The notes under the pieces were generated by a model. That model was given only the letters and a program-made list of their open reading frames with translations, was not told the origin of the DNA and did no database searches. This document shows positions 1-64,000 of a stretch of 64,000 nucleotides of DNA, in pieces; position 1 is the first letter of the stretch, and the number at the start of each line of letters is the position of its first letter. Source of the stretch: Macrostomum hystrix (lineage: Eukaryota; Animalia; Platyhelminthes); contig CATNEN010000003.1 in assembly GCA_950097015.1 (NCBI GenBank), positions 5,642,001-5,706,000 of the forward strand. Reading direction: 5' to 3'. The position numbers were made by a program, and so were the translations under genes.

Positions 1-1189
1 GGCCCATTAGTATGTCCCACAATATCAGGCGGCCGGAGACCATGTAGCTCTGGCTCACGACCGACACGGATGCCACAGTAGGTAGCTGAGGCAGGTTAGA
101 CCAATGGGACCTTAATTGAAGCAGGAACTCATCAGTCAGACCCAGGTCATGCAGGCCATCTTGAAGTTTTCGCAGGTTTTCAGACGGAAGAGTGCTCATG
201 GGTTCGAGAAGACGGCAATGTCTTCGCAGTAGGCTCCTAACAGAGCAGCTGAGAGTCACCTGCAGCCACATGTCGAGGTGCTCGTGCAAGTCGATGCCAA
301 CTAGACAATGTTGCAAAAGAAAGCGACACGCATCAACAGATTCTGCTCTGGCGGCCAAAGCCAAGGGCGTCAAGCGATCGCCAGCGCTTTGGCGGAGGTC
401 CCAGTCAAGTTCAAGGCTCTGTCGGAGCGAAAATTCGTGAACGGCCTTCAGCATCAGGATTTTATTTTCGCGGGCCATGTAGTGAAGTGCCGAGAAGCCA
501 TCGCAGTCGCTGGTATATAGAGCAGCAGTGAAGCATGCCGGAGCCAGCTCGTGTCGGTTCAGCAGGTCGGCCAGCGAATCCAGGATCAAATCCAGGATCC
601 TGCTACTAGATCCAAGTGCACACAGGTGCAGGCAATTCCTTCCGCTAGCGTTGTAGTGAAAGCAGACAAAGCGACTAAATTGAAGATCTAGAAGTTGCTG
701 TGCAACAGCTTCGACTCCGCCAGCAATGGCCAGCATCAGCGCATCATCGCCGCTAGATGTGCGATGAAGAAGGGCTCTGGGATTCCTGCGAGCGGCCAAA
801 TCCAGTAGATGCGCTGCTGCTCTCCATTTGCCTTGAACTAGTGCCGCTTCAATAGGCGTCCGACCTTGGCGATTCAGCACACTAAGCAGCTCTGGCGTCT
901 GCTCCAACAAATTCGTGATGACAGCGACCGAGTTACCATCAGACTCGCTGTAGTTGAAGTAGGCGCACTTCACAGCCAAATAGTAACGCCGCAGCGAATC
1001 CAAATGTTCTCGAAGGAAAATAATCGCGTCGGGTTTATCTGCCACCGTCGCGTTCTGCGCGTCAATCGTTCTGCATTCCATTTTTCTTTTTTCATAACTG
1101 CCGTAGGCTGCAAGCCCTTTCGAAAATTTTGGCAACTGTTCGTATCTTATGGTCACAGAATCAGTTTCGTGCTGTACATGATGAGTCAT
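1..1189 (-). CDS. Ankyrin-repeat protein, 5' part; the ORF runs off the left window edge
   Basis: Manual minus-strand translation is open from ATG 1189 (second ATG 1081) to position 1. It contains ankyrin-like motifs: NRQGRTPIEAALVQG, SGDDALMLAIAGG, SGRNCLHLCALG, DGFSALHYMAREN and RLTPLALAARAE. It is absent from the ORF track because no stop lies inside the window. Confidence 0.75.
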   Translation of the reverse strand, partial: MTHHVQHETDSVTIRYEQLPKFSKGLAAYGSYEKRKMECRTIDAQNATVADKPDAIIFLREHLDSLRRYYLAVKCAYFNYSESDGNSVAVITNLLEQTPELLSVLNRQGRTPIEAALVQGKWRAAAHLLDLAARRNPRALLHRTSSGDDALMLAIAGGVEAVAQQLLDLQFSRFVCFHYNASGRNCLHLCALGSSSRILDLILDSLADLLNRHELAPACFTAALYTSDCDGFSALHYMARENKILMLKAVHEFSLRQSLELDWDLRQSAGDRLTPLALAARAESVDACRFLLQHCLVGIDLHEHLDMWLQVTLSCSVRSLLRRHCRLLEPMSTLPSENLRKLQDGLHDLGLTDEFLLQLRSHWSNLPQLPTVASVSVVSQSYMVSGRLILWDILMG

Positions 1190-1820
1190 GTCTAAGACTT
1201 CCAACACTCCAAATAGCACTCCTAACATGTACCTTAAGAGACTCGGTTGTCGCTCAAACTGATTTCGAGACACGTTGAGGCTATCCCCGCCAACGCGAGA
1301 GAAAATTTTCTAAAATTTGTCTCTAAACTTGCTGGCTCGAAACTCATCTCTATAAATATTTGCATAGCCGACCAAGTGGCAACGTGGCTAGGGGTTTGGA
1401 GTTTTACCCGCGTGTTTACCTATAGCAGGGGTCTGTGCACAATAAAATGTGTTTTTACTTAAAAAAACCCGCGTAACTGTTGATGTTTCACGCGGGTACA
1501 TTAGGTGGAAATCTGAACTTTCTGTAGCGTCCTCTACAAAAAGCTAGAGAAATATAAACTAAACTAACTGCTATACTGTGCAATAGGTTTTTTTTCAACG
1601 TCGTAGGGTACGAAATTTAGGTTGCAGAATCCGCTTCTCATAAAAAATTAAGCTTATATGAGATAGAAAACTGTCTCAACAACACACCACTAATAATGGT
1701 GGTGAGTTGGCAATAATAAATTGTCAGTTATAAATTTTTTTGTACAATTTATATACCACTAATACGCTCGACATCAATACTCATGTGTGTGCTTCATCCT
1801 TCATGACGAAAGAAGTTTAA

Positions 1821-3227
1821 CAGTAGATCTACCAATAAGTTTTCTTTCATTTTTAGTGCTGCACCCGAACGGAACAACGCAAGCACAGGAAACTCAAGAG
1901 CACAGTCCAAATTTTTTTGCACATCTTCTGGAACAACAATCAAGTCGCCAGCTCTACAGAACGCCAAGATATTCAATGTTTCTGGCTAAAAGTTTTCCCA
2001 TTAACGCTAGTCTATTTCTTACACCCCTACGAGCTATACACGAGTTAGCACTGCGCCTCAGTGCGGCATTCCCAGGCCTTCAAAATTTATCAGCATGTCA
2101 CCCGAATCTACCTGCATCATCTCCGTCTTCGGTGGTCACCTACCTTTATCTAGACCAGGGGTCGGCAAACTTATTAGCTAGCGGGCCAAAAAGAGAACCT
2201 AAAAGACGACAGCGGGCCGCGCAGACTGTAGAAATCTAAGAGACATATATCAGAGATAGGGGAGAGATGATAAACAGGAGAGATGAGAGAGAGAAGAGAT
2301 GAGACACGAGAGATGAGACAAAGGAGAGATAAGGTACGGGAGAGACGAGACAATGGCGAGATGAGACACTGGATAGATGAGACACGGGAGAGACGAGACA
2401 TGGGAGAGATGACATACGGGAGAGATGAGACACGGGAGAGATAAGACACAGGAGAGGTGTGACAAAGGAGAGACAAGACACGGGAGAGACGAGACAATGG
2501 AGAGATAAGACACGGGAGAGACGAGACAATGGAGAGATAAGACACGGGAGAGACGAGACAATGGAGAGATAAGACACGGAAGAGATGAGACAATGGAGAG
2601 ATAAGACACGGGGGAGACGAGACAAAGGAGAGACGAGACAATGGAGAGATAAGACACGGGAGAGATAAGACACAGGAGAGGTGAGACAAAGGAGAGACAA
2701 GACACGGGAGAGACGAGACAATGGAGAGATGAGACACGGGAGAGACGAGACAATGGAGAGATGAGACACGGGAGAGACGAGACAATGGAGAGATAAGACA
2801 CGGGAGAGGTGACACACGGGAGAGATGAGACAGGGGGAAAGGCGACACACGGGAGAGATGAGGCAGGGGAAGATGAAACTGTATACAATAGGTGTCGGAA
2901 GGGGCAACGGGCCGGATTTGGGAGCTTTGAGGGCCGCATCTGGCCCGCGGGCCGGAGTTTGCCGACCCCTGATCTAGACGGACTGCTGGACCTTTAAGGG
3001 CCACAACGGGTGGAATAGGGTCACAATGGACACCCTGACGCGAATTTCTCCTATTTCACCGATCAAGCCTAACTATAATTAGGCGCAGCTCAACCACAGG
3101 ACACCATCGCCTAGTCTGTCGATCAATCAGTCACCACCCAACGCTGTTAGCATTCGGGCGCTGGCAAAAAACTCCTTCCTTGGTATATATAAAAACGGGC
3201 GGCAAAATGGCTTGGTATTCCGAACTG
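1821..3227 (+). mobile_element. Non-autonomous DNA element (CAGTAG termini, TTAA target), copy A, interrupted by a hAT MITE
   Basis: Starts ttaa|CAGTAG at 1821. Segments 1855-2155 and 2972-3227 are homologous to 9133-9707 (rc), 24827-25243 (rc) and 60342-60944. Confidence 0.75.
2156..2971 (-). mobile_element. hAT (Charlie/Buster-like) MITE with an internal GGAGAGATGAGACAC-type minisatellite
   Basis: TIR CAGGGGTCGGCAAAC...GTTTGCCGACCCCTG with an 8-bp TSD ATCTAGAC (2148-2155 and 2972-2979). Paralogous host elements have a single, empty ATCTAGAC site (near 60674 and, in rc, near 9358). Confidence 0.92.
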
Positions 3228-4005
3228 CAAAACCCGTTTTTGAAGACTATAGTGAGCTTTGCACTATGATACACGGTACACAAACACACACACGCATAGC
3301 GACAGGTTATGACACTTTGTCCAAGAAAAGCTACCTAAATATGTCAATAGGGTTGCCGAGCTAATCCGGCTTTGCTTACCATCAGGTCCATGTCAAGATG
3401 TTAAGAGATGGTCGTTAGATAAACATAGTATAGACGAGAATCTGAACGGCTTGACAGGGCGACATTTCTTGTACATGTTCGTGCATTTCCATCGCTCAAA
3501 GTTTTCGAAGTCGAATCAAAGAAGTAATCGTTTCTTTTCATTGTTTAAACAAGACCTTAGCATGCATCCCAGTGTTTGCAGTCACTTTCCTGAATTGAGT
3601 AATATTGAGTTAATTTTGCTTAGCTTTTGCTTGGTAACGCAGTAAATATTTCTTTTCTATTTAAGGTACAAAGCAACACCATTGGCTAATAGATGTTAAA
3701 CTTTTTTTTTCTAATTATTTGAGAACAGAGGATTTCAAAGTGTTTAAAATTCAATTCGCACTGTATACTTTAGCACTTGAAAAAGTATCTACAGTAAGGC
3801 ATGCGATTCCAAGGAGTGATGGCACTTGAAAGCAACATATTCAACTAAATGAAAGTCGTTTGCTCAGCACACAACAGCCAATCGGGCTGTGGCCGATATT
3901 TTCTTCAGGGCTAGCGTATTAAGTAAGCAATTCAAGCTAAATTCCTTGCGCTTGTCAGGAAGACAAATCATTCCACGAAAGATTATCGCAAGAGTATTTG
4001 CAGCG

Positions 4006-5968
4006 ATGCGAATCAAAGTGGTGCCCACAAACCCACCAGAACATTGCGCCGAGCCTAGACCCTCTATTGAACAGGAAAGGCGTCTCGACATTCTAGAAAT
4101 TCTGCCAAGTCGCAGAGAATGGCTGGCTTTCGTCAAGTGCATTATGACGGACAATGTCGACGACTTGCGATCGGCCTCGAAGCACCTCAACTGGACGGAC
4201 TTCCTGCAGAGCAGCGACGTCCATGGCTGGTGTTTCGACTGCCATTCTGACTTTCGTCACACTTCCGAGATCGGAAGTTTAAAGCACCCGTTCCCGACCA
4301 ATCCGTTTTTTATCGCCATCTTCTACAATGCCCAGCGCTGCCTTAAGTTCATGCTCGAGTCCGGCGTCGACTTCTCGACAATCAACGACAACGGGTTTAC
4401 GGCGTATCATGTTCTGATGAGCGCGATCCGGTTCTTGATTGATGACAGCGGCGAAAGTGCTACTTGCGTGACCGACGAGTGCAAGGGCCTGATGAATCTG
4501 TTCCACCTGACATTGTTCACTGTGGATCAGCAGCAGCGCATGATGTTGGCTTCCTGCGCAGTAGGAATGAACCCGATGAGCTGGGGAGTGTTTCTTGGCC
4601 TTGCAAACTACGTCGACTATATAATTACATACTATGCTCAAAATACATTTATTTATTCTGAGCCCATCGGACTCAATGAGCGCACAACTTTTGACGTCAC
4701 AATGATGACAGGAGAAAATGATTGTTTTCTGACTAGTCCGATCAGCGTTTTCTTGGATCTCTACCGGCAGGATAATCTAGCAGAAATCAAGGCACTGGGC
4801 GTGTTTCGATCTGGTTGTCTGTGGCGTCGTTGGACGGAGCTGCTGTTTTCACGCAACATATTCATGTGCAGGACATTTCTGTGCACTTCCGTGTTTATGA
4901 CATTTGTAACGCTGATATTCTCAGGCGCTGAGCTCAATGAATTTCTGCGCAGCCAGTGTGCCGGCAATGATCTAGCCATGCCTAGTGGCTTCAAGCTGGT
5001 CTTGTTCAGTTGGATCGCCTCGAACCTATTCGGCATTGCGTTTGCTCTGTATGCCTATAACCGCAAAATGTCTTATCGGTAAGTTGACCAGTCAATTTCC
5101 CACAAAAATAGTTGCTCATTTCGGTAATGTTTCATTTGTTATGAGATATTAATCATTTTTTCGTAGCCGCAAAGTTAACTACCCGCCGAATCCTGGAATG
5201 AACGTCACTGGATCACTCATCTCCTGGATGATGCCCTGTTTGGTTTCGTTTCCCATTTCAATATTTCTGCTGTGGCTCTACATGGATTCAAGGCGCAGCT
5301 GCGCCCTGTTCGGCCAGTTTATCTACCCAGTAAGCGGATGCTGTGTCATGCTGCTCATGCTAGCCTGCGTGTCAAACATCATCTGCTATGCTAGACTATT
5401 AGCTCCGTTGACCACTCTGATGGGCAGCCTGTACAGATGCATCGCCAGTTCGATGCTCTTCACCGTCTTCTACCTGTTGCTGACCTGTGTGTTCGCTCGC
5501 ATGTTCCAATCTAGTTTTGCCTTCTCTCGACTTGGTAATTCATCCGCAACGCGTCCAGACAACATCGAGGAATTTTTCAAGTCGTTCTATAACACCTTTC
5601 TAATTTCCTTGAACATTGTCGATACGAACACTTTTATACCAGCCGTTGACAGAATTGATCTCAACGTAATTCACTTTTTCTACATCCTGTTTGTTCCGGT
5701 TCTGTTCATAAACTTTGTAATCGGAATATTAACTTCAACTGTTGCGTATGTACACGAACATAGCGTGGAGGAGCGCTATCTACTGATGCTGTCTGTAGGC
5801 GAGTTTGCCGAGACTAGCTGCTTCATTGTGCACCGACTCATAGCCAAGCTATGCGGCCCACGACATGTCAAAATTGAAGTCTGTCAACCGATTAGCAAGC
5901 AAAGCCGGCTTATCACGTTGAACTCCGATACAATGACAGCCGTTTTGAGTAATTGCGAAGATCTATAA
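4006..5968 (+). CDS. Divergent TRPV-like ankyrin + multi-TM cation channel; exons 4006-5078 and 5167-5968
   Basis: Ankyrin motifs (TNPFFIAIFYN, NDNGFTAYHVL, GMNPMSWGV), several hydrophobic helices, a pore-like segment and an S6-like FINFVIGILTSTVAYV. The GT-AG intron 5079-5166 joins the two ORFs in frame. Confidence 0.65.
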
Positions 5969-8865
5969 CAATGTAAGAATTATGAGGCCGTATGCCGTTT
6001 GTAACTGACTTTGTTCTCTTAAGACACCTTTTGCTTGAATCTCATAATTAATTTATAGTTTTTGCCTGCAGCAACGAGCAGGTCTCCTTTGTGTGGCTTT
6101 CCGCTTACCTTTCTTAACCAATGTACAGCAGGAGTGTCATTTGTACGAGTTTTCTTTGAATTGCTATTCCGTGCAAACCAAAGATAATGACCATGAATAA
6201 TTCCATGTTTTTTAGTTACTTTAGTGTCGATCACAACGACCATGTATTGATATTGCTATTGATATTTGTTACTATAGAAACGGATAAGAAACCCAATTGC
6301 ATATCTATCTTCAGCACAATTTTTTTTTCGCTTTTTAAGTACATTTTGCACATAATATCACTGGATTTTCAACAGAATTCAACAGTTAAAATATATAACG
6401 TGCAAAAACCTATTTGCTAATCACACAATATACAGCCACCTGCTGTTCTCGGCACAATTACTCTCATAGAATCTGAATTGCATTTCACTGCTTTGATAAA
6501 AAGAAGTGCTGCATGAATGTTTGCTCTCACGCAAAATGTTTGCACTTCAGTGCCAGCGTTTCAAGCATTTCATTGCTATAGCTTGGAAAAGATTTACTTG
6601 TAACTCTTTTAGTAGATCTCTGTACAGGAATGTATGCCTGGTTTTTCTATATTCCATTGTTTGCTTCATGAGTGGAATATTTGCTCGATTCTAGGTAGCA
6701 GAAATGCACAAATTCTCTTTTATTAGCAAGTGGAGTATGAACGAAATTTTTATGGGGTATTTTTTTAATTCTAATTTTCCTAATATTATCCTATGTCCCG
6801 TTCCTCCTCTTGCAATGGCTCACCAAATCACGACCTTGAGTGTCGAATCCCCTCCCGGTCGTGAATAATAGTTTTATGGCTTTTCGCCTGTCAGCACCCA
6901 CCTGCACCCTCCATTCTTGATAATTTATGACCCTTCAAAACTGTCAAACGCTATCACCTCGCTTGCGTCTCCCTCCCTACCTCCCTCTTTCCATTTGTTC
7001 TACCATCACAACTCATATTACACAATCTTTAAATTAATTAAAGAATTAAGTAGACCAGTAGTGGTCCTTGGCGGTTTGTTGCTAATAGAATTGGCTTCAC
7101 GTAAAGCTGGGCAAGGATCCTAACACTGTGTTAAGACAACATTGCATTGTTAGATTTAAAGAAAATTGCATCCATTTAACCTAATGACAGCTCTTAAAGA
7201 ATATAAAGACATAATTATAAAGTCAGTTTTTGTTTTTTTAACTTAGTTTACAACGGGTAAAAAACTGATTTGAAACGATGTAGACAGATTCGCAGCTCGC
7301 AGTAAGAAATATGGAACAACGAGGGTCCGGATTGTCATATTTAAATTTAGCTATGAACAGTTACATTTTTATGCTTAAAGTGTTTGTATAAATGATATAT
7401 TGACAGTGTTAGCCTAAGAAAAAGCGAAGTATGCTATGAAGTTTTTCTTATCTGCTAAATAGAATTTCGCGTTTAAAGAAAATAAAAAACCCATACCCAT
7501 TTCAGTGCTGCCACCTGTGCATGGAAATCTAACCTTTGGCTAGGCCTAGTTTTATAATTCTGAATTAAAATATTTTAATAAGGTAGAAAACATGTATAAA
7601 GAAGACACAGGAGCCTATCTGTCTAGTCTTCCGTGCCAATAAGCGAGTTGCAATTACTGCTTTGTTGTATTGCAATGGTCTGCTAGTTATTTGCATAGTA
7701 CTGTACAATCAAAAATGATAACAAGCACTGCCATAATTGTAACCTTTTTTACTTCTCAGCCAAATTGCTGACTTTGTCATGGCTTGAAGGCCTAGAGCAC
7801 CCAGTTGTAGCCTCCCTGGAACCTGGGGACAGCAGCCTTCATGTTCTGGACCCCAATATGGCCTATATGAAATATTGTGAATAATAAGTGTATTGAATCC
7901 TATTGAACTACCACAATGTGTCAAATTTTTGTTCTAAAACTAAGTTGTACAGTTAGCTGTGATTTTGGAGGTTGCACAATCTATTCCCAGTGGTATTGAT
8001 AAACAGTAGGCCTAGACAAACTGTAGGCCTACTATAGTCATCAGAGATACAATAAGTGAATAACTAAACCTGCATGGTGCCATGGTGGCTGTAGGGACAA
8101 AGGCTTAGCTTTTTTATGGCTGAAGTTTATTATTAAAGATTGTATAGTTCAACATGTTTTTTATTTTGTTGGTCAGTTACATTAGGCCCTATATTTAATT
8201 GAAACACTTAGCTAGGCCTTAGCAATTTAAGAATGATTAGCATGTCTCCGTCTTGGCTTTATGTTCATTGCCACATAACCAGAGTTTGGATAAGAATAAC
8301 ATAATGTAGGGCATACAAAAAGTATCCCAAAACCAATCCTAAAAATATTTTTTTAAAATCAGATTATTAGAAGTAAAATAAACTTTACATTATATTATTA
8401 TACAGAAAAACTATAATATACAGCATTATATATTCTAATCCCTATTAAAATAAGTGTGCAAAAAACCAGCTGATGCATAGCACAGGGTCTAAAATTGAAG
8501 TGCAAAAATGTAGTCATAACATATAATGTTAGGCCCTACCTAACCTTGGTGTCAACCCCAAGAAAGCACTTAGTGCTAATGCTATAGGTGTCAAGGTGTG
8601 GCTGTACTGTACCGTACTATGATATCACTTACATTGACTCTAGAAACATTTAGAAAATTCTCTGGGTGTTAAGACACTTATTGTCAATTTATTCCAATAA
8701 GGGTTATAATATGACACTAACGTTGCTCCATAGCTTTACTTTATCGCTACTTAATAAAATGCAAATATTTCTAATTTCAGCTAGTTTTTAACAACTTTAG
8801 AAGCCTTCTACAAGCTGCAATGTTGGGAAGTGTGTCAATGATAACTTTTTCTAGAGCATAAGTAA

Positions 8866-11137
8866 ATGCAGCTACCTAGATACTATGCTACTGGCCTAAG
8901 CAAATTACTTTCAGCCAAATTCTGGTATCAGTTTTTTTTATTTCAAAAGAGGCATTGTCGACTCTATTTGTTAGTGCCACTAATTATTGCATTTTCCTGT
9001 GGATTTTCTTGTGGCATTTGGATTAAACACAGTAAAATCAACCATTTGGTTTCCAATGCTAATCAGAAGAATCTTCCCATCATCTATGTTGTCACTGCTA
9101 CACACAGGTAAATGTTTCTAGATTTTTATTAACAGTAGGACTGCCAAGCCTTTTTGCCGTCCATTTTTATACCACCGAAGGAGAATTTTTTGGCAGCGCC
9201 TGAATGCTAACAACGTTGGGTGGTGACTGATTGGTTTACAGACGAGCCAATGGTGTCCTGTGGTTGAGGCTTGATGAGTAAAATTGGAGAAATTCGCACC
9301 ATGGTGTCCATAGTGGCCTAGTTCCACCTGTTGTGGCCCTTGAAGGTCCAGGAGTCCGTCTAGATAAAGGTCAGGTGACCACTGAAGATGGAGTTGATGC
9401 AGGCACATGAAGGTGATATGCTGATAAATTTTAAAGGCCTGGCAATGCTGCTCTGAGGCGCAGTGCTAATTCGTGTATAGGGGTGTATGAAATAGACTAG
9501 CGCTACTGGGAAAAATCGGACCTTTGGCCAGAACCATTGAATATCTCGACGCTCTGAAGAGCTGGCGACTTGATTCTTTTTCAGAAGATGCGCAACAAAA
9601 AGTTGTCCCGTGTTCTTCAGTTTCGTGTGCTTGAGTTGCTCCGTTCGGGTGCAGCACAAAAATTGTCACGAGGTTGGGGAATTCTCCCCTTTGGTAGAAC
9701 TCTACTGTTAACTGTATAAAACAGAAATAATTTATTTGGTAGTCAGAATGGCTCGGCATATTAACACTGACAGGAGACCAGAACAGCGAGCTGAGCTAAC
9801 GAGACTCTGCAACACTCTGCATAGAGTGCCAGATATTCACTGGCTAGTTGTAGAAGATTCCAATGCGCCAACAGACATTGTGGCTGACACCCTTGCCGAC
9901 TGTAACCTGCGAGCATACACTCACCTGGCTGTGCTCACACCGCTCAATGAGAAGCCTCAACCGTCTGAGCCGCATTGGTGGCGCCCGAAGGGTGTTCGTC
10001 AGCGCAATCTAGCCTTTCGTTGGCTTCGCGCCGACCCTAATCGAACTGGTATTATGTACATTGCCGACGATGACAATGTCTACGATGTGAGACTATTTGA
10101 CGAGATTAGGGCTACTAGGCAGGTGTCGGTCTGGCCTGTCGCCTTTGCCGGCGGCTTGCCCTACGAAGGCATTCGGTGCGCCAATGGTCGGGTTCTGGTA
10201 GGTTTGATCAATATGTAGTGTTTATGGTAACAATCTGGTGACAATGGTGACAATCTATTGACTATTATAAGTTTGTTTTTGGCAGGCTCCCTTCCCTATG
10301 GTATGTTAATGGCTGGCTACAATCCATTGTTGATAGTGGCCTATAATCCATTGTTGATAGTGGCCTATAATCCATTGTTGGTAGTGGGCTATAATCCATT
10401 GTTGATAGTGGCCTATAATCCATTGTTGATAGTGGCCTATAATGCATTGTTGATAGTGGCCTATAATCCATTGTTGATAGTGGCCTATAATCCATTGTTG
10501 ATAGTGGCCTATAATCCATTGTTGGTAGTGGGCTATAAACCATTGTTGATAGTGGCCTATAATCCATTGTTGATAGTGGCCTATAATCCATTGTTGATAG
10601 TGGCCTATAATCCATTGCTTATTGGGTGTCCGTAGTGGGCTATAATTAATGCCAGCCTAATACCGGATAATCCCAATTCAGGAGATTCAGGAGAGCATGA
10701 TTTATCCCAAAAATGTCATTTCCCGTTTATAGGGCTGGACAGTGGCATTCAAGCCGCACCGACCATTTCCTATTGACATGGCCGGCTTTGCTATCAATTT
10801 AAAATTGTTGCACAATCGACCTTCGGCTGAGCTGTCCTACAATGTCGAAAGAGGTTTCCAGGTTCGTTTCATCATTGAGAACTAATTACACGTTAGTGAT
10901 TGAAATACTCAAAGTAACTAGATGTTTTAAAATCAACATGTCAACTAACCACTTTATTTCTAGGAAAGTATTCTACTCACCGGCCTAGGAATTCGTCAAA
11001 CTGATCTGGAAGCTCGCGCCGATGATTGCAGTCGCATTCTGGTTTGGCACACAAGGACAGCCCCGCCTAAGCTTAACAATGTTGCCCTGCTGGCTCAACG
11101 AGGTCTTACCCTGCCGCCTATTGCTGGTCACGTTTGA
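8866..11137 (+). CDS. B3GAT: Galactosylgalactosylxylosylprotein 3-beta-glucuronosyltransferase (GT43); exons 8866-9107, 9774-10197, 10733-10861, 10964-11137
   Basis: N-terminal TM anchor; motifs IYVVTATHRRPEQRAELTRL, HWLVVED, RQRNLA, YIADDDNVY (DDD), RPFPIDMAGFA, GFQES and LVWHTRT. All splice phases are consistent. Confidence 0.95.
9133..9707 (-). mobile_element. CAGTAG/TTAA element, copy B (complete), in B3GAT intron 1
   Basis: ttaa|CAGTAG...CTACTG|ttaa, with TTAA on both sides (9129-9132 and 9708-9711). Confidence 0.8.
10310..10645. repeat. 24-bp minisatellite in B3GAT intron 2
   Basis: Unit ATAATCCATTGTTGATAGTGGCCT. Confidence 0.95.
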
Positions 11138-11400
11138 TTTGTTATAATTCTCTCCTTGTAAATACGCTTTTTTCAAACACGGAAACTCAATTCCTGCATG
11201 TAATTATTCTTTGTTTTAATATAAGTGTTTTAAAATTTTACTTTTACTTATTACACACTTAAAAAAGTGTTTTTACTGTAAATAATACTTTAATGGCAGT
11301 TGTGCAACTGTTTTGTTATAGTCTTTCTATTTTGTAGCGGCTTTTTTGTTTATTCATATATCTAGTTTATGGAATTTGCGACAACTTTGTTATATTAGTG

Positions 11401-12460
11401 TAATGAGAATCTAGGATTTAGGAACATCAGTGAATGAATGAGAATCTAGGATTTAGGAACATCAGTGAATTAATGAGAGTCTAGGATTTAGGAATATCCG
11501 TGAATGAATGAGAATCTAGGATTTGGGAATATCAGTGAATGAATGAGAATCTAGGATTTAGGAACATCAGTGAATTAATGAGAATCTAGGATTTAGAAAT
11601 ATCCGTGAATGAATGAGAATCTAGGATTTAGGAATATCAGTGAATGAATGAGAATCTAGGATTTAGGAATATCAGTCAATGAATGAGAATCTAGGATTTA
11701 GGAATATCAGTCAATGAATGAGAATCTAGGATTTAGGAATATCAGTCAATGAATGAGAGTCTAGGATTTAGGAATATCAGTGAATGAATGAGAATCTAGG
11801 ATTTAGGAATATCAGTGAATGAAAGAGAATCTAGGATTTAGGAATATCAGTGAATGAATAAGAATCTAGGATTTAGGAATATCAGTGAATGAATAAGAAT
11901 CTAGGATTTAGGAATATCAGTGAATGAATGAGAATCTAGGATTTAGGAATATCAGTCAATGAATGAGAATCTAGGATTTAGGAATATCAGTCAATGAATG
12001 AGAATCTAGGATTTAGGAATATCAGTCAATGAATGAGAATCTAGGATTTAGGAATATCAGTGAATGAATGAGAATCTAGGATTTGGGAATTGATCACTGA
12101 TCAGTGAATGAATGAGAATCTAGGATTTGGGAATTGATCACTGATCAGTGAATGAATGAGAATCTAGGATTTGGGAATTGATCACTGATCAGTGAATAAA
12201 TGAGAATCTAGGATTAGGGAATTGATCACTGATCAGTGAATGAATGAGAATCTAGGATTAGGGAATTGATCACTGATCAGTGAATGAATGAGAATCTAGG
12301 ATTAGGGAATTGATCACTGATCAGTGAATGAATGAGAATCTAGGATTAGGGAATTGATCACTGATCAGTGAATAAATGAGAATCTTAATTTATGAATATG
12401 AGTGAATGAACGAGAATCTTAATTTATGAATATGAGTGAATGAACGAGAATCTTAATTTG
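11401..12460. repeat. 35-bp minisatellite changing to 44-bp units, between B3GAT and the zinc-finger gene
   Basis: Unit GAGAATCTAGGATTTAGGAATATCAGTGAATGAAT; later units gain TGATCACTG. Confidence 0.95.
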
Positions 12461-12570
12461 AGGATTGCAATGAATAATGGGAACATTACGCTGGTATATA
12501 AAATATAAAATTACAATGGTAATAATTAATAAATTATGCTATTTCTTTATTCCAGTAAATTGCAATCAGA

Positions 12571-15500
12571 ATGGAAATGGCAGGTGTTGAAGCGCAATCT
12601 ATTGACAATGATGGAAAATTTAATGAAGATACCATTGAAGATAACTCGGGACTAGTTAAAGCTGCTGACGCAGCTGATGATAGTGGAGATCAGCAGCAGC
12701 AGAAGCGGCACTTTCGACACCAATACCGCGGTGGTCCGCCATATTCTCAACATTACCAATTCCCTTATCGTCATCCTTATAATCATAAGTATCGAGTTCG
12801 GCCTAGCAATCCGAATGCCAAAGTTGACATTGGTGTCTCGCAGCAACAATTGTTAACCTGTGAACTATGCGACATTAAATGCACCGGCGAATCTATTTAT
12901 AAGCTGCATTTGGAAGGTGCCAGGTAAATTCTTTAGTCAGTTCAACAAATAAGCCAATTTAAAAGTAATATTGGAAGTGCCTGGGTATCACGTGATGGAT
13001 TTACCTAATTCTAATTAAGGCACATTAAGAAGATGAAGGAGCAGCGGTATCAACAACTATGCGAAGCCAAAGATCCTGAAGTCTATTGCGATGTTTGCAA
13101 ACTGACCTTGCACCCGGAACTGATGGTCACTCATCGGGCCGGATTGCGGCATAGAAAAGCTGCGGGTGATGCCGTTGGTCAGAAATCTCTGCCGCCTGGT
13201 ATTCACCGGGTCAATAATCAGCAACCTGCTCATGCTAAGCAGGCTGATGGTGAAACTAAGGTGAGCTTGTTATAGCTCTCAAAATATTCGCTCTTTTTAC
13301 TTCACTTCTCTCTGCCTTACCTACTTGTGTTTACCTGATTCTCTACCTGTACACTTTGCTTCTCTACCTGTACACTTTGCTTCTCTACCTGTACACTTGA
13401 TGATCTACCTGTACACTTGCTTGTGTACCTTTACAGCCTTCTACTTCTCTACCTGTAAAATATTACATTTTCTTACTTCTCTCTCTCCCTCTCTCTCTTT
13501 TAATTACCCAGATTATCTATTAGTTGTAAAATATTTTCTTTCAGACTCCAAGCATTGCCGAACAAATCGCAAAAACGGAAAATGGCGATTCCCTTTCTAA
13601 TGACTCAACTGGCGGCTCTGTTGTCAACGAAAAAGAAAAGCCAGCCAGCCAGCCGGCTGCCACTCTGTTTGAGCGACACTTGAGCAGCCTATCCAAGAAG
13701 GAGCTGATCAAACGCTACCGGATGGCTTGCTCCGTGTGCGCCGTAGAGTTTGACAGCTTCACCCTAGCCGAAACTCATTTTAACTCTAAAGCTCATCGTT
13801 TCGCCTATCAGAAGTCTCAACGTGCTCAAGGTGAGTCGGATGAGTCACTGAATCATTAATTATCGTGGGTAGTTAGTTTTCCAATCGTTGGTAATTTCTT
13901 TATTTCAGCTCACCTCAGCTCCTATCAACGTCAAGGAGTTGAGGCAAAAAATCAATAAAAAGGTAATTAGATGGGGAATTTGCTATTTAATGTGTCGTTT
14001 TTTATCTTGAGAAAATATTTTGAACCATGTTTTGTTTTTTTTAGTTCTTGCTCGTAGCGTTGTAAAAAAATGAGATCATGCATCTCATTATTGCTTGACT
14101 TGAATTAGAATTTGGAAAATCACTTGAATGTTGCCTTTTAAATTTAGATCGACGCACAATTGAGGAGATAAAGCATAATGTAGTTAGTTGCATAATGCAT
14201 TGCGGGCACACAGGCGCACGCTAAGTTTAGAATAAAAGCTAATAATTAAAACGCTTCAACGGTAAAAAAGAAAAAAAGGAAGTGTCCTTAAAGAATAGCC
14301 TAATAAAAGAATATCTGGTCTTGGCCAGTTTTTCGCAGGGCACTTTTAATATAGACGCAGAAAAGTATGTTTCGCGGCACATCACGTGATTTCTATTAAT
14401 ACAAACTGACGTCAGATAAACAAGGCAGCAGACCCATAACCAAGGGGTCTGTTGCTAAAAATAGTACTGACGTCACAGGACGGGCAGATATGTTACTAAA
14501 AATAACACATGAGTCACAAGCACAAATAAAAAGGCAGACAAATCGCTGATCCGAGGGCAGAGGCTTGACCTGAAAAGAGACAGTAAAACTAGGATCGGAC
14601 AATGGTGTCCCAAGTTTGTGTGGGCGTAGATTAAAAGTTGATTACATCCGGCTATAAAAAATGACAAGTTTTTGTTACTAAACTCACTTCACATTCGTTT
14701 GTCCTTACTAATTTTCCTATGATCATTTTTATCAGGGATTAGCTTAAGGACTAGATTAACAATATTCAGATAGGCAGATAGCGCAGATAGGCAGACTTCC
14801 GTGACAATATCATGTTAAAAAAAGCAACTATCGGACAGGACGCTGACATTGCTTCTTGTTAAAATCGCAGTAAAATCAATAAAAAACTGAACTAATAAAC
14901 TCAGTAACTAAAGAGTGTGATCATGTGTCCTTCCTAATTTCCTGACACTCAAACAAAAAGTGGCATTCAGCAATTCGCTTGAGGACAAAATTAATCCAGG
15001 CTTCCAACTATCCTAGAGTTAGGCATGATTCTAAAAGTAGCCTGACTCTTGGACGAGACGCTGACATTGCTACTTATGAGTAGGGTAGTGAAAATTTAGC
15101 TGATAAGTTTATTATCATGTAAGTTCAAAGTAATATATATGTTGACGCTGTAAAATCGTCTACCATAGAAGCGCTAATTAATTGTAAATACTAATTTCGC
15201 TTGCATTACTTGTGAGTAGTGTTGTCAATATTTTATCCAGTCCTTCCTAATTTCCTGATAGTTCAACAAAAATTGGCAGTCAGGAATTCGCTTGAGGACG
15301 AAATTAATCTAAGCTTCCAACTATCCTAGAGTTAGGCATGATTCTAAAAGTAGCCTGAATCTTGGACGAGACGCTGACATTGCTACTTATGAGTAGGGTA
15401 GTGAAAATTTAGCTGCTAAGCTTATTATTATGTAAGTTCAAAGTAATATAAATGTTGACACTTGAAAATCGTCTACCATAGAAGCGCTAATTAATTGTAA

Positions 15501-17507
15501 ATACTAATTTCGCTTGCATTACTTGTGAGTAGTGTTGTCAATATTTTATCCAGTCCTTCCTAATTTCCTGACACCCAAACAAAAAGTGGCATTCAGGAAT
15601 TCGCTTGAGGACAAAATTAATCCAAGCTTCCAACTATCCTAGAGTTAGGCATGATTCTAAAAGTAGCCTGAATCTTGGACGAGACGCTGACATTGCTACT
15701 TATTAGTAGTGTAGTTAAAATATGCATTATGTTTCATATAAATAAGGTTCAATGAAAAATAGTTACAATTAATTTTTATATCGTCTAAGGTTAAAACACT
15801 AACGAACATTATATTATTATCTCGCTTCCACAAAGTATGAGAGTGTTCTGAATATTTTTTCCTGTCCTTCCTAATTTCCTGACACTCAAACAAAAAGTGG
15901 CATTCAGGAATTCGCTTGAGGACAAAATTAATCCAGGCTTCCAACTATCCTAGAGTTAGGCATGATTCTAAAAGTAGCCTGACTCTTGGACGAGACGCTG
16001 ACATTGCTACTTATGAGTAGGGTACTAGTGAAAATTTAGCTGATAAGTTTATTATTATGTAAGTTCAAAGTAATATATATGTTGACGCTGTAAAATCGTC
16101 TACCATAGAAGCGCTAATTAATTGTAAATACTAATTTCGCTTGCATTACTTGTGAGTAGTGTTGTCAATATTTTATCCAGTCCTTCCTAATTTCCTGATA
16201 GTTCAACAAAAATTGGCAGTCAGGGATTCGCTTGAGGACAAAATGAAGCCAAGCTTCCAACTATCCTAGAGTTAGGCATGATTCTAAAAGTAGCCTGAAT
16301 CTTGGACGAGACGCTGACATTGCTACTTATGAGTAGGGTAGTGAAAATTTAGCTGCTAAGCTTATTATTATGTAAGTTCAAAGTAATATATATGTTGACG
16401 CTTTAATATCGTCTACCATAGAAGCGATAATTATTTGTAAATAATAATTTCGCTTGCATTACTTGTGAGTAGTGTTGCAACTCTTTTATCAAGTCCTTCC
16501 TAATTTCCTGACACCCAAACAAAAAGTGGCATTCAGGGATTCGCTTGAGGACGAAATTAATCCAAGCTTCCAACTATCCTAGAGTTAGGCATGATTCTAA
16601 AAGTAGCCTGACTCTTGGACGAGACGCTGACATTGCTACTTATGAGTAGGGTAGTGAAAATTTAGCTGCTAAGCTTATTATTATGTAAGTTCAAAGTAAT
16701 ATATATGTTGACGCTTTAATATCGTCTACCATAGAAGCGATAATTATTTGTAAATAATAATTTCGCTTGCATTACTTGTGAGTAGTGTTGCAACTCTTTT
16801 ATCAAGTCCTTCCTAATTTCCTGACACTCAAACAAAAAGTGGCATTCAGCAATTCGCTTGAGGACGAAATTAATCCAAGCTTCCAACTATCCTAGAGTTA
16901 GGCATGATTCTAAAAGTAGCCTGACTCTTGGACGAGACGCTGACATTGCTACTTATTAGTATTGTAGTGAAAATTTAGCTGCTAAATTTATTATTATGTA
17001 AGTTCAATGTAATATAAATGTTGACACTTGAAAATCTTATGATCTCGCTTCCACAACGTATGTTGTAGTTTTGAATATTTTTCCTGTCCTTCCTAATTTC
17101 CTGACACTTAAACAAAAAGTGGCATTCAGGAATTCGCTTGAGGACGAAATTACTCAAGCTTCCAACTATCCTAGACTTGAGCATAAAGCTTAAAGTAGCG
17201 TGAGTCTTGGACGAGACGCTGACATTGCTACTTATGAGTAGTGTAGTGAGAATGTTAGTTAATTAATCTTCACCTGTCATCCGCTGGTCTTCACCTCATT
17301 TTTTCAACAGTTCGCTCCAGCGGGCACGTTTGCGAAGTGTGCGACATTGCTGTTAACTCCGAAGCTCTCTACAATGATCACATCAAGGGCTTTAAGCACG
17401 CTCTGAGACTTCACGGCGGGTACATACCTGAAGGCCACGAGTTTTATGACAAATATTCAAAACAGCGCGAGGCCTTGATCAGTTATAAAAAAAATTATTT
17501 CGCTTAG
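12571..17507 (+). CDS. Multi C2H2 matrin/dsRNA-binding-type zinc-finger protein (ZNF385/ZMAT/ZFR-like); exons 12571-12923, 13020-13260, 13545-13830, 17311-17507
   Basis: Four widely spaced fingers: CELCDIKC..HLEGARH, CDVCKL..HRAGLRH, CSVCAV..HFNSKAH and CEVCDI..HIKGFKH. Exon 3 (phase 1) splices in frame to 17311. Confidence 0.8.
13909..13962 (+). other. Candidate 54-nt cassette exon with an in-frame TAA (poison or alternative last coding exon)
   Basis: tttatttcag|CT...AAAAG|gtaatt. Read in frame from exon 3 it gives AHLSSYQRQGVEAKNQ*. Confidence 0.45.
14701..14851 (+). ncRNA. Diverged box H/ACA snoRNA paralog
   Basis: GTCCT..AGGAC hairpin, AGATTA H box, and a 3' end GACGCTGACATTG shared with the array copies. 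Confidence 0.45.
14927..15069 (+). ncRNA. Box H/ACA snoRNA, copy 1
   Basis: Hairpin-hinge (AAATTA)-hairpin-ACAttg, about 143 nt. Confidence 0.8.
15240..15382 (+). ncRNA. Box H/ACA snoRNA, copy 2
   Basis: Same fold; the apical stem variant TAGTT/AATTG keeps pairing. Confidence 0.8.
15553..15695 (+). ncRNA. Box H/ACA snoRNA, copy 3
   Basis: Same fold and boxes as copy 1. Confidence 0.8.
15864..16006 (+). ncRNA. Box H/ACA snoRNA, copy 4
   Basis: Same fold and boxes; the upstream spacer has diverged while the RNA body is conserved. Confidence 0.8.
16180..16322 (+). ncRNA. Box H/ACA snoRNA, copy 5
   Basis: The H box variant AAATGA still fits ANANNA. Confidence 0.8.
16493..16635 (+). ncRNA. Box H/ACA snoRNA, copy 6
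   Basis: Same fold and boxes as copy 1. Confidence 0.8.
16806..16948 (+). ncRNA. Box H/ACA snoRNA, copy 7
   Basis: Same fold and boxes as copy 1. Confidence 0.8.
17086..17227 (+). ncRNA. Box H/ACA snoRNA, copy 8
   Basis: The 3' stem carries a compensatory G-C to C-G change (AGAGTT/GACTCT to AGACTT/GAGTCT). Confidence 0.8.
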
Positions 17508-17659
17508 GAATGCAGTGTCAGTTTTTTTTATATATCATTGGATTTGACCACACTTTGCTTGCATGCTTTAAAATTAAGTAGGTTATAAAAACGACAGGTT
17601 TTTGTTGATGTTACTCAGTTTACTCAGTTTAGCCACATTTATAAAAGCCTCGTATATCA

Positions 17660-18320
17660 CTAAACTGTATCTCTTAATCTCAGAAATCCCTGATTTGTGC
17701 CCCTGAATCACAAAAATCCCTAGATTGTGTCTCTGAATCACAGAAATCCCTAGATTGTGTCCCTGAATCACAAAAATCCCTAGATTGTAGCTCTGAATCA
17801 CAGAAATCCCTAGATTGTGTCCCTGAATCACAGAAATCCTTAGATTGTGTTTTTGAGACAAATAAATCCCTAAATGGTGTCCCTGAATCTCAGATATCCC
17901 TAGATTATGTCCCTGAATCTCAGAAATCCCTAGATTGCGTCCCTGAGACACAGAAATCCCTAGATTGTGTCCCTGAATCACAGAAATCCCTAGATTGTGT
18001 CCCTGAATCACAGAAATCCCTAGATTGTGTCCCTGAATCACAGAAATCCCTAGATTGTGTCCCTGAATCACAGAAATCCCTAGATTGTGTCCCTGAATCA
18101 CAGAAATCCCTAGATTGTGTCCCTGAATCTCAGAAATCCCTAGATTATGTCCCTGAATCTCAGAAATCCCTAGATTGCGTCCCTGAATCACAGAAATCCC
18201 TAGATTGTGTCCCTGAATCTCAGATATCCTAAAATTTTGTCCCTCAATCTTAGAAATCCCAATGTTGTGTCGCGGAATCTCAAAAGTCCCTACATTGTGT
18301 CCCTCAATCTTAGAAATCCT
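17660..18320. repeat. 30-bp minisatellite
   Basis: Unit CCCTGAATCACAGAAATCCCTAGATTGTGT. Confidence 0.95.
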
Positions 18321-18647
18321 TAAATTTGTCTCTTTAACTCTTTGATTCCCATTTAAGTTCAACCTCTATGATCTCTAAATTTATTAAATTTTTTCAAGCT
18401 CATAAATGTGGCTATTCTGATTAATCTTCAAGCATTAGCCATTATGCTTCATAAAAAATTATTTGTAGTAATATTGGATTTTTTTCTAAATAAATACTTG
18501 CAATCGAGTCGCTAAATAATTTGTTACATTTTGCAACCATCACGTTTAGATATTTTTCTGCGGTAAAATGCTTTTTTAAATATTTTAATCGGGTTCCTTA
18601 TTGTTGTGACACTTTTGATAAAAGTAACCCACAGTAATCATCTAAAG

Positions 18648-19369
18648 CAGGGGTCGGCAAACTCCGGCCCGCGGGCCAGATGCGGCCCTTGAAGCTCCCA
18701 AATCCGGCCCGTTGCCCCTTCTGACATCTACAGTGTCCTGTTTCATCTCTCCCGTGTCTAATCTCTCCTGTTTCTCATCTCTCCCGTGTCTCATCTCTTC
18801 CGTGTCTCATCGCTCTCGTGTCTTATCTCTCCGTGTCTTATCTCTCCCGTGTCTAATCTCTCCCGTGTCTAATCTCTCCTGTGTCTAATCTCTCCCGTGT
18901 CTAATCTCTCCTGTGTCTAATCTCTCCCCTGTCTTATCTCTCCCGTGTCTCATCTCTCCCGTGTCTTATCTCTCCCGTGTCTAATCTCTCCCGTGTCTAA
19001 TCTCTCCTGTGTCTAATCTCTCCCCTGTCTTATCTCTCCCGTGTCTAATCTCTCCTGTGTCTAATCTCTCCCCTGTCTTATCTCTCCCGTGTCTAATCTC
19101 TCCTGTGTCTAATCTCTCCCCTGTCTTATCTCTCCCGTGTCTAATCTCTCCTGTGTCTAATCTCTCCCCTGTCTTATCTCTCCCCTGTCTTATCTCTCCC
19201 GTGTCTAATCTCTCCTGTGTCTAATCTCTCCCCTGTCTTATCTCTCCCGTGTCTAATCTCTCCCGTGTCTCATCTCTCCCCTGTCTCATATTTATACAGT
19301 CAATGCGGCCCGCTGTCGTCTTTTAGGTTCTCTCTTTGGCCCGCCAGCAAATAAGTTTGCCTACCCCTG
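18648..19369 (+). mobile_element. hAT MITE, copy 2 (opposite orientation to 2156-2971), with internal minisatellite
   Basis: TIR CAGGGGTCGGCAAAC...GTTTGCCTACCCCTG; 8-bp TSD ATCTAAAG (18640-18647 and 19370-19377). Confidence 0.92.
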
Positions 19370-19389
19370 ATCTAAAGTAATACAGCTTT

Positions 19390-19775
19390 AATAAAGTAAT
19401 AAGTGTTGTCTATTTACAGTTGAAAGAGCATGCTAGACCATGAGGGTATTTCAAATAGTTACTGCCTTCTGCACAATAGCTCCCAAACCGAATTACACAA
19501 TAATAATGATTGATTACACCTGCCCTAATTGGGCCAGATGTGCAGCCGACAGCACAGCCGCAGCTAATGCGCGGCGCATCTGTAGGTTGCGTACAGCTGT
19601 TCAGTCCATGGACTGGTTGGGGACGCCACACCCACACTCTATTATCCCAGCTAATGTTGGTACCCATTAAGTGTCTTGCTAAAGGGCGCAAATATTGTTC
19701 CAGTGGAGTTGGGAATCGAACCCCCGACCTTCAAGTCGTGAGTCCGACGCCCTAACCACTAGGCTACAATCTCAA
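19390..19775 (-). mobile_element. tRNA-derived SINE (CORE-like)
   Basis: The minus strand has an A box TAGCCTAGTGG and a B box GGTTCGATTCC, followed by CCTTTAGCAAGACACTTAA, which resembles the CORE-SINE segment. The 3' boundary is approximate. Confidence 0.7.
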
Positions 19776-20301
19776 CCTCAAGCTATACTCAACAGTAGTA
19801 GCCGACATGGTTACATAATAAAATTTGTCTGTTCTTTTTTTTTCAAACAGCTACCTTGGCTAATATTTTTTATCTCATATAATTTCTGTTATATTTTTCC
19901 ACTAGTATGTTCAAAATTTTGTTTTAAAAAAGCAACATTTTCTATCAATCCCTTGTACTTGAAATGCGTTTCATTAAAAGTTGAGTATACTTTTACCGTA
20001 TACTTTTGTTTAAGTACGTCTCAGTATAGCGCATTGCGATTCAAAAAATCAATTGAATTAATCATCTATTATTATATATTGTTATGTCGTTGTTTTAAAA
20101 TGGTAAAATATAACTTTTCATAAAGATTACATTGTATGAAAATATCACACGCGTTTTTGTTAACAATTTTCTTAGCAATTCCACGTTAGTAACAAATTGC
20201 TAAGAATGTAATTTAAAACAAAAATTTAATGGCTTTGCATATGATTTTTGTTAGTTTATTTCAGTTACTGATAACCATGTTTTTAGAATCTTGTTTTTTG
20301 T

Positions 20302-22510
20302 TCCATATCCTTCAGTTTGAGTGTTCCATATCCTTCAGTTTGAATATTCCATATCCTTCAGTTTGAGTGTTCAGAATCCTTCAGTTTGAGTGTTCAGAAT
20401 CCTTCAGTTTGAGTGTTCCATATCCTTCAGTTTGAGTGTTCCATATCCTTCAGTTTGAGTGTTCCATATCCTTCAGTTTGAGTGTTCAGAATCCTTCAGT
20501 TTGAGTGTTCAGAATCCTTCAGTTTGAGTGTTCCATATCCTTCAGTTTGAGTGTTCCATATCCTTCAGTTTGAGTGTTCCATATCCTTCAGTTTGAGTGT
20601 TCAGAATCCTTCAGTTTGAGTGTTCCATATCCTTCAGTTTGAGTGTTCCATATCCTTCAGTTTGAGTGTTCAGAATCCTTCAGTTTGAGTGTTCAGAATC
20701 CTTCAGTTTGAGTGTTCAGAATCCTTCAGTTTGAGTGTTCCATATCCTTCAGTTTGAGTGTTCAGAATCCTTCAGTTTGAGTGTTCCATATCCTTCAGTT
20801 TGAGTGTTCCATATCCTTCAGTTTGAGTGTTCCATATCCTTCAGTTTGAGTGTTCAGAATCCTTCAGTTTGAGTGTTCAGAATCCTTCAGTTTGAGTGTT
20901 CCATGTCCTTCAGTTTGAGTGTTCAGAATCCTTCAGTTTGAGTGTTCCATATCCTTCAGTTTGAGTGTTCAGAATCCTTCAGTTTGAGTGTTCAATATCC
21001 TTCAGTTTGAGTGTTCAGAATCCTTCAGTTTGAGTGTTCCATATCCTTCAGTTTGAGTGTTCAGAATCCTTCAGTTTGAGTGTTCAGAATCCTTCAGTTT
21101 GAGTGTTCCATATCCTTCAGTTTGAGTGTTCCATATCCTTCAGTTTGAGTGTTCAGAATCCTTCAGTTTGAGTGTTCAGAATCCTTCAGTTTGAGTGTTC
21201 AGAATCCTTCAGTTTGAGTGTTCCATATCCTTCAGTTTGAGTGTTCAGAATCCTTCAGTTTGAGTGTTCCATATCCTTCAGTTTGAGTGTTCCATATCCT
21301 TCAGTTTGAGTGTTCCATATCCTTCAGTTTGAGTGTTCAGAATCCTTCAGTTTGAGTGTTCAGAATCCTTCAGTTTGAGTGTTCCATGTCCTTCAGTTTG
21401 AGTGTTCAGAATCCTTCAGTTTGAGTGTTCAGAATCCTTCAGTTTGAGTGTTCAGAATCCTTCAGTTTGAGTGTTCAGAATCCTTCAGTTTGAGTGTTCA
21501 GAATCCTTCAGTTTGAGTGTTCAGAATCCTTCAGTTTGAGTGTTCAGAATCCTTCAGTTTGAGTGTTCAATATCCTTCAGTTTGAGTGTTCAGAATCCTT
21601 CAGTTTGAGTGTTCAATATCCTTCAGTTTGAGTGTTCAGAATCCTTCAGTTTGAGTGTTCCATATCCTTCAGTTTGAGTGTTCAGAATCCTTCAGTTTGA
21701 GTGTTCCATATCCTTCAGTTTGAGTGTTCAGAATCCTTCAGTTTGAGTGTTCAGAATCCTTCAGTTTGAGTGTTCCATATCCTTCAGTTTGAGTGTTCCA
21801 TATCCTTCAGTTTGAGTGTTCCATATCCTTCAGTTTGAGTGTTCCATATCCTTCAGTTTGAGTGTTCAGAATCCTTCAGTTTGTGTTCAGAATCCTTCAG
21901 TTTGAGTGTTCAGAATCCTTCAGTTTGAGTGTTCAGAATCCTTCAGTTTGAGTGTTCAGAATCCTTCAGTTTGAGTGTTCAGAATCCTTCAGTTTGAGTG
22001 TTCAGAATCCTTCAGTTTGAGTGTTCAGAATCCTTCAGTTTGAGTGTTCAGAATCCTTCAGTTTGAGTGTTCAGAATCCTTCAGTTTGAGTGTTCAGAAT
22101 CCTTCAGTTTGAGTGTTCAGAATCCTTCAGTTTGAGTGTTCAGAATCCTTCAGTTTGAGTGTTCCATATCCTTCAGTTTGAGTGTTCAGAATCCTTCAGT
22201 TTGAGTGTTCAGAATCCTTCAGTTTGAGTGTTCCATGTCCTTCAGTTTGAGTGTTCAGAATCCTTCAGTTTGAGTGTTCCATATCCTTCAGTTTGAGTGT
22301 TCAGAATCCTTCAGTTTGAGTGTTCCATGTCCTTCAGTTTGAGTGTTCCATATCCTTCAGTTTGAGTGTTCAGAATCCTTCAGTTTGAGTGTTCAGAATC
22401 CTTCAGTTTGAGTGTTCCATATCCTTCAGTTTGAGTGTTCAGAATCCTTCAGTTTGTGTTCCATATCCTTCAGTTTGAGTGTTCAGAATCCTTCAGTTTG
22501 AGTGTTCCAT
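20302..22510. repeat. 21-bp minisatellite (about 2.2 kb) with two unit variants
   Basis: Unit ATCCTTCAGTTTGAGTGTTC followed by CAT or AGA. Confidence 0.97.
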
Positions 22511-22592
22511 ATTATCTAGTTTGAGCATAGTCAAGGCCGCTCAAACATTACCATAGAACATGCTTACAAGTTAAAGGAACCAACTGTTTCAG

Positions 22593-25500
22593 GCGGGTCA
22601 CATCTCCACTTCTCATCGCCGGCAACAGCAAGACAAATGGGGCGTGTTGAGCCTTATTGAACCTGATCTTTGGGAACGAATTGCTTGGGCTGTGGTGTTT
22701 GGTAACAATGGAACCGAGGCTATTCTAGTGACTGGTTCAAACTGTACTGACCTCGGCTGTAGGGTGCTCAGCGTTGGCACCAATTCTAGTGGCTGCCTCG
22801 GACTGGGAGACGCGCAGAGCTGCTTGACACCGACCGAGGTTTGTGTTGTAACTTTTTATTAGTTGTGTCGGTGCTTACTTTTACAATGGAAACTAGTGTT
22901 TCTTGTTACTATTGCTTTTCTTCTGCGTACAGTTTAAGAAGTTCCCTGATCGAGACCCGATCAGGCCAATGGAGTGAGGTGGGTGTTTGACTGATGGAGT
23001 GAGGTGGGTTTCTAACAATCGGAGTGAGGTGGGTGTCTGACAAATAGAGTGAGTTGGCCGTTCGACCCATGGAGTGAGGTGAGTGCCTGGCCAATGGAGT
23101 GAGGTGGGTGTCTGACAAATAGAGTGAGTTGGCCGTCCGACCCATGGAGTGGGTGAGTGCCTGACCAATCGAATGAGTTGGTCGTTCGACCCATGGGGTG
23201 AGGTGGGTGTCTGAGCAATGGAGTTAGGTGGCTGTTTGACCAATCAAGAGAGGCTCACAGAGTTTCCCTCACTCATTCTAATCGATAAATTAGATTGACG
23301 TTTTTCGCGGCGTCGAACTAGCCGATGTGGCCTGCGGCTCCGGTCCGCACTGCTTGGCCCTGACGACAGACGGCAGACTCTATTGCTGGGGCCACAACGG
23401 CTACGGCCAGCTGGGCAACGGTGGCACCAGCCAGCTGCTCTCGCCGGCTCCCTGCGTCGGTCTGGACGACGGTGCCAAAGTTCTGGCGGTCGCATGCGGC
23501 GGCAATCACTCGCTGGCCCTGGTGGCCACGGGCCTGGTGGGTCCTGCCGACTGCAGCCAGGGCGAAGTGTTCGCCTGGGGCCAGAATAACTACGGCCAGG
23601 TTGGCTGCGGCGCTGCTGCGGCCACTCAGGCCACACCTCGACGTGCCGGCGGCTCATTGGCTAGCGGTCGGCCTGTGCGGCTCGTGGCTTGCTGCCAGGC
23701 GTCTTCGTTTGCTGTGGACGAAGCCGGTGAGGTCTGTGCCAGATGGCATCACTAGCATGCGTGTCTGTCCGCTCTTCCGTCCCCGTATCTGTCCGCTCTT
23801 CCGTGTCTATCCGCTCTTCCGCCCCTGTGTCTGTCCGCTCTTCCGCCCCCGTGTCTATCCGCTCTTCTGCCCCCGTGTCTTTCTGCTCTTCCGTCCCCGT
23901 GTCTGTCCGCTCTTCCGCCCCGTGTCTGTCCGCTCTTCCGTCCCCGTATCTGTCCGCTCTTCCGCCCCCGTGTCTATCCGCTCTTCCGCCCCCGTGTGTG
24001 TTTCCCACTCTCCGCCCCCTCTTGAATACCCGCTCTTCCTTCCGCCCCCTTGTGCAGGTTCACGCCTGGGGTTTCAACGGCAGCGGCCAACTGGGCACAG
24101 GCGGTTGCGCTAATCAGCCGCTGCCTGTCAGGCTGGACAACTGGCCGAGGGGCGGCTTGTCCGCCTCCGGCTGCGGCGGCGGTATCGCTCGTCTCGCCTG
24201 CGGCTTGGGTCACGTGTTGGCCGTGTCAACCAGCGGTCGACTGTTTGCTTGGGGCGCCAATTCGCACGGTCAGCTGGGCACCGGGAGCAAGTCCAATGCT
24301 TCGGCGCCTACCTGCATAGCAGTGCCTGTGGCACATCAGGTCCAGGTACATCATTTGGTGACACTATCCTCTGTGGGCATTGCCTCCTTGCTGGCTGCGG
24401 GTCTAGTGTTGTGCCATGTGCCGCAGCCCTCCCGCAATAGTATATTTTTATTTACAGAAACCAGATCGAAACGACACAGTGGCCAGCAGCTGTGGCAGCA
24501 ACTATCGAGTTCTCGACATCGGCGCTGCACACTACAGCAACCTGTCCACAGCTGTGGTTACTTACACCGCCGCTGGCTCTTTAACAACAGCCGTCACGAC
24601 TCCCATTGTATTTGCCTGGGGCCACTGTCGCGGCCAGTCACTGTCTGTACCTGTGGCCACCAGATTCCAAGAATTAAACGACGCCTTCGCCAGCCTGTCC
24701 AGTCCAGCTGTGACCTGTTGCAAACTCCTACTTGCCGGAGGTTGCAGTAAGTTTAGACATTTTTTACCGTCAGCCAGAGCTAGTTTCTGTCGATGTTACA
24801 TTGGTCTGACTAGTTGGTTGTCTTAACAGTAGGACTACCAAGCCATTTTGCCAAGGGCAGGGGAATCCCCTCTGAGAGTTTTTAACAGCGTTGGGTGGTC
24901 ACTGATTGGCTGGTTGAGCTGCGTCTAATATTGAGGCTTGACCAGTCAAATTGGAGAAATTCGCCTAAGGGTGTCCATAGTTGCCTAGTTCCACCTGTTG
25001 TACCACCCCTGAAGGTCCAGCAGCTCCGTCTGGATAAAGGTAGGTGACCACCGAAGACGGAGATGATGCAAGCACATTCGCGTGACACGCTGATAAATTT
25101 TGAACGGGTTAGGAGTTTATAGGGGTGTATGAAATACACTAGCGCTTATGGGAAAAATAAGACTTTCTGCCAGAACCATTGAATATCTCGACGGTTCTGA
25201 AGAGCTGGCGACTTGATTCTTGTTTCAGAAGATGCGCAAAAAATCTAGAATCTGATTAATCTTGCAGAATCGGCTTCATTTGCCGGCGATCATTCGGGCG
25301 CCTCGGCGCCAACCGTCGCCGACAGCATCCGGCAGGCGTTCGACGACCCGGCCACCAGCGACGTGACCTTTCGCGTCGACGAGCGCGACATTCGAGCTCA
25401 TCGATCACTGCTGAGAATCCGGTGCAGACATTTTCGCAGTATGCTCAGCGACAGCTGGTCCGAGCACCGCCAGGAGGTCATCGAGGTTCGCGACTATTCC

Positions 25501-26533
25501 TACAGTGTCTACCGGGCCTTCCTGGAATACCTGTACACTGATACGGTTAGCCTGCCCGCTGACAATGAGCACGATGCCGCCGCTATTGGCTTGTTGGATC
25601 TGGCTAACTGCTACTGCGAGGCCAGGCTGAAGTGCCTCTGCGAGGAGCTCATTCAGCGACGTGTGTCAGTGGACAATGCCCTTGAACTGTACGCTGCAGC
25701 TATCAAATTCCAAGCTCCGGTTAGTTGTGCCTCACACCTGTGTCCTGAAGTGGGATAATTATCCCAGAATTTTTTTGCTATGACGTCACCTGAATCTGTA
25801 GTTTATGTGGGATAATACTCCTCAAGCTGTAGATTCTCTGGGATAATTATCCTCAAGCTGTAGTTTCTCTGGGATAATTATCCTCAAGCTGTAGTTTCTG
25901 TGGGATAATTATCCTCAAGCTGTAGTTTCTGTGGGATAATTATCCTCAAGCTGTAGTTTCTCTGGGATAATTATCCTCAAGCTGTAGTTTCTCTGGGATA
26001 ATACTCCTCAAGCTGTAGTTTCTCTGGGATAATACTCCTCAAGCTGTAGTTTCTCTGGGATAATACTCCTCAAGCTGTAGTTTCTGTGGGATAATACTCC
26101 TCAAGCTGTAGTTTCTCTGGGATAATACTCCTCAAGCTGTAGTTTCTCTGGGATAATACTCCTCAAGCTGTAGTTTCTCTGGGATAATACTCATCAAGCT
26201 GTAGTTTCTGTGGGATAATACTCCTCAAGCTGTAGTTTCTGTTGGATAATACTCCTCTAGCTGTAGTTTCTCTGGGATAATACTCCTCAAGCTCTAGTTT
26301 CTGTGGGATAATACTCCTCTAGTTGTACTTTCCTCCCTAGCGCTGATATATATGATATGCATATGCCAGCTTCTATTCGCATCAATTTTCAGACCCTAGA
26401 AAAGTTCTGTTTCAATTACGCCGTCTACAATCTGAGCGCTGTGGTGTCGGCTGACTCGTTTGGCCAGCTGGACGATGCCACAGCCAAGCAGTTTATTCGA
26501 TTGGCGGCCAAGGCTGGAGCTTTCAAGTACTGA
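22593..26533 (+). CDS. RCBTB1: RCC1 and BTB domain-containing protein; exons 22593-22838, 23294-23731, 24058-24345, 24458-24746, 25268-25719, 26393-26533; no genomic ATG in the first exon
   Basis: KW..LSL..AVVFG N-terminus, RCC1 repeats (CGSGPH..WGHNGYGQLGNG, WGQNNYGQVG, WGANSHGQLG), BTB domain (SDVTF..IRAHRSLLRIRCRHFRSM) and C-terminal AGAFKY*. Confidence 0.92.
22960..23245. repeat. Degenerate tandem repeat in RCBTB1 intron 1
   Basis: GGAGTGAGGTGGGTGTCTGAC-like units. Confidence 0.8.
23760..24050. repeat. About 21-bp pyrimidine-rich minisatellite filling RCBTB1 intron 2
   Basis: Unit CCGTGTCTGTCCGCTCTTCCG. Confidence 0.9.
24827..25243 (-). mobile_element. CAGTAG/TTAA element, copy C (truncated), in RCBTB1 intron 4
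   Basis: ttaa|CAGTAGGACTACC; homologous to 9133-9707. Confidence 0.75.
25750..26325. repeat. 31-bp minisatellite in RCBTB1 intron 5
   Basis: Unit GGGATAATACTCCTCAAGCTGTAGTTTCTCT. Confidence 0.95.
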
Positions 26534-26724
26534 CGTACCGGCTTTGCTGTCCGATGCTCGTTGCTGGCAAGAATTGAATCGACCTGAGTTCTGCTGGTGA
26601 TTCTGTTATTCCTGCCGGTTTCTGATTATATATTTTTGTTTTGTCCTTGGTGTAGGTACGATTGGCACCATGATATTATCGCATTGATCGCGAACATTTG
26701 CACTCTAATGCTAAAAACTCAATC

Positions 26725-27800
26725 CTGAGGGCCTTGAAGTTTCCGTTCTGAATCCCCAGTCTCTAAGGACCCTGAAGGTTCCGTTCTGAAACCCCAGTCT
26801 CTAAGGACCCTGAAGGTTCCGTTTTGAAACCCCAGTCTCTAAGGACCCTGAAGGTTCCGTTCTGAAACCCCAGTCTCTAAGGACCCTGAAGGTTCCGTTT
26901 TGAAACCCCAGTCTCTAAGGACCCTGAAGGTTCCGTTCTGAAACCCCAGTCTCTAAGGACCCTGAAGGTTCCGTTCTGAAACCCCAGTCTCTAAGGACCC
27001 TGAAGGTTCTGTTCTGAAACTCCAGTCTCTAAGGACCCTGAAGGTTCTGTTCTGAAACTCCAGTCTCTGAGGACCCTGAAGTTTCCGTTATGAAACCCCA
27101 GTCTCTAAGGACCCTGAAGGTTCTGTTCTGAAACTCCAGTCTCTGAGGACCCTGAAGTTTCCGTTATGAAACCCCAGTCTCTAAGGACCCTGAAGGTTCC
27201 GTTCTGAAACCCCAGTCTCTAAGGACCCTGAAGGTTCTGTTCTGAAACTCCAGTCTCTGAGGACCCTGAAGGTTCCGTTCTGAAACCCCAGTTTCTAAGG
27301 ACCCTGAAGGTTCCGTTATGAAACCCCAGTCTCTAAGGACCCTGAAGGTTCTGTTCTGAAACTCCAGTCTCTGAGGACCCTGAAGTTTCCGTTATGAAAC
27401 CCCAGTCTCTAAGGACCCTGAAGGTTCTGTTCTGAAACCCCAGTCTCTAAGGACCCTGAAGGTTCCGTTCTGAAACCCCAGACTCTGAGGACCCTGAATG
27501 TTCCGTTCTGAAACCCCAGTCTCTAAGGACCCTGAAGGTTCCGTTCTGAAACTCCAGTCTCTAAGGACCCTGAAGGTTCTGTTCTGAAACTCCAGTCTCT
27601 GAGGACCCTGAAGTTTCCGTTATGAAACCCCAGTCTCTAAGGACCCTGAATGTTCCGTTTTGAAACCCCAGTCTCTAAGGACCCTGAAGGTTCCGTTTTG
27701 AAACCCCAGTCTCTAAGGACCCTGAAGGTTCCGTTCTGAAACCCCAGACTCTGAGGACCCTGAAGGTTCCGTTCTGAAACCCCAGACTCTGAGGACCTTT
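26725..27800. repeat. 38-bp minisatellite downstream of the RCBTB1 stop
   Basis: Unit GGACCCTGAAGGTTCCGTTCTGAAACCCCAGTCTCTAA. Confidence 0.95.
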
Positions 27801-28939
27801 GAAATAAATATCGTGATATTCGCTTTCCTATTTTATTGTCAGCAACATAAATTGTTTTATTTCTACGCTCGCATATAAAAGTCTTGTGCAATCGGTTTTC
27901 AAGCACTCGGCCAAAATTCATCTATTGTTTTTTTTCTTTTTGCTTGAATAATTTTCGTTGCAGCTGATTTGTGATTTATTTTTTAATAAATTTATGACAG
28001 TTTTATATTAACTTTATTGTTTATGTTCACCTTGTTGATGTAGAACTGTAATATTTGTATGCAATTAATTTGTTTTACTTGCTAGCAATTCGTATTTAAA
28101 TTATTTTAAAATCGGACTGGATGTCCGTGAACTGGGGAGTCAGTTTTCAGTCCGTGGACTTGGCAGACCGTGTTTAGTCTGTAGACTGGGGAGTTAATGT
28201 TCAGTCTATGTACTGGGGCGTAGGGGACACAAATTCCTTTTCATTAGAAGCTGTGATTCGAACTCATGACCTGTCAGTCATAAGTGCGCTGCAAAATTCC
28301 TCAGTTGGCCTCTCTACCCGGACCTCCCTGGGGGATTTTTAGGAGCAGACAGATCTAGGGAAACAAGAGCTGCTTTTGAGTACACACGCCTAGGACATTT
28401 GGCCGTGAGTCTATATTGAGAGCCGCAGCGGAGACGAGTGAGGAAAATGCTGTCAGGAATGTACAGCTCCCTCTCCCTCTCTCTCCCTCTCTCTCTCTCT
28501 CGGTTGTCTGTTGAGTTTGTACAGTGTGAGCAGGCCGCGTACTTACTATATCTTCCCCTTATCCCTATAGTTTGAGCAGTCTTCCTGCTCGAACTGCTAA
28601 AACTGCTTAGCTGAGCTCAAACGATCTCTAGCAGCGTCTCAATCTTTTACTAAAGTGCTCAATTGATTCAATCAGGATTTGAACGATTCGGTGAGTCTGA
28701 AAGTTTATTTATTTATTTCAGCAATTCTATAATATAAGAGATTGTATTAGAAAAATGAAAACGCCTTAGAACTTTTCGAAACTTACATAAAAAATCAACT
28801 AAAGTACACAAAAAATGCTGAAATCACCCTTTATTAATCCCTAGAATAAATATTCAATAGGGATTAGAAATTTTGAAAAATATTATTGAAATCTTCCTAA
28901 TAACGTTTTAAATTATAATTTGGAAACTTAAATACTTGG

Positions 28940-29250
28940 TTAGAAGATTGAAATCCTGAATTATAAGATTGAAATCCTCAATTATAAGATTGAAATCCTA
29001 AATTATAAGATTAAAATCCTCAATTAGATGATCGAAATCCTCCATTAGATGATTAAAATCCTCAATTAGAAGATTGAAATACTCAATTAGATGATCGAAA
29101 TCCTCCATTAGATGATTAAAATCCTCAATTAGAAGATTGAAATCCTCAATTAGATGATCGAAATCCTCCATTAGATGATTAAAATCCTCAATTAGAAGAT
29201 TAAAATCCTCAATTAGAAGATTGAAATCCTCAATTAGAAGATTGAAATCC
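28940..29250. repeat. 20-21-bp minisatellite
   Basis: Unit GATTGAAATCCTCAATTAGAA. Confidence 0.9.
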
Positions 29251-29424
29251 TTAATTAAAATTCCTGTTATAAAATATCGAAAACATACTGCAGTTTCTAT
29301 AGTTCCGGATGTTCTGAAAGAAGTTGGCCAAATGAATATTGTTTTGAAGATAAAATCATTAAAAAGACATCTCAGTATAGCAGTTTATTCAAATTCTCAT
29401 AAATCCAATCGAAAGGCCAATCCA

Positions 29425-32400
29425 ATGTCCACCTACGGCTATAAAATCTGCGACTTGGCCTGCAAGCTCGTGTCCGAGATAGGCACAACCGGTAATGGGC
29501 TGGACTTTACTCGCTACCTCGCCGATAATCCGGACCTAATCAGGCGAGCCGCCACCTATCGACTGGAGCGGACGGAGCCGGACTGTTGCTACCTATGGTC
29601 ACCTGTGCACTGCGCCGCGAGGCACGGCAGGCGGGACGTGCTTGAGATCTTTCTCAAAGCCGCCTGCTGGCTGGAGAGCCAAGATGAGAGAAAGAGAGCA
29701 CCAGTGTGGTATGCGGCCAGATACGGCCACCTGGAGGTGGGTCTCACCTGTACTTTTCATTCCTTAACCCTAACTTATCTGTCATTACTTAGCCCCACTC
29801 TCTTATCTGTGACTCCTTAACCCACTCTCTTATCTGTGACTCCTTAACCCACTCTCCCTTCTGTGACTCCTTAACCCACTCTCCCTTCTGTGACTCCTTA
29901 ACCCACTCTCCCTTCTGTGACTCCTTAACCCACTCTCCCTTCTGTGACTCCTTAACCCACTCTCCCTTCTGTGACTCCTTAACCCCACTCTCTTATCTGT
30001 GACTCCTTAGCCCCACTCTCCCTTCTGTGACTCCTTAACCCCACTCTCTAATCTGTGACTCCTTAACCCCACTCTCTTATCTGTGACTCCTTAGCCCCAC
30101 TCTCTTATCTGTGACTCCTTAACCCCAATCTCTTATCTGTGACTCCTTAACCCCTATCTTTTATCTGTGATTCCTCACCTGGCAGGTGTTGCAGCTGCTG
30201 GTGGAGGCCGGGGTAAAGTTCAAATACGGTGACACTGACGGCTGGTCGCCCCTGCACGCCGCCAGTCGATATGGCCACCTTGCCGTCGTCCAGTTCCTGA
30301 TCCGGCACGACAGCCCAGTGAATCACTGCGACAGTTTCGGCTGGACTCCGCTGCACAAAGCAGTCTGGGGCGATCACCTGCAAGTCTGCCAGCACCTTGT
30401 CCGCTTCGGCGCCTCGGTCAACGCCGCCACCTTCAACGACCGGGTGACGCCTCTGCACCTGGCCTGCTACCGGGTGAACGCTAAGGCTACCAGACTCTTC
30501 ATGGCCAAATCTACGGACATTTCCCAGGGCACCGCCAAGGGCCTAACGCCGTTGATGGTGGCTGCTCAGCTCGGCAGTCACGAGCTCGTTGAGTACCTCA
30601 TCTTCTCGGGCGCCTCGCCGAATGAGCGGACCGCCTGGCACTCAACTCCGCTGCACTATGCAGCCGAAGCTGGGCACACCAGCGTTGTCACCCTGCTGAT
30701 GCGGAAGGGGGCAGATCCTGACAAGTCAGTGATAAATGTAACAACTGTTAGACACAATGTCATACCTGTTAGACACAATGTCATACCTGTTAGACACAAT
30801 GTCATACCTGTTAGACACAATGTCATACCTGTTAGACACAATGTCATACCTGTTAGACACAATGTCATACCTGTTAGACACAATGTCATACCTGTTAGAC
30901 ACAATTTAGGAAATGTTAGACAAAGAATAACACCTGTTAGACAATATAACACCTGTTAGACACAATGTCATACCTGTTAGACACAATGTAACACCTGTTA
31001 GACACAATGTAACACCTGTTAGTCACTATGAACTACAATGAGAAACATGTCAGACTGCTCGTGACACCGAATTCGCAGACAGAACAGGCACGGCTGGACT
31101 CCGTTCCTCCTAGCAGCTCGCCACGGTCATCGCCCAGTTTGTCGAGCCCTCCGACTCAAAGGCGCCAACACTGGGACAGTCCTGCGGCCTCACGGCTACA
31201 CGGCCGTCCACCTCGCCTGCCTGGCCGGTGATTTGGACACCCTGTCCTATCTGGTGGACAATCTCGAGCTGTCCGTGAATTGTCGCGACTCCAGGGGTCG
31301 CACACCAGTTCACCTGTGCGCTGTGCGCGGCTTCGAAGACTGTCTGCAGCTGCTGCTACAGCGGGGAGCCGCCATCGATGATAAGGACTTGCGCGGCCGC
31401 TCACCGGTTCGAGATTTTATCTTATCTTAATCTTTGGATTTTGGATAATCGATTAACAGTAGAAAGACCAGGGTGGTATTTCATATATCCTCATCTTTAC
31501 TTTTTCTGTATCTCCCAAAATATTCCACCAATCGCCATGACACGGGCTAAAATTTTCCGCTCTATCCGATGAATTCACTGTAAAGGCGGAAATTTAGATT
31601 CAGAGGGGACTTTCACGAAAATCAATAATTCGGTATTTAAGATCCCTCCCCCGTGGTCTTTCCCCAGGGTGGAAATAGCGTGGTTACATTGGGATAATTC
31701 CCTTTCCGCGGATGCCTGGAATTATCATTTCCGGGATTCCCCATAACGTAAATTACTTTCTTGGAATTCCCTTTTGGATTCCCTTTGGTATTACCCCCTT
31801 TTTAGTGAGAATCCCTTGGCCAATTGTAGCTCGTATCTTTTTAATTTACTGTTTTCTTTGAGCAATAAAAGGGCCAGGCCCCAAGCCTCGTCTGCATAAT
31901 GCAGTCAAATAATAAACCATAGATAATTCTCTATCTTGTGATTTCCCGTCCTTGAATCAAAATCCTTTTTAAGAAAAAACTTTTGTTGAATTACCTGTTC
32001 AGCGAATCACATTCTTGGGATTCCCTTTCTAGGATTTCCCTTCGAGATTCCCCTGTTTAGGATTTCCTTTCGGGATTTCCTTTTTGGATCTCCCTTTTTT
32101 GGATTTCCCATCGGGATTCCCCTGTTTAGGATTTCCTTTCGGGATTTCCTTTTTGGATCTCCCTTTTTAGGATTTCCCATCGGGATTCCCCTGTTTAGGA
32201 TATCCTTTCGGGATTCCCCTTTTAGGGATCTCCCTTTTTAGGATTTCCTTTCGGGATTCCCCTGTTTAGGATTTCCTTTCGGGAATCCCTTTTTGTGTGA
32301 ATCCACAGCAAATTCCATGACCGATTTCCACTTCCTACTTCCTTAGAGCAATGCCAGAAATATACATATATTTGAGCAAATTTCCGCTCGCAGGTTCATC

Positions 32401-32516
32401 TGGCCACCCTGGCTGGCTACATCTGCCTGGCCCGCAGCCTCATCCTGAACGGCGCCAGCCTGTGGGACGCGCTGAAGGCCCTGCTGTGGACGGCCAATAA
32501 GTTGAAGAGCGAGTAA
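29425..32516 (+). CDS. Ankyrin-repeat protein; exons 29425-29736, 30186-30724, 31079-31406, 32394-32516
   Basis: Many canonical ankyrin repeats (GWSPLHAAS, GWTPLHKA, VTPLHLA, GLTPLMVAA, STPLHYAA, GRTPVHL). Splice phases are consistent. Confidence 0.9.
29790..30175. repeat. 27-28-bp minisatellite in ankyrin gene intron 1
   Basis: Unit CTGTGACTCCTTAACCCACTCTCCCTT. Confidence 0.95.
30745..31022. repeat. 21-bp minisatellite in ankyrin gene intron 2
   Basis: Unit CCTGTTAGACACAATGTCATA. Confidence 0.95.
32015..32290. repeat. Degenerate GGATTTCC repeat in ankyrin gene intron 3
   Basis: TTAGGATTTCCTTTCGGGATTCCCC-like units. Confidence 0.8.
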
Positions 32517-33294
32517 CGCTGGGCTTTCCTAGAAAACCTGGGGTTTTTCGAGTTCGTTAATTTTACGGAGTAACGACTCTTTTAGCGTTCCTTTTTTATG
32601 AATATTTTGGCTTTTCTTTTATGTAGTGCAGGAGACACATGTAAGCGCATATCGTTAAAAAAGTAACGTTACTAGCGTTAATTATTTATTTAAAAAGCGT
32701 AACCTGTAATATTTCAAATTTTAAATCAATTTATTTCCTTTTTAACAGTAGCATCATTGCCAAACGATATAGTGAATAGCGTTAATTGTATTTGATGTAT
32801 CAGTTCACTTACTATTTCCTGTTGTGTATGCAACAAATAGTTACTTTCTATACTTTTTCTGACAAGAAAATTTGCTTGCGTACATTTCGTCGTTACTTTT
32901 TAATATCTTCTTTCGCTAAATTTTCGCAGAATTTAATATTTACTAATGTAGCTGCTACAGGTTAGTAAATTGCTATTAACGTACGTATTACTCGTAAAAA
33001 GTAACGGAATATAAAACTATTTCTCATAGAAAAGTTTTTTTGGGAACCTTTGTAATTGTTTGTGCTTGTGTATTTCATGTTTAAAAAGCAGAAATTAAAT
33101 TATTATTAACTGCAGTTTTACAATGACACATAATTTATTTACAACGTTAAGCTTGACTTGCAATGTACGCCAAACGAATATTTATCCAACGAGTTAGTTA
33201 GCAACTTCACAAATAAAATGCCAACTTAACTGCAACAATGTCAGCGAGAAAATATTGGAGACAAAAAATTAGAATGCATGAGAATGAAAACCAA

Positions 33295-33985
33295 CTCTCA
33301 CTCCTCTAATCTCATGTCTCACTCCTCTAATCTCATGTCTCACTCCTCTAATCTCATGTCTCACTCCTCTAATCTCATGTCTCACTCCTCTAATCTCATG
33401 TCTCACTCCTCTAATATCATGTCTCACTCCTCTAATCTCATGTCTCACTCCTCTAATCTCATGTCTCACTCCTAATCTCATGTCTCACTCCTCTAATCTC
33501 ATGTCTTACAACTCTAATCTCATGTCTCACTCCCCAATCGCATGTCTCACTATCAAATCTCATGTCTCACTCCTTAAATCTCATGTCTCACTCCTCTAAT
33601 CTCATGTCTCACTCCCCAATCTCATGTCTCACTCCTCTAATCTCATGTCTCACTCCCCAATCTCATGTCTCACTCCTCTAATCTCATGTCTCACTCCTTA
33701 AATCTCATGTCTCACTCCTCTAATCTCATGTCTCACTCCTTAAATCTCATGTCTCACTCCTCTAATCTCATGTCTCACTCCTTAAATCTCATGTCTCACT
33801 CCTCTAATCTCATGTCTCACTCCCCATTCTCATGTCTCACTATCAAATCTCATGTCTCACTCCTCTAATCTATTGTCTCACTCCTCTAATCTCATCTCTC
33901 ACTCCCCAATCTCATGTCTTACTACCAAATCTCATGTCTCACTCCCTAATTTCGAGTCTCACTCTCTCTAATCTCATGTCCCACT
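33295..33985. repeat. 21-bp minisatellite 3' of the PRPF31 stop
   Basis: Unit CTCACTCCTCTAATCTCATGT. Confidence 0.95.
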
Positions 33986-34087
33986 CTCACTGTCCGATCA
34001 CGCATCTCTCGCACTGAATCAAGTGTCCGTACCAGTTGAATCTCTGCTACACTATCAACAGTTTGAGGCTAAGATTCGACTATTCAT

Positions 34088-37000
34088 TCAGCTCTTCGAA
34101 GATGACGGCCCGCCGCTGGCAGCCGCCCGCTTAGCCGCGCCCAGGAGGTCGGTGCCCACGTGAAAGAATGTACTTTTAGTGCCAAAGTACTTGGCATTAG
34201 CCGCCTCATCTTCGGCGGATCTTTCCGACGCCTTCGGGTTGACAATCTCGAGGCCCTGTACTGGGGTGAAGGCCACGGAGGAAACCGTGCCGCTGACTGG
34301 TCGCCTGATGGTGCTGGCGCCTCCGTGCAGCTGACTGTGCAGATGCTGCCGCTGCTGCTGCTGCTGCTGCCGTTGCAGCTTCTGGGCTAGAGACTTTGAC
34401 ACTCGCGCTTTGGTCTTGGCGTCGGCCACCGGGGCTCTAATTCTGCCGCTGGACGATCGACCGAGGGTGCCGAGAGAGAAGCCGAGATCCTCCTGATAGG
34501 CGTCATCCTGGAGATGATTGAGGATAAATTGGGATTTTTTTATTTGGGACTGGTATTTGATTTTTTAAAGACAATGGCACTGGCTTAGAGATATAACACG
34601 GGATTAAAGGGGATTAATGTTACATTGGATTAGCAAAATAACACGTTGGATAAAGGAACTCACATTGGGGATTAGGGAATGCCAAAGTGGATTAGGGATT
34701 GCCAAAGTGGATTAGGGATTGTCAAACTGGATTAGGGAATGTCCAAGTGGATTAGGGATTGTAAAAGTGGATTAGGGATAGTAAAAGTGGATTAAGGATT
34801 GTAAAAGTGGATTAAGGATTGTAAAATTTCATTAGGGAATGTCAAATTGGATTAGGGAATGTTAAACTGGATTATGAATTAACATCATATATTAGAAATA
34901 AATAACATAACGGATTATGATAAAGCAACAAGGGATTGGGAAAACGACACAAGGGATAATGTGCAAATATATAATACAGAAAGGAAAGCAGATTAAGAGA
35001 ACGGCAGTGAACTGTCGCACCTGAATGTCGCCAAAGTTAATCCGGTTGGCTGCCTTGCGCATCTCTGTCATGCCGAGGCGCTCCTTCATCTTGCGGTGCC
35101 GTCTGCCGCCGCGCTTCTTCGACGGCGGATCAATTGGGACGCTCAGAGGCTTCACCTGAGTGAGGCAGGTGAGAGACAGGCGTGTGGTAGCATCATAGCA
35201 CCTATAATTACTGCAGACAAATAGGTTTAATTTAGAGTGACTTTCTGAGCAGCTCATTGAATCAGAGTGACACTTTAGGGATATCATTAAATCAGAGCGA
35301 CATTTTGAGCATCTCATTGAATCAGAGTGACATTTTGATCTCATTGAATCAGAGTGATATTTTGAGCAGCTTATTGAATCAGAGTGACATTTTGAGAATC
35401 CCATTAAATCAGAGCGACAATTTGAGAATTCCATGGAATCAGAGTGACATTTTGAGAATCCCATGGAATCAGGGTGACATTTTGAGCATCTCATTGAATC
35501 AGAGTGACATTTTGAGAATCCCATGGAATCAGAGTGACATTTTGAGAATCCCATGGAATCAGAGTGACATTTTGAGAATCCCATTAAATCAGAGCGACAA
35601 TTTAAGAATTCCATGGAATCAGAGTGACATTTTGAGAATCCCATGGAATCAGAGTGACATTTTGAGCATCTCATTGAATCAGAGTGACATTTTGAGAATC
35701 CCATGGAATCAGAGTGACACTTTAGGGATCTCATTAAATCAGAGCGACAATTTGAGAATTCCATGGAATCAGAGTGACATTTTGAGAATCCCATGGAATC
35801 AGAGTGACATTTTAAGGACTTTATAGTTTCCGGGTGACATTATGAGGCTCTTGTTAAATCAAAGTGACTCACTTGTTTTACCGGTGGAGGCTCGGTCAAT
35901 TTGTTAAACTTTTGCTCCAACTCCAAGTAGAGCTGCCGCCCTCTAGACCCGTCCGGTGCCTGGTGAAAATTGTCAACCCTGGCCGCTAAAGTACATTTGG
36001 CGGCAATCAGTTTAACAGCTTTGGCCCGCAGATCAGGTGGCAGCTCTTGTACATCTCTGCACTCGTACAGGTGACCCCGATGCAGACCCTGGGTGGCGCT
36101 GGAGAAACCCGAAAGTTGCTTGCGAGTGGAGCCAAGCACCTGGGATGGCGGGGTTTTATGGAATTTATCATCTGACCTGTCACACAGTTTATCATCTCAC
36201 CTGTCACACAGTTTATCATCTCACCTGTCACACAGTTTATCATCTCACCTGTCACACAGTTTATCATCACACCTGTCACGCAGTTTATCATCTCACCTGT
36301 CACGCAGTTTATCATCTCACCTGTCACACAGTTTATCATCTCACCTGTCACACAGTTTATCATCTCACCTGTCATACAGTTTATCATCACACCTGTCACA
36401 CAGTTTATCATCACACCTGTCACACAGTTTATCATCTCACCTGTCACACAGTTTATCATCTCACCTGTCACACAGTTTATCATCTCACCTGTCACACAGT
36501 TTATCATCTCACCTGTCACACAGTTTATCATCACACCTGTCACGCAGTTTATCATCTCACCTGTCACGCAGTTTATCATCTCACCTGTCACGCAGTTTAT
36601 TATCTCACCTGTCACACAGTTTATTATCTCACCTGTCACGCAGTTTATTATCTCACCTGTCACACAGTTTATCATCTCACCTGTCACACAGTTTATCATC
36701 TCACCTGTCACGCAGTTTATCATCTCACCTGTCACACAGTTTATCATCTCACCTGTCACGCAGTTTATCATCTCACCTGTCACGCAGTTTATCATCTCAC
36801 CTGTCACACAGTTTATCATCTCACCTGTCACACAGTTTATTATCTCACCTGTCACGCAGTTTATTATCTCACCTGTCACACAGTTTATTATCTCACCTGT
36901 CACGCAGTTTATCATCTCACCTGTCACACAGTTTATCATCTCACCTGTCACACAGTTTATCATCTCACCTGTCACACAGTTTATCATCTCACCTGTCACA

Positions 37001-38992
37001 CAGTTTATCATCTCACCTGTCACACAGTTTATCATCTCACCTGTCACACAGTTTATCATCTCACCTGTCACGCAGTTTATTATCTCACCTGTCACACAGT
37101 TTATTATCTCACCTGTCACGCAGTTTTATTATCTCACCTGTCACACAGTTTATCATCTCACCTGTCACACAGTTTATCATCTCACCTGTCACACAGTTTA
37201 TCATCTCACCTGTCACACAGTTTATCATCTCACCTGTCACACAGTTTATCATCTCACCTGTCACGCAGTTTATCATCTCACCTGTCACACAGTTTATCAT
37301 CTCACCTGTCACACAGTTTATCATCTCACCTGTCACACAGTTTATCATCTCACCTGTCACACAGTTTATCATCTCACCTGTCAAAGCACACTAGATTAGC
37401 CGTCAAGGTATTACAAATGAAAGTGAACCATCTCTCTGGTCAAATTACATATCTTATGTTCTCAGGCATCATAATTCTCACCTGAATATTGCAGCTGGGC
37501 ATGCGAATGAGTGCAGACAGACCGCCAGCTGAGCCCAATAATTTGGCAGCCACTGAGGCGCCAACAACTGCAGACAAATTCGGCGCAATGAGCTGCATTC
37601 GCGACTCAACATAGCCAATGATTTGTTCCCTACGCATTAGCAGACTAGTGGCCATGTCGCAGGCCTCCATAATCCATTCTAGTTCCTGATCGGATAATCG
37701 AATGCCCTGGGTAGTTGAGGCTGTCACAGACACAACCATGATAGTAGCCGGTGCAAGGTAGGGTCTCAGAATGCCGGGACATTTCGATCGCTCCAACGGT
37801 TCGTTGCCCAATTGTCGAACAGTCTGCAAATATTCCACATGCGACGGGACCAGTGTTTCTAATTCGGGAAATCTAGCCGAATAGCGATCGCGGCAGTAGC
37901 GATAAATAATGTGAATTTCGTCGTCTATTTTGACGGCCAGATTATTGGCTTCGACAATTAGCTGGTATTCGGGATCGGCTTCTACCTGGATGGGAGGAAA
38001 AACAATAGATTGAGAAAGATTTATAAAACAATGCTGCCGATATGTATTGAAATACTCTTTTTCGCAACAGCTAATAAAAACCATAAACCAAAAAACAACG
38101 CCGATATGTATCGAAAAACTTATTTTCGTAACTGTTAATAAAAACCATAACAAAATAAAAAAAACAACGCCGATTTGTATTGAAAAACTATTCTTGTAAC
38201 AGGTTATAAAAAACCCTACCTAAATAAAAACGATGCCGATATGTATTGAAAAACTATTCTTGTAATAGGTTATAAAAAACCCTACCTAAATAAAAACAAT
38301 GCCGATATGTATTGAAAAACTCGAATTAGAAAAACTGTCGTTTCGTATCGAAAAATACTAGCTTCCCGACAGGTAATAAAAATACTATATATAAGCATCA
38401 TGCCGATATGTATTGAAAAACATAAAAATAGAAAAAGAATCAATGTCTCTACGTATCGAAACACCAAGCAAGCGACTTAAAAATGCCGATATGTATTGAA
38501 CTAATTTTGCTAAAAGTAAAAATAGGCTACTTTACAACAACCATATAGAATTATGTCTCATAATGTCTCATAACCTTTTAACGAATGACCGGTATATTTA
38601 ATAGGAAACTAGATCTCGTTTTTAATCATACTTGTTGTTAAATTCAGCTCTTGTTTAACCATCCTATATGTATCGAAAAAAACGTATGAGACTTAAACAC
38701 TTACCGGCCCTTGTATCTCGCTAGCCTGCCTCCGAGGCCCCGAATCGAAGGCTTCAATCTGTTGCAACACTCTGGCCAGCTGCTGACTGTCGCTAAGGCG
38801 AGCCACCGACTGCACTGGCCCTACTGTGGCGGAGGCGGCCACTGCGGCGGCTGCGGCGGCAGCAGCGGCGGCGGCGGTTGAATCGTTGCCAGCCGCATAA
38901 TCAGCTGCGTCCATTGGCTCCTCTTTGATGGCATCCGCGGCAGCTGAGGCTGTTTCCTCTAGATCAGCTAGAAGCTCTTCAGTTAAAGACAT
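34088..38992 (-). CDS. PRPF31: U4/U6 snRNP protein Prp31; exons 38992-38705, 37985-37482, 36139-35873, 35155-35021, 34507-34088
   Basis: MSLTEELLADLEE, VEADPEYQLIVEAN, RFPELETLV, IAPNLSAVVGA (Nop domain), AAKCTLAARVD, KKRGGRRHRKMKER and SGTVSSVAFTPVQGLEIVNP. Confidence 0.97.
34668..34875. repeat. 20-bp minisatellite in PRPF31 intron 4
   Basis: Unit GTGGATTAGGGATTGTAAAA. Confidence 0.85.
35235..35815. repeat. 30-bp minisatellite in PRPF31 intron 3
   Basis: Unit GAATCAGAGTGACATTTTGAGAATCCCATG. Confidence 0.95.
36165..37383. repeat. 24-bp minisatellite in PRPF31 intron 2
   Basis: Unit CACACAGTTTATCATCTCACCTGT. Confidence 0.97.
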
Positions 38993-39104
38993 TGCAGCTA
39001 TGAGATCTGAAAACGGTTTGGAAAATATATTACATGAGTTAAATAGTTAGGAAATGAAAGAATCGTTAGGGATAGAAAGCAAAGGAGAGAGGAGAAAGAA
39101 TAGG

Positions 39105-40065
39105 AGTTGGAGAGAGCTGAGGGGAGAGAGCTGAGGGGAGAGAGCTGAGGGAGAGAGCTGAGGGAGAGAGCTGAGGGAAGAGAAGAGAGCGATAGGGAGA
39201 GTAAAGGGAAGAGAGCGGAAGAGAGAGTAAAGGGGAGAGGGCGGAAGGGAGAGTAAAGGGGAGAGGGCGGAAGGGAGAGTAAAGGGGAGAGGGCAGACGG
39301 GAGAATATAGGGGAGATGGCGGAAGGGAGAGTAAAGGGAAGAGAGCGGAAGAGAGAGTAAAGGGGAGAGGGCGGAAGGGAGAGTAAAGGGGAGAGGGCGG
39401 ACGGGAGAATAAAGGGAAGAGGGCGGAAGGGAGAGTAAAGGGGATAGGGCGGAAGGGAGAATATAGGGGAGAGGGCGGAAGGGAGAGTAAAGGGGAGAGG
39501 GCGGAAGAGAGAGTAAAGGGGAGAGGGCGGAAGGGAGAATATAGGGGAGAGGGCGGAAGGGAGAGTAAAGGGGAGAGGGCGGAAGAGAGAGTAAAGGGGA
39601 GAGGGCGGAAGGGAGAATAAAGGGGAGAGGGCGGAAGGGAGAGTAAAGGGGAGAGGGCGGAAGGGAGAGTAAAGGGGAGAGGGCGGAAGGGAGAGTAAAG
39701 GGGAGAGGGCGGAAGAGAGAGTAAAGGGGAGAGGGCGGAAGGGAGAATAAAGGGGAGAGGGCGGAAGGGAGAGTAAAGGGGAGAGGGCGGAAGGGAGAGT
39801 AAAGGGGAGAGGGCGGAAGGGAGAGTAAAGGGGAGAGGGCGGAAGAGAGAGTAAAGGGGAGAGGGCGGAAGAGAGAGTAAAGGGGAGAGGGCGGAAGGGA
39901 GAGTAAAGGGGAGAGGGCGGAAGGGAGAATATAGGGGAGAGGGCGGAAGGGAGAGTAAAGGGGAGAGGGCGGAAGGGAGAGTAAAGGGGAGAGGGCGGAA
40001 GGGAGAGTAAAGGGGAGAGGGCGGAAGGGAAGAGAGCGGAAGGGAAGAGAGAGAAGGGCGAGAGA
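39105..40065. repeat. 26-bp purine-rich minisatellite upstream of the PRPF31 ATG
   Basis: Unit GGCGGAAGGGAGAGTAAAGGGGAGAG. Confidence 0.95.
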
Positions 40066-40699
40066 CAGAATATAGGCTAAGTAGGGTATTTTAAATGGAG
40101 CTGGAAGATGAGTTAGTCCTTGGATTCAAGGTTATAGTTTTTAACTAGAAGGTAAACCGACCGCCGGTAACAAAGATTCCCCAAAAAGAAAATAAAACCC
40201 AGCAAAAATAATATTAAATTTCAGTTATATTTTCCTTTTCTTTATTAAAACTTGCTCAAGGAAACTGAGAAATAAAAATAGACAATAACAAAATGTCAAC
40301 CGATTTTCGATTGGTTGAAACAAAAAGAAAGGATAAATCGTTATTACGTAAAAAAGTTATATCGCAAAGTTACGAAATACGCTTAGAACACTCCTCATTA
40401 CAGTAGCATAGAAGAATAATTAAAACAGGCATTTAAAAATGTGCTTACTGAATAATATATTTTATCTTGCGTTAATCATTTTTTATGAAAAAAAAAAGGC
40501 CGATAATTGACACTTATTGATTGCGACAGTTATTATCAAAGCTACAAAGCTAAATTAATATTGTGTGCGTTGGAATTAAAAAAGCAAAACAAAATAAAAT
40601 TTATCATGATAGAAAATACACAACTGAGCATGTGAATGTATGTTACTGGCACAGAACTTTCCGTCGAAATATAAAAACATAAATTACCAGCAATGACCA

Positions 40700-41180
40700 A
40701 ATCTGACAGATATCTACCTATCTACCATAGATATCTACCAATCTGACATAGATATCTACCATTCTAACATATATATCTACCAATCTGACATAAATATCTA
40801 CCATTCTAACATATATATCTACCAATCTGACATAAATATCTACCATTCTAACATAGATATCTACCAATCTGACATAGATATCTACCAATATGACACAGAT
40901 ATCTACCAATCTGCCATAGATATCTACCAATCTACCATAGATTTCTACCAATCTGACATACGAGTGGGCATAGATAGATAGGTAGATAGATCTCATACTG
41001 TCTCTCTCACTCTCCGATTCTCCGCGCTCCCTCCCGCTGTTTTAATTTTGTTTATTTTGTTCCCTACGTAGATATCTACCAATCTGACATAGATATCTAC
41101 CAATCTGACATAGATATCTACCAATCTGACATAGATTTCTACCAATCTGACATAGATATCTACCAATCTACCATAGATTT
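40700..41180. repeat. 21-bp minisatellite interrupted by a ~110-bp insert
   Basis: Unit ATCTACCAATCTGACATAGAT. Confidence 0.9.
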
Positions 41181-41904
41181 CTATTAGTAATACACAGTCA
41201 TGGACTAATCTGAAATATATATTTCAAACTGCAATAACAGTATTTACTTAAGGGCTAATCTAGTGAAAAAATACTTACAAAATGAGCACACAATAACGTA
41301 ACGAACTTCTTTAAACGATTTCAAGCCAAGGAGAAACGTTAAATAGAAAAGTATATTAGCCAGCAAAAACAAACTTTGAATGAAAAATCACCCAAAGCAG
41401 TTTTGCAATGAATATAGAAAATCTAATTTGTCAAAGACAAAACAAAGAAAACAAAGACGCGGCTAATAATAAATACAGAGCAATTGATTACATTACATAA
41501 TGCACTACTAACTAGTCACAGCAGAGTAAGTAGTAAATGTATTAGGCAATTTATAAAACAACTATTTTCAATCGCAAACAAAAAATAAAATAATGGGCAA
41601 AAGATGAAAAAAAAGAGTTGTGAAAAAAAACTAATTTGCGCTCTCTAAGTCTAGGAATGACAGGACTTCTAAAAATAAAGATGTATATTTTCATAACTGG
41701 CATTCCGTAACTGCCGAGGTTTTACATTTTAAATAGTAAGCGTATTACACTACTAGCTGATAAGCTACTTAAGTAGTATACACAGAATCTTACTTAAATT
41801 AGTAAACTTACTATTAATTTTGCCCGAAAAAATGATTCAATGTCTCTATAATTTATAATGTCAATTTAGATTTGATCGCAAAACACGTCCGAACCGTCAA
41901 ACGA

Positions 41905-44900
41905 TCATTTTTGCCCATTACGCCGGCTGTCCAAGTACAGTTCAGCGTCAGAGATTACCTGCGGCAGGGTGTCGCTAGTTTTACTGCAAGTGCATGCCAA
42001 TAATTCGTCCGGTTTATAGGCGCCATTGGTGATTTCCACGCATTTGGCTACGAGATCCGAGCTGATCTGCTCTGTGCAGCGGGAGTCGCGCTGATAGGCC
42101 GGGTGTTCAGTCACGAATCTGCGAATCCAGGCTGCGGTGGTCAGCAGCTCGCCTGCGGACAGACAGGTGGTCAGACAGGTGGACAGACAGGTGGACAGAC
42201 AGGTGGTCATACAGGTGGACACAGGTGGACAGACAGGTGGTCAGACAGGTGGTCAGAAAGGTGGACAGACAGGTGGACAGACAGGTGGACAGACAGGTGG
42301 ACAGACAGGTGGACAGACAGGTGGACAGACAGGTGGACAGACAGGTGGACAGACAGGTGGACAGTAGGTGGATGGGTGGACAGGTGGATGGGTGGACAGG
42401 TAGATGGATAGGAGTTTAAGTGGCGGACAGGCAGATAAATAGGTGGACAGGTAGATGGATAGGTGGACATGTGGACAGGTGGATAAATAGGTAAACAGGT
42501 AGATTGAAAGGAAAGGATATAAATAAGGTGTACACGTAGAGATAGATAGGCGAACAGGTAGAGATAGATAGGCGAACAGGTAGAGATAGATAGGCGAACA
42601 GGTAGAGATAGATAGGCGAACAGATAGAGATAGATAGGCGAACAGGTAGAGATAGATAGGCGAACAGGTAGAGATAGATAGGCGAACAGGTAGAGATAGA
42701 TAGGCGAACAGGTAGAGATAGATAGGCGAACAGATAGAGATAGATAGGCGAACAGATAGAGATAGATAGGCGAACAGATAGAGATAGATATAGATAGGTA
42801 GACAAGTACATACTTTTCAAGGTCGTAATAACTTCTAGTTAATTTTAATCCAGCATCAGCATAGAATGAAAAATTTGAATGTAGAAAATCAGTTATGTGA
42901 CTAAGAAAATGCTGCAGTCTAACAACACGTTTAGCATAGGATTAGCAACCTGAGACAAAATAACAAGCTTGAGACACAAGCACCAGATGAGTCACATTCA
43001 TATCGAAATTCAAAGGCGCAACGATACGAAAACTAAAAGGAGAAGTGAGGGGTGATACAGTGGGAGAAAGGGGAAGTGAGGGGTGATACAATGGGAGAAA
43101 GGGGAAGTGAGGGGTGATACAATGGGAGAAAGGGGAAGTGAGGGGTGATACAATGGGAGAAAGGGGAAGTGAGGGGTGATACAATGGGAGAAAGGGGAAG
43201 TGAGGGGTGATACAATGGGAGAAAGGGGGAATAGATGATATAATCGGAGGAAAGTGGAAGAGAAGATGAATTATATAATAGGAGAAAGGGGAAGTGTGGA
43301 TGATAGAATGGGAGAAAGGGGAAGAGAGGATGATAGAATGTGAGAAAGGGGAAGAGAGGATGATATAATCGGAGAAGAGGGAAGAGTGGGGGGATAGAAT
43401 GGGAGAAAAGGGAAGAGTAGGGGATAGAATGGGAGTAAGGGAAATGGTGAGAAGAGGATATAATGCGAAAAGCAAGGCTTACCGGAGGCACGCTTCTGAA
43501 TAAGGTTAAGATACTGGTTCAGGGTGCACATTGTATCTACATCGGTGTGACTCATGCTTAGGTACTGCCTAATCAGAGGTACAAGGCCAGGGAAGTCTTG
43601 GCCACCGTTGACAATTTCGTTCAGGGTGAACTCTTGCAGACCGGCTTGAACCAGTTCCGGATCGTTGTCGTACAGGTGGGCGCCGGAACGGAAATGGAAC
43701 TTCTGCCGCTTAACGGCGTCGCGCTGCTGGGCGCGGGCGAAGTTTTCGTCAACCTTTGGGAAATTTTTTTCATTGGATTCTAATTTATGATAAATTTATA
43801 AATTACGTTTCGATTAAGATAACCAGATTTGGGAAAATTAGGACTTCAAAGAACTAAAAGACAGATGTGTATACAGGTACAGACATGTATAAAGTGACAG
43901 ACAGGTAGGAGGGAGACAGATGAAGGGAAAGGAATGAGACAGACAGGCATGATACAGACAGGTATGAGACAGACAGGCATGATACAGACAGGTATGAGAC
44001 AGACAGGCATGATACAGACAGGTATGAGACAGACAGGCATGAGACAGACAGGTATGATACAGACAGGTATGAGACAGACAGGTATGATACAGACAGGTAT
44101 GAGACAGACAGGTATGATACAGACAGGTATGATACAGACAGGTATGAGACAGACAGGTATGAGACAGACAGGTATGAGACAGACAGGCATGAGACAGACA
44201 GGCATGAGACAGACAGGCATGAGACAGACAGGCATGAGACAGACAGGTATGATACAGACAGGTATGATACAGACAGGTATGAGACAGACAGGTATGATAC
44301 AGACAGGTATGAGACAGACAGGTATGAGACAGACAGGTATGAGACAGACAGGTATGAGACAGACAGGTATGAGACAGACAGGCATGAGACAGACAGGCAT
44401 GAGACAGACAGGCATGAGACAGACAGGCATGAGACAGACAGGTATGATACAGACAGGTATGAGACAGACAGGTATGAGACAGACAGGTATGATACAGACA
44501 GGTATGAGACAGACAGGTATGAGACAGACAGGTATGAGACAGACAGGTATGAGACAGACAGGTATGAGACAGACAGGCATGAGACAGACAGGCATGAGAC
44601 AGACAGGCATGAGACAGACAGGCATGAGACAGACAGGCATGAGACAGACAGGTATGAGACAGACAGGCATGAGACAGACAGGTATGAGACAGACAGGTAT
44701 GAGACAGACAGGCATGAGAACGACAGGTATTAGACAGACAGGTATGAGACAGACAGGTATGAGACAGACAGGCATGAGACAGACAGGCATGAGACAGACA
44801 GGCATGAGACAGACAGGTATGAGACAGACAGGCATGATACAGACAGGTATGAGACAGACAGGTATGATACAGACAAGTATGAGACAGACAGGCATGAGAC

Positions 44901-47900
44901 AGACAGGTATGAGACAGACAGGTATGAGACAGACAGGCATGAGACAGACAGGTATGAGACAGACAGGTATGAGACAGACAGGCATGAGACAGACAGGCAT
45001 GAGACAGACAGGTATGAGACAGACAGGCATGAGACAGACAGGTATGAGACAGACAGGTATGAGACAGACAGGCATGAGACAGACAGGCATGAGAAAGACA
45101 GGTATGATACAGACAGGTATGAGACAGACAGGCATGAGACAGACAGGTATGAGACAGACAGGCATGAGACAGACAGGTATGATACAGACAGGTATGATAC
45201 AGACAGGTATGAGACAGACAGGTATGATACAGACAGGTATGAGACAGACAGGTATGAGACAGACAGGCATGAGACAGACAGGCATGAGACAGACAGGTAT
45301 GAGACAGACAGGCATGAGACAGACAGGTATGAGACAGACAGGTATGAGACAGACAGGCATGAGACAGACAGGTATGAGACAGACAGGTATGAGACAAACA
45401 GGCATGAGACAGACAGGCATGAGACAGACAGGTATGAGACAGACAGGCATGATACAGACAGGTATGAGACAGACAGGCATGAGACAGACAGGCATGATAC
45501 AGACAGGTATGAGACAGACAGGCATGAGACAGACAGGTATGAGACAGACAGGCATGATACAGACAGGTATGAGACAGACAGGCATGAGACAGACAGGCAT
45601 GAGACAGACAGGTATGAGACAGACAGGCATGAGACAGACAGGCATGAGACAGACAGGTATGAGACAGACAGGCATGAGACAGACAGGTATGAGACAGACA
45701 GGTATGAGACAGACAGGTATGAGACAGACAGGCATGAGACAGACAGGTATGATACAGACAGGTATGAGACAGACAGGTATGAGACAGACAGGTATGAGAC
45801 AGACAGGTATGAGACAGACAGGCATGAGACAGACAGGTATGATACAGACAGGTATGATACAGACAGGTATGAGACAGACAGGTATGAGACAGACAGGCAT
45901 GAGACAGACAGGTATGAGACAGACAGGCATGAGACAGACAGGCATGAGACAGACAGGTATGAGACAGACAGGCATGAGACAGACAGGTATGAGACAGACA
46001 GGTATGAGACAGACAGGCATGAGACAGACAGGTATGAGACAGACAGGTATGAGACAAACAGGCATGAGACAGACAGGCATGAGACAGACAGGTATGAGAC
46101 AGACAGGCATGATACAGACAGGTATGAGACAGACAGGTATGAGACTGACAGGTATGATACAGACAGGTATGAGACAGACAGGTATGAGACAGACAGCTAT
46201 GAGACAGACAGGTATGATACAGACAAGTATGAGACAGACAGGCATGAGACAGACAGGTATGAGACAGACAGGCATGAGACAGACAGGTATGAGACAGACA
46301 GGCATGATACAGACAGGTATGAGACAGACAGGCATGAGACAGACAGGTATGAGACAGACAGGCATGATACAGACAGGTATGAGACAGACAGGCATGATAC
46401 AGACAGGTATGAGACAGACAGGTATGAGACAGACAGGTATGAGACAGACAGGTATGAGACAGACAGGCATGAGACAGACAGGCATGAGACAGACAGGTAT
46501 GAGACAGACAGGCATGAGACAGACAGGTATGAGACAGACAGGTATGAGACAGACAGGCATGAGACAGACAGGTATGAGACAGACAGGTATGAGACAAACA
46601 GGCATGAGACAGACAGGCATGAGACAGACAGGTATGAGACAGACAGGCATGATACAGACAGGTATGAGACAGACAGGCATGAGACAGACAGGCATGATAC
46701 AGACAGGTATGAGACAGACAGGCATGAGACAGACAGGTATGAGACAGACAGGCATGATACAGACAGGTATGAGACAGACAGGCATGAGACAGACAGGCAT
46801 GAGACAGACAGGTATGAGACAGACAGGCATGAGACAGACAGGCATGAGACAGACAGGTATGAGACAGACAGGCATGAGACAGACAGGTATGAGACAGACA
46901 GGTATGAGACAGACAGGTATGAGACAGACAGGCATGAGACAGACAGGTATGATACAGACAGGTATGAGACAGACAGGTATGAGACAGACAGGTATGAGAC
47001 AGACAGGTATGAGACAGACAGGCATGAGACAGACAGGTATGATACAGACAGGTATGATACAGACAGGTATGAGACAGACAGGTATGAGACATACAGGTAT
47101 GAGACAGACAGGTATGAGACAGACAGGCATGAGACAGACAGGTATGATACAGACAGGTATGATACAGACAGGTATGAGACAGACAGGTATGAGACAGACA
47201 GGCATGATACAGACAGGTATGAGACAGACAGGCATGATACAGACAGGTATGAGACAGACAGGTATGAGACAGACAGGTATGAGACAGACAGGTATGAGAC
47301 AGACAGGTATGAGACAGACAGGCACGAGACAGACAGGCATGATACAGACAGGTATGAGACAGACAGGTATGAGACAGACAGGTATGAGACAGACAGGTAT
47401 GAGACAGACAGGTATGAGACTGACAGGTATGAGACAGACAGGTATGAGACAGACAGGTATGAGACAGACAGGTATGAGACAGACAGGTATGAGACTGACA
47501 GGTATGAGACTGACAGGTATGAGACACATGAAATAGCATGGATTAGATTTAGTTTTAAGCAAACCAGAATGGGAAAATATCACCTTAGAGATTGGCATCA
47601 GCAGGTCAATCTGCAGTGTCAACAGCACCCTAGTCAGTAGTACTATAAACACGACGTAGGCGGCATTTTCAAAATCGGTTAGCTGCACCTCGGCGCAGCG
47701 AAATTCCACTCGCCAACCAATGGTGGAATTAGTTGGCGGCGGTTTGAAACGCATCGATTGCCAATTAGTTGACTGGATGTTCTCAAAGTGATCGGACTCA
47801 TCTGTGTCGCTTTGGTTAATCTTTTCCGAGAACAGCGATACGGGATCGCGAATAAACAGGTGAGCTAGGTGACGGCTGAGACTTGTCTCAACTCCAGCCT

Positions 47901-50900
47901 CAGTCAGCTGGCGAAGTATGTCTTCGTCCATGGTCAGCGGGATGTCGTTGTAGGCTTGACCCTCGGCTGACAGGTAGCTATCGATTGAGTCGTAGCGACT
48001 CTTGGCGATGCGAAAACGGTTGCACTGCAGGGGCTGCGGGAACAATAATCAGAACTATGATTCCCGAAGCAACGAGAAATTACCCTAGCAACGAGAAATT
48101 ACTCTAGCAACGATAAATAACCGATAAAAAAATAGTGTAGAAACGGATTTCTACGTTTTAATTTCTATCGTTAGTACCCAAACAATAAACTACCCTAGCA
48201 ACGATAAAAAACCGTAGCAACGATAAAGTACCCTAGCAACGATAAACAACCCTAGCAACGAAAAATTTTCTTAGCAACGATGGTTTACCGTAGCAACGAT
48301 AAAATACCCTAGCAACTATAAACTACCCTAGCAACGATAAACTACCCTAGCAACGACAAAGTACCCTAGCAACGATAAACTAACGTAACATCTATAAACT
48401 ACCGTGGCAACGATAAACTACCATGGATACGATAAACTACACTAGAAACATTAAACTACCCTAGCAACGATAAACTACCCTAGCAATGATAAACTACCCT
48501 AGCAACGATAAACTACCCTAGCAACGACAAAGTACCCTAGCAACGATAAACTAACGTAACATCTATAAACTACCGTGGCAACGATAAACTACCATGGATA
48601 CGATAAACTACACTAGAAACATTAAACTACCGTAGTAACGATAAACTACCGTAGCAACGATAAACTACCCTAGCAACGACAAAGTACCCTAGCAACGATA
48701 AACTAACGTAACATCTATAAACTACCGTGGCAACGATAAACTACCATGGATACGATAAACTACACTAGAAACATTAAACTACCATAGTAACGATAAACTA
48801 CCGTAGCAACGATAAACTACCCTAGCAACGACAAAGTACCCTAGCAACGATAAACTAACGTAACATCTATAAACTACCGTGGCAACGATAAACTACCATG
48901 GATACGATAAACTACACTAGAAACATTAAACTACCGTAGCAACGATAAACTACCCTAGCAATGATAAAATGCCGTAGCAACGATAAACAACCCTCGCAAC
49001 GAGAAATTACCCTAGCAACGAGAAATTACTCTAGCAATGATAAATAACCGATAAAAAAATAGTGTAGAAACGGATTTCTACGTTTTAATTTCTATTGTTA
49101 GTACCCAAACAATAAACTACCCTAGCAACGATAAAAAACCGTAGCAATGATAAAGTACCCTAGCAACGATAAACAACCCTAGCAACGAAAAATTTTCTTA
49201 GCAACGATGGTTTACCGTAGCAACGATAAAATACCCTAGCAACTATAAACTACCCTAGCAACGATAAACTACCATGGATACGATAAACTACACTAGAAAC
49301 ATTAAACTACCGTAGTAACGATAAACTACCGTAGCAACGATAAACTACCCTAGCAACGACAATGTACCCTAGCAACGATAAACTAACGTAACATCTATAA
49401 ACTACCGTGGCAACGATAAACTACCATGGATACGATAAACTACACTAGAAACATTAAACTACCGTAGCAACGATAAACTACCCTAGCAACGATAAACTAC
49501 CCTAGCAACGACAAAGTACCCTAGCAACGATAAACTACCATGGATACGATAAACTACACTAGAAACATTAAACTACCGTAGCAACGATAAACTACCCTAG
49601 CAACGATAAACTACTCTAGCAACGACAAAGTACCCTAGCAACGATAAACTAACGTAACATCTATAAACTACCGTGGCAACGATAAACTACCATGGATACG
49701 ATAAACTACACTAGAAACATTAAACTACCATAGCAACGATAAACTACCCTAGCAATGATAAAATGCCGTAGCAACGATAAACAACCCTCGCAACGAGAAA
49801 TTTCCTTAGCAACGATGGTTTACCGTAGCAACAATAAACACTGACCCAGTGTGTGGCCCAGTGAGTGTGTGCGTCAGAACGTACTAATGATAAATTACCA
49901 TAGCAACGATAAATACCATAGCAACGATAAACTACCATAGCAACAAAAAACTACCGTGGTAACCTTAACGCCCTAACGATGAATGCCGATTGGAGCAAAG
50001 CTAAACCTGCCGGTAAAAATTTATTCCATAAACATTTTTCATCCAATAAATTTATTATCCTTTAAAATGAGCTATTAGCAACCAGATTATACCCATAGCA
50101 ACGCACCTTCAGGCCTAGCTCCTCATCCGTGCGGCAATCAACGGCGCCGCTGATGACTCGCCAGCGAGTGTCAGTGTCGGCCAGCCATCCTCTATGTACC
50201 GGACTGGCTGCACTCAGAGCCAGAAGCACTGGGCTTAGCGGAGTGAGCTGGTCGTACAGCAGGTAGGCCTCGGAGATGCTGCAGGCCTGGAAGGTCATCT
50301 GCAGACAGCAGCAGCCCATGCCGAAACCCATGGCGTCCATGTAGATGTGGCCAGGCAGGGCTGCCTGAGTGTGCTCAGTTGGCGGTTCTAGCAGGCCCTC
50401 CGGCGTGTTGACGTCGCGATAGACGGGAATGTTGATGGCGACCTTCTTGCTGCGGCGTTCGCGTATGTTGCGAGTTAAGGTCCTGCGAAAGGAGGGCGTT
50501 GCAAAGGGGAGGCAGTGAGTGCGTGGGTCAGTGAGTGTGTGGGTCAGTGAGTGTGTGGGTCAGTGTGTGTGTGGGTCAGTGAGTGTGTGGGTCAGTGAGT
50601 GTGTGGGTCAGTGAGTGTGTGGGTCAGTTAGTGTGTTGGTCAGTGAGTGTGTGGGTCAGTGAGTGTGCGGGTCAGTGAGTGTGTGGGTCAGTGAGTGTGT
50701 GGGTCAGTGAGTGTGTGGGTCAGTGAGTGTGTGGGTCAGTTAGTGTGTGGGTCAGTGAGTGTGTGGGTCAGTGAGTGTGCGGGTCAGTGAGTGTGTGGGT
50801 CAGTTAGTGTGTGGGTCAGTGAGTGTGTGGGTCAGTGAGTGTGTGGGTCAGTGAGTGTGTGGGTCAGTGAGTGTGTGGGTCAGTGAGTGTGTGGGTCAGT

Positions 50901-53900
50901 GAGTGTGTGGGTCAGTGAGTGTGTGGGTCAGTGAGTGTGTGGGTCAGTGAGTGTGTGGTCAGTTAGTGTGTGGTCAGTGAGTGTGTGGGTCAGTGAGTGT
51001 GTGGGTCAGTTAGTGTGTGGGTCAGTGAGTGAGTGGGTCAGTTAGTGTGTGGGTCAGTGAGTGTGTGGGTCAGTGAGTGTGTGGGTCAGTGAGTGTGTGG
51101 TTCAGGTAGTTTGTGGGTCAGTGAGTGTGTGGGTCAGTGAGTGTGTGGGTCAGTGAGTGTGTGGGTCAGTGAGTGTGTGGGTCAGTTAGTGTGTGGGTCA
51201 GTGAGTGTGTGGGTCAGTGAGTGTGTGGGTCAGTTAGTGTGTGGATCAGTGAGTGTGTGGGTCAGTGAGTGTGTGGGTCAGTTAGTGTGTGGGTCAGTGA
51301 GTGTGTGGGTCAGTGAGTGTGTGGGTCAGTGAGTGTGTGGGTCAGTGAGTGTGTGGGTCAGTGAGTGTGTGGGTCAGTGAGTGTGTGGGTCAGTGAGTGT
51401 GTGGGTCAGTGAGTGTGTGGGTCAGTGAGTGTGTGGGTCAGTGAGTGTGTGGGTCAGTGAGTGTGTGGGTCAGTGAGTGTGTGGGTCAGTTAGTGTGTGG
51501 GTCAGTTAGTGTGTGGGTCAGTGAGTGAGTGGGTCAGTTAGTGTGTGGGTCAGTGAGTGTGTGGGTCAGTGAGTGTGTGGGTCAGTGAATGTGTGGGTCA
51601 GTGAGTGTGTGGGTCAGTGAGTGTGTGGGTCAGTGAGTGTGTGGTCAGTTAGTGTGTGGTCAGTGAGTGTGTGGGTCAGTGAGTGTGTGGGTCAGTTAGT
51701 GTGTGGGTCAGTGAGTGAGTGGGTCAGTTAGTGTGTGGGTCAGTGAGTGTGTGGGTCAGTGAGTGTGTGGGTCAGTGAGTGTGTGGTTCAGGTAGTTTGT
51801 GGGTCAGTGAGTGTGTGGGTCAGTGAGTGTGTGGGTCAGTGAGTGTGTGGGTCAGTGAGTGTGTGGGTCAGTGAGTGTGTGGGTCAGTGAGTGTGTGGGT
51901 CAGTTAGTGTGTGGGTCAGTGAGTGTGTGGGTCAGTGAGTGTGTGGGTCAGTTAGTGTGTGGATCAGTGAGTGTGTGGGTCAGTGAGTGTGTGGGTCAGT
52001 TAGTGTGTGGGTCAGTGAGTGTGTGGGTCAGTGAGTGTGTGGGTCAGTGAGTGTGTGGGTCAGTGAGTGTGTGGGTCAGTGAGTGTGTGGGTCAGTGAGT
52101 GTGTGGGTCAGTGAGTGTGTGGGTCAGTTAGTGTGTGGGTCAGTGAGTGAGTGGGTCAGTTAGTGTGTGGGTCAGTGAGTGTGTGGGTCAGTGAGTGTGT
52201 GGGTCAGTGAGTGTGTGGGTCAGTGAATGTGTGGGTCAGTGAGTGTGTGGGTCAGTGAGTGTGTGGGTCAGTTAGTGTGTGGGTCAGTGAGTGTGTGGGT
52301 CAGTGAGTGTGTGGGTCAGTGAGTGTGTGGGTCAGTGAATGTGTGGGTCAGTGAGTGTGTGGGTCAGTGAGTGTGTGGGTCAGTGAGTGTGTGGGTCATT
52401 GAGTGTGTGGGTCAGTGAGTGTGTGGGTCAGAGTCAAGGACACAAATTGCTATTATTGGGTTCAGTATTGAACACCCGACGTCATGATCAACAATAAATT
52501 ATTAATAGGCTTTAAATACTTTTGTTATATCGTTGAGCGCAGAAACAGCACACTATTCATGAATGATAATCTAAATTCCAATGAATGTTAAAGAATTTCT
52601 ACAAGTTGAAAAATACTAAGATAAAAGAAGATACAGATAAGAAATGCAAACACACACCACACAGAGGCATTAAGCAGCGCTATATTAGACTGTCAAGTCT
52701 CTAAATTGCATTCAAAGCAGTTTTCAGTACTAGTCGAACTGCACTAGAGATCCACGCAAACGACCAACGTAGCGAATACGTTTTTAAAAGCAGACGTACA
52801 AAATGTATTTGTAGAGAAGAGAACCCCCGACAGCCAACAAAGAACGAACTTTTTTCTTCACTGTTTATCATTCAGATGAACATTTTCTTTAAACCAACAT
52901 ATTTCATATCATCAATATAACGCTAGGCTAGAAATTACCAAAACCTTTTTCAGTAATTTTTTGTCTTCAACGTTAGCTCCTCAAAGAAGAAAGCAGAATT
53001 CTGCCAAAGCAATTTGTTTACACAGCAAGCGCTGACTTTTATGCTCAAGACATATCTAGTTTACTTCAGTGCAATAGTGAAAAGTCCGTGTTCTTTGTCA
53101 TTTTTATTACTAGCATTTCATTAAGTATGTCCACAGCTCATTTCCACCATTATCCATGACAATCTAAATGACATTATCCATGACAGTCTAAATGACATTA
53201 TCCAAGACAGTCCAAATGACATTATCCATGACAGTCTAAATGGCATTATCCATGACAGTCTAAATGGCATTATCCATGACAGTCTAAATGACATTATCCA
53301 TGACAGTCTAAATGACATTATCCATGACAGTCTAAATGACATTATCCATGACAATCTAAATGAAATTATCCATGACAGTCTAAATGACATTATCCATGAC
53401 AGTCTAAATGACATTATCCATGACAGTCTAAATGACATTATCAATGACAGTCTAAATGGCATTATCCATGACAGTCTAAATGACATTATCCATGACAATC
53501 TAAATGAAATTATCCATGACAGTCTAAATGACATTATCCATGACAGTCTAAATGACATTATCCATGACAGTCTAAATGAAATTATCAATGACAGTCTAAT
53601 TTCTATGACGGTTTAAATCACATCTATGACGGTCTTAATCACATCTATGACTGTCTTAATCATATCTATGACAGTCTAAATCACATCTATGACTGTCTTA
53701 ATCATATCTATGACAGTCTAAATCACATCTATGACTGTCTTAATCATATCTATGACAGTCTAAATCACATCCATGACAGTCTAAATCACATATATGACTG
53801 TCTTAATCACATCTATGACAGTCTTAATCATATCTATGACAGTCTAAATCACATCTATGACTGTCATAATCACATCTATGACAGTCTAAATCACATCTAT

Positions 53901-54620
53901 GACTGTCTTAATCACATCTATGACAGTCTAAATCACATCTATGACTGTCTTAATCACATCTATGACAGTCTAAATCACATCTATGACTGTCTTAATCACA
54001 TCTATACCGTTCAAGAGGACATTACTTAAGAAACGGGCTCACTTGAATCTGGGGTGACCCTGATATATGATGGCATCAGGCAGGTAGGCACTACATGAGA
54101 CGCCAGCATCAGGTGTAGGTTCAGCTGGTGGAAAGCAGAATTCCGGACAGCCAAGCCTAGGAAAAGCGGTCAGAGTCAAAGCGTAGGTGTCTGGCGGCAA
54201 TAAGCTCTGTATCTGGGCACGACGTTTGCGCATATTAGCCTCAACCAGATTAAGGTGAGCCAATAGATGGCCATAGGGTTCACCCGGTACACCTTCAACC
54301 ATGTAGGAGGCGTACTCCGGACGCCACAAAGTGGAAGCTTTGCCAGCGTTTTCGATCTCTTCTCGCTGCAGTTCCGGCAGAAGAGAATCCGCTGCCAAGC
54401 TCAGCTGAGCAGTGAATTGAGGCTTCGACTCCTGGCCAGACTGGGTCAGACGAACCAGCTGATATTCCACTTCGTCGCCCCATTTCAAAGAATCTTTGGT
54501 TCGATTTTTTAGCCTGCGATAAAGGCTAATAAATTGGCGAATGCCGTGCTGCCTGACATGCTCGCAGTATTTCTGCGTCTCAGACCACGTTAGCGGAGTA
54601 CCTTCAGAGAGTAGGCCCAT
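41905..54620 (-). CDS. GCLC: Glutamate-cysteine ligase catalytic subunit; exons 54620-54043, 50482-50107, 48033-47584, 43753-43483, 42152-41905
   Basis: [94 protein letters not shown] and [14 protein letters not shown]. Confidence 0.98.
42157..43460. repeat. Three adjacent minisatellites (12, 22 and 31 bp) in GCLC intron 4
   Basis: Units ACAGACAGGTGG; GATAGATAGGCGAACAGGTAGA; GGGGTGATACAATGGGAGAAAGGGGAAGTGA. Confidence 0.92.
43934..47530. repeat. 15-bp minisatellite (3.6 kb) in GCLC intron 3
   Basis: Unit ATGA[G/T]ACAGACAGG[T/C]. Confidence 0.98.
48065..49950. repeat. 20-bp minisatellite with higher-order blocks in GCLC intron 2
   Basis: Unit TAGCAACGATAAACTACCC and variants. Confidence 0.95.
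50514..52430. repeat. 16-bp minisatellite in GCLC intron 1
   Basis: Unit GGGTCAGTGAGTGTGT. Confidence 0.97.
53147..54005. repeat. About 20-21-bp minisatellite in GCLC intron 1
   Basis: CCATGACAGTCTAAATGACATTAT-type units followed by CTATGACAGTCTAAATCACAT-type units. Confidence 0.92.
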
Positions 54621-54837
54621 GCTGGTTTAGTGCGATGCTTACTATCAACCTTCCATGATTGTCATTGTGCGTTTTTGGAAAGGAAAGTTGTTTAACACTT
54701 TAATATTTGCAAATAATCATTACACAATAATTACATTCACTTATTTATTATCTTTGGCTGAAGTCAGCAAACACTGGCCCAAGACACCTAAAATATCCTG
54801 TTTTATCTTTCCACTGTCTTATCTCTCCCATAGGGTA

Positions 54838-57282
54838 ATGTATCATCAACCAAACAAGAATGTGTATTTTTTTTACTTCAAACCTAAGCTACCAATTTTC
54901 TATTTAAGATATGATGATAAATCAAAAGCCAAGTTATAGAAAACAGTTACATCTTTCTAAAAAGTATCTGCTTTTGCTATTTTGTCAGATAGAAAAAAAG
55001 TTATTCCTGCTTTTTTATCTAAAACCGAACAATGATTTTCATGTACCTTCAAACCAAACAGAGAATTTGATGTTTGGTTTTAAAATTTGAGTGAGTGGTT
55101 TAATCTTATTTTAAGGAGTGGACTATCATGAATTATGTCATTTGAAAGCATTTTTCATGCTCTATAAATAACTACATAATTTGTGGTCATTTAATTGGCA
55201 GGCAACCACATACAATCTTTGTCTAAAGTACATACTGAAAAAATGTTGTTAAAAAGTATGCTTTTGCAATAAAAATTTCTACTGAAACATCAATATCTTT
55301 CTTTCCTCTTAATGCTTCATTGCACATCATGCCTCAGCTTGTAGATAATTTCTTCAACTTTCAAATTAGTTGTTCTGTGAAACACAATAGCTTGTTTCTG
55401 TCTTGCACGAGACCAAGGAACGAGTCAATATTATTGTTCAGTTTTGAAGATACACTGTTCGGTTGATGATACATTACCCTATCTTCCTCTCTCTACAGTC
55501 TCATCAATCCCATGTCTCATCTCTCCTGTGTTTTATCTCCCACTGTCATCTGTTCTCTGCCTAATCTCCAAATTGTCTCATATTTCTATAATCAATGCAG
55601 CCCACTGTCATATTTTAGGTCCTTTCTTTGGCCTGCTAGAAAATAGGATTGCCAACCTCTGATCTAAGGGGTGAGTGCCAAAGCAGTCACTGTATTTGCT
55701 TCTCGCACCAAGGTCCCTGAGCTTGATGGTGAGGCTAAAATTTCTTTTGTTCCAAGCTGCAGAGAAAGGGCCTGGGGTCTTGCTGTGCAATTTAAAAGTA
55801 TGTACAGTGTATACACAGTATTTGTATTCCTGTGTTCTCAGGAGTCAGTGGAAAGGGCAGAATTCATAGGTCTATCTCACTGACATAGGTCTACTGTCAC
55901 TAATTAATAAACAGGTGCACACAACCCTCTTGAAAGTAAAATAATATAAGTTAGGTAATATAAGAGGTTAGCACAGGATATATCGCAAAAAGGCATACTT
56001 TTAACTATGTTTCAAAATTGTAAAAAATCTGTAATCTTCACGAATTTAAGACCATGAACAATCTACAAAAACAAAAATTTAAAGAAATAAGTATTGTTTA
56101 TTGTCAATTATTAAAACAAAATAGCTAACAAAAAAGCCAACTTTTTCTTCAAATGTAAGTTATACATAATATTTCTCTATTTAGGCCTATTAAAGCAACA
56201 TAAATATAATATAGATAAACTAAATAGTGTAAAATTTAATTGAAACTACTTTATAAGTTAAAAGTAATGAATAATAGAAAGTTTTTTAATGAATAAAGAT
56301 AGATTTGTTATAATGAAAAGACAAATGATAATGCTTTTAATACATGAGTCATAAGTAAAAGAAGAAAATAACTATTGTTTTTGTATCTGTAATATAGACA
56401 AAAATAAAAGAACATTCATATTTATTCCCTAGAAAGTTGTTAAACTGAAATCATTTGTAATATATGTAAAGACTTAAAACTGAAATACAAAGAGACAAAA
56501 AATTTGATATACTGAGGCTAGGCCTACCAGATTACTTAGATTCAAAGATAATTGCTACTATACTAATTACAAAGACAGAAAATATATGTATTGTACGAGC
56601 AGCAATATATTATAACAAGCCTATAATCTATAATCTATGTATCATCAACCAAACAAGAATATGTATTTTTTTTACTTCAAACCTAAGCTACCAATTTTCT
56701 ATTTAAGATATGATGATAAATCAAAAGCCAAGTTATAGAAAACAGTTACATCTTTCTAAAAAGTATCTGCTTTTGCTATTTTGTAAAATAGAAAAAGTTA
56801 GGGCCTATTCCTGCTTTTTATCTAAAACTGAACAATGATTTTCATATATCTTCAAACCAAACAGAGAATTTGATGTTTGGCTTTACAATTTGAGTGAGTG
56901 GTTTAATCTTATTTTAAGGAGTGAACTATCATGAATTATGTCATTTGAAAGCATTTTTCATGCTCTATAAATAACTACATTTATGGTCATTTAATTGGCA
57001 AGCAACCATATACAATCTTTGTCTAAAGTACATACTGAAAAAATGTTGTTAAAAAGTATGCTTTTGCAAAAAAAATTCTACTGAAACATCAATATCTTTC
57101 TTTCTTCTTAATGCTTCATTGCACATCATGCCTCAGCTTGTAGATAATTTCTTCAACATTCAAATTAGTTGTTCTGCGAAACACAATAGCTTGTTTCTGT
57201 CTTGCACGAGACCAAGGAAGGAGTCAAAATTCTTGTTTGGTTTTGAAGATACACTGTTTGGTTGATGATACATTACCCTATT
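54838..57282. repeat. About 645-bp direct duplication (54838-55482 and 56637-57282)
   Basis: Near-identical sequence from ATGTATCATCAACCAAACAAG to GATGATACATTACCCTAT. Confidence 0.92.
55483..55661 (+). mobile_element. Decayed hAT MITE fragment (3' end)
   Basis: Homologous to 19260-19369; ends TTGCCAACCTCTG|ATCTAAGG. Confidence 0.7.
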
Positions 57283-59446
57283 ATATAACAACTTTGATGA
57301 CATCAGTGAATACAGACATACAGTTAGGCCTACCACATAAAAATTAGGTCTCTAACAACTTTAGGCCTAGTAACTTGGATAAAAATGTCATATTAAAGAA
57401 AGACCTAAAACATAGAGAATATCAATTGGAAAAAGTAGACAAATGGCATCCAACCACCCATAGCATTTTAAGAATTTATTGGGGTTGCATTGTGGTGGAG
57501 TCAAGTCAAGGCAGGTAGGCCTAGGTGGTGTTGCATTGCACAATGGCTCAGTGCAGTGTAGCTAAAGTGCTGATGCTGAATAACCTTTTGGGGTCGACAC
57601 TTAGGATGAAGGTTAACATATACTTGTGTTGCATCACATTTTAGCTACAATTTTAGACCCTGTGTTAGGCATCTGCAGGTATTCTAAACTATATCTATCA
57701 TCAATAAATAGATACTATAGGGTAGGCTAACATATGTATTCATTGAATTGATAATATTAGACAAATAAATTAAGTGAAACAAAAAATAATTTGTTAAAGA
57801 GATCTTGTGACCATAACCCACACTACTATAGGATTGAAAAACTTGATTGAATGAAATATAAGCTTCATTTTCTAAGAAAAAATAGTGCAAATTATAGGCC
57901 TACCCATTAACATTTCATATCAATCAAAAAGATCGATAAAACTGAGCAGCCATACAGAATTAATTTTAAGACAAAATATGCTATTGCTGAATTGAATTTG
58001 ACGTTAAAATTACTCGACGTACGTTGTTTTTAGGTTGAACATTTTAAAGAACCGACACAAGCTCACCAAGGACCACTAGAAGAAGAATCTTCCTTGGTCC
58101 TTGGCTAGCACACACAAAAACGTGAATGCAGGACTTAAAGTACTTAGGTCTTTTTAAGTGCATAAAAATGCTGTATTTATTTAATAAGCACCTACTAAAA
58201 ACCATTTTTAAGTGAGTTTTTGTTATATAAAATGGATCTGTACTGGTCAGAGTAAGCGGTACTTTTTGTGCTTGTTTAAATTGAAACGGGAAAAACTGAA
58301 AAAAGTAATTCCAGATTTAGTCAGCACCTCAGAATATTACGTAGTTAAGTTCGTAGCACCAATGTAATCAATTAATATTACTAAACAATGAAGCTCAGCC
58401 ATTATTTTGCGACTAGACGCTTAAAATTAATGCATAGTGCTTAGGCTTCCGAAAAAGTTATGCTCACACTATTAAATTCTTCCATTCAAACTGCGCCAAC
58501 GTTTAAATATTAGAATTTAAATTTTAAGTAACGTTATTATCATTCATATAGCACGTGCGACCAAGACCCGGCGTATTTATGAGGTGGCAGCGGCCAATCG
58601 ACTCAGCCTGAACGATCAGAAGCGCGTCACCATGCCCGAAGAGCTTAACTTCACATATTTGATGTCATCCAATACGTTTTGCCTGCCTGGCTGTACCCAC
58701 GTTGCCCGCGAATAATGCGATCTGTTGGGCGCTGATGTTGGGGTCGTGGCGGTTGCCCCCACCCTGGCCAAGCGGACTTGCAGCCTCTCAAAAATTACAC
58801 CGTTCCTGTATATGGCGGCCATTGACCGTCACGAGTCCTTGTCGCTGCTGCGCGAGTCGCTCGGCCATTCACACAGACATGAGCTGCGTACAGGACCCGC
58901 CGCCTTTCTTTGCGCTGGCCTACTTTTGAATTGACTTTGCGCTGCGAGAAGCCGCGGAACGAAACGAACACTTACGTAAGCCCATATGAAGTACCACTGT
59001 CGTATAAATGAACTGTCCTTGCGTCCGCCTTCAAGATATTGCATTGCTGTAGAGCACGCTGAACTCGCCGACCAAATCTGCCTAGGCGCCCCCTGATCAT
59101 GTTCTACCAGCTATCCGCGCCGCGGGATCGAACCAGACGGATCTGAGCGAGCCAGAGTACATCTACACCCCCAGTGCTGCTCCTCGGCCTCCGAGGAGCC
59201 GGGACTCGTCTATCGGACATCGAGCTGCCCAAAGCCATCGGAAGCTAATGGAGTCTGCGTGGAGTGCGCTGTTTTGCTACCGTGGCATCGGGTGCCATCG
59301 CAGGCACAACGAGCTGAACGCCGGAATCTTGCTGGGCGAGGCAGCTTAACCTGCGGCCCTCGGCTGGTCGGCCTGACAGGACTGATTCGTTAGAATATTT
59401 CAGGTCTAAACTAGTTTTTAAAAAATCTCTCTTATTTTCTCCGTTT

Positions 59447-59790
59447 CCACAAGGCTTTCCACAACCTCCACAAGGCTACAACCTCCCTACAAGGCTACAA
59501 CCTCCCTACAAGGCTTCAACCTCCACAAGGCTACAACCTCCCTACAAGGCTACAACCTCCCTACAAGGCTACAACCTCCACAAGGCCTCAACCTCTACAA
59601 GGCTACAACCTCCCTACAAGGCTTCAACCTCTACAAGGCTACAACCTCCCTACAAGGCTTCAACCTCCACAAGGCTAGAACCTACCACAAGGCTACAATC
59701 TCCACAAGGCTACAACCTTCCACAAGGCTACAACTTACCACAAGGCTGTACAACCTCCCACAAGGCTACAACCTACCACAAGGTTGTACG
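59447..59790. repeat. 17-19-bp minisatellite
   Basis: Unit ACAAGGCTACAACCTCCCT. Confidence 0.92.
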
Positions 59791-60106
59791 ACCTCCCTGC
59801 CCTACGTAAATTTAGCACAATCTTAATTGATAGTTACGTTTATACACAGATCAAAGATTACATATCTAAATAGAAAATATAATATCTATGGCACAGATAA
59901 TATTTAGCATATAGTACTTTAAAGAGATTATGTACGAGTATACAAATATACTAATCATTTGTCTATGTGAAAATTTATACGAGTTCCATCGTGCAAGTAA
60001 AAAATGGAACAGAAACAAGAAAACAGAAATATAGTTATACTTTTATATAGCCTGATGCTAGTTTCCAAGTGGCTGCACATCCACGCTTATTGATAGTTCG
60101 ACGAAT

Positions 60107-61333
60107 ATGGTTTCGACCCCTATTACTGTTTTGATTTTGTTCGCCGCGATAGTCCTGTCCATAACCAATATCCGTTCCGCCTTGTCGTGCAGCTTTGACA
60201 ACAGCGATGTGGAACATTATCTCACAGATTTCGACACAGCTTGCTTCTTATTTTTTAACATTTACGATTGTCGTTACTTCGTCAACAAGATTTCTGTTTA
60301 TTTCGATCAGCAAAAAATAAATACGTAAGTTACGCTCGTAACAGTAGAACTACCATGGGGCGGAATCCCCCCCCCTCGTGACAATTTGGTGTTGCACCCG
60401 AACGGAGCAACGCAAGCACACGAAACTCAAGAACACGGGCCAACTTTTTGTTGCGCATCTTCTGAAACAATAATCAAGTCGCCAGCTCTTCAGACCGTCG
60501 AGATTTTTTATGGTTCTGGCCGAAGGTCAGATTTTTCCTAAATCGCTAGTGTATTTCGTATACCACGAATTAGCACTGCGCCTCAGTGCCGCCTTGTCAG
60601 GCCTTCAAAATTGATCAACAAGTCACCTGAATGTGCCTACATCATTTCCGTCTTCGGTGGTCACCTATAATTTATCTAGACGGACTGCTAAACCTTCAAG
60701 GGCTACAACAGGTGGAACTAGGCCATAAGGGACACCCCGATGCGAACTTCTCCAATTTGAGTGATCAAGCCTAAACTTATATTCATGGCAGCTCAACCAC
60801 AGGACACCCTCACTAAGTTTGTCAACCAATCAGTCACCACCCAACGCTGCTAGCATCCAGGCGCTGCCAAAAAAAATTTCAGGCGGGTATAAAATTCCCC
60901 CCTCTTGGTATAAAAACGGGCGGCAAAATGGGTTGGTAGTCCGAGGGGATGATCAGTTTCTTGTAGTTTTTGTAAAAAATGAGCATGAACTACGGGCGTA
61001 TTTTAAATTCTCTGCCCTAATTTCAGGATCATGAAGGTGCATTTTCCCTTCTTTTCTCATCGAATATTCATTGCTTCTCGAGACAAACTACTGAAAAGCT
61101 GCAAAACCGGTTCCTGGGACCACTCAGAGTTGAAGCCGAGTTCCTGCCGATGCGGTTCTAGGTACAATATGCTCAATTCACCTCTGATTCTCAAAAACTT
61201 ATGGCCGCCCGATTTGGACCATTTGTCTCCTAAACAAATTAACATTATTTACTTTGAGCTTTGCTACTACTTGGCGTTGAGGCACTATGCTGTCCTGATT
61301 AACAATGCCAATACTGGCGAAGCATTCTGCTAG
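60107..61333 (+). CDS. Small putatively secreted Cys-containing protein; exons 60107-60324 and 61027 onward (3' end uncertain)
   Basis: Signal-peptide-like MVSTPITVLILFAAIVLSITNIRSA. The donor AC|gtaagt and acceptor tttcag|G join ORFs 60107 and 61031 in frame. Confidence 0.5.
60342..60944 (+). mobile_element. CAGTAG element, copy D (no MITE insertion)
   Basis: Homologous to 1821-3227 without the 816-bp MITE. Confidence 0.78.
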
Positions 61334-61714
61334 AAGCAGACTGGTCCCATTATTGGTCCCATTGTTGGCAGCAATATGATAAATATATTACGAACAAAAA
61401 TTGTTACAGTTTCATCGATTTTTCTGCAATTAAATTCTGAACTTTTGTCTTCAAATTTGAAAAAATTAGTCGCTTTTACAATCGAAAATTACATTCTTGG
61501 CTTCAGTGTCAACATGAAAAAGACAGACTTCAGAAAAAGAAATCGCCTTTGAATTCCAAAGATGCAAACACGTTTTAAAATACGTACAACAAGAGTACTG
61601 GTAACTTTTTGGCTCATAAAAGCAAAACTTGAAAGGGGGAATCTGTAGAGTTATCTCAAGAAGAACAAACTGGAAGCAAGTTTTGGATATGCTCTCGATA
61701 ATTCGATTGGGAGG

Positions 61715-62060
61715 GGGGTGAGTGGCAGAGCGATCAACCCTCTCGAACCGAGGTTCCTGAGCTCGATTCCGCGGCGAGGCCACATTTATTTGGGGCGCAG
61801 CCGCGGCGAGAAGGCTGGTGGGCCATTCGTGCAATTTATGCCCTTGAGCGCCAACCTAAGGCACAGCGAAGTGTACACGCTGAACATGAGAAAGTCAGGG
61901 CAGATGTACACACATGCGTGAGCGGGTGCCTGCGTACAGTAACTGTGGGCGTGTGTGCTCAGGAGTCAGCGAAATGGGCAGAATTGCCTCCTCGCTGGCT
62001 GCGGGTCTAGTGTCACCAAATGATGTGCCATTGCCCGCAGCCCTCCTGCAGTTATTATTA
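61715..62060 (+). mobile_element. Retroposon-like (SINE or LINE 3' end) family with a (TTA)n tail
   Basis: Homologs at about 63672-63960 (rc), 55665-55865 and 24370-24440. It has a 3' stem GGCTGCGGG/CCCGCAGCC followed by TTATTATTA. Confidence 0.6.
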
Positions 62061-62520
62061 AGCTGATTGGGACATCTAAATAAGGTAGCTGAAGCAACAA
62101 TATAGTTGAGTAGCGAATCAACGCGGTTTTAGGAGGCTTAAGACCACATTAAAACAAACCTTCAGTGTAATATATACCCTATGTGTGTGTTCAAAAAGGC
62201 CTAGAATATATTTCAGCAATGAAATTAAAATTGCCAAGTTAAAACTAAGTATATTTTCACCAGAAGTTAATATATTTTGACAATATAAATTTTAAAATTA
62301 CTTACAAGGTAATAAAACTACGTATCAAGATGACAAAATCAAAGAAGTTCAAATAGAGTTTGGGAATCTAAAATAATACATGTATTTTTGGTTAAATTTG
62401 GTACGCGAAACGTTATTTTTTAGGAAGTCTGTTTGACTGTTTAAATACGAGTATTTAGCTAGGTTCTCTACTCTCAGTAGCTAGATGCAAATTCGCAAAA
62501 AATGATTGCAGCTTCGAAAT

Positions 62521-62569
62521 TTCCAGGAAATCACGAGTGCATGAACGTCAGTTTGCGAATTTCCAAGAA
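62521..62569 (+). promoter_or_regulatory. Two STAT/GAS-like TTCN3GAA sites upstream of Mx
   Basis: TTCCAGGAA at 62521 and TTCCAAGAA at 62561; TATAAA near 62684. Confidence 0.4.
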
Positions 62570-62799
62570 ATTCCAACAGTGTGCACCAAATAAAAAAAAT
62601 GTACAGTGCACTGAACACACAGTGTAATTATTGTTGGACAACTCGCACGCCTTACCACTTGTTGTACGTGCTTGGTACCAGCCTATAAACGGGTCTCCAT
62701 GCGAGGAGACAAAAAACGGTGCAGTTTTTTCTTCTTGTGCAGCTATTTATGCTTGCAACTATAGTATAGCTCAACAGAGCAACAACAACAAAAAGGAAA

Positions 62800-63660
62800 A
62801 TGTTTACAGCAAGTGCTCCTTCCAGTGCTAATGAACAATCTGCTAATATGGCAGCGAAAAGTGGAAGTAAAAGAGTAAGTATTGCTCTTTCGACCGTTTG
62901 GCAGTCGTTTATTGTGTCTAATTCTTCTGCGATGGGGCCTGTCCCATGTCTCATTTATCCCCTGTCTCATTTATCCCCTGTCTCAAGTCTCCCCTGTCTC
63001 ATGTCTCATTTATCCCCTGTCTCATTTATCCCCTGTCTCAAGTCTCCCCTGTCTCATGTCTCATTTATCCCCTGTCTCATGTCTCATTTATCCCCTGCCT
63101 CATGTATCCACTGTCTCATGTATCCCTTGTCTCAAGTATTCATGCAAAAAAACCTACTGTGCCTCCTCTTCCCGTGTCTAATCTCTTCAGTTTCTTATCC
63201 CTTGCATGTGTGATTTCTCTTGTATCCCATGCCAATATTGTCGCAATCAATACGAATTTCAGCATCAGTCGGTCGCAATCAGCCGAGAATCGAATCGCGA
63301 CGAAAAGATTGCCAGATTCGACGTTGAATGCGCGGTCGAGGACGCGGCCTTTGTAACCGCCGATTCAGCAGGGATTTTGCAAGCTGCTCAGCCAACATTC
63401 ACACCAGCTCTTAGCCAACAGTTCCGTGAAAGAATCCGGCCCTTACTAAATAGCATCGATCGGCTGAGATCGCACGGACTGCAGAATGAGCTCCGGCTAC
63501 CCACTGTGGCAGTGGTTGGCGACCAGTCGGTTGGCAAGTCTTCCGTTCTTGAGGCCATCTCCGGTGTCGATCTGCCTCGCGGAAGTGGCATTGTGACCCG
63601 GTGCCCGCTGCAGCTAAGCATGCGTTCGAAACCATTTGGAGATTGGACCGGAAAGATTAC
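62800..63660 (+). CDS. Mx: Mx-like dynamin-family GTPase, 5' part; exons 62800-62874 and 63263-63660; continues beyond the window
   Basis: [35 protein letters not shown] (G1) and [13 protein letters not shown] (dynamin/Mx signature). Confidence 0.85.
62938..63135. repeat. TGTCTCA-core minisatellite in Mx intron 1
   Basis: TGTCTCATTTATCCCC units. Confidence 0.85.
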
Positions 63661-63671
63661 GTGAGTCCTTA

Positions 63672-63960
63672 TTGTAATAATAATTACAGGAGGGCTGCGG
63701 GTAATGGCGCATCATTTGGTGACAGTTAACCTGCAGCCAGCGAGGAGTCATTTCTGTCCATTTCGCTGACTCCTGAGCAAGCACGCACATACATACCGTA
63801 CGCAGGTATACGTTCACACATGTGTACGTGTGTATATCTGCCCTGACTTTCTCATGATCAGGCAGTGTACACCTTCACTATGCCTTGGAGGTTGGCCCTC
63901 AAGGGCGTAAATTCCACGACAAGCCCCCTGTTGCGATACAAGTCGGGCAGAATGTATTCT
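63672..63960 (-). mobile_element. (TTA)n-tailed retroposon copy in Mx intron 2
   Basis: Reverse-complement homolog of about 61820-62060. Confidence 0.6.
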
Positions 63961-64000
63961 AAGCCCGTGGGCTTGAGCTCAGCAAAGTGCATTTCGGGTG

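Follow-up and report, generated by a model that had tools for sequence, protein, structure and literature searches.

The window (the whole 64-kb stretch of Macrostomum hystrix DNA that was analyzed) contains on its forward strand an SL-trans-spliced protein-coding gene with four JAZ/zf-met zinc fingers. When the host exons were searched one by one against Pfam, exon 1 (12556..12923), which has the spliced leader at its start and the ATG at 12571, showed the first finger (zf-met, E = 6.7e-6). The start of this exon is marked by a 22-nt loose end that is identical in the RNA runs X2, X3 and X4. Exon 2 (13020..13260) encodes a U1-like zinc finger with a weak Pfam match, exon 3 (13545..13830) a JAZ-type finger, and the last coding exon (17311..17507, stop at 17505-17507) the fourth finger, of the zf-met/JAZ type. 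Comparison of exon 1 with protein representatives identified A0A1I8F2X5 (P0011) and A0A1I8ILK6 (P0023) as orthologues of the host protein in Macrostomum lignano; the search with the last-exon peptide returned zero matches.

The RNA evidence consists of contigs from four runs (X1-X4), three of them clearly of spliced RNA, and the libraries are presumably of the poly(A) type. Spliced contigs of X2, X3 and X4 join 13830 to 17311 (read as 13828>17309 and shifted by +2), so the whole repeat array described below, with all nine of its units, lies within one GT..AG intron of 3,480 nt (13831..17310), as had been proposed from the sequence before any RNA was consulted. A second joint, 13962>17311 (read as 13960>17309), was present in X1 and X4, and the joints in these two runs define an optional 54-nt exon (13909..13962) with an in-frame TAA.

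Tandem Repeats Finder (TRF) reported a period of 313 bp at 14927-17036, with 6.7 copies and 88 % matches. In a motif search, eight H/ACA units of 142-143 nt each were found head-to-tail on the host-sense strand at 14927-17227, which agrees with the coordinates, motifs and unit count of the sequence-only reading. Each unit ends three nucleotides past its ACA. In unit 1 (14927..15069) the 5' upper stem contains a C.C mismatch; unit 2 (15240..15382) has a changed apical stem, and its 3' upper stem contains a G.A mismatch. Unit 3 (15553..15695) is followed by a diverged spacer (type B). All stems are intact in unit 4 (15864..16006), which gives the top Rfam match among the units, and unit 5 (16180..16322) carries AAAUGA as its H box. 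Units 6 (16493..16635) and 7 (16806..16948) are followed by unit 8 (17086..17227), the most diverged of the intact copies, which has one true compensatory pair. Its 3' end is 83 nt from the intron end (17310) and 81 nt from the AG at 17309-17310.

The array had been described as an amplification of about ninefold. Eight copies are indeed intact, but the ninth (unit 0, 14701..14851, forward strand) is decayed, so there are not nine working copies. Unit 0, which the sequence-only reading had not listed, scores 29.1 bits with the custom covariance model R1, compared with 170-188 bits for units 1-8, and its fold gives z = -0.55. In alignment A1 it retains the 5' hairpin with the pocket closed up and the guide letters altered; the 3' hairpin is gone, and an H-like box and an ACA remain. 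The locus is unique in the 220-Mb M. hystrix genome according to a DNA search, RF00419 and model R1. We therefore rejected a transposon or dispersed repeat as the source of the array, since the unit is confined to this locus.

Units 1-8 share the layout of hairpin, ANANNA hinge, hairpin and ACA. RNAalifold produced a consensus double hairpin with 35 pairs, and the minimum free energy structure of unit 4 is the same double hairpin (-39.2 kcal/mol; z = -3.0 against shuffled sequences), which confirms the fold proposed earlier. In the consensus stems 96.6 % of the cells pair, compared with 28-49 % after the partners were slid. All eight units have an H box at columns 62-67, which reads AAAUGA in unit 5 and AAAUUA in the others, and an ACA box at columns 138-140, and in alignment A2 each box lies exactly 14 nt past its own upper stem, the spacing that had been claimed for both pockets. 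The 3' hairpin has a lower stem of only 3 bp. Compensatory changes had been noted in copies 2, 5 and 8, and they are present at columns 22:34 (C-G to G-U in copies 2 and 5) and 92:120 (G-C to C-G in copy 8). However, units 1 and 7 have an uncompensated C.C, units 2, 3 and 5 an uncompensated G.A and unit 8 an uncompensated A.G, and covariation within the array is weak, with two pairs and 31 of 500 shuffles equal to it, because the copies are young or homogenized.

Variable columns number 25 of 143, and none of them falls among the 38 pocket columns (hypergeometric P = 0.002), so all four pocket strands are invariant. The H box contains two variable columns, one at an N position, where unit 5 has G in place of U, and one due to an alignment gap in unit 8, whose H box letters are still AAAUUA. 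Identity is 86-99 % between the snoRNA bodies, but the type-B spacers (behind units 3 and 7) match the other spacers at only 56-63 %, in line with the earlier observation of conserved bodies and replaced spacers. Bodies next to the diverged spacers remain 90-99 % identical. The remaining spacers (type A) match each other as closely as the RNA bodies do, and for most copies conservation alone therefore cannot separate selection from recent duplication.

On the 5' side, homology in the array begins where the RNA begins, at its first base. At the other end, a conserved 3' trailer of ~26-30 nt directly follows ACA+3 (15070..15095 behind unit 1, forward strand; alignment A3) and is present behind all eight units, including those with diverged spacers. 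In front of each type-A unit, ~25 nt upstream, local alignment detected a second motif resembling the trailer (equalled in 2 of 300 shuffles). When the trailers were folded, no significant hairpin was obtained (z about -0.5 to +0.5). We also considered, and rejected, that the spacer derives from a second snoRNA copy that has decayed, as just a ~22-nt repeat of the trailer motif and no full body could be detected.

For the family assignment, a check against Rfam had been suggested by the sequence-only reading. RF00419 (SNORA52) matched the 191-nt stretch around unit 4 with 34.4 bits (E = 6.9e-6; E = 2.2e-4 in 6 kb), and RF00542 (snopsi28S-1192, fly) gave 29.5 bits (E = 1e-3). Both families were thus recovered, but below their gathering scores (71 bits for RF00419 and 44 bits for RF00542), and no Rfam covariance model reaches its gathering score anywhere in the 64-kb window. 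The 5' pocket strands, UCCUAAU and UUCGCUUG, are letter-for-letter those of the SNORA52 consensus, and the 5' lower stem GUCC/GGAC also equals it. In addition to these two elements, the array unit shares with vertebrate SNORA52 (ACA52, RF00419) the H/ACA class, the layout and approximately the length (134 model positions and 143 nt, respectively), whereas the apical parts and the entire 3' hairpin are unlike. The vertebrate SNORA52 gene is single-copy and located in an intron of a ribosomal-protein gene; M. hystrix, in contrast, has eight tandem copies in the intron of a zinc-finger gene. With Drosophila Psi28S-1192 (RF00542) the unit shares a related hinge and a related 5' pocket (CUAAUU / UCGCUU), but the 3' hairpin of the fly RNA fails to align with it. 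The name of that family places the fly 28S target near 1192, which is comparable to U1234 in M. hystrix.

Target sites were scanned in 28S, 18S and 5.8S rRNA, with rDNA taken from the same genome. The 5' pocket pairs with 28S rRNA at U1234 (context AAGCGAA-UG-AUUAG) by 7+5 contiguous Watson-Crick base pairs that are flush with the upper stem, a match equalled by 4 of 300 shuffled pockets. Because the 5' pocket is identical to that of SNORA52, the same conserved 28S site would be addressed. For human ACA52 the listed target is LSU U1723 in the numbering of that paper (PMC2730528). Judged from its guide sequence, the array is thus a likely predicted guide for a conserved 28S pseudouridine site, U1234. 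The 3' pocket shows strict conservation from copy to copy, and no significant site for it was found in 28S, 18S or 5.8S; its best position, 28S U1188, pairs by 3+10 bp with mismatches and is equalled by 25 of 300 shuffles. Taken together, the Rfam models, the pocket identity, the 28S pairing, the pocket-sparing substitutions and the RNA contigs that place the array in one intron support the original H/ACA interpretation. The array snoRNA is very probably a new flatworm counterpart of SNORA52 / Psi28S-1192, a well-known type of pseudouridine guide, and its eight units are predicted to be functional or near-functional genes.

The repeat could instead be a dead satellite that originated from a snoRNA gene or pseudogene, with no copy yielding a working guide and all of them still looking intact because they are young. 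Several observations are compatible with this: the type-A spacers are conserved as much as the RNA bodies, unit 0 shows that copies decay at the array, a stem mismatch is present in 5-6 of the eight copies, and the RNA contigs give no sign of a stable RNA. Contig depth is ~3 over the units, 3.4 over another stretch of the intron (14254-14406) and 17-31 over the exons, so these libraries show precursor RNA at most and no stable 143-nt RNA. A dead satellite does not agree well with a P value of 0.002 for the variable columns to spare all four pocket strands, nor with 90-99 % identity of the bodies beside spacers that have drifted to ~60 %. Moreover, no other locus for this guide was found in the genome, and the guided site has dedicated guides in human (ACA52, PMC2730528) and fly (Psi28S-1192). 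We consider a dead satellite very unlikely and retain the reading of the units as snoRNA genes.

If the units are genes, they could each be transcribed from a promoter in their own spacer, with the intron location being positional only. Some intronic snoRNAs with independent transcription are known from nematodes, and in M. hystrix spacers of ~170 nt that contain a TATA-like run travel with each unit. Every unit, however, lies in the host sense direction, and the RNA data give no hint of separate starts. The sequence 5' of unit 1 shows no relation to the spacers and type B is strongly unlike type A, which leaves no shared upstream element past ~45 nt. Independent transcription is accordingly regarded as highly improbable, and expression from the host transcript is preferred.

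The spacers raise a further question about how units would be released from that transcript. A pattern scan identified a cassette resembling a micro-exon, AG followed by 19 nt and GTAAGT, at 15100..15118 on the forward strand, which is repeated at 15413, 16040, 16353, 16666 and 16979. These 19-nt blocks may be micro-exons of a non-productive isoform, in which most units would each be released from a separate intron, the arrangement of non-coding snoRNA host genes. Six spacers have the block flanked by AG and a perfect GTAAGT, the gene already has an optional exon with a stop, and endonuclease cuts between units would no longer be needed. On the other hand, the dominant mRNA skips the entire array at one go, the candidate acceptors have no T-rich tract of the kind present at all four real acceptors of the host gene, and the block is missing behind units 3 and 8 and so cannot serve every unit. 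Zero such joints were found among the contigs of the four runs; contigs drop rare isoforms, and this result therefore weakens the proposal. We consider splicing through these cassettes unlikely, and processing of all units from one intron remains the preferred reading.

From what is established for H/ACA RNAs, the host pre-mRNA, once transcribed, would supply a precursor of all units, and dyskerin/Cbf5, Nop10, Nhp2 and Naf1/Gar1 would load onto each double hairpin during synthesis. The excised intron would then be cut between the units, and the ends would be trimmed to the protein-protected bodies. In the mature particle, the two 5' pocket strands would present U1234 of 28S rRNA for pseudouridylation at the pocket top, at a distance of 14 nt from the H box. 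As for the origin of the array, unequal crossing-over of a unit of snoRNA and spacer is most likely, and the same process would keep the copies uniform; traces of earlier duplication rounds are the decayed unit 0 and the two type-B spacers, which are older. More speculatively, the array may be a dedicated dosage device that has a release mechanism of its own, in which the ~26-30-nt trailer, together with the similar motif upstream of most units, acts as a cleavage signal that frees eight H/ACA particles from one intron, and tandem amplification within an intron may be a general way in which flatworms set the levels of H/ACA guides. We regard this proposal as possible but rather doubtful. If true, it would represent a mode of processing so far undefined in any animal.

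The array contains at least two snoRNA genes in host sense within one spliced intron and is therefore an intronic snoRNA gene cluster. Such clusters, with several H/ACA snoRNAs per intron, are described for rice and Drosophila in PMC2780460, which cites Huang et al. 2004 (J Mol Biol 341:669; the Drosophila clusters are also cited in PMC5932544). The sequence-only reading had contrasted the array with the usual case of an animal intron that carries a single snoRNA, and in view of the rice and Drosophila clusters in PMC2780460 this contrast was overstated. The fly clusters, as the citing papers present them, likewise have several H/ACA genes per host intron and depart from the one-per-intron habit of animals. 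Set against that description, M. hystrix differs in having eight near-identical copies of one guide, a regular 313-bp repeat and a conserved 3' trailer. Local duplication of snoRNA isoforms is also shared with UHG/GAS5-type genes and Drosophila dUhg (one snoRNA per intron) and with the mfl 3'UTR cluster (PMC1821038). The short exons of UHG/GAS5-type genes resemble the exon-like blocks between the M. hystrix units. Unlike those genes, the M. hystrix array leaves a coding mRNA as one intron, and the RNA contigs do not show the short blocks in use.

The kind of RNA is ordinary; it is the copy number and spacing, eight equal units in a regular 313-bp repeat, that stand out. What is known of snoRNA function is unchanged by the array. 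The M. hystrix genome paper (PMC10468722) does not mention snoRNAs, and with the array this flatworm genome gains a well-supported snoRNA annotation. It also illustrates that repeat masking can conceal genuine RNA genes, and it extends the occurrence of several H/ACA guides per intron from flies and rice to Platyhelminthes. The arrangement fits the view that assembly of H/ACA particles is independent of position relative to the splice sites, and eight equal units in one intron provide a clean test case for the release of the units lying between the first and the last.

Eight intact units were located on the + strand when the array was searched for the motif GTCCTT.CTAATTT as the start and GCTGACATTG as the end (starts at 14927, 15240, 15553, 15864, 16180, 16493, 16806 and 17086). 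They make up a 313-bp tandem repeat at 14927-17227 (TRF: 14927-17036, 6.7 copies, 88% matches), and each terminates 3 nt past ACA. The unit length is 143 nt, except for unit 8 (142 nt, ending at 17227), and the spacers between units 1-8 measure, in order, 170, 170, 168, 173, 170, 170 and 137 nt. The same motif search also found a ninth, decayed and previously unreported copy (unit 0) at 14701-14851 (+), separated by 75 nt from the start of the array.

The RNAalifold consensus of the eight units consists of two hairpins with a single-stranded hinge between them, and unit 4, folded singly, also takes this shape at its energy minimum (-39.2 kcal/mol; z = -3.0 versus dinucleotide shuffles). When read on the alignment, the 5' hairpin has a lower stem GUCCU/AGGAC and an upper stem UUCCUGA/UCAGGAA, and its internal loop (pocket) is formed by the strands UCCUAAU and UUCGCUUG. 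The hinge box is AAAUUA (AAAUGA in unit 5). The 3' hairpin has a short lower stem (AGC/GCU), the internal-loop strands UUCCAACUAUCCU and UGGACGAGAC and a 10-bp upper stem, and is followed by ACA. In both hairpins the distance from upper stem to box is exactly 14 nt. The sequence-only reading had described tandem H/ACA units with these motifs and this fold, and the motif search, RNAalifold and the alignment confirmed the observation; its interpretation of the array as H/ACA snoRNA genes is supported.

Standard pairs occupy 96.6% of cells under the consensus structure, compared with 28-49% when the partners were slid by 1-3 columns. The earlier reading had also pointed to compensatory changes in copies 2, 5 and 8. 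Two pairs do change on both sides (at 22:34, units 2 and 5 have G-U in place of C-G, and at 92:120, unit 8 has C-G in place of G-C), but these changes had been given too much weight. The covariation is thin, and 31 of 500 shuffles gave an equally good result. Some mismatches are uncompensated: units 1 and 7 carry C.C, units 2, 3 and 5 carry G.A, and unit 8 carries A.G.

Variable positions were found in 25 of the 143 alignment columns, with none in the 38 pocket columns and none in ACA. The H box contains two variable columns. One is an N position of ANANNA, changed in unit 5, and the other is an alignment gap of unit 8, whose own letters still read AAAUUA. The pocket and box columns together number 47, and the hypergeometric probability that they would include two or fewer of the 25 variable columns was 0.002. 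The RNA bodies share 86-99% identity. The spacers belong to two classes, type A and the diverged type B. The five type A spacers show a mutual identity of 91-100%, which makes most of the array young or homogenised. Identity to the other spacers falls to 56-63% for the two that follow units 3 and 7 (type B, or an A/B hybrid), yet the bodies flanking these two are still 90-99% identical. On the upstream side of the array, homology starts at the first base of the RNA. In the case of unit 0, altered guide letters make the pocket strands mutually complementary, so that the pocket is closed on itself. This copy has also lost its 3' hairpin, gives no folding signal (z = -0.55) and scored 29 bits with R1, the covariance model built from the eight units, versus 170-188 bits for the other units.

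The Rfam gathering score was reached by no family anywhere in the 64-kb window. When sub-threshold matches were obtained with E-value reporting, every unit matched SNORA52 (RF00419; best 34.4 bits, with E-values of 2.2e-4 over 6 kb and 6.9e-6 over 191 nt) and Drosophila Psi28S-1192 (RF00542; best 29.5 bits). The 5' lower stem and both 5' pocket strands are letter-for-letter equal to those of the SNORA52 consensus, and the 5' pocket of the fly family is closely related to that of the units, whereas the apical parts and the 3' hairpin differ. On the strength of these likenesses in sequence, the units are treated here as the putative functional counterpart of SNORA52/Psi28S-1192 and not as Rfam members by score. 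The array was the sole locus found in the 220 Mb genome by DNA search, the Rfam SNORA52 model and R1; these searches scored the best first-pass candidates only, and very diverged relatives could escape them.

The rDNA of M. hystrix was found via the predicted target word, which gave 18 hits in ~11.6-kb repeats (0 for the reversed control). One rDNA unit was annotated with Rfam at a locus designated L013 (28S at L013:3247-7003, together with 5.8S and 18S; the three genes are on the minus strand). When an unpaired U-N flanked by pairing to both pocket strands was required, the 5' pocket matched 28S U1234 (context AAGCGAA-UG-AUUAG). The pairing comprises 7+5 uninterrupted Watson-Crick pairs that directly abut the upper stem, a match equalled by only 4 of 300 shuffled pockets across 28S, 18S and 5.8S. 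ACA52 is listed as the guide of human LSU U1723 in a table of PMC2730528, whose own numbering this is. Judging from the identical guide, human U1723 would be the site homologous to U1234. For the 3' pocket, the best candidate site was 28S U1188, where 3+10 bp form with mismatches, but this match was not significant, since 25 of 300 shuffles reached the same level. Outside the rDNA contigs, a single 28S target word was observed on contig 1 (locus L001; G000:C1:17468136-17468149), which may be an isolated rDNA fragment. We also observed a full-length U1 snRNA gene (151.7 bits) inside the ~11.6-kb rDNA repeat, ~2 kb downstream of the 28S and on the same strand (L013:1068-1230, minus strand, corresponding to G000:C15:10067-10229). 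U1 is co-amplified with the rDNA if this gene occurs in every repeat.

Part of the stretch was represented in four public sequencing runs (X1-X4), and the host mRNA was defined by spliced contigs in X2, X3 and X4, three runs that come from one study and are 99+% identical. The host exons are located at 12556-12923, 13020-13260 and 13545-13830, with the last exon from 17311 onward (all +); these bounds include a +2 shift and were confirmed by the GT..AG contexts. The joint across the array, in which 3,480 nt are skipped, was seen in X2, X3 and X4. A second mRNA form (X1 and X4) uses a 54-nt optional exon at 13909-13962 (+) and then the same acceptor. Thus, all nine units lie in the sense direction in one GT..AG intron, which ends 83 nt after unit 8. 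A minor rival explanation is that micro-exons between the units give each unit its own intron. Six spacers indeed contain a micro-exon-like block of 19 nt, bounded by AG and a perfect GTAAGT (pattern AG-19 nt-GTAAGT; 15100-15118, 15413-15431, 16040-16058, 16353-16371, 16666-16684 and 16979-16997, all +). However, the block acceptors lack the T-rich tract of the host gene's real acceptors, the cassette is absent after units 3 and 8, and the block joints occur in no RNA contig. The explanation was retained because contigs hide rare isoforms.

For units sharing one intron, exonucleases alone release at most the outermost ones, and internal cuts are therefore needed. By analogy with established H/ACA biology, the core proteins would assemble on each double hairpin of the nascent host transcript. 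The intron, once spliced out, would be cut between the units and then trimmed to the protected bodies, and the 5' pocket would direct the isomerisation of 28S U1234. A GUAG-rich trailer of ~26-30 nt (CUACUUAUGAGUAGGGUAGUG...; e.g. 15070-15095) is kept after all eight units, including unit 8 and those with diverged spacers, and a trailer-like motif precedes type-A units by ~25-45 nt, a resemblance equalled in 2 of 300 shuffles. The trailer hairpin was statistically unremarkable when folded. The trailer and the upstream motif may represent a candidate processing signal, or a recombination junction. Contig depth over the units was ~3 (X1, X2 and X3), compared with 17-31 over exons and 3.4 over another intron piece. 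Such a depth is expected of precursor RNA and does not indicate a stable small RNA.

The main animal pattern is one snoRNA per intron, which PMC2780460 and PMC1821038 describe for vertebrates and a fly cluster. Several H/ACA snoRNAs per intron have been reported in rice and Drosophila, according to the citation of Huang et al. 2004 in PMC2780460 (the title also appears in PMC5932544). The RNA class, the guide family and the kind of gene organisation are all already known; the novelty lies in the phylum, in the host gene and in the regular array of eight copies.

The host exons, searched singly, encode four zf-met/JAZ-type (dsRNA-binding) zinc fingers, and two orthologues of the host protein were identified in M. 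lignano. The optional exon contains an in-frame TAA (translation ending in ...EAKNQ and stop), and would remove the fourth zinc finger or tag the mRNA for decay. In three runs, an identical 22-nt loose end (...TTATTGCAT, then a shared G; window 12533-12556, +) stands ahead of exon 1, indicating a flatworm-type trans-spliced leader. In the host gene, the leader's own ATG is directly followed by TAA, and the true start codon lies at 12571.

Over 14927-15102 / 16132-16179 and 16493-16686, RNA contigs of X2 and X3 bring together variant letters that belong to separate units. In one such case a unit-3-like body is followed by a type-A spacer. This suggests copy variants absent from the assembly, or assembler chimeras. 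Three minisatellites were also observed, one in intron 2 of the host gene (13339-13457; 21-bp unit) and two directly downstream of the gene (17676-18330; 30-bp unit x 21.9, and 18745 to ~19350; 16-bp unit x 16 or more).
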